Below, piece after piece: positions 1 through 64,000 of a stretch of DNA of 64,000 nt. Position 1 is the first letter of the stretch, and every line of letters begins with the position of its first letter. A program made the translations under genes and the position numbers. The stretch is from NCBI GenBank assembly GCA_950097015.1, contig CATNEN010000032.1, forward strand, positions 2,542,001 through 2,606,000, given 5' to 3'. Below the pieces are notes generated by a model that did no database searches, was not told the origin of the DNA, and saw only the letters and a list, made by a program, of their open reading frames with translations. Source of the DNA: Macrostomum hystrix. Its lineage: Eukaryota > Animalia > Platyhelminthes.

Positions 1-769
1 CTCACAAAATAATATCCCAATCGCGCCCTCACACAAGCAGAGGCGGATGCCAGCGCGAGTGTCACCTTTGTCTGCTTGCCTCAACACGCCAGCAACTGGA
101 CATTGCGTGCCACTGCAGACAGACAGACAGACTTTCAGACAGAATATCCGCACCGAACCAGTCCTGTCTTTCCTGTCGACTCGTCTTCTCGAGTGTAATG
201 AGATCAAGGCACCCGAAATGTCACCATTAGTTATAGTTATATGCTAGCCCAAAATTAACAACTTACTTTACAGTGCAACATGTAATGCGAGACCTAGGAG
301 TGGCCTTAGGAAAATCCAGGGACTCACTTGAGTAGCATCACCAACCAGACCGGGGGGGGAGGTCCATCGAATTCACGCGACACGCAAGACTGTCTTCTCT
401 CTGATCGAAATAAAGAAACTCGTACCTAACTATACACCTGTCTAACTAGGGTGGATCACCATGCACAGACACTTGTTTTCTGCTGTTCGCGAGTAATATG
501 GAATTGGTATCAATACCTCTCGAATAAGATAGCAATATTGTTGTGGGACTCGTCCACTTAAGGTCAACTGGATAGCGAAATGCATTTTTTCTGCTCAACG
601 ACTTCCTGAGCTAATCTGCCCTTGTGTCGACCTTAAAAGCAGTTTTTTTCAGCGATATTCTACATTGATATTGCAACGAGTTTTTTTAAACTTACTTCCT
701 TTTCGAGATCAAAATTTTACTGAGGTTCCAACTAGCCTAAATCCCGTTTCGTTGACCTAAATCAATTAG

Positions 770-1580
770 TGTTCTAGATCCCGAACTCGATATCGAATTT
801 TCAGTTTAAGATCCCGAATCCCATTTTTAGATCCCAGTTTCAGATACCGTATCCCAGTTTGAAATCACAAGTACCCATTTTTAGATCCCAAATCGCAATT
901 TTAGATACTGAATCCCATTCTTAGATCCCTAATCCCCATTTGTAGATCCCAAATCGCAATTTTAGATACTGAATCCCATTTTTAGATCCCGAATCCCATT
1001 TTTAGATCACTACTCTCCATTTTTAGATCCCGAATACCATTTGCAGATCCCTAATCTCCATTTTTAGATCCCGAATCCCATTTGTAGATCCCAAATCGCA
1101 ATTTTAGATACTGAATCCCATTTTTAGATCCCGAATCCCATTTTTAGATCCCTAATCCCCATTTGTAGATCCCAAATCGCAATTTTAGATACTGAATCCC
1201 ATTTTTAGATCCCGAATCCCATTTTTAGATCACTAATCTCCATTTTTAGATCCCGAATACCATTTGCAGATCCCTAATCTCCATTTTTAGATCCCGAATC
1301 CCATTTGTAGATCCCGAATCCCATTTGTAGATCCCGAATACCATTTGCAGATCCCTAATCTCCATTTTTATATCCCGAAACCCATTTTTTAAATAAAAAA
1401 TCCGATTTGTAGATTACGAATCTTATTTGTAGATCCTAAATCCCATTTGTAGATCCCGAATCCCTTTTGTAGATCCCGAATCCCATTTGTAGATCCCGAA
1501 TCCCATTTGTAGATCCCGAATCCCATTTGTAGATCCCGAATCCCATTTGTAGATCCCGAATCCCAGATCAAAATCACGAA
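770..1580. repeat. ~20-bp minisatellite (TAGATCCCGAATCCCATTTG)
   Basis: Direct tandem units, more degenerate at the left end. Confidence 0.9.
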
Positions 1581-1691
1581 TCCCTAGTTTTGGATCCCCA
1601 AGTCTCAAGTTCCATAACTTTACTTTGCGTGAGAACCGAGAAAACACGAGGTGACTAAAGCCTCGAGTGAGCGACTTAATATTTGGTGATG

Positions 1692-1860
1692 TACAGAGAG
1701 TGTACACCAGAGAGTGTACACCAGAGAGTGTACACCAGAGAGTGTACACCAGAGAGTGTACACCAGAGAGTGTACACCAGAGAGTGTACACCAGAGAGTG
1801 TACACCAGAGAGTGTACACCAGAGAGTGTACACCAGAGAGTGTACACCAGAGAGTGTACA
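1692..1860. repeat. 14-bp minisatellite (CAGAGAGTGTACAC), ~12 near-perfect units
   Basis: Directly visible; the unit contains the palindrome GTGTACAC. Confidence 0.95.
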
Positions 1861-2440
1861 TCGCATTGCACAATTTACGAAGCTAACTTACGACGCGATG
1901 CGATAGTCAATCACCTTACACCTTACACCACAAGTTCCTATTAATGTTCCCCAGTGAAATCACACTTTTCTATGAAACGTTATTGTTTTGAAAATAAATG
2001 TTTCAAAAAGTACAAGTAAACGAAATATGTCTATATCACTGGAGGATAATATACAAGTATAATCAAATGGAAACAAGCATACACAGAAAAACAACAGCAG
2101 CAGCAGCACGTGCTCTTAAAAATCTACCAGAGATTTACCAGATCTAGCAGACGTATCAGATGTAGCTATCAAACAGAAGTTAAATGGAATGGAATTTATT
2201 TAGCTCTAATCTATACCAACTGTTACTAATAGTGATGACGGGCTGACACCAATGCGACAAACTGCAGGGACAGATTGATATTGATAGCACAATTGTAACC
2301 AGACAACAAACAGGACGGAAACCGTTGATCAACCGTTGATCGGCGAATTTGAGTCTGGAACCCAGTGTTAAATCCCAAATTCGGGGCAAAACCCGTGCCG
2401 TTAGGAGCGGTTGGGAGAATTTAGAAACAATCTAGGACAT

Positions 2441-2840
2441 GGGAAGGAAGGGAGGAAGGAAGGAAGGAAGGAAGGAAGGAAGGAAGGAAGGAAGGAAGGA
2501 AGGAAGGAAGGAAGGAAAGAAGGAAGGAAGGAAGGAAGGAAAGGAAGGAAGGAAGGAAGGAAGGAAGGAAGGAAGGAAGGAAGGAAGGAAGGAAGGGAGG
2601 AAGGAAGGAAGGAAGGAAGGAAGGGAGGAAGGAAGGAAGGAAGGAAGGGAGGAAGGGAGGAAGGGAGGAAGGAAGGAAGGAAGGAAGGAAGGAAGGAAGG
2701 AAGGAAGGAAGGAAGGAAGGAAGGAAGGAAGGAAGGAAGGAAGGAAGGAAGGAAGGAAGGAAAGGAAGGAAGGAAGGAAGGAAGGAAGGAAGGAAGGAAG
2801 GAAGGAAGGAAGGAAGGAAGGAAGGAAGGAATGAAGGAAG
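2441..2840. repeat. (GGAA)n microsatellite
   Basis: About 100 units; the overlapping ORFs are artefacts. Confidence 0.98.
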
Positions 2841-2895
2841 GCTGCATCACCAAGCGCTCAGCATTTAGCAATTTAGCAATTTAGCAATCCCATAC

Positions 2896-3039
2896 AAGTT
2901 CCGGGGACAATGATGATTGCGGGTGGTGCAAAAAGCAGAAGAATGGGAATTAGCCGCTGCAGAATCGTGAGAAAATAGGCTTTGAACTCGGCCGTTCTGT
3001 TGATATGGTCGGCAATTGCCTGCAATTGTCGGATAGCTG
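2896..3039 (-). CDS. Candidate coding exon with BH3-like motif and hydrophobic tail
   Basis: AT-rich tract followed by aatcag|CAG acceptor and ACT T|gtatgg donor; 144 nt, phase 1-1. Translates as AIRQLQAIADHINRTAEFKAYFLTILQRLIPILLLFAPPAIIIVPGT. Confidence 0.45.
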
Positions 3040-3759
3040 CTGATTGAGAATGACAATTAAAAATAATAAAATCACGGCACAGGTCTTCTCTGCAATTCGC
3101 TCTGTGGGTGGGGCGTCAAAGGCCGTTTTCAAAGGCCGTGTGGCGGACTAACTAAAAAGGAAGAAATCATTTAGCAAAAGGAAAAACACAGGGAGAAAAC
3201 GCGGAAAGGCAAAGATTTGGATTGAGATTCGGATTTCAAACCAAGCCCGTCGATTGGAGAAACAACCAGTCTTCTTCCTCTTCTTCTCTTTTAGGGCCTT
3301 TGCAGAATCACGTGAATCGAAGTCCAACAACAGCAAGCAGGGACGGCCAGGCAGAGCCAGACAGCCAGGAAGGGTTGGCCAAAGGTTTCTGGGTCTGTAA
3401 ACAAACAGCTTATTGAATAGCTGCATGGGCCGGATCTGTTTCTAAGAAAATTTTCCGGCTGACTCATTCTTAGAAGCTGCGGCAATCGAATGAGAACTCG
3501 GCTCTGAAGACTGTGACTGTCAGGGCCTAAACCGAATGCCGTCTGCAGTTCGAGCTTTTGTCAGCAGACCGCCATCAACTGCATGCTTAGAGCTGAAATC
3601 GCTGGGCTTTGACCGAATGCAATGAAATATGCCACACGCAGCGCCCAAACTGACGAAAAATGTCAGTTAAAAGCTGGATGCAGAATTCCCACTCAAGCGA
3701 CAACAACAGCTGTGAGATAAACGGGAAAATATTGCTATAAGAAAGTGAGATAAACTGGG

Positions 3760-4915
3760 AGAGACAGATATTAAGGTGGGAGATAAAAGGTGAGAGAGAG
3801 ACAAAGGTGGGATAAACTGAGAGAGACAGAGATGAAAGGTGGGATAAACAGGGAGAGACAGAGATGAAAGGTGGGATAAACAGGGAGAGAGATGAAAGGT
3901 GGGATAAACAGGGAGAGACAGAGATGAAAGGTGGGATAAACAGGAAGAGAGATGAAAGGTGGGATAAACAGGGAGAGACAGAGATGAAAGGTGGGATAAA
4001 CAGGGAGAGACAGAGATGAAAGGTGGGATAAACAGGGAGAGACAGAGATGAAGGGTGGGATAAACAGGAAGAGAGATGAAAGGTGGGATAAACAGGAAGA
4101 GAGATGAAAGGTGGGATAAACAGGGAGAGACAGAGATGAAAGGTGGGATAAACAGGAAGAGAGATGAAAGGTGGGATAAACAGGAAGAGACAGAGATGAA
4201 GGGTGGGATAAACAGGGAGAGACAGAGATGAAAGGTGGGATAAACAGGAAGAGAGATGAAAGGTGGGATAAACAGGGAGAGACAGAGATGAAAGGTGGGA
4301 TAAACAGGGAGAGACAGAGATGAAAGGTGGGATAAACAGGGAGAGACAGAGATGAAGGGTGGGATAAACAGGAAGAGAGATGAAAGGTGGGATAAACAGG
4401 GAGAGTCAGAGATGAAAGGTGGGATAAACAGGAAGAGACAGAGATGAAAGGTGGGATAAACAGGGAGAGACAGAGATGAAAGGTGGGATAAACAGGGAGA
4501 GACAGAGATGAAAGGTGGGATAAACAGGGAGAGTCAGAGATGAAAGGTGGGATAAACAGGAAGAGACAGAGATGAAAGGTGGGATAAACAGGGAGAGTCA
4601 GAGATGAAAGGTGGGATAAACAGGAAGAGACAGAGATGAAAGGTGGGATAAACAGGGAGAGTCAGAGATGAAAGGTGGGATAAACAGGGAGAGACAGAGA
4701 TGAAAGGTGCGATAAACAGGGAGAGACAGAGATGAAAGGTGGGATAAACAGGAAGAGACAGAGATGAAAGGTGGGATAAACAGGGAGAGACAGAGATGAA
4801 AGGTGGGATAAACAGGGAGAGACAGAGATGAAAGGTGGGATAAACAGGGAGAGACAGAGATGAAAGGTGAGATAAACAGGGAGAGACAGAGATGAAAGGT
4901 GGGATAATCGGGGAG
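3760..4915. repeat. 32/28-bp purine-rich minisatellite (GATGAAAGGTGGGATAAACAGGGAGAGACAGA)
   Basis: Direct tandem units. Confidence 0.95.
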
Positions 4916-5414
4916 ACACAGTTATGCCGTATGCGTAACGGGCCAAGTGTACATGGGTAATACTGTAGCGAGCAATTCAGGCCAACATCCATCTCGTTTT
5001 GCCATGTGCCAGGCGCCACCCATTGCGCAGCTCGGTGACTATCTACTACGCCTCCTACAGATCAAGGTGCAATTGCTTTAAGTACAGTCTAATAAACGTA
5101 AGCGCAAAGCTGAATAATGCACCGATGCAATTGCGAAGACAGGGTCTGCGGATCACGTGAATTTCGACATTAAAAGCTGGTTTCAAAACTATCGCCCTTA
5201 TTGAAACTCCAAAGTTCTTGGACTTCGGAATCAGACTTCAAGTTGAACTCTCATTTCATAAGTTTGTGCCTTGACAATTTCATTAGAAAATATAACAAAC
5301 ATGACTAGTTTGCCAAGTTTAATTTACTTCAGCAATGACAGCTATGCTTTGCGACCTTTTTCTGGCCTAAAAGTACATGCAATTCGCTGCGATTAAAACC
5401 CTGCCCTGTTCATC

Positions 5415-6760
5415 CTTTCACTGTCTCTATGACTTGTCCACTGACTCTATGAGTTGTCTCCCGGATCTATGACTTGTCCACTGACTCTATGACTTTTCCA
5501 CTGACTCTATGACTTGTTCACTGTCTCTATGACTTGTCCACTGACTCTATGAGTTGTCCACTGGATCTATGACTTGTCCACTGGATCTATGACTTGTCCA
5601 CTGGCTCTATGAGTTGTCCACTGGATCTATGACTTGTCCACTGGATCTATGACTTGTCCACTGGCTCTATGACTTGTCCACTGACTCTATGACTCAATGA
5701 CTTCCTTCACTGACTGTGTGACTTTCTTCACTGACAGTGTGAATTCCTTCACTGACTGCCTGAATCCTTTACTGACTCTTAGACTTGTCCACTGACTCTA
5801 TGAGTTGTCCACTGGATCTATGACTTGTCTACTGGATCTATGACATGTCCACTGGCTCTATGACTTGTCCACTGACTCTATGACTTGTCCACTGTCTCTA
5901 TGACTTGTCCACTGACTCTATGACTTGTCTACTGTCTCTATGACTTGTCCACTGACTCTATGACTTGTCCACTGAATCTATGACTTGTCCACTGGATCAA
6001 TGACTTGTCCACTGAATCTATGACTTGTCCACTGGATCTATGACTTGTCCACTGAATCTATGACTTGTCCACTGGCTCTATGACTTGTCCACTGTCTCTA
6101 AGACTCAATGACTTCCTTCACTGACTGCGTGAATCCTTTACTGACTCTTAGACTTGTCCACTGACTCTTAGAATTGTCCACTGACTCTATGAGCTGTCCA
6201 CTGGATCTATGACTTGTCCACTGGATCCATGACTTGTCTACTGGATCTATGATATGTCCACTGGCTCTATGACTTGTCCACTGACTCTATGACTTGTCCA
6301 CTGTCTCTATGACTTGTCCACTGACTCTATGACTTGTCTACTGTCTCTATGACTTGTCCACTGACTCTATGACTTGTCCACTGAATCTATGACTTGTCCA
6401 CTGGATCTATGACTTGTCCACTGAATCTATGACTTGTCCACTGACTCTATGACTTGTCCACTGTCTCTAAGACTCAATGACTTCCTTCACTGACTGCGTG
6501 AATCCTTTACTGACTCTTAGACTTGTCCACTGACTCTTAGAATTGTCCACTGACTCTATGAGCTGTCCACTGGATCTATGACTTGTCCACTGGATCCATG
6601 ACTTGTCTACTGGATCTATGATATGTCCACTGGCTCTATGACTTGTCCACTGACTCTATGACTTGTCCACTGTCTCTATGACTTGTCCACTGACTCTATG
6701 ACTTGTCCACTGACTCTATGAGTTGTCCACTGACTCTATGACTTGTCCATATACTCTATA
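5415..6760. repeat. 20-bp minisatellite (CTCTATGACTTGTCCACTGA) with ~360-bp higher-order blocks
   Basis: The variant block gactcaatgacttccttcactgactg recurs at ~5690, 6102 and 6471. Confidence 0.93.
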
Positions 6761-7199
6761 CAATTTTTTTCTGACTCTGTGATTTCCCATTAATTGACTC
6801 GATGACTTGTCTGGCTCTGATTGATTATTGATTATATTATAATATTAAAAACAAAGGAAAAACAAATCAAACATAAGGGGAGACGATTTGCATTGAGCTG
6901 CTGGGCAGTCAAAACGACCGCGCGCAAGAATGCATACCCAGTGATCGATCAGCCAAATTTTTTTGGCCAATATATTCTTCATTTAATATCTGCCTTTTAA
7001 CTAGAATTAAGAAGGAATTGTGTTATCGCATCAGTTTTGACAGGCTCAAAGTTCAGACGTCATTAATTTTAGAGAAATTAGTTAAGGTGTCCTTCATGTT
7101 ACATAATTTTTTTATGATTTGGTCTTCATGTTTCTAAGAATATTTCTAAGAAATCCTTTGTGTTTAAAAAAAGAACTTTTGGCTTACGGTTTCTTAGAA

Positions 7200-7680
7200 A
7201 AAACTATAGTTATGCTATCTAAGAAATCATTTAGCAAGATTTCTAAGAAATCCTTCAGGCATGACTTTTATGAAATCCTTCAGGTATGGATTCTAAGAAA
7301 GCCTTCAGGTATGTCTTCTAAGAAAACCTCCAGAAATGGCTTCTAAGAAAACCTTCAGGACTGGCTTCTAAGAAATCCTTCAGGCATGACTTTTATGAAA
7401 TCCTTCAGGTATGGATTCTAAGAAAGCCTTTAGGTATGGCTTCTAAGAAAACCTTCAGGACTGGCTTCTAAGAAATCCTTCAGGCATAGCTTCTAAGAAA
7501 ACCTCCAGAAACGGCTTCTAAGAAATCCTTTAGGTATGGCTTCTATGAAATCCTTCAGGTATGGCTTCTATGAAATCCTTCAGGTATAGCGTCAAAGAAA
7601 GCCTTCAGGTATGGCTTCTTATAAATTCTCCGGGTTTGGTTTCCAAGAAATGTTTACAATTTCTACGAAATCCTTTAGGA
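7200..7680. repeat. Degenerate ~25-bp minisatellite (GGCTTCTAAGAAATCCTTCAGGTAT)
   Basis: Tandem units immediately downstream of the FOXRED1 stop. Confidence 0.85.
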
Positions 7681-7768
7681 ATTCTTCAGTTTCAAGAGAC
7701 TTCTCAGGCCGTGGGCCATGAGAGTTGACATTCCTTCAGCAAGTGTCCAAAAGCTATCCTAATCGCAG

Positions 7769-10700
7769 TCAGATAATGCCAGTCTCCCGGATTGGCTGCA
7801 TGGTCTCGAGCCGTTCAAAGCCCATCCGGCTGAGGTCGATGGTCTTGTACCGCCTGAACAGAACCAGCTCGGAGACGGCCCTGCCGATGGCCACGGCGTG
7901 TTGAATGCCGTGACCGGAGGAGCCGTTGCAGAAGATCATATTGTCGTGATACGGATGCCGGCCGATCACCAGGTTCTGGTCGAAGGTGTTGTAATCGTAG
8001 AATCCGGCCCAGGCGTTGCGCACCTTCACGGCCTCCATGCAGGGCACGCGGTGGGCCAGGCGGGGCCACACCTCCTTGTCGAACCAGTCGTAGTCGGGCT
8101 CCAGGTCAACCCCATTACACTCGGGCTCTTCCTGTTGGAGGTGAGATTCAATGAAAGTGTGAGATTCAATGAGGAGGTGAGATTAGGTAAGAACGAGAGA
8201 TTAGTTGCGGAAGTGAGATTAGACACGGAGGTGAGATTAGATGCGTAAGTGAGATTAGATGCGGGGGTGAGATTATATACGGAGGTGAGATTAAATGCGG
8301 AGGTGAGATTAGATGAGAAGGTGAGATTAGATGAGGATGGAGGGGGTTGGGAAGGTGAGATTAGATGAGGACGTGGGTGGGTGAGAAGGTGAGATTATTT
8401 GAGGATGGAGGTGCGTGGGAAGGTGAGATTAGATGAGGATGGAGGGAAGGTGAGATTAGATGAGGATTGAGGCGGGTGGGAAGGTGAGATTAGATGAGGA
8501 CGGAGGTGGGTGGGAAGGTGAGATTAGATGAGGACGGAGGTGGGCGGGAAGGTGAGATTATATGAGGATGGAGATGGGTGGGAAGGTGAGATTAGATGAG
8601 GACGGAGGTGGGTGGGAAGGTGAGATTAGATGAGGATGGAGGTGGGTGGGAAGGTGAGATAAGATGAGGACGGAGGTGGGTGGGAAGGTGAGATTAGATG
8701 AGGACGGAGGTGGGTGGGAAGGTGAGATTATATGAGGATGGAGGTGGGTGGGAAGGTGAGATTATATGAGGATGGAGGTGGGTGGGAAGGTGAGATCAAA
8801 TCAAAATGTAAGCTAAGGGTCAGAGAGGATAGACCGTAGTTTACAGAAGTACAATAAGAGAATAGTTAAAGATATGGACAAAAGGGCATAACTTTAAAGC
8901 ACATTCTTCAAGCGCCAAAAAAAATGATTTTACTTCGTGATTGCGTCCAAAAACGGTTAATCAGCAACGGGGCAAGTATCCTAGCAGCCAAAAATAAAAA
9001 ATGAGTGATTTAGAACAATCGTTATTTTTTCGTCTAGACGCAAAGCATCGACCAATTAAATTCGTTCCACTAAATACTTAATTGCCAGCCCACCTAGCCA
9101 AATTTTGAGTGAGAGAGGAAAACTGACTGCAAAAGAACACATGGACCAATTTTCAGTAGTCGTGTATTTAATTGGAAGGAAACAGATTTCCTGATAGTTT
9201 ACAGCCGAATTGCCTGCTTTGTCCCACCTTTCTAGTCTATTTTTCTATCAATCAAAGTAAAACAATAAGCATAACACTCTACTGACAACTTCTAAGTAGT
9301 AGGATGTTCAGCAAATCGCACTTTAAATTTCCCGGGAGACTTCGAAAACAGGGAGAAAATATTAGCGAGACTGTTAGGACAGCTTGAATTGAAGGCAAAT
9401 GAAATTCTAGAAACACCTCTCTAGAACCTGCAGATCTTCGCTCACCATTCGGTGGCAGAGCGATTAACGTGTTTGTCTCTCGCGCCATGGTCCCTAAGTT
9501 CCAGACGCAGCCGCGGAGAGAAGGCTTGGGGGCTTGTCGTGCAATTTACGCCATTGAGGGCCAACCTCCAAGGCACAGAGAAGTGTACTCTGCCTGACGA
9601 TGAGAAATTCAGGGCAGATGTACACAGCTGTGTGAGCGTGTGCCTGTGTAAACTATCTGTATGCGTGTATGTGCCCAGCAGTGACCAAATTATATCCCAT
9701 AGCCCAGAAGCCCTCCTAAAATTATTATTAAAAAAAAGTACTAAAAAATTGGAAGACTGGTTGAGATTCCTAGAAAAGCTAAATCCTAGCATGTTCTCTC
9801 ACCTATCAAAATTTTTCTAGACACTACTAAAACAGTCTGATAAGTAGCTATGTAGCGAAAGTTTGCCTGAATTTGGTGTCGGCTGTTCATAAGCAACCGC
9901 AGTGATTTTTTGTACCAATGATGCTGCTTCAGTCTGCTGTTGCTGCGGCAGCGGCAGCGGTGGAGGCGGATTCACGTAGGCAACGAAATCGCCTTGAAAT
10001 CCGTCCCGACGCAGGTGCAGGCCGGTGCCGATCTCGTGAATAAACGGCGCGTCAATGCCGGGCGCGGCCGCCGCCGCCTTGGACTTCTTGGCCGCGTGGG
10101 GCGGCAGGCTGACGACAAAGACTGATTGGCGCCTACAATTTGTGAGCAAAGTCTGCGTGGGATGCTGCGAGGCCGGGATGCTGTAGGATCAGTTTAGGAT
10201 CAGGATCTAGATCCCAGATTCTGGGAATACTGTATAGGGATTGTGGATCAGGATTTAGATTCCAGATTCTGGGAATACTGTACAGGGATTTTGGATCAGG
10301 ATCTAGATCCCAGATTCTGGGAATACTGTATAGGGATTGTGGATCAGGATTTAGATTCCAGATTCTGGGAATACTGTACAGGGATTTTGGACCAGGATCT
10401 AGATCCCAGATTCTGGGAATACTGTACAGGGATTTTGGATCAGGATCTAGATCCCAGATTCTGGGAATACTGTATAGGGATTTTGGACCAGGATCTAGAT
10501 CCCAGATTCTGGGAATACTGTACAGGGATTTTGGATCAGGATCTAGATCCCAGATTCTGGGAATACTGTATAGGGATTGTGGATCAGGATTTAGATTTCA
10601 GATTCTGGAAATGCTGTATAGGAATTTAGGATCAGGGTCTAGATCCCAGATTCTGGGAATACTGTATAGGGATTGTGGATCAGGATTTAGATTTCAGATT

Positions 10701-13700
10701 CTGGGAATACTGTACAGGGATTTTGGATCAGGATCTAGATCCCAGATTCTGGAAATGCTGTATAGGAATTTAGGATCAGGGTCTAGATCCCAGATTCTGG
10801 AAATGCTGTATAGGAATTTAGGATCAGGATCTAGATCCCAGATTCTGGGAATACTGTATAGGGATTGTGGATCAGGATCTAGATCCCAGATTCTGGGAAT
10901 ACTATATAGGGATTTTGGATCAGGATCTAGATCCCAGATTCTGGGAATACTATATAGGGATTTTGGATCAGGATCTAGATCCCAGATCCTGGGAATGCTG
11001 TATAGGAATTTAGGATCAGGGTCTAGATCCCAGATTCTGGAAATGCTGTATAGGAATTTAGGATCAGGATCTAGATCCCAGATTCTGGGAATACTGTATA
11101 GGGATTGTGGATCAGGATCTAGATCCCAGATTCTGGGAATACTATATAGGGATTTTGGATCAGGGTCTAGATCCCAGATCCTGGGAATGCTGTATAGGAA
11201 TTTAGGATCAGGGTCTAGATCCCAGATTCTGGAAATGCTGTATAGGAATTTAGGATCAGGGTCTAGATCCCAGATCCTGGAAATGCTGTATAGGAATTTA
11301 GGATCAGGATCTAGATCCCAGATTCTGGAAATGCTGTATAGGAATTTAGGATCAGGGTCTAGATCCCAGATCCTGGAAATGCTGTATAGGAATTTAGGAT
11401 CAGGATCTAGATCCCAGATTCTGGAAATGCTGTATAGGAATTTAGTATCAGGGTCTAGATCCCAGATTCTGGAAATGCTGTATAGGAATTTAGGATCAGG
11501 GTCTAGATCCCAGATTCTGGAAATGCTGTATAGGAATTTAGGATCAGGGTCTAGATCCCAGATTCTGGAAATGCTGTATAGGAATTTAGGATCAGGGTCT
11601 AGATCCCAGATTCTGGAAATGCTGTATAGGAATTTAGGATCAGGGTCTAGATCCCAGATTCTGGAAATGCTGTATAGGAATTTAGGATCAGGGTCTAGAT
11701 CCCATTTTGGGATAGAGAAATGGGATTTAGAATTGTTTCGAAATAGAGCGTGATTCCAGACATGTGTATAGAAACTGGGATTAGAAAGCTAAATAGGGGG
11801 AGCATAAGCTAGTTAAGAATGTCCAACAAATGACTAATTGTATGACTAATGATTTCACCAAAATCTTAAGTACACTCTCAATCCACTAGAAGCTGACCCG
11901 ACTGTTTCCATGACAAATCTAAACAAAAAACCCCAACAAATGCCAGACCAAATCACAACCCGCCTCCTCTAGATTTGACCTTGAAAAATTCTCCATCACG
12001 CCAGCTTGACGTGGGGGAAAATTGAGGAAAATTCAACCGGCCGAAATAGCACCACAAGCAGACTGGAATAGAAAATCGGGGGGGAGACAGGGAAAAATCT
12101 ACGAACAGAACAGAACGGGTGAGGTTGGGATGGCAAACAGACCAATTCGACCTCCAGAGACTAGCATGGCTTACAGCATGGCTTACTAATGCCTATAGTT
12201 GCTTCTGTCAGCATTTTTGGCGACCCGAAAACCTGCCTACAAGGCTTTGGAATTCTGTTAAGAGAAAAACCGAATCCTTAATGAATCCAATCTGCATAAC
12301 TGGCTAAAGTAAAAGTGCATTGCAACATTTCATTAGCTTATCAATCTGGAAAATGGAGTCTCAAAACCAGCTGGGTCTTATCTGAAATTTCTTAGAATAA
12401 ATTTCTGATAAGGAAGAATCAGAAGAACCGTAGGCAGGTGACATTCACCTAGGCCACACCTATTGGTAGCTGGTTAGCTGGCACTGAAGGATAAGAGATT
12501 AGAGAAGACTTTTATTTAATTCTGGACCAGCAGGGCGTGGTCAAGCCAGAGAGGATGCACAAAAGTACATTCCCATAGCTTAAATACAAACTGCGAGAAT
12601 AACGGCAGACGCTGTTGCATAAATCAGAGAGCTAGCAGAAAATGCAATCGGATATCAGCTAATATCTCAATAATACACAGATTGCTTTTGATATTGATTT
12701 TCAAGGAAGATTTTAATGATTACATCACCAAAAATAGTTCAATCAATGCAGGATACCTGATTCTGAATAGCACTGCAATGCGGCTTATTACCCCTAGATT
12801 GTCCCTTGTTACTAGATTATCCTCTCAGCCAATAGCTAGATTATCTCAAAATCAAATCACCCGATTATCCCCACAGCTAATCACTGGATTATCACCTCAG
12901 CTAATCACCGGACTATCTCCTCAGCTAATCACTGGATTATCACCTCAGCTAATCACTGGATTATCTCCTCAGCTAATCACTGGATTATCCCCTTAGCTAA
13001 TCACTGGATTATCCTATCAGTTAATCACTGGATTATCCTATCAGCTAATCACTGGATTATCCCCTTACCTAATCACCAGATTATCCCGTCAGCTAATCAC
13101 TGGATTATATCCTTATTAAATCATTACATTATCCCATCAGCAAATCCATAGATTATCCCCTCAGCCAATCACTGTGTATGTCAGTAAGAGATCACGCAAA
13201 AATATTGTTAAATAAGATCAGGCAGGAATAGCTAGCGGGGGACTGATCCAGCCAGAATTTGTGGGAATACCTTATCGCTCAGCGGCGACATTCCGGCTAT
13301 GTACCTGCCGCCCGGCCCCTCAGATCTGAGGTAGGCACCGGAAGGGCAGCAGAGCAGAGGGGTGGGGTACAGGTCCGCCGGGCAGTGCAGGTGATACACG
13401 TAGCGCAGACTGGGACAGCAAGAATGATTGACAGGGTCACGTTTAGCTCTTTGCCACACCTTCGTAACCAATAGTCTATCCCACACCTGGGAATCCCATA
13501 GTCTATCCCACACCTTGGAATCCCATAGTCTATCCCACACCTGGGAATAGCATAGTCTATCCCACACCTGGGAATAGCATAGTCTATCCCACACCTGGGA
13601 ATCCCATCGTCTATCCCACACCTGGGAATTCCATTGTCTATGCCACACCTGGGAATTCCATTGTCTATGCCACACCTGGGAATTCCATTGTCTATCCCAC

Positions 13701-16700
13701 ACCTGGGAATCCCATAGACTATCCCACACCTGAAGTGCCCATATTCTAGCCCACACCTGAAGTGCCCATATTCTAGCCCACACCTGAAGTAATCTTCCGC
13801 CTGAACCTCCGCTCCTGAAGGCTCAGAGCACTCACCGTGGCTCCACGGGCAGTCTGGTGGCTCCGGCGAAATCGCCCACCCCGGCCAGGTGGGCCACGTG
13901 ACCGGCCCAGGGACCGGCTGCGTTGATCACAACGCTGAAGTTGATGGCGCGCAGATTGTTGTCGGGACACTTCACCTGCGAATTAAGGTTATAGGAGCTT
14001 ATGTGGCTAAGCCTTAGCATACTCATTATCAAATTCTCCCAGATCCTCAATCTACATGAAATTCTCCCAGATCCTCAATCTACCTGGAATTCGACTAGAT
14101 CCTTAATCTGCCTGGAATTCTCCCAGATCCTCAATCTACCTGGAATTCGACCAGATCCTTAATCTACCTGGAATTCGACTAGATCCTTAATCTGCCTGGA
14201 ATTCTCCCAGATCCTCAATCTACCTGGAATTCGACCAGATCCTTAATCTGCCTGGAATTCTCCCAGATCCTCAATCTACCTGGAATTCTCCCAGATCCTC
14301 AATCTACATGGAATTCTTCCAGATCCTCAATCTACATGGAATTCTCCCAGATCCTCAATCTACATGGAATTCTCCCAGATCCTTAATCTACATGGAATTC
14401 GCCCAGATCCTCAATCTATTTTGAATTCGCCCAGATTGAGGATCTACCTGCACTGCTCACCAGGTCCTTACCAGCGCGGCCTTCAGTCGTTTCAGCTCCC
14501 AAAATGTACCATTTTTTTCAAAAGACTGCGTGCCAAACTCGAAGTCGAGAAGTTCTCCAGTCGCGAATCGGACATTTTGAGACACGGATTTGCGCTTGAG
14601 CGCCTGCAGAAACAAGTAGGGATCGAACCAGCCTTCGTTCTCCGAGCCTGCGATCGAGGATGGCGAGGCAACGTTTCAGGGAGTCAGAGTTTAGTGATTG
14701 CTGACCAATTAGAGAAGCCTCAGGTTTATTTTTACTGACCAATCATGGAAGCCTAATCTGATTAACTTCCTGACCAATCAAAGAAGACTAATCTGATTTC
14801 CTTCCTGACCAATCAGAGAAGCCTAATCTGATTTACTTCCTGACCAATCAGAGAATCGCCGGAAAAATATGAAAAAACTCACCGAATGCGCCTAAAGCAA
14901 TGTCGGACACATTCAACCAGGGCCAAGTTTCTTTAATCTTCTCCGGTGAAAGAAGGTCAACTTTTGCGCCAAGTTTCCTAGAAAAAAGGAATGAAGAAAA
15001 GTATTTTATTATTAAACGATTTAATATCAATTCAGAAATTGATACACTTAACAATATTCACCTCTGAACAACATTGTTAGCGCGCAATGTTTCCGCATTG
15101 GCTTCGTCAGCCAGTACCAGGTAACCATGAGGGGCGTAGCAGATGTCAGGTGGGTCCAGGTCTGTGGTAAAAAACATTATATAAGACTAATATAACAATA
15201 GTAATTACACCTGCACCAATAGAGAATAGAGAACACAAACTGAATGATTCATGAGAACACAAACTGAATGATTCATGAGAACACAAACTGAATGATTCAT
15301 GAGAACACAAACTGAATGATTCATGAGAACACAAACTGAAGGATTCATGAGAACACACAAACTGAATGATTCATGAGAACACAAACTGAATGATTCATGA
15401 GAACACAAACTGAAGGATTCATGAGAACACAAACTGAATGATTCATGAGAACACGAACTGAAGGATTCATGAGAACACGAACTGAAGGATTCATGAGAAC
15501 ACAAACTGAATGATTCATGAGAACACAAACTGAAGGATTCATGAGAACACAAACTGAATGATTCATGAGAACACAAACTGAAGGATTCATGAGAACACAA
15601 ACTGAATGATTCATGAGAACACAAACTGAATGATTCATGAGAACACAAACTGAATGATTCATGAGAACACAAACTGAATGATTCATGAGAACACAAACTG
15701 AAGGATTCATGAGAACACACAAACTGAATGATTCATGAGAACACAAACTGAATGATTCATGAGAACACAAACTGAAGGATTCATGAGAACACAAACTGAA
15801 TGATTCATGAGAACACAAACTGAAGGATTCATGAGAACACAAACTGAAGGATTCATGAGAACACAAACTGAATGATTCATGAGAACACAAACTGAAGGAT
15901 TCATGAGAACACAAACTGAAGGATTCATGAGAACACACAAACTGAATGATTCATGAGAACACAAACTGAAGGATTCATGAGAACACAAACTGAATGATTC
16001 ATGAGAACACAAACTGAAGGATTCATGAGAACACAAACTGAATGATTCATGAGAACACAAACTGAAGGATTCATGAGAACACACAAACTGAAGGATTCAT
16101 GAGAACACAAACTGAATGATTCATGAGAACACAAACTGAATGATTCATGAGAACACAAACTGAATGATTCATGAGAACACACAAACTGAAGGATTCATGA
16201 GAACACAAACTGAATGATTCATGAGAACACACAAACTGAAGGATTCATGAGAACACAAACTGAAGGATTCATGAGAACACAAACTGAAGGATTCATGAGA
16301 ACACAAACTGAATGATTCATGAGAACAAATAATGAAGGATTCATGAGAACAAAAACTAAATGATTCATGAGAACACAAACTGAATAATTCATGAGAACAC
16401 ACAAACTGAAGGATTCATGAGAACACAAACTGAATGATTCATGAGAACACACAAACTGAAGGATTCATGAGAACACAAACTGAAGGATTCATGAGAACAC
16501 AAACTGAAGGATTCATGAGAACACAAACTGAATGATTCATGAGAACACAAACTGAATGATTCATGAGAACACACAAACTGAAGGATTCATGAGAACACAA
16601 ACTGAAGGATTCATGAGAACACAAACTGAATGATTCATGAGAACACAAACTGAAGGATTCATGAGAACACAAACTGAATGATTCATGAGAACACAAACTG

Positions 16701-19700
16701 AAGGATTCATGAGAACACAAACTGAAGGATTCATGAGAACACAAACTGAATGATTCATGAGAACACAAACTGAAGGATTCATGAGAACACAAACTGAAGG
16801 ATTCATGAGAACACACAAACTGAATGATTCATGAGAACACAAACTGAAGGATTCATGAGAACACAAACTGAATGATTCATGAGAACACAAACTGAAGGAT
16901 TCATGAGAACACAAACTGAATGATTCATGAGAACACAAACTGAAGGATTCATGAGAACACACAAACTGAAGGATTCATGAGAACACAAACTGAATGATTC
17001 ATGAGAACACAAACTGAATGATTCATGAGAACACAAACTGAATGATTCATGAGAACACACAAACTGAAGGATTCATGAGAACACAAACTGAATGATTCAT
17101 GAGAACACACAAACTGAAGGATTCATGAGAACACAAACTGAAGGATTCATGAGAACACAAACTGAAGGATTCATGAGAACACAAACTGAATGATTCATGA
17201 GAACAAATAATGAAGGATTCATGAGAACAAAAACTAAATGATTCATGAGAACACAAACTGAATAATTCATGAGAACACACAAACTGAAGGATTCATGAGA
17301 ACACAAACTGAATGATTCATGAGAACACACAAACTGAAGGATTCATGAGAACACAAACTGAAGGATTCATGAGAACACAAACTGAAGGATTCATGAGAAC
17401 ACAAACTGAATGATTCATGAGAACAAATAATGAAGGATTCATGAGAACAAAAACTAAATGATTCATGAGAACACAAACTGAATAATTCATGAGAACACAA
17501 ACTGAATGATTCATGAGAACACAAACTAAGGATTCATGAGAACACAAACCGAAGGATACATGAGAACACAAACTGAATGATTCATGAGAACACAAACTAA
17601 GGATTCATGAGAACACAAACTGAAGGATTCATGAGAACACAAACTGAAGGATTCATGAGAACACACAAACTGAATGATTCATGAGAACACAAACTGAAGG
17701 ATTCATGAGAACACAAACTGAATGATTCATGAGAACACAAACTGAAGGATTCATGAGAACACAAACTGAATGATTCATGAGAACACAAACTGAAGGATTC
17801 ATGAGAACACACAAACTGAAGGATTCATGAGAACACAAACTGAATGATTCATGAGAACACAAACTGAATGATTCATGAGAACACAAACTGAATGATTCAT
17901 GAGAACACACAAACTGAAGGATTCATGAGAACACAAACTGAATGATTCATGAGAACACACAAACTGAAGGATTCATGAGAACACAAACTGAAGGATTCAT
18001 GAGAACACAAACTGAAGGATTCATGAGAACACAAACTGAATGATTCATGAGAACAAATAATGAAGGATTCATGAGAACAAAAACTAAATGATTCATGAGA
18101 ACACAAACTGAATAATTCATGAGAACACACAAACTGAAGGATTCATGAGAACACAAACTGAATGATTCATGAGAACACACAAACTGAAGGATTCATGAGA
18201 ACACAAACTGAAGGATTCATGAGAACACAAACTGAAGGATTCATGAGAACACAAACTGAATGATTCATGAGAACAAATAATGAAGGATTCATGAGAACAA
18301 AAACTAAATGATTCATGAGAACACAAACTGAATAATTCATGAGAACACAAACTGAATGATTCATGAGAACACAAACTAAGGATTCATGAGAACACAAACC
18401 GAAGGATACATGAGAACACAAACTGAATGATTCATGAGAACACAAACTAAGGATTCATGAGAACAAAAACTGAAGGATACATGAGAACACAAACTAAGGA
18501 TTCATGAGAACACAAACTAAGGATTCATGAGAACACAAACTAAGGATTCATGAGAACACAAACTAAGGATACATGAGAACACAAACTAAGGATTCATGAG
18601 AACACAAACTAAGGATTCATGAGAACACAAACTGAAGGATACATGAAGACACAAATCGCATTAGAACCCACCGAAGACTGCCAGGTTCTCTTTGATGTTC
18701 CGCAGGAAGTGAGCCCCGAATAGGGACATTTGAATATTCTCGGGCTCAGAGAACTGCTGTCGAATGCCTCCGCAGGACAGCGGGCTGGATGCCCGGGTGT
18801 AGGCTGGGTCCCGCTCCAGCACCACCACCTTGCTAGTGATCTGGCGGCTCAGCCAGTAGGCGACGCTGCAGCCGATGGCGCCGCCGCCGATGACAAGAGC
18901 GTCGCACTCGTCCGGAAAGTCGTCGTCGGTGTCTTTGAAGATTGCGGAATTATAAATTCTGATTATAATCCCGTAATCGTTTTCATATACAAGTTGTATT
19001 GCACCGCCTAACACAGTCCCTCTGAGCTCGATTCCGCGGCGAGACCACACTAATTTGGGGCGTAGTGGTTAGTGAGACTGTACACGGCCTGACGATAAAA
19101 AAGTCTTGGCAGTTGTACAGACGTGTGTGTAAGCGTGCCTGCAGAAGATATCTGTGTGCGTGCGTGTTTAGCAGTCAGCGGAATGGGCCTAATTGCCCCC
19201 TTACTGTGTCACTGACACCAAATTATGTGTTCTCCAGAAAATATTATTAATGTATTTTTGTATGCTCAGGCTGGATCCCTCAGACTGCTCATTTGCTCAG
19301 GCTAGATCCCTCAGACTGCTCATTTGCTCAGGCTAGATCCCTCAGACTGCTCATTTGCTCAGGCTGGATCCCTTAGACTGCTCATTTGCTCAGGCTAGAT
19401 CCCTCAGACTGCTCATTTGCTCAGGCTAGATCCCTCAGACTGCTCATTTGCTCAGGCTGGATCCCTCAGACTGCTCATTTGCTCAGGCTAGATCCCTCAG
19501 ACTGCTCATTTGCTCAGGCTAGATCCCTCAGACTGCTCATTTGCTCAGGCTAGATCCCTCAGACTGCTCATTTGCTCAGGCTAGATCCCTCAGACTGCTC
19601 ATTTGCTCAGGCTAGATCCCTCAGACTGCTCATTTGCTCAGGCTAGATCCCTCAGACTGCTCATTTGCTCAGGCTAGATCCCTCAGACTGCTCATTTGCT

Positions 19701-20193
19701 CAGGCTAGATCCCTCAGACTGCTCATTTGCTCAGGCTAGATCCCTCAGACTGCTCATTTGCTCAGTCTAGATCCCTCAGACTGCTCATTTGCTCAGGCTA
19801 GATCCCTCAGACTGCTCATTTGCTCAGGCTAGATCCCTCAGACTGCTCATTTGCTCATGCTGGATCCCTCAGACTGCTCATTTGCTCAGGCTGGATCCCT
19901 CAGACTGCTCATTTGCTCAGGCTAGATCCCTCAGACTGCTCATTTGCTCAGACGTGATCCCAAAAAATTATCATGTAGTTAGTAGCTCATCCTTTAAACC
20001 AGTCGTTTGCAAACGCACCAACAGCATACGTGGGCTTGCCCTCGACTTTTACGCCCTTCCAGGACGGCTTCTCTACTCGCTCCAGGCCCTGGGTCCGCTT
20101 CGGATCGCCGACAAATCTAGCTCCGGTGCGCGTGCAGAGGTGCCGCACTTGGCAGCCCCATTGGCGAAGGATGCGACCGGCTAGCTGCTGCAA
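7769..20193 (-). CDS. FOXRED1: FAD-dependent oxidoreductase domain-containing protein 1 (complex I assembly factor), 8 exons, ~482 aa
   Basis: Exons 20193-20019, 18932-18672, 15161-15062, 14977-14883, 14647-14472, 13975-13836, 13409-13271 and 8131-7769 join in frame with GT/AG sites (1449 nt). Motifs: LVIGGGAIGCSVAYWL (GxGxxG), RASSPLSCGGIRQQFSEPENIQMSLFG, GSENEGWFDPY, VINAAGPWAG, LPVEPR, WAGFYDYNTFDQN, GSSGHGIQHA and C-terminal ETGII. The start (TTG at 20193) and the first donor are less certain. Confidence 0.93.
8135..8800. repeat. 18-bp then 34-bp minisatellite sharing GGTGAGATTAGATG
   Basis: Tandem units abutting the FOXRED1 last-exon acceptor. Confidence 0.9.
9445..9710 (+). mobile_element. 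SINE-like element copy (B-box region deleted), in a FOXRED1 intron
   Basis: TGGCAGAGCGATTAA head, with a body that aligns to the reverse complement of 24880-25185. Confidence 0.6.
9916..10132 (-). CDS. Candidate alternative (duplicated) FOXRED1 exon 7b
   Basis: Open, GC-rich exon with acceptor tgtag|G (phase 2) and donor TTG|gtacaa (phase 0), the same phases as exon 13409-13271. Its peptide RQSVFVVSLP..PGIDAPFIHEIGTGLHLRRDGFQGDF aligns to the FOXRED1 [35 protein letters not shown] segment (human sequence recalled). A second same-phase acceptor lies at 10180. Confidence 0.6.
10190..11705. repeat. 48-bp minisatellite (GGATCAGGATCTAGATCCCAGATTCTGGGAATACTGTATAGGGATTGT)
   Basis: About 31 units; the ORFs with 16-aa periodicity are artefacts. 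Confidence 0.95.
12830..13170. repeat. 24-bp minisatellite (CTAATCACTGGATTATCCCCTCAG)
   Basis: Tandem units. Confidence 0.88.
13465..13790. repeat. 30/27-bp minisatellite (CTATCCCACACCTGGGAATCCCATAGT)
   Basis: Fills the FOXRED1 intron 13410-13835. Confidence 0.88.
14025..14445. repeat. 28-bp minisatellite (AGATCCTCAATCTACCTGGAATTCTCCC)
   Basis: Fills the FOXRED1 intron 13976-14471. Confidence 0.9.
14695..14852. repeat. 35-bp repeat x5, each unit with a CCAAT box
   Basis: CCAAT at 14705, 14739, 14774, 14809 and 14844. Confidence 0.8.
15230..18655. repeat. 24-bp satellite (GAACACAAACTGAATGATTCATGA), ~140 units, with 878/850-bp higher-order repeats
   Basis: Direct units; identical ORF translations recur at offsets of 878 and 850. 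Confidence 0.97.
19008..19200 (+). mobile_element. Diverged SINE-like copy with internal deletion
   Basis: cagtccctctgagctcgattccgcggcgagaccacactaatttggggcg and gtacacggcctgacgataaaaaag align to the family. Confidence 0.45.
19258..19950. repeat. 31-bp minisatellite (GCTCAGGCTAGATCCCTCAGACTGCTCATTT)
   Basis: About 22 highly homogeneous units. Confidence 0.95.
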
Positions 20194-20319
20194 TCGTTTT
20201 TATTAGTTATATAAGTGCCAAATAAAAGGTTGTTTTAATTTGAACATATAATCACGATTCTCACTGAAGTTACAGCCAATCAGATGGCGCAGTGAGGTTG
20301 TAATGAAAAATACGAGGTT

Positions 20320-20650
20320 ACGAGGGTTAGAAAGGAATGGATTGAGGGCCTCTGGATGAGTGAGGAGTGCCGGTGAGTGAGGTGGGCTTTGAGGGTTAGA
20401 AAGGAATGGATTGAGGGCCTCTGGATGAGTGAGGAGTGCCGGTGAGTGAGGTGGGCTTCGAGGGTTAGAAAGGAATGGATTGAGGGCCTCTGGATGAGTG
20501 AGGAGTGTCAGGGAGTGAGGTGGGCTTCGAGGGTTAGAAAGGAATGGATTGAGGGCCTCTGGATGAGTGAGGAGTGTCAGGGAGTGAGGTGGGCTTCGAG
20601 GGTTAGAAAGGAATGGATTGAGGGCCTCTGGATCAGGAGTGTCAGGGAGT
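20320..20650. repeat. 69-bp tandem repeat x~4.5
   Basis: GAGGGTTAGAAAGGAATGGATTGAGGGCCTCTGGATG.. recurs; the ORF period is 23 aa. Confidence 0.92.
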
Positions 20651-21139
20651 GTGTCTACGAGGGTTATTGGAATTGATTGAAGCCCATTGAGGAATACAAA
20701 AGCGAAGCAAAGAAATAATATTATAGAATTTCTGTTCACTTAGATTTTTCAGTTAAAATTCGGCAACAAATGTCTCGTTAAGCCACTTTGTGCGCTACAA
20801 CACGTTTTTTATTGCGTCAAGTCACCGCAATATGCTATGGCAAGTGATTATTCATGCAGAGCTTAAAAAGCAAAACAGGCGTTAATAGGAAACAAAAACA
20901 AAAGAGGCAATAAGGAGAGCTATTTGAAAAAATGAAGCTCTTCATAAATAAAGAGCATTGAAAGTGTGGTACCAAAACTGAAAATAAATAACATTTTTCA
21001 TGCTGTGTACGAACTAAGCAAACACAATAAACTAGGGAAGATATTATATATCGAGACAAATATCTGTGTCCTCGATTGGTCGAAAGGATTTTAAAATAAC
21101 AAAGCGTGACTTGGACATGGTGGAATTAGCCTAATTAGG

Positions 21140-22070
21140 GCAACTGATAGCCAAGGACATAACTGACCCAGACTAATGAGCACACCTGCTCACCGAGGAC
21201 ATAACTGACCCAGACTAATGGGCACACCTGCTCACCGAGGACATAACTGACCCAGACTAATGAGCACACCCGCTCACCGAGGACATAACTGACCCAGACT
21301 AATGAGCACACCTGCTCACCGAGGACATAACTGACCCAGACTAATGAGCACACGTGCTCAACGAGGACATAACTGACCCAGACTAATGAGCACACCTGCT
21401 AACCGAGGACATAACTGATCCAGACTAATGAGCACACCTGCTCACCGAGGACATAACTGACCCAGACTAATGAGCACACCTGCTCACCGAGGACATAACT
21501 GATCCAGACTAATGAGCACACCTGCTCACCGAGGACATAACTGACCCAGACTAATAAGCACACCTGCTCACCGAGGACATAACTGATCCAGACTAATGAG
21601 CACACCTGCTCACCGAGGACATAACTGATCCAGACTAATGAGCACACCTGCTCACCGAGGACATAACTGACCCAGACTAATGAGCACACCTGCTCACCGA
21701 GGACATAACTGATCCAGACTAATGAGCACACCTGCTCACCGAGGACATAACTGATCCAGACTAATGAGCACACCTGCTCAACGAGGACATAACTGACCCA
21801 GACTAATGAGCACACCTGCTCACCGAGGACATAACTGATCCAGACTAATGAGCACACCTGCTCACCGAGGACATAACTGATCCAGACTAATAAGCACACC
21901 TGCTCACCGAGGACATAACTGACCCAGACTAATGAGCACACCTGCTCACCGAGGACATAACTGATCCAGACTAATGAGCACACCTGCTCACCGAGGACAT
22001 AACTGATCCAGACTAATGAGCACACCTGCTCACCGAGGACATAACTGATCCAGACTAATGAGCACACCTG
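21140..22070. repeat. 42-bp minisatellite (GAGGACATAACTGATCCAGACTAATGAGCACACCTGCTCACC)
   Basis: About 22 units. Confidence 0.95.
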
Positions 22071-22774
22071 TTTAGTAAGTCAAGATAATACTAAACGAAC
22101 ACTGGTCAGATGTCTTCAACGAGAACAAATATTAAAAAAACGGTCCTGCAAACAAGCAAACATACAATATCTTAAAAGCGTCAATAATTTCGAATTAATG
22201 CCCTTAACAGTTTTATAAATAGTAAATGAAAAATAAATAAATTGAGAAAACTAGCGAATCAAAGGTTCTATAAAAGTACATCCTAAGATTTTATTGCACT
22301 TGCAAATTGCCAATAAACAAACAAAAATAACATAACAGTGCAAATAATTCATGCAAATTTTTTTATGCCGACAGGATCAATTATTGGTCGGTTAGTTTTG
22401 CGAAATATTTTGTGATAATTAACTCGTCGACGAAGCAATAAGAGACAGTTACCCTTGAATTCTATAGCGTTAACAGCTAAACCAAAACAAAACAAAAACT
22501 AGCTAAACCAATGAAAAAGTGTACGTTAATAACCGGATAATAGACTAGCAGTTACTAAATAACAAGCATGTTTCAAGCATTGCAGACACACAACGAAACA
22601 TAAATAAAAGTAGATATTAAAATAGCAAATGTAATAAAATGTTGCTAAGTCGATAAAAAATTGACTAAAACAAGCAATGACAACTATAATTTAGGATTTT
22701 TAATTAATTAAGCCTTATTAGGAGTCAGCTTTGAAACCAATTAGCCGCTTCCCTGCAATGCAGACTACCCACAG

Positions 22775-23105
22775 AATCGGCGATCCACAGAGGGTTCCGA
22801 GCCGTTAAAATTAATGGGAAAATCGGCGATCCACAGAGGGTTCCGAGCCCTTAAAATTAATGGGAAAATCGGCGATCCACAGAGGGTTCCGAGCCGTTAA
22901 AATTAATGGGAAAATCGGCGATCCACAGAGGGTTCCGAGCCGTTAAAATTAATGGGAAAATCGGCGATCCACAGAGGGTTCCGAGCCCTTAAAATTAATG
23001 GGAAAATCGGCGATCCACAGAGGGTTCCGAGCCCTTAAAGAAAAATGGGGAAAATCGGCGATCCACAGAGGGTTCCGAGCCGTTAAAGAAAAATGGGGAA
23101 AATCT
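22775..23105. repeat. 46-bp tandem repeat x~7
   Basis: AATCGGCGATCCACAGAGGGTTCCGAGCC.. starts at 22775, 22821, 22867 and onward. Confidence 0.93.
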
Positions 23106-23310
23106 GAGATCCAGAGAAATTATCGGCGAATCCACTGAACTACCCAAAGGTAAACGGAGGTATTAAGTTGTCTCCTATATTAACTAATCGTAGAGACGTC
23201 TCGCGTTTTCGATTTAGTTCTAGCAGCGGTAAGTGCAGTTATCAAAACAAAAAATACTTTTCTTGAAGCCGCAAACAGGTAACTGATCAATCAATCAATC
23301 ATTCAGTCAA

Positions 23311-23712
23311 TCAGTAGCCGGAATTGGTCAGGGCCTCTTTGATCTTGGCGGCGGCGAAGTTGACGCGCTGACAGCCGGCCATGGAGGCCTGCTCGCCTTC
23401 GTCGGCCAGGTAGGCACCGACAATCACGGCCTGGCCGGTCCGCATCGCCGACAGGCTGGAGGCGCCGCAGCGGGCGTCGACTTCGCCGTCCTGCAGTCGC
23501 AGGGTCATGAAGCGCCGGCCCTGGAAGGTGAAGGCTGAGAACTCGCCGGCGCTGCCGCGGCCAGTACCGGCCACCAGGGCCTGCACCTCGGCGGCGCTAG
23601 GGCTGCAGTTGGCCGACTGGGCCCAGGTTGAACCGTCCAGGCCGAAGATGGCGGCAATGTTGACGCCCGGATACTGCATCATGTTGTCAACCCAAGGCTG
23701 CCAGGAGGACAT
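23311..23712 (-). CDS. PFN: Profilin, 133 aa, single coding exon
   Basis: MSSWQPWVDNMM N-terminus, AAIFGLDGSTWAQS, FTFQGRRFMTLR, RTGQAVIVGAY and C-terminal ALTNSGY form the typical profilin pattern. An acceptor-like ttctgcag lies just upstream of the ATG. Confidence 0.9.
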   Translation of the reverse strand: MSSWQPWVDNMMQYPGVNIAAIFGLDGSTWAQSANCSPSAAEVQALVAGTGRGSAGEFSAFTFQGRRFMTLRLQDGEVDARCGASSLSAMRTGQAVIVGAYLADEGEQASMAGCQRVNFAAAKIKEALTNSGY

Positions 23713-24879
23713 GTCTGGTAGTTGGCTGCAGAATTCAGTATTCACTAATTACTGGCTTATTGTTAAACTTGCTTAACAATGTGAGACCGAACTTTAATTA
23801 TCACTTCAAAACTTAACTGATTTTAGCATTCTAACAGTAGGACCACCAAGCCATTTTGCAGCCCGTTTTTCTACTAAGGGGGGAAATTAGACAATTATTT
23901 TGCTGCACCCGAACGGACCAATCACACCAAACTTGAGAACAAGGGCCTAATTTATTTGTTACACATCTTCTGAAACGTAAATCAATTCGCCAAACTGATT
24001 ATAACTTGCCAAATCTGTATTTTCAGCTCAGGTATTTTTTCTTGAGTTCACCTGTGACTGTGTACATTGAATTGCATGTATAGCATGTCTTAAATGTACA
24101 TCTATGGCAGACTGCCAAACTGGCAAGTCTTTACAGTTTTTAAAACTACAAGTTACCTATTGAGATGCCTCCAACATTGCTTTCTGAATCACATGCAAGT
24201 AGTTTATGACTGCTTGTCTGCAGTGGCCAGCAGAATAGAGGACTATGTAGTGATCTAGCAGAGTGACTTTTCCTATTATAAGTAATTCTAGCATGTCATG
24301 TGTCATGGCATGAGTGGAAGGTCACTTTTTCTATCAAAAAAAACTCACAAAAAATTAATTTTAAATTGTCAATCATCTTGATCTGCACCTATTAATTCCT
24401 TGGGAAAAAAAGCAAAACAATGTTCCAATTCTGTTGGCAAGTCACTTTTGGCTGACGACCATCTTTCTAAGACAACAAAATATTTATGCCCTCACTTTGA
24501 TGCAACACAGTGGTGGTGCACTCTTATGACAAAAGGCTTAAGAAAACTTAAACATATATAATAAAAGTGTATATAGCAGGTCCCTTTTGGCAGCCTATTC
24601 TAGAAAGGCATCACCACTCAGTGCCCTCCTAGACCTTTGCACTCTAGAGGCCCCACTTAAGCTGTGATTGGCCCCTGGGGCACTGCAGGTTGCAACAAAT
24701 GAGCTAGCTGATGCAGTAGCATAGCCAATACCAGTGCACCAATCTCACTATGTAGCATGAAAGCAGCCATCTGATGCCAACTCACTGACCCACCTATCTT
24801 GCATATTCTGGACAGCAGCCTCTTAATAATAATAATAATTGCAGGAGGGCTGCAGGCTGTGGCACATCACTTAGTGACA

Positions 24880-25185
24880 CTAGACCAGCAGCCAGCAGGG
24901 AGGCAATGCTGCCCATTTTGCTGACTCCTGAGCACACACTGCACAGATACTGTACACAGGCATATGCTTACACAGGTGTGCACCTCTGCCCTAAATTTCT
25001 CATTGTCAGGCAGTGTACATTTAACTGTGCCTTGGAGGTTGGCCCTCAAGGGCATAAATTGCACAACAAGCCCCCAAGCCTTCTCTCCATGGCTGCGCCC
25101 CAAATAAATGTGGTCTCACCATGGAATCAAACTTAGGGACCGTGGTGCGAGAGGCACATGTGATAACTACTCTGCCACTGACCCC
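24880..25185 (-). mobile_element. tRNA-derived SINE-like element, most complete copy
   Basis: A-box-like TGGCAGAGTAGTTA and B-box-like AGTTTGATTCC, followed by a body (GAGAGAAGGCTTGGGGGCTTG..GGGCCAACCTCCAAGGCACAG..CTGCCTGACAATGAGAAA) shared with three other loci in the window. Confidence 0.6.
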
Positions 25186-25565
25186 CTAGCTGCCTCTTAC
25201 TGCACTGTAAATTGCCAATAGGACCAGACTGAGCTCTACTCTACTTAGGTCACTGCAGCCAAATACATGTTTATATATAACAGCATAGTCAACCCACATG
25301 CCAACCCAACCTACCTCCACTGCAATACAGGCTGTACAGCCCTTAAAGATGAGGAGCACTGACCCTAATATCTGGCCCTATGAAGGTCAGGGACAGGCTG
25401 ACCATCTTTGAAAAAGATTACCTTAACCTGAGGCTTGAGGCCAAAATGGTTTTGGGCCAAAAATGATTATGGCCACAACAATCAGTTACCAGCTATTGAA
25501 AATTTCTAAAGATATATGAATTCTAGCTGGCAAAAAGAAAACTACATATGAATATTGATAGGCGA

Positions 25566-25850
25566 CTTGACTCAACAAATAGCAAAAACAAAAATGTTTG
25601 CTATAAGTCTTTAGTATTTGAGACCTTGTCATTAGTATTGTCCAAATTTTAGGTGATTTTAGACGACTCAAATTTTGGCAACTCTAAATTATTTTACAAT
25701 GAATTTGAGTTCGGGGCAGTAAGACAAGTAAGAAAACGTAAAAATAATTTCGTTTTCGACTAAAAATCGACTCAACAAATAGCAAAAACAAAAATGTTTG
25801 CTTTAAGTCTTTAGTAATTGAGACATTAGTATTGTCCAATTTTTTTTCAA
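25566..25850. repeat. ~85-bp direct duplication
   Basis: gactcaacaaatagcaaaaacaaaaatgtttgct..attagtattgtccaa occurs at ~25568 and ~25770. Confidence 0.8.
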
Positions 25851-27875
25851 ACAGACTTCCTGACTTATAGTCATTAGCTTGAAAGCAAAACTGTGACCTT
25901 ACTAATTGAAACTCGCCAAAAGATTAACTTTTTTTATCTTTGTTGCTTTGTTAAGGAAACCAGGCTTAAGAAATGGTTAAATATAAACCACCCTTTACAA
26001 GTAGACAATAATAGGAAGCGATTTGTAACTAGTGTTAAATGCAACTTTTAATGTAATTATGTAATTAAAGAACTGTATATTATATAAGCAAATGATAAAT
26101 TTGGAAATAGTTAGAAAATGTGCGAATTACGAATTACATACATGTAATGTAAAAGCCATAAATCAGAAACAAGCAAATACTTTCTTAGAACTTAACCGTG
26201 TAAATGCGCGGATATCAGGTGATTAGTTAAACAACACTGTGATAACGAGAAACAAATACTCTCCTGTATTTGCAATACATTTTGATTATTAGATCGCTAT
26301 AAAGTAACATTATTTAACTCCCAGCTAACTTGCTAGATTGTATTTAACGAAAAGTTGTTAAGATGCACACACTGTTCATGTTGTTTACTCTCTTGGTGTG
26401 TCACACCAATCGAATTAAAAATCCGAAACATTTTAGTAAATATGAGAATATAGTACATATATTTATTTATCACGAGTATATTTATCACGAATTTATCACG
26501 ACCGTTCGTATAGTTAATTCCCGTACTTCAGATCGAGTTGCGCTTAGATGATCCTGCTCGGGAAGAGATCGGAAATCAATAGTACGAGCGTAATTGAAAT
26601 TGCTTTTATGCCGCCTGATCTCCGCGTGTACTTCGTGAAATTGCACACTATGCCTAATTACTTGAAAAGTAAGTGATCAGCTTATTAAGGTGCTTGTCAT
26701 GAAGACAGACGAGGAAATTTATTTTATATACCGAAAATATACGAACAAAAAATGAAGGAAGGAATACCAGTGCAAGGGTCCACGCAAAGCATGAATTCAA
26801 CATAATGCCAATGGCGGACTAGAACTATATACAGTAAATGCGATCGTACCTAGTTTGCTGATATGCGCAAAAAGATAATATTGAATGACAAATTGTCTCA
26901 CTTAATTATCTGTTGCCAAATGCAACACAACCAAAAACCAGGAAAGAAAAGAGGACTCGAAAGAAAGCATATTTTTGTCCACTCCAAGGCATGTGAGAGA
27001 ATTGCAGACCAACCTGAAAAACATGGGCAAAATCACAGTTGAGATTATGCTTCCGCCCGTCAACTCAAGTGGAGAAATTAATCAAATATACAAATGCAAT
27101 TAATGCGCTGATCGAAGCAATTAATGCAAATAGAATTTCATTGGCCATATTTATAAATTATAATGCTCAGCTAGTCTTTCCGCATGGCAATTACAAACAG
27201 CAGAAAATAGAGAGAGAGGCCAACCTTTATTGACAACTTATCGGTGCACTTATTAGCGACACTGCAGTAGACAGGTAAAAACAAGCTGAGAGAGTCAGCT
27301 GATCTGATCAAAGCAAATGCCCGACTTGCATTGGAACAGAGACATCCTGACACGCAAACAGGCGGGATGAGCAGGGCAAAACATTTTTTCACCTGAAATT
27401 GTACTCACTCATCATCAGAGCCCGATATGGCGATCACTGTGAGAGAATTCATGTACGAATGTACTCAACTGCAACGTGGCTTTGAGCCATTGAGGGAGGG
27501 GCTAATTTGGAGAGCAAAAGAGAGAGTGAGTATGGGGTATGGGGTACTCGGCGGGCATTGAACAGTGCTGCATGCAGAAGAGAGCGCTTTGGGAGAAGGG
27601 AAAGCAGGGCATTAACTGAGGAGAAGCCTCGGTCTCAGTCCTACGTCGTTGCCTGGTCGTCGCTCGTCAGCCTCAACCCACCTATGGAGGATGGACGGAC
27701 AGCAACGTGTTTCGCACAAGACTGATGTCTCCCTAATATCGCGGCTGCCGCACACACCTGGTGGGTGGAAAGGTTCTCACCTATAATATTTTTTATAAAA
27801 GAGAGACCTTTTTAAGCTACACCTGTTTCTGAGCCCACAATGCGCAAACAATTCAACTGACTACGGCGCGCTACC

Positions 27876-30800
27876 ATGTCAACTAGTCGCAGCCAAGACT
27901 ACCTCTGTTTGGAGAGTGGCCGATATGGCAGCTCTGAGAAAAGCGCTCCCAGCTCATCTGCCTCGGTCGCTGAAAACCGCTTCGTCATGTCCATCAGAGA
28001 GGGCCTGGACTCCACGGTTGATGACGAAATCGGTGACGGCGCTTCGGTGTCTGATCGACGAGCTCTGAGCGAACCAGCCGGCGCGGGCGACTCCGACGAC
28101 GAATCCTCTAACGATGATAACGACAGTCGTGCTGATGACGACTTTGGCAACCCGCTGGCACGACCAGATGCAACACGAACTGGACGTCGGCAGCTGTTTC
28201 CCATTGCGGAGAATTCATCCGAGGATTCCACCGGGATCAGCGAAGCCGACGAGGCCTCCTCGATGTCGCCGCTGTCGCCGCAAGCCGAACTGGAGCTCAA
28301 GTATCGACTGCTAGGTAAAACAATCGGACGAGCTTTTAAAGGTTACGTTTGATGCGTTCGAATAACTGCGTGTTCGCATGGTGTCATAATTCCCTAAGCG
28401 GGAATTAAATTTATTATTTATTTAATTAAGCCAGAGCCTAAGTTTGTCCTTTCAGCTTTGTTGCTCGTAAAAACTGGAATTCGTCGCAATTTCAGATTTG
28501 TTGGATTTCTAGCTTTTACGCTCGTTGGTTTGCTGAATCTTGTCTTCGAAATTGTCGAACACACGAAAACTAGGTTTTCTTTCATCTTTCTTCAACTAGG
28601 ATAGAAAATTTCTGTCTAAAAGGTCCCAGCAAATGTCATTCTTGAAAGAAATCCTAACCCAAATTTAATTTGCCTGCCGTGGGGATCGAATGTTGTCCAT
28701 AAGTCGACACAATTTTGTTTCAATGGCATTCGTAGCGTGGCCAAATTGAGCAACCCCCTAAATGTACTTTTAGTGCACCAATTATGTGCAAAGTTTTTTA
28801 TCAACGCATAGTCCCTGCGTGCCTAGCAACTAACAAAAACGGTTCCCACATAATTTCTACCTTACAAATTGCTTCTCTCCCTCGCATGCCCTCCGCCCGT
28901 CGCCGCCCTGAAGCTCAGGTGTAAACTCTGAGGCAGGCACCGCCAAAAGCCGCCTCGTTTTGAGATTTTATTCTCTGGGGGGGAGAACGGAACAGGCAGC
29001 CGTAGTGATTAGTTAGGAAACTAACTCATCTGTGCCAAATCCCTGACTGGGCAAATACACTTTCTCAGGGTCTGGTACCGCTTGCACAATGCTGGGCGAC
29101 GCCCTCCACAATGTTCAATTCATGCAGCATTCTTCACCATTCACTCAACCAAATTAGACAATGGCTTGGGGAGTGCGGAGCTGTTCAGTGCAATAAAAAC
29201 TGCTCAGCACGGTCGCTACAATCAAGGAAATTAATGGTCAGCGCCAGGAGATCATGCTTGGATGCAAGCCTGGTCACCAATGTCAAGTGGAAGTCTGTTG
29301 TGTAAGGCTAGGCATACATGGGGACAAGTGTGGGTAGTCGGAGATTAAACCAATGGCGAAGTTGGCTGCAGATTTTCTCCTGTCAGCACTGCAACCCCTA
29401 ACCCTGATCCTCACCTTCACCACCCGCCTCAAAATTTCCTTTCCCAAAAATCCTCTTCGGGAGGAATTTGTAGGGAACTATAAGCCATGGCGAGTAGTCC
29501 TTCGCTGCACCCAGTGACTATACAAAGCTGCCGCAAATTTTGGGAACTCAAGGATAAGACTGCAATCAATAAATCTGCGGTGAGTTGCTCTTTTGTCTTC
29601 TCCTCCACCGGCCTATCTTTGTCGGTCCTTTTGTACGGAAATTGTATCTCCAAAGCTTGTTTATATCCACTGCTGGAGTATACATTGGAGTAAACAATGT
29701 CTTAGCAGATTTTACCAACCAAACACTGACTCACATTGACCATGGCTGTGACGTTCTGTCTACTCGTTGGATCGAATTGCATTTGAGAAAAACTACTAAG
29801 AGAATATGCAGTCGCGTGTAGTCTTGTATGTCTGACTAATATATACCACTAACTAACCAAGTCCATAGTACAGCGAATGGAATTCTAACTCGTAACGATG
29901 TACCGCTTGCAGATTCAGCCGATACTGCTAGACGAGCTTTGGAGAAATTCTTGGTGAGTTTGCACTTTTAAGCACTTTTTAAAACACTATTTTAAATTCT
30001 CGAAAATTCAGAGATTTCTATTTATATTTTTGTCTTTTTTCGTAAAGTTTTTCCATCTGATCGTGCCTCTTCATAAATGGTAGACTTAAAAAAGTTCTTT
30101 CTGTAGAGACGGAGAAGCCGGAGCAGAAGTACTCTATGAAATTGGCTTTCATGTTCACTCTCTCAGGCAGATTAAATTTTGCATCAGCCAAAAGCAGCAT
30201 CTTCGTTTAGCGCTATCAACATAAATAATTGATGAGGTCATTGCCAGCAACCCGTAGCCCATGTCGCTACAGATTCACATAATTGAATTTGAAATGGAAG
30301 CAGTCGGGACATGTTTAAAGAATAATCGGATGATTGATGCAAACAATTTTGAAATGGTTTTGAAGCATCACATCAGAATTTGTTGGTAAATTTGTTTGCT
30401 TAACAAAATCGACCTAACAAGACGACATGTCTCTAGCGCAGACGGAATTCTTTCGTGACTTCATGAGAGTTTTATGAGTCCGAAGCTTCACGACTCCGAA
30501 GCTTCACGACTCCGAAACTTGACGACTCCGAAGCTTGACGACTCCGAAACTTGACGACTCCGAGACTTGACGACTCCGAAACTTCATGAGTCCGAAACTT
30601 CACGACTCCGAAACTTCACGACTCCGAAGCTTCACGAATCCGAAGCTTCACGACTCCGAAACTTCAAGACTCCGAAACTTCATGAGTCCGAAACTTGACT
30701 ACTTTGAAACTTCACGACTCCGAAACTTCATGAGTCCGAAACTTGACGACTCCGAAACTTCACGACTCCGAAACTTCATGAGTCCGAAACTTGACGACTC

Positions 30801-33800
30801 CGAAACTGCATGAGTCCCAAACTTGACGACTCCGAACTTCACTACTTTGAAACTTCACGATTCCGAACTTCACGACTCCGAAACTTCACGTCTCCGAAAC
30901 TTGACGACTCGAAACTTCACTACTTTGAAACTTCACAACTCCGAAACTTCACAACTCCGAAACTTCATGAGTCCCAAACTTGACGACTCCGAACTTCACT
31001 ACTTTGAAACTTCACGACTCCGAAACTTCACGACTCCGAAACTTCACGACTCCGAAACTTTACGTCTCCGAAACTGACGACTCCGAAACTTCACGACTCC
31101 GAAACTTGACGACTCCGAAACTTTTGTCTCCGAAACTTGACGACTCCGAAGCTTGAGGACTCCGAAACTTGACGACTCCGAGACTTGACGAATCCGAAAC
31201 TTCACGACTCCGAAGCTTGACGACTCCGAAACTTCACGACTCCGAGACTTGACGACTCCGAAACTTCACGAAGTGTGAAGTGCAGTACGTGAAACTCGCA
31301 ACTCGTAACGTCGCCCATTTAGAAAGATTTTTAAAAGAAAAACAGTAATAAACTAGGCTAGGATTCTGCGAATCTTTCTTTCTTTCTTTTAAGTTCTTTC
31401 AAAACTTTACTGACAGCTGCCAATAAACCTTCAAGTGTAGCCAGCAAACCAAGGCTGGGGCTAAGTAATGCCATACCTTAGGTACTCTTAGCTTTGTGTT
31501 CCGATCGCTCAGGAAATAGGAGACAATGGAGCCTACTAAAATGATTGAAAAACCACAGAGGACTGGGCAAACAATGAAGGCATGGCCAGATGGTGATTAC
31601 AAAAGCAGGCGGCGATTCGGAGGCCCCCGCCAGCAGCAGATGCTTGAAGCCAGCAAGAGAAATGATCGACATGCACAGCCAATCTCCATCTCAGTGCATA
31701 AAAGGCCACTCACTGCTCCTTGGTCCGATGCTGGAACCCAGTTATAGCATTTTCTCTCGCCCCCTCACAACCCAATCTCTCTTTTTGCCTGTTTTTCTTT
31801 CAACACAGTCGGGGCCTCTTTAGTCTAAAGTTCCCTGGCCAACTGCCGGGGCAGAGGGGAAATAAAAGAGGCCTGGAGGGAAGCTGTTGAGGTCTGCCTG
31901 GCGTAGAGCAGGGTCTGACAGCAACAGAACTTCAGGGGGAAAATGGCGGACCAGTGGGATAAGCCAAAAGGGTGGAATTTTTCCCCGTCCACACAGTCCC
32001 TGCTTCCCTCATATAGCAAATATCGCCCAGCTTTCCTGCTCAGGAAGTGCTCAGAAGCAGCGGGTGCCCGCGGCTTTGGCGTTCAGCCTCATTCCCAGCC
32101 AGGGACAATATCAGCTCGAGCTGCTGCCGGCGCAAAACTCTGCGTCCACCGCACGAAACATTCCAGAATCTCGCATCGGAAGACCCGGAAAACAGCTCGG
32201 ACTCCAGCGATGACAGCCCGGGAGGCGATTTGAAGCTGATTGCCAACGACATGCAGCAGCGTCGACGCGATCGAGTCGGCGTCTGGCACCGTCTGGACGT
32301 CATCAGCGAGGCCGCGGACGATCGAACGCCCAGTTTAGAGAGCAAGGAGGAGGGGGAGGTGGACCTTGAACGTGAGTTTCATAGTCAGTTCGACTACAGC
32401 GGCCGTGGCAGCTCGCAGCAGCGACTTACAACTCGACGTCGACCCCAGCCCGATGGACTAGCGAGTGAACCGCTCTGGCAGCTGCAGCAGCAGCAGCAAA
32501 TCGAAGAGCAGAGCTACCAACCACTGTTCGACCTTATTCAACCTGCCGGTAAGCTTGACTTGCTTGACTTATCCACAGGGCGATCCGTAGAAGCTGCAGG
32601 GAGGCAAGAGTCGCCCATTCCGCCAATACCTAAATGATCCGCTTCAGCCCGTAGTGCGGGGCACTTCAGGGAGGTTTACCGGTCATTTCTGCGGCAAACT
32701 CTTTGCTAGGGACGAAGGAGGCTCGTCTGGTAGCCTTGAAGAGCCATTCGAGCCGTGTGATGGTCACGGGGTGGGTGCTTTCACAAACACGAAATTTCAC
32801 AATGTCGAAGCAAGGGAGCTTCATAAACCCGAATCGCGTAACGCCGAAGTTTCCGAACGCCGAGAAATGTCAGAAGGTCGAAATTTCATAAATTCATAAA
32901 TTTCTTCAGGACCTGTTGGTTGTCTGCCAGTTGGACGCAGTCTAGTGTGGTGTGACAGAGCTCTAAGAGCGGCCTGGCTGTCCTCAGTAAGCTCGTAGTT
33001 TGAACTGTTTTGCCTGAGCCAGCCCTGGGACAAAACGATCGAATGTCGCTCGTAGCTGGTTGAAGAATTCGCACCAATTTTCCGATTGACGCTCTAGAAA
33101 TATTGATTTCGGCTCGGGCAGGGACTAGTACTACGTGCGCATACTTGGGATAGCGGGTGATTCTATATTCGCCTAATTTGCATTATTTATGGGCAGCCAG
33201 CTGCGCCAGACCAGGTTCGCCAGTGTGATTTACGCCGAAAATGAAGAGCTTGTTTAGCCTCGAAGTGCAAATTAGTGTGTGGGAAAACTTGAGCCGAACT
33301 GTACGCGAAAGTTGAGCCACCCTTCCTACTAATCGCTGTCCCGCCTCACATTCTCTCCGCTCGCACAGGCGGACTCGTGACCGCCGTGGCCTCGTCCAGG
33401 GCGCTGCTCTTTAACTGTTCATCGACTGGTGCACCTTCGGCTATGAACGCGACCGCGGCGGAGGAGGTGGAGGTGCGCGTGACCACCGAAGCCACGGGAC
33501 CCAATCCGAGCGTGGCGTTGGCCAGAGCGGCCGCTAGGGCGGCGGGCGCCGCTAGTGCGGCTGTGAAAAGGAGTCGCAATTATCGCGACAAGCTGGAGGG
33601 CGCAGCGGCAGCGGAGGCGGAGTACCGCATCTTCATATCGACTTCGTGCACACTGCGAGCATCGCGGAACGCGGCAGACAACAGCAAACTGGAGGAGGCA
33701 AGGAGCATTGAGCAGCCTCGACCCGAGGAAGATGTGGTTGAGCTTCTTCACGTGGCGCAGCCTCTGCGGGAAAGTGGCAGCTGGACGGCTACCGACACAG

Positions 33801-36688
33801 ACGATTTCGAGTGTGCCTTCATCTCAGACAGTGAGCCTGGATCACCGACTGCCGACCTAGATCAAAATCAGCAGTCGAATGAGCCTTTGCAACCGTCTGC
33901 ATTTCTGAAGGTGATTCCTGTTCTTCAGGATCAGCAGCGGCGGGGGCGCGCGCCTTGTTCAAATTCATTGCACGCCGACCAGACCAGGCTGCAAGCGGCT
34001 CGAGATGCCTACACGGCGGTGAAATCCGTGCCGGTTCGACCTCGTGCAAGCCGATCGATGCCCCGTTTAAGCAATATCCTCAGGGGTGGCAACGTCGGCG
34101 ACGTCAGTAGTGGCACTGCATCTGCAAATCCACTTCGATGGAGCAACATCAGCACCAGTTCCAGCGGCCTTCGGCAGCTTCGACGCCTAATGGATGACAG
34201 CGAAGCCGTATGCGCCTTCCCCACAATGACAGATGCAGAAGTGAATCAGTTTCACATCAGTTCAAAACAGCAGCGCTCACAGTCATCAACTGCACCCAAG
34301 TCAGTCTCCTTGTTCAACCTTCTGAGCGCTGAAGGCGACAACAGTGGCAGCATTGGCGCCGATGTGTCGCATTCCTGCGCCTCGCTTCTGGAAACTGACA
34401 ACGTTGACAGCTTGACACCCGATGAGAGCTTGAAGAGTAGCTTGAAGAAATTAAAAATGCCATCGAGCCGTCGTCCGGCCGATCCGCAGAAAACCAGCAG
34501 CTCCAGGCTGTTTTTCGACTGGTTGGAGCGTCGCGCTAAGTCGGAGCGTGAGCTGAACATTTGTCGCTCGCTGACTCGGTTGGAGGCGCCCATCTGGCTG
34601 GACAATCTTGCAATGGATGCCGAACCACCGTCGGAGACGAAAACCAAGCTTGCTGAGACCAGGCCTTCATGGCGTCCAAAAGTTGCACCAGTTGAGTCAC
34701 CGATTGGAAGTGCGGATGACGTCACCTGGCGACCGCAATCAATGCGCAGCAGTCTCAGCCTCCCCATGCGTCTGTCCAACCGAGCCGGGACCACCTCTGA
34801 AAGTAATAATTCCGACAACATAAAAGTAACAAAACAGCAGCTGCAGGTGAGCATCGGGTCGGATAAACTGGATGGCAGCGACAGCATTGAGCGATCCAGC
34901 TACTTCACGGAGAGCAGTCTCAACCGGCAGGTGCGTCAGGCAGCGGCAGCTCAGCCTAGACGGCAGACTATCTCAGAGCTCGCGGCACGACTTCGCCGAC
35001 CGCCGCTGCTGCCAGTGACGCTCAAGCCAGAGGACTTCCAACCTAAGCAGAGGGCCACGCAAAGCCTAGCGGATACTCATTTGACCAGCAGCTCAGAAGC
35101 TTCAGCAGTTCAGAAGCGTGATTCAGGAGCTTCAATGGCGTCTCTGTCTACTTCGTCAGGCACGTCAACATCCTCGAATGCCGGATCTACAACCTCGCCA
35201 TCAGCATCAGAGTCGAATACCAGCGCGACAGAGGAGGACTCAGAAGTTGCAGAGGAAGCGGAGGAGTCCACCGTGATTCAGACGTCAGTTGTATTCACTC
35301 GAATCCTGCATCAGCCTGTCGATCGCCGACCAGTGACAGAAGCGCCTGACACAGACAATGCAGCCGAGCCTCTGCCCGGGCTGTTGTCATGCCAAGCTGA
35401 TCCCTCCGGACCGCCAGCTGACTTTGATTCGATGATGGCACCAAAGCTGCTTGAACTAGCGGACATTGAGCTGGAGCGACAGCGCAGCCGTCTAGACGAG
35501 TGGCACCACGACGCTGAGGAAGGGCGCCCGATCAAGGCGCATCAGGCGGAGCTAATGACTGCTATCGATGAAGCAATTCGTTACTTCGACTCGGACAGCA
35601 GCAGCGTTTCTATAAATGGAAATCGACCAGGATCACCTTCGTTAGCAGATGATGACGTTCTTCAGGCTCTGGGCGAGGACAACGCATCGGACGAACTGGC
35701 TCGCGTCCTAGTCGCCCTCGGCAGCACCGGGCAGCGGAAATTGCAGCAGCCTCAACGAATCCTGGCCGAAGCCTGCCAAGGTGTGGTGCGCGAAGGCTGG
35801 CGCTACCTGCTGGAGTGCGCCAACCCTCCCTGTGCCCGACACTGCGAGCTTGGCAAGCGAAACGTTTCCGGCTTCCGGTCTTGCTGGGAGTGCCGCACCT
35901 ACTATTGCAGCCGGAAGTGCCGCTCCGATCATGTTGCAGCGCACGGTCGCTTATGCGGACGCACACGGCGCGTGGACGCCTGCAAGCGGGTAATCGCCGG
36001 CTGCTTGCTGACGGACACATCAAAAGCGGCGACGCTGCTGTCGAATCTGGCGCGTGCATCAGCCCGCTTTCTCGGCTGGCGAGGCTGCCTCCTGCTGGCG
36101 CTTCGTGACCCGGCCGCAGCGGTCCAGTTCGCGGCCACCGATGGCGCAGCCGGGCTACAGCGCCCTCCGGCTCTTCTTGATCTGAAGAATCTCTCCGGCG
36201 ATCTTGCCCTCGCGTGCCGATCCAGCGATCCGGAAGCTGCCTTCGTAGTCTGCGTCGTTGTTGGAGACGGAGTGAAGTGGGCGAAGCTTCGTCTACGTCC
36301 TGCAGCCGCAGAGGCGGATGCGGAGGATGTGGGCGCGGATGTCGAACACAGACGTCGCCATGCCTACCTGGCGCGAGTTGAACGGCTGCTGCGCGATCGC
36401 GGCGTCAGCCTGCGCCGACAGTTTCCGCACCTCCGCGAGAGTCTCGTCGCGTTCGCCGACACCGGAGTGCCGTTCCAGCCGGCCACGATCTATCCCACCG
36501 ACCGAGGCACCGGGCGTGCCTTCGTGTGCCGCCTGTCACCAGATCGAGAGCCCGAGCTCGAGTGGGTGCCGCTGGCCATCACCGTGGCAGAGGACCCAGC
36601 CGCCGTGGTCGCCACTGACCGCGCCCAGCCACGGCTGCGTCAAGCACCATTTTACCGACGCAGGCCGGTTGTGTCGACCGACTTGTAG
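27876..36688 (+). CDS. AJM1: Apical junction molecule 1 (AJM1/C9orf172)-like protein, ~1434 aa, 4 exons
   Basis: Exons 27876-28314, 29913-29953, 32044-32548 and 33369-36688 join in frame (4305 nt). The C-terminus has a MYND-like finger (CANPPC..SCWECRTYYCSRKCRSDH..HGRLC) and LRDRGVSLRRQFP..FQPATIYPTDRGTGRAFVC..LEWV, matching the AJM1 C-terminal domain as recalled. The 5' exon joining is less certain than the last exon. Confidence 0.8.
30475..31270. repeat. 16-bp minisatellite (ACTCCGAAACTTGACG)
   Basis: Tandem units in an AJM1 intron. Confidence 0.92.
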
Positions 36689-38298
36689 TAGCCGATTTGG
36701 GCCTCTGAAGACTCCTTTATGAAAACTAAACTGGGCTACTAGTAGTAGGCTAGTGAGTATTTGTTCGAGAAAAAAAGTTTTTTTGTTAACTTTTTGGCAA
36801 CCTGCAAAATTTCAAACCTCGGTTTCTCCTGGTTTCGCTGTAAATCATTCAAAAGCGCCTTCTTAAAAATTAAGGCTCTGATTTTTTTAACTTTCAGGTG
36901 AAAAGTAAGTAGGATTTCATATTTTTCGACATTACCTTAGTTTAGACATTAACGCTCGTTTATTTCTCTTGGTTTGCTTTAGCAGCATAACGGTGTGCAA
37001 ATTTCGAACCGCTCTTTGTTTAACAACGGCGCGGCTAGCCAGAACCGGATCCAACCGGCTTAGAACTTTAGTTCATCTCTGTGTACTTTTCATAGCTTTT
37101 TCTATGAAGCAAACTAAAATTAAAAATATCATATGCTTTTGTAAGCTCACATTTCCGCTGTCGATTACAGAATGATCTAACTATCGTCAAAAATAAACTT
37201 TGTGAAGTCATCAATTACTAATTAAAAGTTTGATTATTCTAATCTGGATTAGCTACACAAGAAAGAAAAACTTGAGTTTAGATTATATTTCCATGACATC
37301 TGAGCACGGAGCACTAAGTCCATCAGATCTCATTGGTTGGGGCGGGACAGAAAATTATCAAAATCCACAGATTCTATGTCGCATGTCTTGAAAAAATATT
37401 TCAATTTTACGTTACTTGAAAAGTTTTCATGCAGATGAAAAAATACGTTAAAATGTTAGTATTTCTACTGAACAGAAAGTAGTATAAAATCTTCACCTAA
37501 AATGTGCCTGCGTGGCCCATCTATAAAATATAGATCTGTGCCAAAATCAAGGCAGATAAACTCACGGCAGCCAATCAGAATGCTTGGTGGACTGAGTCAG
37601 AGAGCTTAAATCTATTCCAGCCAATTACAGATAGGTTAGCGGAGGGTTGGGACGTGGGGTTTAAAAACAGGTTTGAATAAAAAAACTATTCTAATAGCAT
37701 TATTGATTTTCAAAATCGATTGACGCTGAAAACGTGGCGATTTTTTGTTGCCGACTAAAGCTCCAAGGACCACCAGGAAAAGTACTTTGTTATAAGACTT
37801 GTCTAGTCTAGTAATCCTTGTGCATTTCCTTATATCCTTTGGAAGTAGATATCAAATCATTCCCAAAATATAAGTCTGTCTATTTAGAACTCAGACAGGA
37901 AAACTATGAAACTTTCCAAAGGATATATGAGGTACCTACGTGTCACTCAAAGATAACCTACTTTTTTCGCTGTTACAAACCGTTAAAATAAAAGATAATA
38001 CAATTAACACATAAAAATAGCTTGCAGAAAAAATATAAAACGATAACTATAGAATGTGTACAAACAGTTCGCAATTAGATTCGTCACTGCACACAGTCTA
38101 GGAAACTAAAAACAACACAGGCTTCTAAGGATTTAGAGTTCTTTTCTAAAAATATAGAATATTAAAGAACAATTTTTTGAGGACAATGCTTCCAGAAAAA
38201 ATTGTAGCTTTCAATAAAATAAGCGTGTTTAAAACAATAAAAGTTGCGTCATAGTTTGTGAAGCTGAAATTTCAATTACTCCATTGAATTTTAGATTT

Positions 38299-44548
<6,250 letters not shown>

Positions 44549-45364
44549 GTTCCTCAGGTGTTATTATAATCTGTATAAACCTGTATAAGCAGTGGCACTA
44601 AAAGGTACTAAAACTTAGGTGCGCCAGTACAATAACTTTGCCTATAAGCAGCGATTTTATACTCGCAAAAGCCTCCACTTGAGCGTTAAAGTTGAAGGCG
44701 AGAAGGTCTTGGCAATAAGTGAGACGTCAGACTAAAATGGCATAAGCAGCTTATTTTTTTTAGTTTGGCGGCCCGTCTGCATCGTACTTTGAGGCCTTCG
44801 AGCGTTTTGATATTGGTTCGAACTAAAGCTCTCCTGTTTTCTCATTCCTTCTTTAAAATTTGCCATTCTCTTCAACTGACGAAACTGACGAAACAAATTA
44901 CCGTCTCAGGCGATTGTTTTCAACCGAGGAGGTCTGGAATGAAATGCCTAAATAACGTTGGGCAAAGTTCTGTGCATTGCGAAAGACTTATCTCGTCAGA
45001 AACAATAATGTGCATTCTCAGGCGAGAAGCATACCAAGGTAGCGGAATATTAATTACTGGTCTGCCATCTCCAAGCTGGCAAAAGCACTTCATATGACAG
45101 ACGGGGCTTGTGCCCTTTCTTACATATTTTTAATCACAAGACCTCAATAGAAATAGAATTGTAATAGAAACGCCAACCCTATTATTTCCAAGTATCGCAT
45201 GGTAAGAAAATATGTTATTTTCTTCTCACTTAAGAAGCCAGAAAGCTCTACAATGCGATAAATGATAGCTCAAAGCAGACGATATTCACGATACAAAATC
45301 TCGGCTTCTCAAAATTGTAATTCTCATATTTGTAAAGCAATTGGAAATTTTAAAGCATGAACTC

Positions 45365-47203
45365 CTAGTCCAACTGATCGGTCTGTTCCTCCTCTTCGTA
45401 AACAGTCTTCAGCTTTTTAAACACCGGCTGAATGACCTCGACGACGACCCTCCGTTGGCAGCTTCCGTGGGACCTCACCTCAAGCCAATGGGTCCACCGG
45501 AACAGGAACCGGAAGTAGCGAAACGTCTTCAGTGCAGCGAGCAGTCTCAGCAGGTCGAAGGCCAAATCAAAGTCGTTGTTGCACTTCTGGAAGGTCTCAG
45601 TGACGAAGGCGATGAGAAAGTTCAGCAGGTTGAGGCCAACGAACACGAAGAACAGCACGTGGATGATGAGGACCATTGCGCTGTCCAGGTTGAATGTGAT
45701 CATGTTGAGGATGATCTTGACTGACGAGTAGAGCGACAGCAAGCCGGTCTCGAAGTCGGGCGAGTCGACCAGGATGAAGAAGTCCAGGCTGAAGAGGATG
45801 ATCCAGTAGAAGAGCAACGGCAGCGCGGCCAGGAAGCTGGAGAGCATGCAGTGGAAGGTGAAGAAGAGCTTGCCGACAGACCTGGAAGCGATCTCGATGT
45901 ACTGCGCAAAGTGCAGCAGAGTGAACGCGATGAACAGCGTGTTCGACCCGATGAAGACCTGCTCAACAAAGCTGCTTGGCCTCATGTGCAAGTAGAAATC
46001 TGGATACTGCAGCAGCGAGGCAAACAAGAAAAAACTGCTGCCACTGATGAAAGCAACCGCCTGGTAGGCGTCGAAAATCCAACGGCGCACGAATTGGGCC
46101 CCAGAAGCGCCGCCTTGGGCAACAATCTGGAGACGACGTCTGCGCTCGGTGAGATGCAGAACTGCCTTAATTAGTAGGATTAGCAAGTGAAATGCAGACA
46201 GATATGAGATCATCAAATAGCTAGACAGCATTGACTCAAATGTGTCGCTGCACAACTTCTTTCGAACGGTCTGACTAAAAAATATCTTAAAGTACAATGT
46301 TGTATTGTATAGCGACGAGATGTTATAGCCATCACGAGTGGCTGCAGCAAAGGCAGCGCGATTGCAGTGAATGAGATTGCCAAAGCAGGACACTAGATCC
46401 ATGGCTGCCTCACTGACAACAGTAGCGAGGAAGATTATCGTCGGCACGCTCAGCACCAGCAGCCTGAGAAAAGTGATGATCCGAGTCTGACGAAACGTCA
46501 ACCGAAGCCACTGACGGGTCAGAGGGTCCTCCATTAGCTTTGACTTTTTCAGCGCCTCTACCTGACTCGAGGCCACGTAGGTGAGTAAGAGCAGAGGACT
46601 CACTCCGCATCGACTGCCGTGACTCAGGTCATAGTCGGTCAGGTCGTAGAGACGAATGGCCCATCCGCCGGATCGAGTCTCCGACTTCAGCAGGTAGTTC
46701 GGCAGGTGCAGCATCTTGCGAGCCAGACGGAATGCGCCGAACTTGACGCACGCCTCCAGAGGTCGGAGGCCGCTCGAGTCCTCTTGAGTGACCAGTCTGT
46801 CCAGCAGGCGAGGCTCTCTGCTCAGAGCGGAGAGGAGAACCGACTCCAGTCGTTTGGCTCGCTTGAACCTCGGCGCGTACATCAGACAGCGAGCCAGACT
46901 GTGCACCACGGTGCTGCCATCGAGCTCCAGCTGAGCCAGGTGGTCGGCGCTGTCCTCCAGCAGAGCCTCGAACACTCGCACCGACTGCAGCAGAATCGCC
47001 AGGTGGATGGCGTAGCCGAACTGCAAGCTGACGAAGCCCCACTTGCGGCGGCTTCTCGGCAGACAGCAGCAGATCTCGTGGCCCTCCGTGACGTCGACCA
47101 GCGGCTGAGCCAGCCTACTGGACAGGTCCGGCTTCATCGCCAGCAGGAAGGCGACCGGGTCGTCGTCCACCAGAGCAGCCAGCGCTACGTCAGCCGCTTC
47201 CAT
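45365..47203 (-). CDS. TRPV-like ankyrin/6TM cation channel, copy 1 (intronless)
   Basis: Ankyrin-like HLAILLQ, GSTVVHSLA and SGLRPLEACVKFG; the TRPV linker motif LYDLTDYD; six hydrophobic segments; S6 GLNLLNFLIAFVTETFQK. The start is placed at the ATG shared by all three copies; another in-frame ATG exists at 47323. Confidence 0.8.
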   Translation of the reverse strand: MEAADVALAALVDDDPVAFLLAMKPDLSSRLAQPLVDVTEGHEICCCLPRSRRKWGFVSLQFGYAIHLAILLQSVRVFEALLEDSADHLAQLELDGSTVVHSLARCLMYAPRFKRAKRLESVLLSALSREPRLLDRLVTQEDSSGLRPLEACVKFGAFRLARKMLHLPNYLLKSETRSGGWAIRLYDLTDYDLSHGSRCGVSPLLLLTYVASSQVEALKKSKLMEDPLTRQWLRLTFRQTRIITFLRLLVLSVPTIIFLATVVSEAAMDLVSCFGNLIHCNRAAFAAATRDGYNISSLYNTTLYFKIFFSQTVRKKLCSDTFESMLSSYLMISYLSAFHLLILLIKAVLHLTERRRRLQIVAQGGASGAQFVRRWIFDAYQAVAFISGSSFFLFASLLQYPDFYLHMRPSSFVEQVFIGSNTLFIAFTLLHFAQYIEIASRSVGKLFFTFHCMLSSFLAALPLLFYWIILFSLDFFILVDSPDFETGLLSLYSSVKIILNMITFNLDSAMVLIIHVLFFVFVGLNLLNFLIAFVTETFQKCNNDFDLAFDLLRLLAALKTFRYFRFLFRWTHWLEVRSHGSCQRRVVVEVIQPVFKKLKTVYEEEEQTDQLD

Positions 47204-47954
47204 GCTGAACTTGGTTGCCGCAGCGACTGCTATTGAGCAGGGAGCAACCTGGTTTCGAACTTTCTTAGTATTATTATAAGTGTGAAATTCAACGGACTCG
47301 GTTATTGCTTGACCCGTGCTCATTGCAGGTAAACGAGGAAACTTTTCTGGCAGGTCTCCGAAGATATTTTCGGGCTAAATTTTCCCACAATGCTCAGGTC
47401 GATGCTTTTATACTGAGCGCGGGGGACGCGAAATCCTACTGGTGCCATGTCGAATCGCTGGGGTGGCAGTTCCTGGTTCGTCTGAGGAGGCCCTGGTCTC
47501 TTCTGTGGGGCACAACAGCCTGAGCAAACAGTCTCACAGATTACGAGTGCCACTCAATGACTGCGGACTAGATGATTGTTTGCTAGGCTCAATGCCCAAT
47601 CAGACCTTGTTTGCTAATGTTAATATCGATGCATTAGCTGGCTGATGTTTGGTTTTAGTCATTATTCCAGGTGCTGCCAAATTGGACTTCAAACTATTTT
47701 TCTGCCTTAGAAATTAAACGAACCCAAAGATCTACTTAAACCTGAGTTTCTGATACCGCGTGCTAAAAGATAGTATTCGTTAGGATTTAGATTAGCCACA
47801 ATGAATGTTAGCTCAGCTGAGCTGAATGTTTAGATTTATTTCTCCCACAATCGGAGATCTGCTCGCAATATGTTTGAATAGGCCCTGGCGTTGACTTTGC
47901 AGTTTTAGTGAGGGCTGCATTCGACTTACCGTAATAGGAAAATTTACCAAGTAA

Positions 47955-49540
47955 TGCTGATCTGAATCCTCTACACACACTGGGATTTCTGAATCTAAAT
48001 CCTCTACAAACAATGGGATTACTGAATCTGAATCCTCTACACACAATGGGATTACTGAATCTAAATCCTCTACACACACTGGGATTTCTGAATCTAAATC
48101 CTCTACAAACAATGGGATTACTGAATCTGAATCCTCTACACATAATGGGATTTCTGAATCTGAATCCTCTACAAACAATGGGATTTCTGAATCTGAATCC
48201 TCTACACACAATGGGATTTCTGAATCTGAATCCTCTACACACACTGGGATTTCTGAATCTAAATCCTCTACAAACAATGGGATTACTGAATCTGAATCCT
48301 CTACACACAATGGGATTTCTGAATCTGAATCCTCTACACACAATGGGATTACTGTATCTGAATCCTCAACACACAATGGGATCACTGAATCTGAATCCTC
48401 TACAAACAATGGGATTACTGAATCTGAATCCTCTACACACAATGGGATTACTGTATCTGAATCCTCAAGACACAATGGGATCACTGAATCTGAATCCTCT
48501 ACACACAATGGGATTTCTGAATCTGAATCCTCTACACACACTGGGATTACTGAATCTAAATCCTCTACAAACAATGGGATTACTGAATCTGAATCCTCTA
48601 CACACAATGGGATTACTGTATCTGAATCCTCAAGACACAATGGGATCACTGAATCTGAATCCTCTACACACAATGGGATTTCTGAATCTGAATCCTCTAC
48701 ACACACTGGGATTTCTGAATCTGAATCCTCTACAAACAATGGGATTACTGAATCTGAATCCTCTACACACAATGGGATTACTGAATCTGAATCCTCTACA
48801 AACAATGGGATTACTGAATCTGAATCCTCTACAAACAATGGGATTACTGAATCTGAATCCTCTACAAACAATGGGATTACTGAATCTGAATCCTCTACAA
48901 ACAATGGGATTACTGAATCTGAATCCTCTACAAACAATGGGATTACTGAATCTGAATCCTCTACACACTATGGGATTACTGAATCTGAATCCTCTACAAA
49001 CAATGGGATTACTGAATCTGAATCCTCTACAAACAATGGGATTACTGAATCTGAATCCTCTACAAACAATGGGATTTCTGAATCTAAATCCTCTACAAAC
49101 AATGGGATTTCTGAATCTGAATCCTCTACAAACAATGGGATTACTGAATCTGAATCCTCTACAAACAATGGGATTACTGAATCTGAATCCTCTACACACA
49201 ATGGGATTACTGAATCTGAATCCTCTACAAACAATGGGATTTCTGAATCTAAATCCTCTACAAACAATGGGATTTCTGAATCTAAATCCTCTACAAACAA
49301 TGGGATTACTGAATCTGAATCCTCTACAAACAATGGGATTACTGAATCTGATTCCTCTACACCCAATGGGATTTCTGTATCTGAATCCTCAACACACAAT
49401 GGGATTACTGAATCTGAATCCTCTACAAACAATGGGATTACTGTATCTGAATCCTCTACACACAATGGGATTACTGTATCTGAATCCTCTACACACAATG
49501 GGATTACTGTATCTGAATCCTCTACACACAATGGGATTAC
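47955..49540. repeat. 33-bp minisatellite (CTGAATCTGAATCCTCTACACACAATGGGATTA)
   Basis: About 48 units between the divergent TRPV copies 1 and 2. Confidence 0.96.
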
Positions 49541-50112
49541 AGCTTATTGGCCTATTTATTGTCCTAGTTTAAGTCTAGGCACTAGTGCTTTGGCTTGGAA
49601 TAAACAATCATTAGACAGTAAGTACTCCATATCAAAGTGCATTGTATTGCTTAGACGGCCGAGCAGTGGCAGGCTGGCCCTACTGAAATGAACCACGCAG
49701 CAACAATGGGAATATTGAATATATCAGATAGCGATTGGAATTCCAAGTTGGCCCAAGTTAGAGTGCTGAAGTCCTGGGTGGATCGCAGAGAGGACAGCTG
49801 CAATGGCAGTGGAAAGTTGGTCCGCAGTAAACGCCTTGGCATGGACACACAGCAATGGGCACACAGCAATGGGCACACAGAGGAACTAAAGGCAATTGGG
49901 CAAGAAGCTGCTACTGCGCTGTGAACGCAGCCGCTTTGTGCAGGCGGGCGTACAGGGTAAAGGCCTGTAGGGTGCTGTAGCTGTACTTAAGTTTAAATTT
50001 ACAGCATATAAAAAGCGTCCTTGAATTATTTACTCAACGTTCAATCAGCTCAAGCTGTAAAAAAACATTTCGGTACAGAAACTCTTCCTGAGTTTTTTGG
50101 AAAAAATTAGGC

Positions 50113-52014
50113 ATGGAAGCGGCTGACGCAGCGCTGGCTGCTCTGGTGGACGACGACCCGGTCGCCTTCCTGCTGGCGATGAAGCCGGACCTGTCCAGTA
50201 GGCTGGCTCAGCCGCTGGTCGACGTCACGGAGGGCCACGAGATCTGCTGCTGTCTGCCGAGAAGCCGCCGCAAGTGGGGCTTCGTCAGCTTGCAGTTCGG
50301 CTACGCCATCCACCTGGCGATTCTGCTGCAGTCGGTGCGAGTGTTCGAGGCTCTGCTGGAGGACAGCGCCGACCACCTGGCTCAGCTGGAGCTCGATGGC
50401 AGTACCGTGGTGCACAGTCTGGCTCGCTGTCTGATGTACGCGCCGAGGTTCAAGCGAGCCAAACGACTGGAGTCGGTTCTCCTCTCCGCTCTGAGCAGAG
50501 AGCCTCGCCTGCTGGACAGACTGGTCACTCAAGAGGACTCGAGCGGCCTCCGACCTCTGGAGGCGTGCGTCAAGTTCGGCGCATTCCGTCTGGCTCGCAA
50601 GATGCTGCACCTGCCGAACTACCTGCTGAAGTCGGAGACTCGATCCGGCGGATGGGCCATTCGTCTCTACGACCTGACCGACTATGACCTGAGTCACGGC
50701 AGTCGATGCGGAGTGAGTCCTCTGCTCTTACTCACCTACGTGGCCTCGAGTCAGGTAGAGGCGCTGAAAAAGTCAAAGCTAATGGAGGACCCTCTGACCC
50801 GTCAGTGGCTTCGGTTGACGTTTCGTCAGACTCGGATCATAACTTTTCTCAGGCTGCTGGTGCTGAGTCTGCCAACGCTGACGTTTCTGCTCACAATAGT
50901 CTCCCAGTCCGTGATGCTGATGGTTTCCAGTTTCGGACTTCTGGTGCATTGCAATCGGGCCACATTTACTGCAGCTGGAAAACTGGGTCTGAATGCAACC
51001 GCCCTGCTCAATACCACACTATATTTGAATCTGTTTTTTGAGCAAACTGTCAAGTACACTAAGTGTCATAGCATCGTGAACGCGATGCTCATTAACAGCC
51101 ACTTGATCTGGGCAGTGCTAGTCTTCATGATGCTGATGCTGATTGTGAAGTCCATATTGTGGTTCATCGAACGAAGCCAGCGTGCGAAGCTTCTGACTGC
51201 TGACAACTGGCAATCCGGAGCTCCCTTCGTCAGACGCACGATGTTCGACTTCTACTTGCTCATGGCCATCATTAGTGGTGCCTGCTTCCAGGCAGTTCTG
51301 TTGGACAACTTTGCTTCGAATGAGATAAGCTGGTACCAGTTGCTGCTGCCAATCAACCAGCGCTCGGGACGGGTCATCGAGCAACTCTTTCTAGGCTCTA
51401 ACGCACTCTTCATCACGACAGTGCTGTTGCACTTTTCGCAATACCTGGAGATTGTTACGAAAAGCATAGGCAAACTGTTCTTCACTTTCCACAGCATGAT
51501 GACCAGCTTTCTGGCATCGTTGCCACTGCTCTATTTCTGGATCATTCTCTTCAGCTTGATCTTTTTCATTCTGGTGGACTCGCCTGACTTTGCCAGTGGT
51601 CCGCTATCGCTCTACGCCTCTGTGAAGGTCATCCTCAACATGATAACTTTCGACCTTGACAGTTCTATTGTTCTAATAATTCATATTGTCTTCTTTGTCT
51701 TTGTCGGCATCAACCTGCTGAACTTTCTCATCGCCTTCGTCACTGAGACCTTCCAGAAGTGCAACAACGACTTTGATTTGGCGTTCGACCTGCTGAGACT
51801 GCTCGCTGCACTGAAGACGTTTCGCTACTTCCGGTTCCTGTTCCGGTGGACCCATTGGCTTGAGGTGAGGTCCCACAGAAGCTGCAGACGGCGGGTGGTC
51901 GCTGAAGTCATTCACCCGGCGTTCAAGTGCCCGCAAAGTTGCAGTTTGAATGAAGGTGCGACATTGTGGCGGGCACCAATGGTTGCTAATGGGAACCAGA
52001 ATCGAGTTGTTTAG
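50113..52014 (+). CDS. TRPV-like ankyrin/6TM cation channel, copy 2 (intronless, 633 aa)
   Basis: Same motifs as copy 1 in an intact ORF, with near-identical N-terminal ~250 aa. Confidence 0.8.
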   Translation: MEAADAALAALVDDDPVAFLLAMKPDLSSRLAQPLVDVTEGHEICCCLPRSRRKWGFVSLQFGYAIHLAILLQSVRVFEALLEDSADHLAQLELDGSTVVHSLARCLMYAPRFKRAKRLESVLLSALSREPRLLDRLVTQEDSSGLRPLEACVKFGAFRLARKMLHLPNYLLKSETRSGGWAIRLYDLTDYDLSHGSRCGVSPLLLLTYVASSQVEALKKSKLMEDPLTRQWLRLTFRQTRIITFLRLLVLSLPTLTFLLTIVSQSVMLMVSSFGLLVHCNRATFTAAGKLGLNATALLNTTLYLNLFFEQTVKYTKCHSIVNAMLINSHLIWAVLVFMMLMLIVKSILWFIERSQRAKLLTADNWQSGAPFVRRTMFDFYLLMAIISGACFQAVLLDNFASNEISWYQLLLPINQRSGRVIEQLFLGSNALFITTVLLHFSQYLEIVTKSIGKLFFTFHSMMTSFLASLPLLYFWIILFSLIFFILVDSPDFASGPLSLYASVKVILNMITFDLDSSIVLIIHIVFFVFVGINLLNFLIAFVTETFQKCNNDFDLAFDLLRLLAALKTFRYFRFLFRWTHWLEVRSHRSCRRRVVAEVIHPAFKCPQSCSLNEGATLWRAPMVANGNQNRVV

Positions 52015-52573
52015 CTGGCATGTGAACAATGACCCAAAAGGCCGAAAAAATATGTTGCTTTCATGAGCAAACATTTCGCGCAATCGTTATTATAGGACGC
52101 AACTTCGTCACGTGTGTTCATTTCAAACAAGTATTTATTTTCAGGTTTTATTTTTTTAATTTTGGTTTGGATTTAAAAAATAGTTATTGTACATCTCTGC
52201 ATGATTTTATTGTTTTCTCTTAAAAAATAAGGTATTGTCTTCTATTAATGAGAGTGGTTTTTCGCTGAGAACCTGCGTATGCAAAAGATGTGCGAGCCGA
52301 ACTAACAAACACTGGGACTATTTCAAAACCCATGTTTTTCTTTTTTATCTCCCAAAATAAACTTTGATTTTACCAATAAATCAAGGGAAAAGAAAGCAAT
52401 CATACGAATCAAAGGATAGCGCATTTCACAGGTGTTACAGCTTTCGCCGGATAGAAGCAAGAGCTTGTTAGTGTCAAGACCATACTTTGGTCATGGGTGG
52501 TCCTGTTAGAAAGAACTATTCAATGCGAGCAAGATAAAAACGCAAAATAAACGAATTCCGACTATGTCAAATG

Positions 52574-54464
52574 TCAAGTTTCATGGAACGGTGCAAACTC
52601 GAGCGGAGAAAAGCCTCCATTTCGCTGATTCGACTTCACATTTATTAGTTTGTGGACTTTAAACACCGGCTGAATGGCCTCGACGACGACCCTCCGTTGG
52701 CAGCTTCCGTGGGACCTCACCTCAAGCCAATGGGTCCACCGGAACAGGAACCGGAAGTAGCGAAACGTCTTCAGTGAGGCGAGCAGTCTCAGCAGGTCGA
52801 AGGCCAAATCAAAGTCGTTGTTGCACTTCTGAAAGGTCTCAGTGACGAAGGCGATGAGAAAGTTCAGCAGGTTGAGGCCAACGAACACGAAGAACAGCAC
52901 GTGGATGATGAGGACCATTGCGCTGTCCAGGTTGAATGTGATCATGTTGAGGATGATCTTGACTGACGAGTAGAGCGACAGCAAGCCGGTCTCGAAGTCG
53001 GGCGAGTCGACCAGGATGAAGAAGTCCAGGCTGAAGAGGATGATCCAGTAGAAGAGCAACGGCAGCGCGGCCAGGAAGCTGGAGAGCATGCAGTGGAAGG
53101 TGAAGAAGAGCTTGCCGACAGACCTGGAAGCGATCTCGATGTACTGCGCAAAGTGCAGCAGAGTGAACGCGATGAACAGCGTGTTCGACCCGATGAAGAC
53201 CTGCTCAACTATTTTTCCCCCGGTTCCGATCACTTGGATACAACTTTAGATAGAACCTCTCTGACTTCAGGATGAATGTGAAAACGACAAAGCAGAAGCC
53301 ACTGGAAATCGCGATCACATGATAGCCGTCGAAGATGACCCTGCGAATGAACCTGTCGAACAGGGACCAATTGTCAGCGGTCAACAGTTTCTGCCTCTGT
53401 GAGCGTTCGATGGCAGAGAAGATAAGCTTCAGGGCGGCCGTCAGACACATAAAGGAAGTCACCATGCAAATGACCATAAAATTGACATCCATAAATTGCA
53501 GGATTTGGATGCAACCGTTCGACTTAACCGTGCGCTGATCGAACAGATCATAGTAAAGGCTTGTGTTGCTCAGCATACTCTCGTTTAGTCCAGCCGAAGC
53601 TGCAGCCGAAAAAGTTGCCCGATTGCAGTGAATGAGATTGCCAAAGCATGCTACAATCATCATGACAGGGTCACTCACAACCGTAAGCAAAAACAGGACA
53701 GTCGGGGCGCTTAATACAAGCAGCCTGAGAAAAGTGATGATCCGAGTCTGACGAAACGTCAACCGAAGCCACTGACGGGTCAGAGGGTCCTCCATCAGCT
53801 TGGACTTTTTCAGCGCCTCTACCTGACTCGAGGCCACGTAGGTGAGTAAGAGCAGAGGACTCACTCCGCATCGACTGCCGTGACTCAGGTCATAGTCGGT
53901 CAGGTCGTAGAGACGAATGGCCCATCCGCCGGATCGAGTCTCCGACTTCAGCAGGTAGTTCGGCAGGTGCAGCATCTTGCGAGCCAGACGGAATGCGCCG
54001 AACTTGACGCACGCCTCCAGAGGTCGGAGGCCGCTCGAGTCCTCTTGAGTGACCAGTCTGTCCAGCAGGCGAGGCTCTCTGCTCAGAGCGGAGAGGAGAA
54101 CCGACTCCAGTCGTTTGGCTCGCTTGAACCTCGGCGCGTACATCAGACAGCGAGCCAGACTGTGCACCACGGTACTGCCATCGAGCTCCAGCTGAGCCAG
54201 GTGGTCGGCGCTGTCCTCCAGCAGAGCCTCGAACACTCGCACCGACTGCAGCAGAATCGCCAGGTGGATGGCGTAGCCGAACTGCAAGCTGACGAAGCCC
54301 CACTTGCGGCGGCTTCTCGGCAGACGGCAGCAGATCTCGTGGCCCTCCGTGACGTCGACCAGCGGCTGAGCCAGCCTACTGGACAGGTCCGGCTTCATCG
54401 CCAGCAGGAAGGCGACCGGGTCGTCGTCCACCAGAGCAGCCAGCGCTACGTCAGCCGCTTCCAT
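52574..54464 (-). pseudogene. TRPV-like channel, copy 3, with a 1-nt frameshift at ~53211-53221 (pseudogene or sequencing error)
   Basis: ORFs 54530-53205 and 53233-52574 become one full-length paralogue if one A is removed from GGGGGAAAAA (giving ..RNRGKIVEQVF..). No other lesion was seen. Confidence 0.6.
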
Positions 54465-55194
54465 GCCTGATTTTTCGGAGATAGCAGAAGCGAACGCAGA
54501 ATATCCTTTAACGTGTCGAGTTTCCGTCACCTCTTCTGAAGATCGATGTAGATTGAATGAACAGCATGAATATCAGTTTACGCTCGTGTTTCATTTTTTT
54601 CTCTTATAACCAGCGGCTATCGGCCGTTCTCTCTGAGTGGTCTCCCCCAATTGCCTGAGTCGCATTGTTTTTAGAGAGGATTGAGAGTCGCACAGGGCGC
54701 TTGTGCGCAAATACAGCTTTCTTTCTCCCAACTGCAGTTAGAGCCACTTCGAGGCCTCTGTCAACATTTACCATGGAAACCAATTGATTATTCAGAGGAA
54801 TCGTGGAGCTTCCTCTGTCCAGATCTGGTTTTGGTCGCTCTGGACGCAGCCCAGAAGCCAGCTGGCCGTGCGTCTACAGGTTTACAGGCTTGTTTGAACT
54901 GGACTGTTGCCTGGAGAAAGGCGAAAGTTTCCAATGCACTTCGTTATAATTAGATGATTAACTGACGCATCGATATCAATACATGTAATCATTAGCAAGA
55001 TTAGAAAGTGGTTAGGCCAGTCCACAGAATGGTACTCAACAGGACGAGTATAAGGCGTGCTTGCCATCTGCTCTCTGCCAGCTTGTTAAATTAGTATCGA
55101 TGTATTGCCTTAATTTTCCGCATTAGCTCATAGCATTTCATTTCTTTACCCGACGGAAACAACGCATTAGATTGCTGTGCTCCAATGTGCAGGT

Positions 55195-55500
55195 TGAGAA
55201 TGCTCATGACTCACTGCTCATAGTTCAGAATGCTCATGATTAACAGCTCATAGTTCAGAATGCTCATGATTAACTGCTCATTGTTCAGAATGCTCATGAC
55301 TCACTGTTCATAGTTCAGAATGCTCATGACTCACTGTTCATAGTTCAGAATGCTCATGACTCACTGCTCAATGTTCAGAATGATCATAACTCACTGCTGA
55401 TAGTTCAGAATACTGATGGTTAACTCATGCTTAACCGCTCATAGTTCAAAATACTCACGACTCCCTGCTCATGACTATCAAGAATGCTCATGTCTCATAG
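55195..55500. repeat. 30-bp minisatellite (TTCAGAATGCTCATGACTCACTGCTCATAG)
   Basis: Tandem units, degenerating to the right. Confidence 0.85.
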
Positions 55501-56191
55501 CTCTCCACTCAATTTGAAGTCATAACCAACAGCTGATTCTTAGCTCTTTGTTGCGATGATAATAGCTTTTGCAGCGCTTTCTATGCCAAAGCCTCTTTAA
55601 AGTTATATGTACTTCAGATAGCAATCTCCGCAATATTTGAAACTAAAGTGCAAGTAATTGTTTCTTAGAAATGAACGCAAAATGCTTTAAGCTTAATAGT
55701 CGGCTCTCAAGCCATTAGAAATTAAAGTTAAATACTGGCAGGCGTGAAAGCTGCATAAATTTGCGAGAAGTATTACTGACTAAACTGTTATACCGCTTCA
55801 GCAGAACAGATTGGGGAGCTTAAATGTGTGAGAGAGAAACAGTAGTATGCAAAGCGAACGACAAGTATAATTTGTAAAGAAGCGTGAATAAGATAATTCT
55901 TAAAGTACATGCTGTTCTCCCTCTCCGTTTCTTATAAAGGGTTTGCCAGCTGAAAACTCTACGGTGCTTGAAATGGCGAAATGCAGAACGGCGCCGAAAT
56001 TTTGCTGTTGGGGGGAGGCATGCGAAGAGGGGGCTGTACAGAACGACCGTCAATTAATAAATCGCAGTGACTTTTAGGGAACACAGCAGACCTACAGAAG
56101 GTCGGGCCAGGCAAGCAATGACAATGACAGGATTTGGAAGCTACATTAGCCAGGCTTCTCTTCAAATTTCTGGCATCTGGAGAGCAAGCAT

Positions 56192-59100
56192 TTAGTTGCC
56201 GCCACCACCGCCAGTGAACAATGACACCAGCTTGTTGGGCTTCAGCCTAGACGTCAGCGAAGACATCTTCCGGCGCACTGGGGAGCTAGTAAGCATAGTG
56301 GGCGGCTTCGCTGCACCGTCTGATCCGGTGGCGGCTGACTGCGCTCGCTTCGGCGGCTCCTGCAGCCGACTGGCTACTTCCTGGGCTCGCCTGGCATGAT
56401 TGGGAGAATAGTTTGGGGACTGAAATTCCGATCCCCAATATTCCGATCCCCAATATTCCAATCCCCAATAATCCGATCCCCAATATTCAGATCCCCAATA
56501 ATCCGATCCCCAATATTAGATCCCAATATTCCAATCCCCAATATTCCAATCCCCAATATTCCGATTCCCAATATTCCAATCCCCAATATTTCAATCCCCA
56601 ATAATCCGATCCCCAATATTTCAATCCCCAATATTCCGATCCCCAATATTCCAATCCCCAATATTCCGATCCCCAATAATCCGATCCCCAATATTAGATC
56701 CCCAATATTCCAATCCCCAATATTCCGATTCCCAATATTCCAATCCCCAATATTCCGATCCCCAATATTCCAATCCCCAATATTCCGATCCCCAATAATC
56801 CGATCCCCAATATTAGATCCCCAATATTCCAATCCCCAATATTCCGATCCCCAATATTCCAATCCCCAATATTCCGATTCCCAATATTCCGATCCCCAAT
56901 ATTCCGATCCCCAATATTCCGATCCCCAATATTCCAATCCCCAATATTCCAATCCCCAATAATCCGATCCCCAATATTCCAATCCCCAATAATCCGATCC
57001 CCAATATTAGATCCCCAATATTCCAATCCCCAATATTCCAATCCCCAATATTCCGATTCCCAATATTCCAATCCCCAATATTTCAATCCCCAATAATCCG
57101 ATCCCCAATATTTCAATCCCCAATATTCCGATCCCCAATATTCCAATCCCCAATATTCCGATCCCCAATAATCCGATCCCCAATATTAGATCCCCAATAT
57201 TCCAATCCCCAATATTCCGATTCCCAATATTCCAATCCCCAATATTCCGATCCCCAATATTCCAATCCCCAATATTCCGATCCCCAATATTCCGATCCCC
57301 AATATTCCGATCCCCAATATTCCGATCCCCAATATTCCAATCCCCAATATTCCAATCCCCAATAATCCGATCCCCAATATTCCAATCCCCAATAATCCGA
57401 TCCCCAATATTAGATCCCCAATATTCCAATCCCCAATATTCCGATTCCCAATATTCCAATCCCCAATATTTCAATCCCCAATAATCCGATCCCCAATATT
57501 TCAATCCCCTATATTCCAATCCCCAATAATCCGATCCCCAATATTCCGATCCCCAATATTCCAATCCCCAATATTCCAATCCCCAATAATCCGATCCCCA
57601 ATATTCCAATCCCCAATAATCCGATCCCCAATATTCCAATCCCAATAATCCGATCCCCAATATTAGATCCCCAATATTCCAATCCCCAATATTCCGATTC
57701 CCAATATTCCAATCCCCAATATTTCAATCCCCAATAATCCGATCCCCAATATTTCAATCCCCTATATTCCAATCCCCAATATTCCAATCCCCAATATTCC
57801 AATCCCCAATAATCCAATCCCCAATATTAGATCCCCTATATTCCAATCCCCAATATTCCAATCCCCTATATTCCAATCCCCAATATTCCAATCCCCAATA
57901 TTCCGATCCCCAATATTCCAATCCCCAATAATCCGATCCCCAATATTAGATCCCCAATATTCCAATCCCCAATATTCCGATTCCCAATATTCCAATCCCC
58001 AATATTTCAATCCCCAATAATCCGATCCCCAATATTTCAATCCCCAATAATCCGATCCCCAATATTAAATCCCCAATATTCCAATCCCCAATAATCCGAT
58101 CCCCAATAATCCGATCCCCAATATTCCAATCCCCAATATTCCAATCCCCAATAATCCGATCCCCAATATTCCGATTCCCAATATTCCGATCCCCAATATT
58201 CCAATCCCCAATATTCCAATCCCCAATATTCCAATCCCCAATATTCCAGATCCCAATAATTCCAATCCCCAATATTCCAATCCCCAATATTCCAATCCCC
58301 AATATTCCAATCCCCAATATTCCAATCCCCAATATTCCGATTCCCAATATTCCGATCCCCAATATTCCGATCCCCAATATTCCAATCCCCAATATTCCAA
58401 TCCCCAATAATCCGATCCCCAATAATCCGATCCCCAATATTTCAATCCCCAATATTCCAATCCCCAATATTCCAATCCCCAATAATCCGATCCCCAATAT
58501 TAGATCCCAATAATCCGATTCCCAATATTCCGATCCCCAATAATCCGATCCCCAATATTAGATCCCAATAATCCGATTCCCAATATTCCGATCCCCAATA
58601 ATCCGATCCCCAATATTAGATCCCCAATATTCCAATCCCCTATATTCCGATCCACAATATTCCGATCCCTAATAATCCGATCCTCAATGTTCAGATCCGC
58701 TATATTCCGATCCCCAAATTGAGAAAATGCTATGTCTGCCCTGCATATTTTCTAATGCCTGCCTTAGATCACGGCGCGACCTTATAATGTCCAGCACCGC
58801 AGACTGGCGTTGGCCATTGCGCCAAGCGTTGCCCCCCCCACTGCTTCAGGGTTCTGGGAGCGCAATTTCTGGCGGAATTGTTGATGGGACAGGCATGCGA
58901 GAGATGAATGCAGGTCGGTAATTATCGGCCACGTGCAGTGCGGATGCATCGGCATTGGCTTCTGATTATTATCCTGGATTTTCATTGCCGTGCTTTGTAC
59001 TATTAAAAACCTAACAGATCGACTGCATAGAGAAACCCTGTTTAAGCCTCACCTAGTCAAGTCCTCAACCTCAACCAGCATGGAGTCCTGTTCCATATGC

Positions 59101-62100
59101 AGATCGTCGCGTTCAATGAGGCTGCGAACTAGGTCCTCGTTGTGAGCTGCAATTGATTTATTGAGATCAATACATTACTAATTATTTTAGTAGAGTTGCT
59201 AAGACATTGTATAAACCTGGTGTCCTTGAGTAAGACTTTTGATTTACCATTGCACAAGTCTAAACGATAATAGAGTACGCCTATATCTGTGTCTGTACGC
59301 CTATATCTGTGTCTGTACGCCTATATCTGTGTCTGTACGCCTATATCTGTACGCCTATATCTATACGCAATGTAGGGGCCAACCTCCAAGGCACAGTGAT
59401 CAGTGTACACTGCCTGACGATGAGAAAGTCAGGGCAGAATGTACACAATGCGTCATCTGTCGTCATATGATAAATGACTACCCATAGCTCACCAGACACT
59501 ATTGTGTTTATTGTCTCGATAATAATATATAAGTCTATTAAAAACCAGAAAATTTCACCGAGAAGTTGCTTGAATTTACACTAATTGGTTCGCCTCCTAT
59601 TAGGTCGCAATGTACCCTCTCATCTCCATGGGAACTAACCAAGCCGCTGCACCATTGGCATGGGTGCAGTCAGCCTCCATCATCTGGTCATAAACTGCTG
59701 TCAGAATCACGGCGAGGGAAAACACGAATAAAGGTTACAGCGCGAAGGCATTCGCTTAATTCGCTTCGCAGATAATGGATTGGCGCATGGACTGCTGGAG
59801 GGTTGTTGTCCAAGTCTGTGTTCTGAACTAGAAGGAAAAATTTACCACATCTGAAGAATAAGCAGCATTGTGGGATCCATATGGGATCATGGTTGCGTTG
59901 AAAAGACAAACACGGCAACAGTTTTTTTGCGCAAAAGCTTTCCCACCAAATAACTAACTGCTTGACCGGTTTCAGAACCAACTGTCTTCTTCTAGGGGCT
60001 TCAGAACTTGCAGCTTTGCATAGACAAACGATGGGAAAGGTAGACGCGGCATAGATATATTTGGGTGTACTACAGACTAGTACTAATAAATAGAATAATG
60101 AGCTGGATTTTAACTACACAGTATATTGCAGCGCAATGCCTATATCCTTTTGGACGGAAATTCCCAAATAGTTCCGCTCCCTCCCCACGACAATGTCAGG
60201 GAGAAAGATGACGGACAGACTTTCGGGTAGAAGCTGTTAAAAGTCAGACGTCATTATTTGCGGGCTCGCTGTGTGTCTCCATGCAGGCTTAAAGGCTTGT
60301 GCAATATAGTCCATCCGGCTAGCAACCATGCTGGCCTCTCTACTATAGAGTTCTTCTTTCTGCTTAGTCTGCTTCTTTTATTATCCGCGGTCTTTGGGTG
60401 TTACTTTTTATGCACCGACTTTAAGGGCATAATGAGGCCGTTTTCTTTGGCTTCTCTTACTTACGTATTTTACGCACCTTGAACTGTGGAACTGTGTTTT
60501 TGTTTAACTGGAACCGACAATCTCCACAGGACTTTATGGCCTAATTTGCAGCTGAGTGTTCCGACAAATTCAGAGGGGTAAGAGAGACACGAGGTGGAGG
60601 AGAGGAAGAGAGAGAGGGGGTAAGGAAAGAGGGGAGTGGGACAGAGGGGAGTGAGACAGAGGGGTGTGGGACAGAGGGGAGAGGAACAGAGGGGAGTGAG
60701 ACAGAGGGAAGAGGGACAGAGGGGAGAGGAACAGAAGGGAGTGGGTCATAAGGGAGTAGGACAGAGGGGAGTGAGACAGAGGGGTGTGAGACAGAGGGAA
60801 GAGGGACAGAGGGGAGAGGAACAGAAGGGAGTGGGTCATAAGGGAGTAGGACAGAGGGGAGTGGGACAGGGGCAGAGGGGAATGAGGCTAGCTAAGATCT
60901 AAAGTACAGACTTAAATGCTAAAAAAGGTATCGAGGTGCGTGATGAGGAGTGAAATTTCTTGTTAACCCGATGAGGTCAACATGTTAGAAATGTTACGGA
61001 GAGGTTAATCATAAGCTCATTACCGAATAGCAGTTCCGAGCACAAAAAAAGTATTTATAGTTAAGGAACTAGCAAAATTCGTGTAAGAATTATGGTAACC
61101 ACATACTAGCGAGTTATATATTTTTTCTAGTTATTTCTAATATTTGAAAGAAATCATTATAACTAGAAAATATTCGATATGGACGATTCGGGCTATAATG
61201 AAACTGTATAATTCAGGATTTAGAATCTAGGGATACGAAAAGTTTGGGATCGACTATATGAGGCTTCAAATATTTAAGTATTAAAGTATTCTAGACTTGA
61301 CTGTAGGGGATCGGAATTTAGGGATTGGACTATTGGGGATCGGACTATTGGGGATTGGACTATTTGGGGATTGGACTATTTGGGGATAGGACTATTGGGG
61401 ATTGGACTATTGGGGATTGGACTATTTGGGGATTGGACTATTTGGGGATTGGACTATTTGGGGATTGGACTATTTGGGGATTGGACAATTGGGGATTGGA
61501 CTATTTGGGGATTGGACTATTGGGGATTGGACTATTGGGGATTGGACTATTGGGGATTGGGCTATTGGGGATTGGACTATTGGGGATTGGGCTATTGGGG
61601 ATTGGACTATTGGGGATTGGACTATTGGGGATTGGACTATTGGGGATTGGACTATTGGGGATTGGACTATTTGGGGATTGGACTATTGGGGATTGGACTA
61701 TTTGGGGATTGGACTATTGGGGATTGGACTATTTGGGGATTGGACTATTGGGGATTGGACTATTGGGGATTGGACTATTTGGGGATTGGACTATTGGGAT
61801 TAGACTATTGGGGATTGGACTATTGGGGATTGGACTATTGGGGATTGGACTATTGGGGATTGGACTATTTGGGGATTGGACTATTGGGATTAGACTATTG
61901 GGGATTGGACTATTGGGGATTGGAGTTTTTGGAATTGGAATTTTGGGGATTGGACTATTTGGGGATTGGACTATTGGGGATTGGACTATTGGGGATTGGA
62001 CTATTGGGGATTGGAGTTTTTGGAATTGGAATTTTGGGGATTGGACTATTTGGGGATTGGACTATTGGGGATCGGACTATTGGGGATTGGAGTTTTTGGA

Positions 62101-63827
62101 ATTGGAATTTTGGGGATTGGACTATTTGGGGATTGGACTATTGGGGATTGGACTATTGGGGATTGGAGTTTTTGGAATTGGAATTTTGGGGATCGGATTT
62201 TTTGGGAGCGAACTATTGGCGGTGGAACTATTGGGGATTGGACTATTGGGGATTGGACTATTGGGGGGTTAGCTTTCGGGGATTATCAGCAGTTGGGTGA
62301 GGCGAATACAGATTAGGTTTGAGCTCACTCTCTATGCGGCTCAGCAGATCATTGTGAATGACCTGTAGCGCCCCCAAGCTCAGCTGCTGCAGGTGAGCTC
62401 GATGGAACCTCCGAGCGGCGGTTGAGCTGACGCCCATGAGCTCGGCGACGAGGTCACGGCTGGCCCGGCTGCGCTGCTCGTGACGCTCGACCTCCAGCTG
62501 CATCCTGGCCATCGGGCGGACCACGTCATTTCTTCCCCCTGTGGAAGGCCACGTCATTTCTTCCCCCTGTGGAAGGACCACGTCATTTCTCCACCCTGTG
62601 GAAGGACCACGTCATTTCTTCCCCCTGTGGAAGGACCACGTCATTTCTTCCCCCCGTGGAAGGACCACGTCATTTCTCCACCCTGTGGAAGGACCTCGTC
62701 ATTTCTTCCCCCTGTGGAAGGACCACGTCATTTCTTCCCCCCGTGGAAGGACCACGTCATTTCTCCACCCTGTGGAAGGACCACGTCATTTCTTCCCCCT
62801 GTGGAAGGACCACGTCATTTCTTCCCCCCGTGGAAGGACCACGTCATTTCTCCACCCTGTGGAAGGACCACGTCATTTCTCCACCCTGTGGAAGGACCAC
62901 GTCATTTCTTCCCCCTGTGGAAGGACCACGTCATTTCTTCCCCCCGTGGAAGGACCACGTCATTTCTCCACCCTGTGGAAGGACCACGTCATTTCTTCCC
63001 CCTGTGGAAGGACCACGTCATTTCTTCCCCCCGTGGAAGGACCACGTCATTTCTCCACCCTGTGGAAGGACCACGTCATTTCTTCCCCCCGTGGAAGGAC
63101 CACGTCATTTCTTCCCTCTGTGGAAGGACCACGTCATTTCTCCACCCTGTGGAAGGACCACGTCATTTCTTCCCCCCGTGGAAGGACCACGTCATTTCTT
63201 CCCCCTGGGGAAGGACCACGTCATTTCTTCCCCCTGGGGAAGGACCACGTCATTTCTTCCCCCTGGGGAAGGACCACGTCATTGATCTTCTCCCTGGGGA
63301 AGGACCACGTCATTTCTTCTCCCTCGGGAAGGACCACGTCATTTCTCCCCCCTGGGGAAGGACCACGTTATTTCTTCCCCCTGGGGAAGCACCACGTCAT
63401 TTCTTTGCCCCTGGGGAAGCACCACGTCATTTCTTCCCCCCTGTGGAAGGACCACGTCATTTCTTCCCCCTGGGGAAGGACCACATCATTTCTTCTCCCT
63501 TGGGAAGGACCACGTCATTTCTTCTCCCTGGGGAAGGACCATGGGGCTATTTTAAATACCCACTGCCTACTTCCCGATAGTAAAAAACTGGAGATCTACA
63601 AATTAGTCGAATTCGCACCTGTGCAAGAGCCAGCTGAGCTTCGGCCTGCAGCCGCGCCTGCCTAGTCAGCAGGACCTCGCTGGCCTCCGCACAGCCGTCT
63701 GACGCACCGGCGGCGGTCATTGCCGAACCGGATCCGGAAGCAGATAGACTTGCGCCCGTCATCTGGCTGTCTGAGGCCCTCGACGGGTGCATCTGGGAGG
63801 AAACGGAATCAGTAGATTGCTTAGCGA
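56192..63827 (-). CDS. SCHIP1: Schwannomin-interacting protein 1-like, 3' four exons (5' end lies beyond the window)
   Basis: Exons 63827-63619 (..[15 protein letters not shown]), 62521-62329 ([28 protein letters not shown]), 59146-59053 ([32 protein letters not shown]) and 56390-56192 match the SCHIP-1 C-terminal coiled-coil as recalled. The phases fit, but the acceptor at 62521 is not AG. Confidence 0.85.
56420..58720. repeat. 15-bp satellite (CCAATCCCCAATATT), ~150 units
   Basis: In the last SCHIP1 intron. Confidence 0.97.
59272..59366. repeat. 20-bp tandem repeat (GTACGCCTATATCTGTGTCT)
   Basis: About 4.5 units abutting a SINE fragment. Confidence 0.85.
59372..59480 (+). mobile_element. 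5'-truncated SINE-like copy
   Basis: ggggccaacctccaaggcacag..gtacactgcctgacgatgagaaagtcagggcaga matches the family core. Confidence 0.5.
60580..60880. repeat. Purine-rich degenerate ~15-bp repeat (GACAGAGGGGAGTGA)
   Basis: Tandem GA-rich units. Confidence 0.8.
61315..62270. repeat. 15-bp satellite (GGGGATTGGACTATT), ~60 units
   Basis: In a SCHIP1 intron; it is the reverse-complement relative of 56420-58720. Confidence 0.96.
62522..63545. repeat. 29-bp minisatellite (GGAAGGACCACGTCATTTCTTCCCCCTGT), ~35 units
   Basis: Fills the SCHIP1 intron 62522-63618. Confidence 0.96.
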
Positions 63828-64000
63828 CTAGCAATAGAGCTCCCCTTTAATGGGGTGTCACTGGCGACACCTCAGATTTAACAGTAGGACTACCAAGCCA
63901 TTTTTTCGCCCGTTTTTATATGAAGGGCGTGAACCCCCTGAATTTTTTGGCAGCGCCTGAATGCCAACAGCGTTGGGTGGAGACTGATTGGTTGATAGAC

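What the first reader, a model, noticed from the sequence alone, without database searches (positions are those of the whole stretch)
9916..13409. Ancient duplicated exon pair in FOXRED1: candidate mutually exclusive splicing of a complex I assembly factor
Seen: the intron after exon 7 (13409-13271; 139 nt, phase 2 to 0) contains a second open exon (10132-9916; 217 nt, phase 2 to 0). Upstream LPVEP-CG splices in frame to either exon (R-LRYVYHLHCP or R-RQSVFVVSLP), and either joins the last exon (EEPECNG). Both lengths are 1 mod 3, so including both or neither frameshifts, which is typical of mutually exclusive exons. The 7b peptide (PGIDAPFIHEIGTGLHLRRDGFQGDFVAYVNP) aligns to the same FOXRED1 segment (human [31 protein letters not shown], recalled) but is very divergent from 7a, with AAAAA and PPPP/QQQQ insertions. 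In DAO-family oxidoreductases this segment lies in the substrate-binding domain, so two isoforms could differ in ligand or partner. I know of no such isoform switch in FOXRED1. The 7b donor (gtacaa) is weak.
Basis: partly seen in the sequence, partly recalled or inferred. Interest (0 to 1): 0.76.

Follow-up and report, generated by a model that had tools for sequence, protein, structure and literature searches.

The report
Two alternative FOXRED1 exons in flatworm
A free-living flatworm (Macrostomum) gene for the mitochondrial complex I assembly factor FOXRED1 has two interchangeable versions of one exon; both appear in spliced RNA, both are conserved, they encode strands lining the enzyme's flavin pocket, and the odd version is the only one found in flukes and tapeworms.

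Summary

- **Gene and exons.** On the minus strand lies a FOXRED1 orthologue of a Macrostomum flatworm. Exon 7a (13409-13271, 139 nt) and exon 7b (10132-9916, 217 nt) both encode the same FOXRED1 segment. They score 54.0 and 23.6 bits against a profile of 120 non-flatworm orthologues, and 0 of 1000 shuffles reach either score.
- **RNA.** Run X4 holds spliced contigs for 6→7a, 7a→8, 6→7b and 7b→8, all GT..AG, at similar depth. No 7a→7b joint is listed.
- **Reading frame.** Including both exons, or neither, shifts the frame into a stop.
- **Conservation.** All three M. lignano gene copies keep both exons open, in the same order and with the same splice sites. dN/dS is about 0.055 for 7a and 0.08 for 7b, while synonymous sites are saturated. 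All three RNA-seq-derived M. lignano gene models use 7b.
- **Age.** 7b groups (99/93) with the single exon 7 of flukes and tapeworms and one unidentified flatworm-side sequence. In four neodermatan loci I found no canonical copy. The duplication therefore probably predates the split between Macrostomum and the parasites, but a younger duplication is not formally rejected (AU p 0.13).
- **Structure.** The swapped segment aligns to sarcosine oxidase residues 222-273, which include Y254, K265 and H269.
- **Novelty.** This is a new member of a known kind. The scan has already noted other duplicated alternative exons in this genome, but none in FOXRED1.
- **Unknown.** What the two forms do differently, and what controls the choice between them.

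The parts
13836..13975 (-). FOXRED1 exon 6 (constitutive). It encodes VKCPDNN...LPVEP and ends with the bases CG, the first two of the Arg codon completed by the first base of 7a or 7b.
   Evidence: Sequence and translation. X4 contig of 965 nt covers it, and joints run to 13409 and to 10132. 83% aa identity to M. lignano.
13271..13409 (-). Exon 7a, 139 nt, the canonical-type alternative exon (LRYVYHLHCPADLYPTPLLCCPSGAYLRSEGPGGRYIAGMSPLSDK).
   Evidence: Translation. 54.0 bits to the canonical FOXRED1 exon-7 profile. Joints 13836|13409 (X4) and 13271|8131 (X3, X4). 80-83% aa identity and dN/dS about 0.055 against M. lignano. Donor gtattccc is conserved.
9916..10132 (-). Exon 7b, 217 nt, the divergent flatworm-type alternative exon (RQSVFVVSLPPHAAKK...PGIDAPFIHEIGTGLHLRRDGFQGDFVAYVNPPPP...), with a low-complexity tail.
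   Evidence: Translation. 23.6 bits to the canonical profile and 20.7 bits to the trematode-type profile. Joints 13836|10132 (depth 26.3) and 9916|8131 (depth 17.7) in X4. Present in all three annotated M. lignano proteins. dN/dS about 0.08. Groups with neodermatan exon 7 at 99/93.
7769..8131 (-). Last coding exon (exon 8): EEPECNG...GSSGHG...ETGII plus the stop codon. This is the C-terminal part of the DAO domain.
   Evidence: Translation. Pfam DAO at 2e-10. 90-91% identity to M. lignano. Joints from both 7a and 7b.
8139..8796 (-). Pyrimidine-rich tandem repeat (units of about 18-34 nt, 'aatctcacc...cccacccacctcc') directly upstream of the exon 8 acceptor. It is the only intronic sequence alignable with M. 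lignano. It may be a splicing-regulatory or branch-point/polypyrimidine element; that reading is inference.
   Evidence: TRF. blastn of the window against L006 aligns only exons plus this repeat (window 8229-8796 with L006 11808-12066).
14472..20158 (-). Upstream constitutive exons of the same gene. Approximate positions: exon 1 about 20158-20008, exon 2 about 18940-18672 (GxGxxG FAD motif), exon 3 15161-15062, exon 4 14977-14883, exon 5 14647-14472.
   Evidence: ORFs and sequence. Pfam DAO N-terminal match. tblastn and blastn to M. lignano loci. The loose end at 13980 reads into the end of exon 5.

Best explanation
This is the FOXRED1 orthologue of a Macrostomum flatworm. It carries a tandemly duplicated exon 7 that is spliced in a mutually exclusive way.

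**Shown.** Exon 6 joins either 7a or 7b, and either joins exon 8. Both exons are kept under strong purifying selection in a second, deeply diverged Macrostomum species. Each is 1 mod 3, so only 'exactly one' keeps the frame. With both included there is a stop inside 7b, upstream of the last junction. With neither included there is a stop early in exon 8.

**Inferred.** Mis-spliced products are removed by nonsense-mediated decay or yield a truncated, inactive protein. The choice between exons is made by competition between the non-consensus donors of 7a (GTATTC) and 7b (GTAC) and their acceptors, perhaps helped by the conserved pyrimidine-rich repeat in front of exon 8.

**The two proteins.** They differ only in a 46 or 72 residue block that forms three beta strands and loops of the substrate-binding domain. 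These strands line the flavin pocket and align with MSOX Y254, K265 and H269.
- 7a keeps the pan-metazoan sequence (YVY.HCP...GxYIxGxSP).
- 7b carries the flatworm-type sequence (VFVV, an 8-20 residue insert, GDFVxY, and a Pro/Gln tail).

**Evolution (inferred from tree, shared insert and loci).** The duplication arose before Macrostomorpha split from the line leading to flukes and tapeworms. The parasites kept only the 7b type; Macrostomum kept both.

The likely consequence is two FOXRED1 isoenzymes with different pocket or partner specificity. What differs biochemically is not known.
For: - **Junction contigs.** In X4: 6->7a and 7a->8 at depth 24.8, 6->7b at 26.3, 7b->8 at 17.7, all GT..AG. 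7a->8 is also seen in X3. Introns lie at depth 0-6 against exons at 25-100.
- **Homology of both exons to the FOXRED1 segment.** 54.0 and 23.6 bits, 0 of 1000 shuffles.
- **M. lignano.** Both exons are open in the order 6-7a-7b-8 in L001, L002 and L006. The splice sites are the same and the lengths are 139 and 205 nt, both 1 mod 3. dN/dS is 0.055 and 0.08 with pS 0.64-0.71, like constitutive exons at 0.02-0.15. At DNA level only exons align between the species.
- **M. lignano proteins.** PAA71416.1, PAA49751.1 and the Mlig001411g1 product all contain 7b. That annotation derives from RNA-seq-guided transcript assembly (PMC5730564).
- **Frame.** Stops occur with both or neither exon included.
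- **Fold.** The AF2 model of the M. lignano 7b isoform has pLDDT 85.9. The 7b core (residues 312-362) is at 88-94 and the tail is disordered. The best PDB match is 1y56_B, TMt 0.88.
- **Active-site mapping.**
- **Age.** The tree bipartition {7b, P0278, 10 Neodermata} against {7a, 17 canonical} has support 99/93. The insert and tail are shared. The intron phase is the same. S. mansoni, S. rodhaini, O. felineus and E. multilocularis loci hold one exon 7 only.
Against: - Only one run (X4, kind not on record) shows 7b spliced, and it is laid as contigs. Contigs cannot prove absence of a 7a+7b form, give reliable ratios, or show that both forms come from one locus.
- X1-X3 show only 7a joined to exon 8, and X1 reads through the 7b donor unspliced.
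- No M. lignano protein with 7a is in the databases searched.
- The AU test does not reject 7a+7b as a clade (p 0.13; 46 columns).
- No competing RNA structure or conserved selector was found, so the choice mechanism is inference.
- No functional data exist for either isoform.
Confidence: 0.88

Rival explanations
1. The duplication is young and specific to Macrostomum. 7b diverged fast, and its likeness to the exon 7 of flukes and tapeworms is convergence or long-branch attraction. The splicing is real, but the pair is not 'ancient' beyond the genus.
For: The AU test does not reject 7a+7b as one clade (lnL 16 lower, p 0.13) on only 46 columns. Some non-flatworm FOXRED1 proteins also show SVFVF-like starts and inserts (P0051, P0117).
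Against: - The free tree supports 7b with the Neodermata at 99/93.
- Characters not used in the tree agree: the insert before PG[IL]D, GDF/GEF in place of GNY, and the tail.
- The 7b type is scored by a trematode-only profile at 20.7 bits, against -1.7 for 7a.
- With exon 7 removed, the rest of the protein gives the expected flatworm grouping (98*), so the 7b type tracks flatworm phylogeny.
Confidence: 0.1
2. The two exons are not alternatives within one gene. Near-identical gene copies (Macrostomum genomes are partly duplicated) have divided the work, with one copy always using 7a and the other always 7b.
For: M. lignano has at least three copies (L001, L002, L006). The X4 7b contig differs from the window by a 9-nt insertion and one base. 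Short contigs cannot link exon choice to a locus.
Against: - Every genomic copy seen (the window plus three M. lignano loci) keeps both exons open with intact splice sites.
- Both exons are under purifying selection across species. A permanently unused exon would decay.
- At position 9933 a second X4 contig without the insertion is the one joined to exon 8, so both alleles of 7b are spliced.
- The exon 6 and exon 8 flanks of all junction contigs match the window.
Confidence: 0.05
3. 7b inclusion is splicing noise or a regulatory unproductive event, not a protein-coding isoform.
For: The 7b donor is weak (GTAC). 7b has a low-complexity tail with indel polymorphism. X1-X3 show no spliced 7b.
Against: - 7b inclusion is in frame.
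- dN/dS is 0.08 over 65 codons with saturated synonymous sites.
- 7b folds confidently into the DAO domain.
- It is the form annotated in M. lignano and the only form found in Neodermata.
- Its depth in X4 equals that of 7a.
Confidence: 0.02

Closest known systems
Tandem-duplicated, mutually exclusive exon substitutions in animals (for example human ATE1 7a/7b and SCN alpha 5a/5b; surveys PMC9741552, PMC5740500, PMC9013439, PMC7797038, seen)
   Same: Two adjacent homologous exons swap a homologous protein block. Each alone preserves the frame. The pair is old, conserved and under purifying selection.
   Different: The gene (FOXRED1) is not among those I found described, and searches for FOXRED1 or Macrostomum with 'mutually exclusive' gave nothing relevant. 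The exon lengths differ (139 and 217 nt). No competing RNA structures like those of ATE1 were found. One copy became the sole exon in descendant parasite lineages.
Other duplicated alternative exons noted by this scan in the same Macrostomum genome (SERCA, KCNQ, unc-13, SNAP-25, nAChR, PICK1)
   Same: Same genome and same architecture. Several of them are also shared with flukes or tapeworms.
   Different: Those are membrane or synaptic proteins. This one is a mitochondrial flavoenzyme-like assembly factor. Here both junction pairs are seen in RNA, whereas several of those notes report only one copy in use.
Human/vertebrate FOXRED1, a complex I assembly factor of the DAO/sarcosine-oxidase-like family (function from established knowledge and source names)
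   Same: Orthologous protein: 39-49% identity over the full length for M. lignano P0152. DAO domain. 7a keeps the canonical exon-7 sequence.
   Different: Vertebrate and other non-flatworm orthologues examined show one canonical exon-7 segment. The 7b type is flatworm-specific.
Monomeric sarcosine oxidase (1el5) and P. horikoshii L-proline dehydrogenase beta (1y56_B)
   Same: Same fold (Foldseek E 3.5e-29, TMt 0.88). The exon-7 block aligns to MSOX 222-273, which includes Y254, K265 and H269.
   Different: 16-23% identity. K265 and H269 are not conserved in FOXRED1 (Y/F and a variable residue). No catalytic activity is established for FOXRED1.

Membership tests
FOXRED1 orthologue (DAO-family FAD oxidoreductase) | Pfam DAO (PF01266) domain with an N-terminal GxGxxG dinucleotide-binding motif and a C-terminal part | tested here: met
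   The exon 2 ORF matches DAO positions 1-78 (6.4e-12) and the last exon matches 280-353 (2e-10). VIGGGAIG is in the exon 2 ORF.
FOXRED1 orthologue (DAO-family FAD oxidoreductase) | Closest relatives across animals are the proteins named FOXRED1, and the gene tree follows the species grouping | tested here: met
   Hits are named FAD-dependent oxidoreductase domain-containing protein 1 from flatworms to vertebrates. The flatworm side is separated at 98* with exon 7 removed.
FOXRED1 orthologue (DAO-family FAD oxidoreductase) | Role in mitochondrial complex I assembly | not testable with these tools
   Known for the human protein only. No data exist for flatworms.
Mutually exclusive exons from tandem exon duplication | Neighbouring exons that are homologous to each other and to the same segment of the protein | tested here: met
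   Profile scores 54.0 and 23.6 bits, 0 of 1000 shuffles. Same intron phase. Only two copies lie in the gene.
Mutually exclusive exons from tandem exon duplication | Transcripts contain one or the other: upstream exon to each, each to the downstream exon, and not both | tested here: met
   Four joints are in X4 and no 7a->7b joint is listed. Caveat: these are contigs of one run, and contigs show presence, not absence.
Mutually exclusive exons from tandem exon duplication | Both copies conserved as coding sequence in other species | tested here: met
   Three M. lignano loci, with dN/dS 0.055 and 0.08.
MXE clusters controlled by competing RNA structures (docking/selector type) | Conserved intronic complementary sequences next to the alternative exons | tested here: not met
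   No inverted repeat of 16 nt or more (seed 10) lies in 7700-14500. No conserved intronic sequence exists except the repeat before exon 8. Short or imperfect pairings were not searched.
Frame/NMD-enforced mutual exclusion | Double inclusion or double skipping creates a premature stop | tested here: met
   The stop comes after 26 codons of 7b (window) and 51 codons (M. lignano) with both included, and after 34 codons of exon 8 with both skipped. Actual decay of such RNAs was not testable.

The most novel reading that the evidence does not exclude
The 7a/7b switch sets the specificity of the FOXRED1 flavin pocket for two respiratory states. 7a would be the ancestral aerobic form. 7b would be a flatworm invention tied to the low-oxygen, rhodoquinone-using complex I physiology that parasitic flatworms rely on. 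That would explain why parasites kept only 7b, while the free-living, sediment-dwelling Macrostomum toggles between both. If so, natural isoforms would point to the long-unknown ligand or substrate of FOXRED1.
Probability: 0.07. Interest if true: 0.75.

Novelty: new member of a known kind. Interest (0 to 1): 0.55.

Why it matters
FOXRED1 is a human mitochondrial-disease gene. Its oxidoreductase-like pocket has no known substrate, and it is unclear whether that pocket matters for complex I assembly.

Here evolution has kept, over a very long time, two versions of exactly the strands that line the flavin site. It then fixed the derived version in all flukes and tapeworms examined. This argues that the pocket or surface is functionally important. 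It also gives a natural pair of variants to compare biochemically.

It also adds a metabolic, mitochondrial example to the mostly neuronal and membrane-protein catalogue of ancient duplicated alternative exons. And it shows an alternative exon becoming constitutive after loss of its partner.

Tried and rejected
- **Word search with the 7b peptide alone.** No hits. The length window excludes full-length proteins.
- **Pfam on single exons 6, 7a and 7b.** No hits, because the peptides are too short. I replaced this with my own exon-7 profiles.
- **Direct 7a/7b pairwise alignment.** Only weakly significant.
- **Inverted repeats and competing RNA structure.** None found.
- **A third exon copy, or a canonical exon 7, in fluke and tapeworm loci.** None above 8 bits.
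- **Genomic locus of P0278.** Not on record, so its species stays unknown.
- **AU test to exclude a Macrostomum-only duplication.** Not significant.
- **ARAGORN tRNA calls inside the 48-bp satellite.** Spurious.
- **Literature.** Nothing on FOXRED1 or Macrostomum mutually exclusive exons.
- **Two translate calls.** Failed on coordinate order and were repeated correctly.
- **Joined models.** The only full-length isoform folded was the database protein P0152 of M. lignano.
Full report
**What is in the sequence.**
- Exon 6 (13975-13836) ends ...LPVEP plus the bases CG.
- Exon 7a (13409-13271, 139 nt) supplies the third base of that Arg codon and then LRYVYHLHCPADLYPTPLLCCPSGAYLRSEGPGGRYIAGMSPLSDK.
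- Exon 7b (10132-9916, 217 nt) does the same and then gives RQSVFVVSLPPHAAKKSKAAAAAPGIDAPFIHEIGTGLHLRRDGFQGDFVAYVNPPPPLPLPQQQQTEAASL.
- The last exon (8131-7769) starts EEPECNG.
- All four boundaries are AG/GT.
- The rest of the gene lies upstream. Exons 1-5 fall between about 20158 and 14472, and their introns are filled with minisatellites.
- The first and last parts match Pfam DAO.

**Is 7b more than chance?**
The two peptides resemble each other only weakly (score 38, reached by 7 of 2000 shuffles). I therefore built a profile of the exon-7 segment from 120 non-flatworm FOXRED1 proteins.
- 7a scores 54.0 bits and 7b 23.6 bits. The best of 1000 shuffles of each is about 8 bits.
- A six-frame scan of the whole gene finds exactly these two copies and no third.

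**RNA.**
One search for runs and one laying of reads were allowed.
- Run X4 is near-identical to the window. Its exons lie at depth 25-100 and its introns at 0-6, so it behaves as RNA-seq, although its kind is not on record.
- X4 holds four spliced contigs:
  - 13836|13409, depth 24.8
  - 13271|8131, depth 24.8 (also in X3 at 14.1)
  - 13836|10132, depth 26.3, 31 nt on the shorter side
  - 9916|8131, depth 17.7, 28 nt on the shorter side
- All four have GT..AG ends on the gene strand. No 7a-to-7b joint is listed.
- Two 7b alleles are present, with and without a 9-nt in-frame CAG-type insertion in the Gln run. The form without the insertion is the one joined to exon 8.
- X1 shows 7a joined to exon 8, as a loose end that matches the end of 7a. 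It also holds a low-depth contig reading through the 7b donor, which is unspliced RNA or DNA.
- Contigs show presence, not absence or ratios. I therefore say only that both forms exist and have similar contig depth in X4.

**Frame logic.**
Both exons are 1 mod 3.
- Read after 7a, 7b runs into a stop after 26 codons. In M. lignano the stop comes after 51 codons.
- With both exons skipped, exon 8 stops after 34 codons and loses the conserved GSSGHG C-terminus.
- Only 'exactly one' gives a full protein.
- Removal of the wrong products by nonsense-mediated decay is inferred, not shown.

**Whose gene is it?**
A full phmmer search with the last exon found one close relative at 91% identity, and the next best at only 56-58%.
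- The close relative and its cluster mate are Macrostomum lignano proteins PAA71416.1 and PAA49751.1, named FOXRED1 by UniRef.
- A third M. lignano model, Mlig001411g1 (P0152, 499 aa), is nearly full length.
- All three contain a 7b-type exon between exon 6 and exon 8.
- The GenBank annotation of that assembly comes from a genome-guided RNA-seq transcript assembly (PMC5730564). This is independent RNA evidence for 7b use in a second species.
- Earlier notes of this scan also call the genome Macrostomum and list other duplicated alternative exons in it, none in FOXRED1.

**Conservation.**
I fetched the three M. lignano loci (L001, L002, L006).
- Each has both exons, open, in the order 6-7a-7b-8. 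A profilin gene lies upstream, as in the window.
- Amino-acid identity is 80-83% for 7a and 78% for 7b. Constitutive exons range from 71% to 94%.
- Nei-Gojobori estimates give pS 0.64-0.71, which is saturated. dN/dS is about 0.055 for 7a and 0.08 for 7b, inside the range of the constitutive exons (0.02-0.15).
- At DNA level only exons align between the species, plus one repeat.
- Splice sites are conserved, including the unusual donors: gtattccc after 7a and gtac after 7b.
- 7b is 205 nt in M. lignano, again 1 mod 3.

**How old?**
In an alignment of orthologues, every non-flatworm protein has the canonical KRYVYV.HCP.GPGLD...GNYICG.SP.
- All flukes (Schistosoma, Fasciola, Opisthorchis, Paragonimus, Calicophoron, Trichobilharzia), all tapeworms (Echinococcus, Taenia, Hydatigera, Schistocephalus) and one unidentified UniParc sequence (P0278) have a 7b-like segment instead.
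- That segment has [KR]Q.[IV]FVV, an insert of 8-20 residues before PG[IL]D, G[DE]F in place of GNY, and [YCF] in place of the Gly.
- A trematode-only profile scores 7b at 20.7 bits and 7a at -1.7.
- A maximum-likelihood tree of the 46 shared columns separates {7b x2, P0278, 10 Neodermata} from {7a x2, 17 canonical} with support 99/93.
- The insert and the tail were not among those columns, so they are additional shared characters.
- The intron before the exon sits in the same Arg codon in all of them.
- With the exon-7 columns removed, the rest of the protein still puts Macrostomum, P0278 and the Neodermata on one side at 98*.
- The loci of S. rodhaini, S. mansoni, O. felineus and E. multilocularis contain one exon 7 only, with no canonical-type piece above 8 bits.
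- The simplest reading is one duplication before Macrostomorpha split from the neodermatan line, early divergence of 7b, and later loss of 7a in the parasites.
- The AU test cannot formally exclude a Macrostomum-only duplication (lnL 16 lower, p 0.13). I give that rival about 0.1.

**What the swap changes.**
An AlphaFold2 model of the M. lignano 7b isoform (P0152, 60-sequence alignment) has mean pLDDT 85.9.
- The 7b core (residues 312-362) forms a strand, a short helix in the AAKKAA insert, and three more strands, at pLDDT 88-94.
- The Pro/Gln-rich tail is disordered.
- The model matches L-proline dehydrogenase beta 1y56_B (E 3.5e-29, TMt 0.88), as well as DMGDH and sarcosine and glycine oxidases.
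- In HMMER alignments of a canonical orthologue to monomeric sarcosine oxidase, the exon-7 block corresponds to MSOX residues 222-273.
- The numbering is checked by the K265M and H269N mutant chains in the same output. PDB titles show that Y254, K265 and H269 are the studied active-site residues.
- At those aligned positions the forms read:

| Form | Strand aligned to MSOX Y253-Y254 | Strand aligned to MSOX K265-T270 |
|---|---|---|
| Canonical | Y-F | Y-I-C-G-x-S |
| 7a | Y-L | Y-I-A-G-M-S |
| 7b | H-L | F-V-A-Y-V-N |

- The alternative exon therefore re-tools strands lining the flavin pocket.
- Whether it changes a ligand, a redox property or a partner surface is unknown.

**Mechanism of choice.**
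I found no inverted repeats of 16 nt or more in 7700-14500.
- The only conserved intronic sequence is a pyrimidine-rich repeat directly upstream of exon 8, in both species.
- My working model is competition between weak splice sites plus frame surveillance, possibly with that repeat as a binding platform. This is inference.

**Comparison and novelty.**
The architecture is the well-known tandem-exon-duplication type of mutually exclusive splicing (papers). It is common in this genome.
- I found no report of it in FOXRED1 or of mutually exclusive exons in Macrostomum.
- It is therefore a new member of a known kind.
- The added points of interest are that the swapped block lines the flavin pocket of an enzyme-like assembly factor whose substrate is unknown, and that the derived exon became the only one in parasitic flatworms.

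**Limits.**
- One run shows 7b spliced, and it is laid as contigs.
- There is no tissue or condition information.
- The species of the window and of P0278 are not named.

Noticed in passing
window 8139-8796 (minus strand); L006 11808-12066: A pyrimidine-rich tandem repeat ('aatctcacc...cccacccacctcc') directly upstream of the last FOXRED1 exon is the only intronic sequence that aligns between this species and M. lignano, although synonymous sites are saturated. Its units carry branch-point-like CUAAU and C/U runs.
   Followed up: partly
window 9469-9668 and about 19010-19200: A dispersed repeat inside the 7b-8 intron has contig depth above 2000 in run X4. It has many loose ends with a tRNA-like 'GTTCGATTCCGCGGCGAGGCCA' end. 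A related copy lies upstream of exon 2. It looks like an abundant, transcribed SINE-like family.
   Followed up: partly
L002 9962-10057; L001 between about 10032 and 12890: Two of the three M. lignano FOXRED1 copies look damaged or misassembled. L002 has an in-frame stop in exon 4, and L001 gives no exon 5 match. Both still keep 7a and 7b open.
   Followed up: no
window 23311-23745 (-); L001 5747-6163, L002 5864-6280, L006 2470-2895: A profilin gene lies just upstream of FOXRED1 in the window and in all three M. lignano loci, so synteny is conserved.
   Followed up: no
window 9933 (+ strand coordinate), inside exon 7b: An in-frame 9-nt insertion (CTGCTGTTG on the + strand, three extra residues in the Gln run) occurs in about half of the X4 depth and in X1. 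It is a length polymorphism in the disordered tail of 7b.
   Followed up: partly
window 14735-14855; L006 6557-6627: The 35-bp intron-4 repeat shares an exact 16-mer ('ctgattggtcaggaag'-type) with repeats at the equivalent M. lignano intron. This is a second case of a conserved intronic satellite in this gene.
   Followed up: no
window 10220-10315 and 10652-10747: ARAGORN calls two 'tRNA-Leu' genes inside the 48-bp satellite between 7a and 7b. They are almost certainly false positives of the repeat.
   Followed up: partly

Follow-up and report, generated by a model that had tools for sequence, protein, structure and literature searches.

In the flatworm Macrostomum hystrix, a species of a free-living lineage, three intronless ORFs (c1, c2 and c3), which are predicted to code for TRPV-type channel subunits, are packed into 9.1 kb of the window, that is, the whole 64,000-nucleotide stretch of DNA that was analysed, and alternate in orientation (Table 1). 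All three ORFs are intact once a read-based correction is made. In the assembly, c3 is broken by one additional base in a run of five G residues (53217-53221), whereas the read-derived contig of run X1 over the c3 unique part (53180-53748, depth 73.8) has one base fewer at this run, and we therefore regard the frameshift as an assembly error and c3 as an intact ORF of 629 amino acids. If uncorrected, this homopolymer error would mislabel c3 as a pseudogene. When 600 nt on each side of every gene were compared, the alignment did not rise above the baseline for unrelated sequence (25-45%), and the C-terminal tails of the three proteins are likewise unrelated to one another. An extra in-frame ATG is found 5' of c1 at position 47323, beyond the region of homology.

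Table 1. Genes, blocks and repeats of the M. hystrix locus (positions are those of the window)
Feature	Position	Strand	Description
c1	45365..47203	-	612 aa, intronless ORF, predicted TRPV-type channel subunit
c2	50113..52014	+	633 aa, intronless ORF; copy chosen for the structure model
c3	52574..54464	-	629 aa without the surplus base of the G5 run 53217-53221
33-nt minisatellite	47960..49540	.	48 copies, 93% matches; fills most of the c1-c2 head-to-head spacer
Block A, c1	46455..47203	-	99.2-99.6% identity across all three copies; GC3 0.77
Block A, c2	50113..50861	+	
Block A, c3	53716..54464	-	
Variable part, c1	45968..46454	-	versus other copies ~50% nt, 40-42% aa; pS 0.71-0.78
Variable part, c2	50866..51372	+	residues 252-420
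Variable part, c3	53210..53715	-	misassembled G run 53217-53221 at its 3' edge
29-nt identical c1/c3 run	46359..46387	-	c3 53620-53648; within variable part; encodes CFGNLIHCNR
Blocks B+C, c1	45416..45967	-	4/552 nt differ from c3; block B GC3 0.91
Blocks B+C, c3	52658..53209	-	
Block B, c2	51373..51709	+	S4 to upper S6; not homogenised; GC3 0.63
Block C, c2	51710..51926	+	lower S6, TRP helix, C-terminal strand; counterparts c1 45633-45416, c3 52875-52658

The link between the window proteins and TRPV channels is transitive and was made through the family profile of their relatives. Used alone, the window proteins gave no match in Pfam or the PDB, and single-sequence searches stayed blank. A profile built from the window proteins (A1) collected 145 relatives with a best E value of 5e-17, and the family profile (A2) matched TRPV6 with an E value of 1e-50 over profile positions 91-586, TRPV5 with 1e-44 and TRPV3 with 1e-40. 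With the structure model of the c2 protein (pLDDT 80.3, pTM 0.80; low confidence in residues 1-60), the best 50 Foldseek matches were all TRPV1-6, and its comparison with rat TRPV2 residues 155-719 (VIA) gave a Z score of 20 and an rmsd of 4.1 Å over 469 residues. An ankyrin domain is present before the linker, with three confident helix pairs in residues 65-165 that align from TRPV2 residue 155 on, and Pfam ankyrin models are matched by 12 of the 67 family members. DSSP assigns to the model the two strands of the linker hairpin (172-178 and 181-187), a long helix from residue 227, in which pre-S1 continues into S1, the helices S2-S6, a pore helix (496-507) and a C-terminal strand (595-600). 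The TRP helix lies at 554-587, and the TRP-box position reads AFDLLRLL, without a Trp, in the three copies and LQRL in the family consensus. Judged by these profiles and the model, c1, c2 and c3 are predicted TRPV-type channel subunits, which would share their fold, from the ankyrin repeats through the C-terminal strand, with the vertebrate TRPV1-6 and the invertebrate Nanchung/OSM-9 types. However, the flatworm copies differ from TRPV channels in their low identity of only approximately 13-17%, in being intronless and in carrying a Thr at the filter position, which is an Asp in the family consensus and in TRPV6. Since the model contains only about three ankyrin repeats instead of the six of TRPV1-6 (nothing aligns to TRPV2 residues 1-154), we call them divergent TRPV-type genes rather than orthologues of TRPV1-6. 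TRPV channels are absent from parasitic flatworms (PMC5196486). Our assignment would document, in a free-living flatworm lineage, a divergent family of TRPV-like genes in which the ankyrin domain is reduced and which goes undetected in standard domain searches.

The three genes are mosaics of near-identical and strongly divergent parts, as claimed in a preliminary description of this DNA. Block A (749 nt) encodes the N-terminus, approximately three ankyrin repeats, the beta-hairpin, the linker, pre-S1 and the first third of S1. The near-identity of this ankyrin half is borne out, with three differences between c1 and c2, five between c1 and c3 and six between c2 and c3 at seven variable sites, and each of these differences is private to a single copy (one in c1, two in c2 and four in c3). 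Synonymous divergence in block A is low (pS 0.01-0.026). At its 3' edge, RLLVL|S, where an abrupt loss of identity had been noticed before, the copies fall from 100% to approximately 50% identity within about 10 nt. The variable part that follows comprises approximately 500 nt and was delimited, using the structure model and the profile alignment to TRPV6, as S1 minus its first third through the S3-S4 loop; in c1, it covers the rest of S1, an S1-S2 loop with N-x-S/T sites, S2, S3 and the S3-S4 loop. Here, the copies are approximately 50% identical at the nucleotide level, synonymous sites are saturated (pS 0.71-0.86) and indels are present, and the closest pair by amino acids is c2-c3 with 48% as compared to 40-42% for the others. 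Within the variable part, c1 and c3 have an identical run of 29 nt, the edge of which, in c3, coincides with a joint between read-derived contigs at 53620. This run represents a conversion tract, either short or a remnant, and the S1-S3 region is therefore not sealed against conversion.

Downstream of the variable part, c1 and c3 become near-identical again over blocks B and C, as had been described, and these blocks encode S4, the S4-S5 linker, S5, the pore helix, S6, the TRP helix and the C-terminal strand (pS of 0.006 between c1 and c3 in block B). S4 starts at about residue 416-421 of c2 and opens this shared block, so that the earlier assignment of the divergent region to S1-S4 holds for S1-S3 and the loops but not for S4. 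Block B of c2 has 71% nucleotide and 72% amino acid identity to c1/c3, with a pS of 0.73 and a dN of 0.17. Because its synonymous sites are saturated, yet omega is only about 0.06, the c2 pore module is probably old and has evolved under constraint. The rejoining of c2 from about 51710 was also recovered: in block C, c2 differs from c1 at one position in 167 nt (51710-51876), and the similarity decays up to approximately 51926, whereas the two copies are 67-83% identical over the rest of the shared 552-nt stretch. In agreement with the view that the uniform blocks are the assembly regions, blocks A and C encode the cytoplasmic ankyrin domain, the linker, pre-S1, lower S6, the TRP helix and the C-terminal strand.

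Segmental gene conversion among c1, c2 and c3, which the preliminary description had put forward, is well supported, as synonymous sites are identical within the blocks and saturated outside, the segments disagree in their pairing and the blocks with elevated GC3 are precisely those that are homogenised. Between c1 and c2, 2 of 194 synonymous sites differ in block A, as against 89 of 113 sites of the variable part (Fisher p 7.5e-52). A run of 95 concordant variable sites between c1 and c3 exceeds all of 10,000 permutations (maximum 16; p <= 1e-4), and the segments are incongruent, with block B pairing c1 with c3 and the variable part pairing c2 with c3 by amino acids. GC3 ranges from 0.77 to 0.91 in the homogenised blocks and from 0.57 to 0.65 elsewhere; within c1 and c3, it is 0.81 in homogenised versus 0.57-0.61 in non-homogenised blocks (p 1e-8 and 1e-6). 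Third-position differences of c1/c3 versus c2 in block B comprise 36 strong/weak and 5 weak/strong changes (p 8e-7), and GC3 is 0.91 versus 0.63. As the rise in GC3 is confined to the homogenised blocks, recurrent GC-biased gene conversion is indicated. It is the recurrence that we infer here, as a few recent events would also fit three sequences, and a GC-rich donor might in principle have passed on the high GC3 seen in the pore block of c1 and c3.

Identical blocks might also arise during assembly or polishing, if one consensus were smeared over copies that truly differ, and the surplus base at 53217 shows that the assembly is not free of consensus errors at this locus. The reads were checked using Logan contigs of runs X1, X2, X3 and X5, which come from two studies and carry two organism labels. 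Logan contigs use 31-letter words and hence leave the few within-block differences unphased, and no read-derived piece covers an entire gene, which speaks in favour of such an artefact. On the other hand, the block junctions are present in independent contigs of all four runs, which consist of a unique part and about 30 nt of the block, with the c1 flanks showing up as loose ends. Each block is essentially one contig with approximately 2-3.6 times the unique depth; in run X1, depth is 63-99 in the unique parts, 174 in the c1/c3 block (approximately 2.4 times) and 260 in block A (approximately 3.6 times). Variants in X1 and X2 are limited to the known between-copy differences, and the low-depth run X3 has four extra ones in block A, with roughly half the depth. 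A consensus artefact, which had been named as one result that would overturn the mosaic, is therefore highly improbable. Run X2 (organism B, approximately 0.5% different) has the same block structure, the two organisms being too close for a grouping by species versus gene. The unique part of c3 has zero depth in X2 and X3, whose depth is 2-8, which reflects either absence or a coverage gap.

We consider it probable that c1, c2 and c3 are ancient functional paralogues in a divergent family of intronless TRPV-type cation-channel genes, in which repeated short-tract, GC-biased non-allelic gene conversion holds certain parts near-identical and in which loss of homology sets the edges. Conversion would spread blocks A and C over all three copies and the S4-S6 pore module over c1 and c3 alone. 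S1-S3, the least constrained part in the family, would have drifted past the identity needed for conversion, as would the pore module of c2. The block edges would coincide across copies because the divergent parts act as homology cliffs, at which every tract ends, and the edges would thus be maintained by homology loss and not by selection. The products would be three subunits that have the same cytoplasmic skirt, each with its own kind of S1-S3 periphery and with one of two kinds of pore module. Signs of functional genes are the low omega in the pore module, a pN below pS across the whole variable part and the integrity of all three corrected ORFs, and conservation among 65 distant relatives is lowest in S1-S3 (1.11 bits versus 1.75-1.83), which is also the most indel-rich region. 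If the genes had instead been duplicated recently and S1-S3 had then hypermutated locally or evolved very fast, the young appearance of blocks A and C (pS 0.01-0.03) would be accounted for. However, the flanks are unrelated, the variable part has indels and saturated synonymous sites, and the same saturation at an omega of about 0.06 in the c2 pore module points to long constrained evolution, so that this scenario has a negligible chance of being correct. The sharp edges and the nearly difference-free block interiors would also fit a chimeric origin through a few one-off exchanges, by which divergent S1-S3 (and pore) cassettes were acquired from other members of the family, or old genes received blocks A and C in a single pasting, with no ongoing concerted evolution. 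We regard this as quite improbable, since the GC3 of the c1/c3 pore block and its strong weak-to-strong asymmetry argue that biased conversion took place many times, all three copies carry some of the private differences in block A, which fits continuing exchange, and the saturated divergence leaves no homology to start one-off pasting.

A selected modular design, in which conversion keeps the assembly module uniform and selection purges tracts that homogenise S1-S3, giving co-assembling subunits with different sensors, seems unlikely to us. Blocks A and C together cover the gate and the complete cytoplasmic skirt and are homogenised in all three copies though 860 nt apart, and the block edges coincide among all copies; the match to a contiguous cytoplasmic module is an outcome that a selected design would also give. 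But coinciding edges are predicted by loss of homology alone, the low conservation of S1-S3 is family-wide and a micro-tract is tolerated within the variable part. Moreover, the diversification of S1-S4 that had been proposed found no backing in dN/dS: no sign of positive selection was detected in the variable part, where the single finite omega estimate is 0.29, and, because dS is saturated, diversifying selection is not demonstrable. No selection for variable sensors is needed to explain the pattern, as rapid neutral divergence and a subsequent loss of conversion suffice. It is speculation that the three subunits are compatible in heterotetramers, and, to our knowledge, identical cytoplasmic domains are not required for TRPV heteromers. 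By analogy, one might envisage a selected skirt/S1-S3 architecture with heterotetramers that combine at least three sensor modules and two pore types, and a repertoire like that of clustered protocadherins, but we judge this to be unlikely. Should the adaptive reading be borne out, the locus would provide a natural series of domain swaps with which to study the role of S1-S3 in TRPV gating.

Conversion among ancient paralogues, as we propose for c1, c2 and c3, has a counterpart in the clustered protocadherins of teleosts and mammals, for which regional gene conversion has been described (Yu et al., 2007, PMC1852091; see also Noonan et al., 2004, as cited therein), and in fugu protocadherins raised GC3 was used as a signature for it (PMC1852091). 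In both systems, neighbouring paralogues have blocks of more than 99% identity, synonymous sites included, beside old divergent blocks within one exon, the part presumed to serve recognition is the divergent one and GC3 is higher in the converted block. Unlike the protocadherins, which are adhesion receptors, the flatworm genes are predicted to encode a six-helix channel subunit, and their cluster consists of three genes only, in alternating orientation and without shared constant exons. In addition, the divergent block of the flatworm genes is flanked by two homogenised blocks, and a third block is common to two copies only. The region-restricted mosaic belongs to a type of behaviour already known from genomes, and a receptor-diversifying system is not demonstrated by it. 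The locus may serve as a clean example of region-restricted, GC-biased conversion in single-exon channel genes, with blocks that map to TRPV-type structural modules, and it cautions that 'hypervariable' receptor segments need not evolve fast, as here the variable part is ancient and the constant part young. Expression of the cluster genes is only hinted at; in run X5, the kind of which is unrecorded, contigs are confined to coding sequence of c2 and c1.

We confirm that three neighbouring TRPV-type channel paralogues, c1, c2 and c3, are mosaics of near-identical and divergent segments, with the corrections that the unique region covers S1-S3 and that c3 is intact. The three genes were aligned with 600-nt flanks and exact difference counts were computed separately; the mosaic coordinates and difference counts of the preliminary description proved correct. 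The window contains exactly three copies of this gene, all of which lack introns, with c1 and c2 arranged head to head across a 2.9 kb spacer and c2 and c3 tail to tail across a 560 nt spacer. The flanks have an identity of 25-45%, which is the baseline for unrelated sequence, and close to the ATG identity climbs to 100% in a few bases. In block A (749 nt), we found 7 variable sites, with pairwise differences of 3, 5 and 6. Identity then falls to ~50% within ~10 nt, between RLLVL and the following S. From 45967/53209 onward, c1 and c3 are again nearly the same, differing at 4 of 552 nt; across the first 340 nt of this stretch, c2 is 67-83% identical to c1/c3, and it rejoins them from 51710, where 1 of 167 nt differs before identity decays. 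The C-terminal tails (17-29 residues), which follow P-V/A-F-K, are mutually unrelated.

Features of the TRPV-type cluster and its surroundings. Segment limits and contents are those predicted from the c2 model and the family-profile alignment to TRPV6 (c2 residue numbering).
Feature	Location	Strand	Size	Description
c1	45365-47203	-	612 aa	
c2	50113-52014	+	633 aa	
c3	52574-54464	-	629 aa	surplus base at 53217 omitted
Block A	residues 1-251			N-terminus, ankyrin repeats, beta-hairpin, linker helices, pre-S1, first third of S1
Variable part	residues 252-420			remaining S1, long S1-S2 loop with N-x-S/T sites and cysteines, S2, S3, S3-S4 loop
Block B	residues 421-532			S4, S4-S5 linker, S5, pore helix, upper S6
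Block C	residues 533-604			lower S6, TRP helix, C-terminal strand
Minisatellite	47960-49540		48 copies of 33 nt	93% matches; occupies most of the c1-c2 spacer
Satellite	40495-42671		~129 copies of 16 nt	purine-rich; GC and AT skew both strong; just upstream of the TRPV-type genes
ORF	42930-43649	-	239 aa	alanine/glutamate-rich, coiled-coil-looking

Homology begins at an AG located 1-3 nt upstream of the ATG in each copy, which may be a splice or spliced-leader acceptor. Comparing the regions 47204-47215, 50100-50112 and 54465-54480, we also noticed that an A-rich stretch of ~15 nt before the AG is common to c2 and c3. The homology onset at this AG suggested a retrogene origin, which found no support, since the homologous stretch ends within coding sequence instead of in a 3' UTR or poly(A) tail. 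We also considered an intron common to the copies where homology stops on the 3' side (c3 reads AAA followed by GT there) and rejected it, as the splice phase is inconsistent across the three copies.

In the assembly, c3 is split by one additional base within a run of five G followed by five A (53212-53221). A contig derived from the reads of sequencing run X1, which covers the c3 unique part (53180-53748, depth 73.8), is one base shorter at 53217 and otherwise does not differ from the assembly. With this base omitted, c3 reads through for its full length (...YPSDRNRGKIVEQVF...). This shows that c3 is not broken and that the frameshift is an assembly error; further false frameshifts from homopolymer consensus errors may exist elsewhere in this assembly. 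The corrected reading was used in scripts only, for the codon alignment, and the search tools took c3 only as two separate pieces.

To what protein family the copies belong had to be determined by indirect means. A Pfam search of the four ORF pieces found no domain, a word-indexed search of c2 against 5.8 billion proteins gave no match at E 1e-3, a phmmer run with c2 on the PDB sequences produced nothing beyond a chance match, and exact look-ups of c2 and both c1 versions in public assemblies returned no record. Ankyrin-bearing TRP channels were indicated by a language-model feature search, in which a TRPV3-like protein ranked first at 0.97, and an exhaustive HMMER search with a profile of the copies retrieved 145 distant relatives (best E 5e-17) of ~20% identity and mostly 580-660 aa. 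A 67-sequence family profile matched TRPV6 from the ankyrin repeats to past the TRP helix with an E-value of 1e-50, followed by TRPV5 (1e-44), TRPV3 (1e-40) and TRPV1/2/4 (1e-33), and Pfam matches among the family members were to Ion_trans (29/67) and ankyrin models (12/67). An AlphaFold model of c2, built on the 67-sequence family alignment, had a pLDDT of 80.3 and a pTM of 0.80; the best 50 Foldseek matches in the PDB were all TRPV1-6, and VIA-align to rat TRPV2 155-719 gave a Z-score of 20.3 with an rmsd of 4.1 A over 469 residues. These profile, feature and fold matches are indirect but strong evidence that c1-c3 belong to a divergent TRPV-type family. Whereas canonical TRPVs have six ankyrin repeats, this family has about three; the TRP box of c1-c3 differs from that of canonical TRPVs in being without Trp, and the filter Asp of TRPV6 and the family consensus is a Thr in c1-c3. 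TRPV genes are known in free-living flatworms including Macrostomum, and parasitic flatworms are without TRPV (PMC5196486). One of the distant relatives is a nemertean protein (Lineus longissimus). Four others (P0001, P0003, P0005 and P0025) lie on environmental or metagenome contigs, where each is annotated as one gene (586-665 aa). Absence of introns may be a general trait of the family.

The preliminary description had placed the unique region in S1-S4. On the c2 model, the variable part corresponds to residues 252-420, so that this holds for S1-S3, but not for S4, which falls in block B. The segments homogenised in all three copies are predicted to be the whole cytoplasmic skirt and the gate.

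We placed Logan contigs from four runs and two studies on 49900-54700. One of these runs, X2, is labelled as a second organism (organism B), and its unique parts differ by ~0.5%. The contigs cannot phase the few differences within the blocks, none spans a gene, and they stop ~30 nt inside every block edge. This is how a word graph behaves at a true repeat, and the mosaic is very probably not an assembly artefact. Loose ends belonging to the flanks of c1 occur at 52658, 53209, 53620 and 54466, and a single contig (51856-52687) connects the c2 and c3 tails. In X1, word depth rose from 63-99 in the unique parts to 174 in the c1/c3 block and to 260 in block A; X2 had 2.6-2.9 in the unique parts versus 7.8 in block A. 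That the identical blocks are consensus artefacts is thus contradicted by the contig edges in four runs and by the raised block depth in X1 and X2. The X1 depth of block A slightly exceeds three times the unique depth. In X3, a run from another sample, four extra block A variants (50463, 50481, 50504 and 50730) at about half depth are absent from all three assembled copies and may be alleles or a fourth block A copy elsewhere. Depth was zero in X2 and X3 at 53281-53602 (c3 unique part) and 52315-52636 (c2-c3 spacer), with c1 and c2 present; this could reflect a presence/absence difference or just the low coverage of these runs (depth 2-8). The contigs of X5, a run of unrecorded kind, lie on coding parts only (c2 unique part 50963-51708, the junction into c1 and block A), with none on intergenic DNA within 49900-54700, which hints that X5 is RNA and that c1 and c2 are expressed.

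Synonymous divergence (pS) is 0.010-0.026 in block A for all pairs and 0.006 in block B between c1 and c3. In the variable part, it is saturated in all pairs (pS 0.71-0.86, dN 0.55-0.61), and for block B of c2 versus c1/c3 it is 0.73, with a dN of 0.17 and an omega of ~0.06. These values imply ancient copies maintained under purifying selection and young identical blocks. Selection at the protein level cannot account for identical synonymous sites. A tract permutation test was significant for c1-c3 (p <= 1e-4); as this variable-site test cannot score blocks identical in all three copies, a synonymous-site contrast was used there (block A versus variable part, p 7.5e-52). The segments disagree on the closest copies, which are c1 and c3 in block B and c2 and c3 in the variable part (48% amino acid identity versus 40-42%). 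GC3 follows the same blocks, at 0.76-0.77 in block A, 0.79-0.81 in block C, 0.91 in block B of c1 and c3, and 0.57-0.65 in the variable part. Block B of c2 encodes a protein 72% identical, yet it is unhomogenised and its GC3 is low (0.63). Of the differing third positions in block B, 36 carry G or C in c1/c3 and A or T in c2, and 5 show the reverse (p 8e-7). Such a within-gene mosaic tracking the conversion blocks is as expected of repeated GC-biased conversion and not of codon-usage selection; the same argument has been applied to fugu protocadherins (PMC1852091). Segmental gene conversion between the copies is thus well supported by the young blocks in otherwise old genes, the tract test, the segment disagreement and GC3.

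Why the block edges coincide is a separate question. In the simplest account, the weakly constrained S1-S3 would have drifted below the identity required for conversion, as would the pore module of c2, and all tracts would thereafter end at one common homology cliff. The preliminary description instead read the mosaic as a dedicated receptor-diversifying design, in which conversion would keep the interface uniform and the sensor would vary. Against this design, 65 distant relatives show their lowest conservation and most indels in the variable part (1.11 bits per column versus 1.75-1.83 in blocks A, B and C), with a loop occupancy of 0.45-0.51. In addition, a 29-nt run inside the variable part is identical in c1 and c3 (46359-46387/53620-53648), which indicates that conversion tracts entered this part and were tolerated. 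Positive selection in S1-S3 could not be shown: pN is lower than pS, and the only finite omega is 0.29, a poorly estimable value as two of the three pairs have a saturated or infinite dS. We consider the design improbable; the low conservation of S1-S3 and the tolerated tract favour a neutral process, which may be genome-wide, and the mosaic would belong to an already known kind of genome behaviour.

As for the surroundings of the genes, the 33-nt minisatellite yields long spurious ORFs in several frames. The 239-aa ORF has a single Pfam match, a weak one to DUF5355 that misses the threshold (E 0.006), and this ORF may represent an exon of an adjacent gene.
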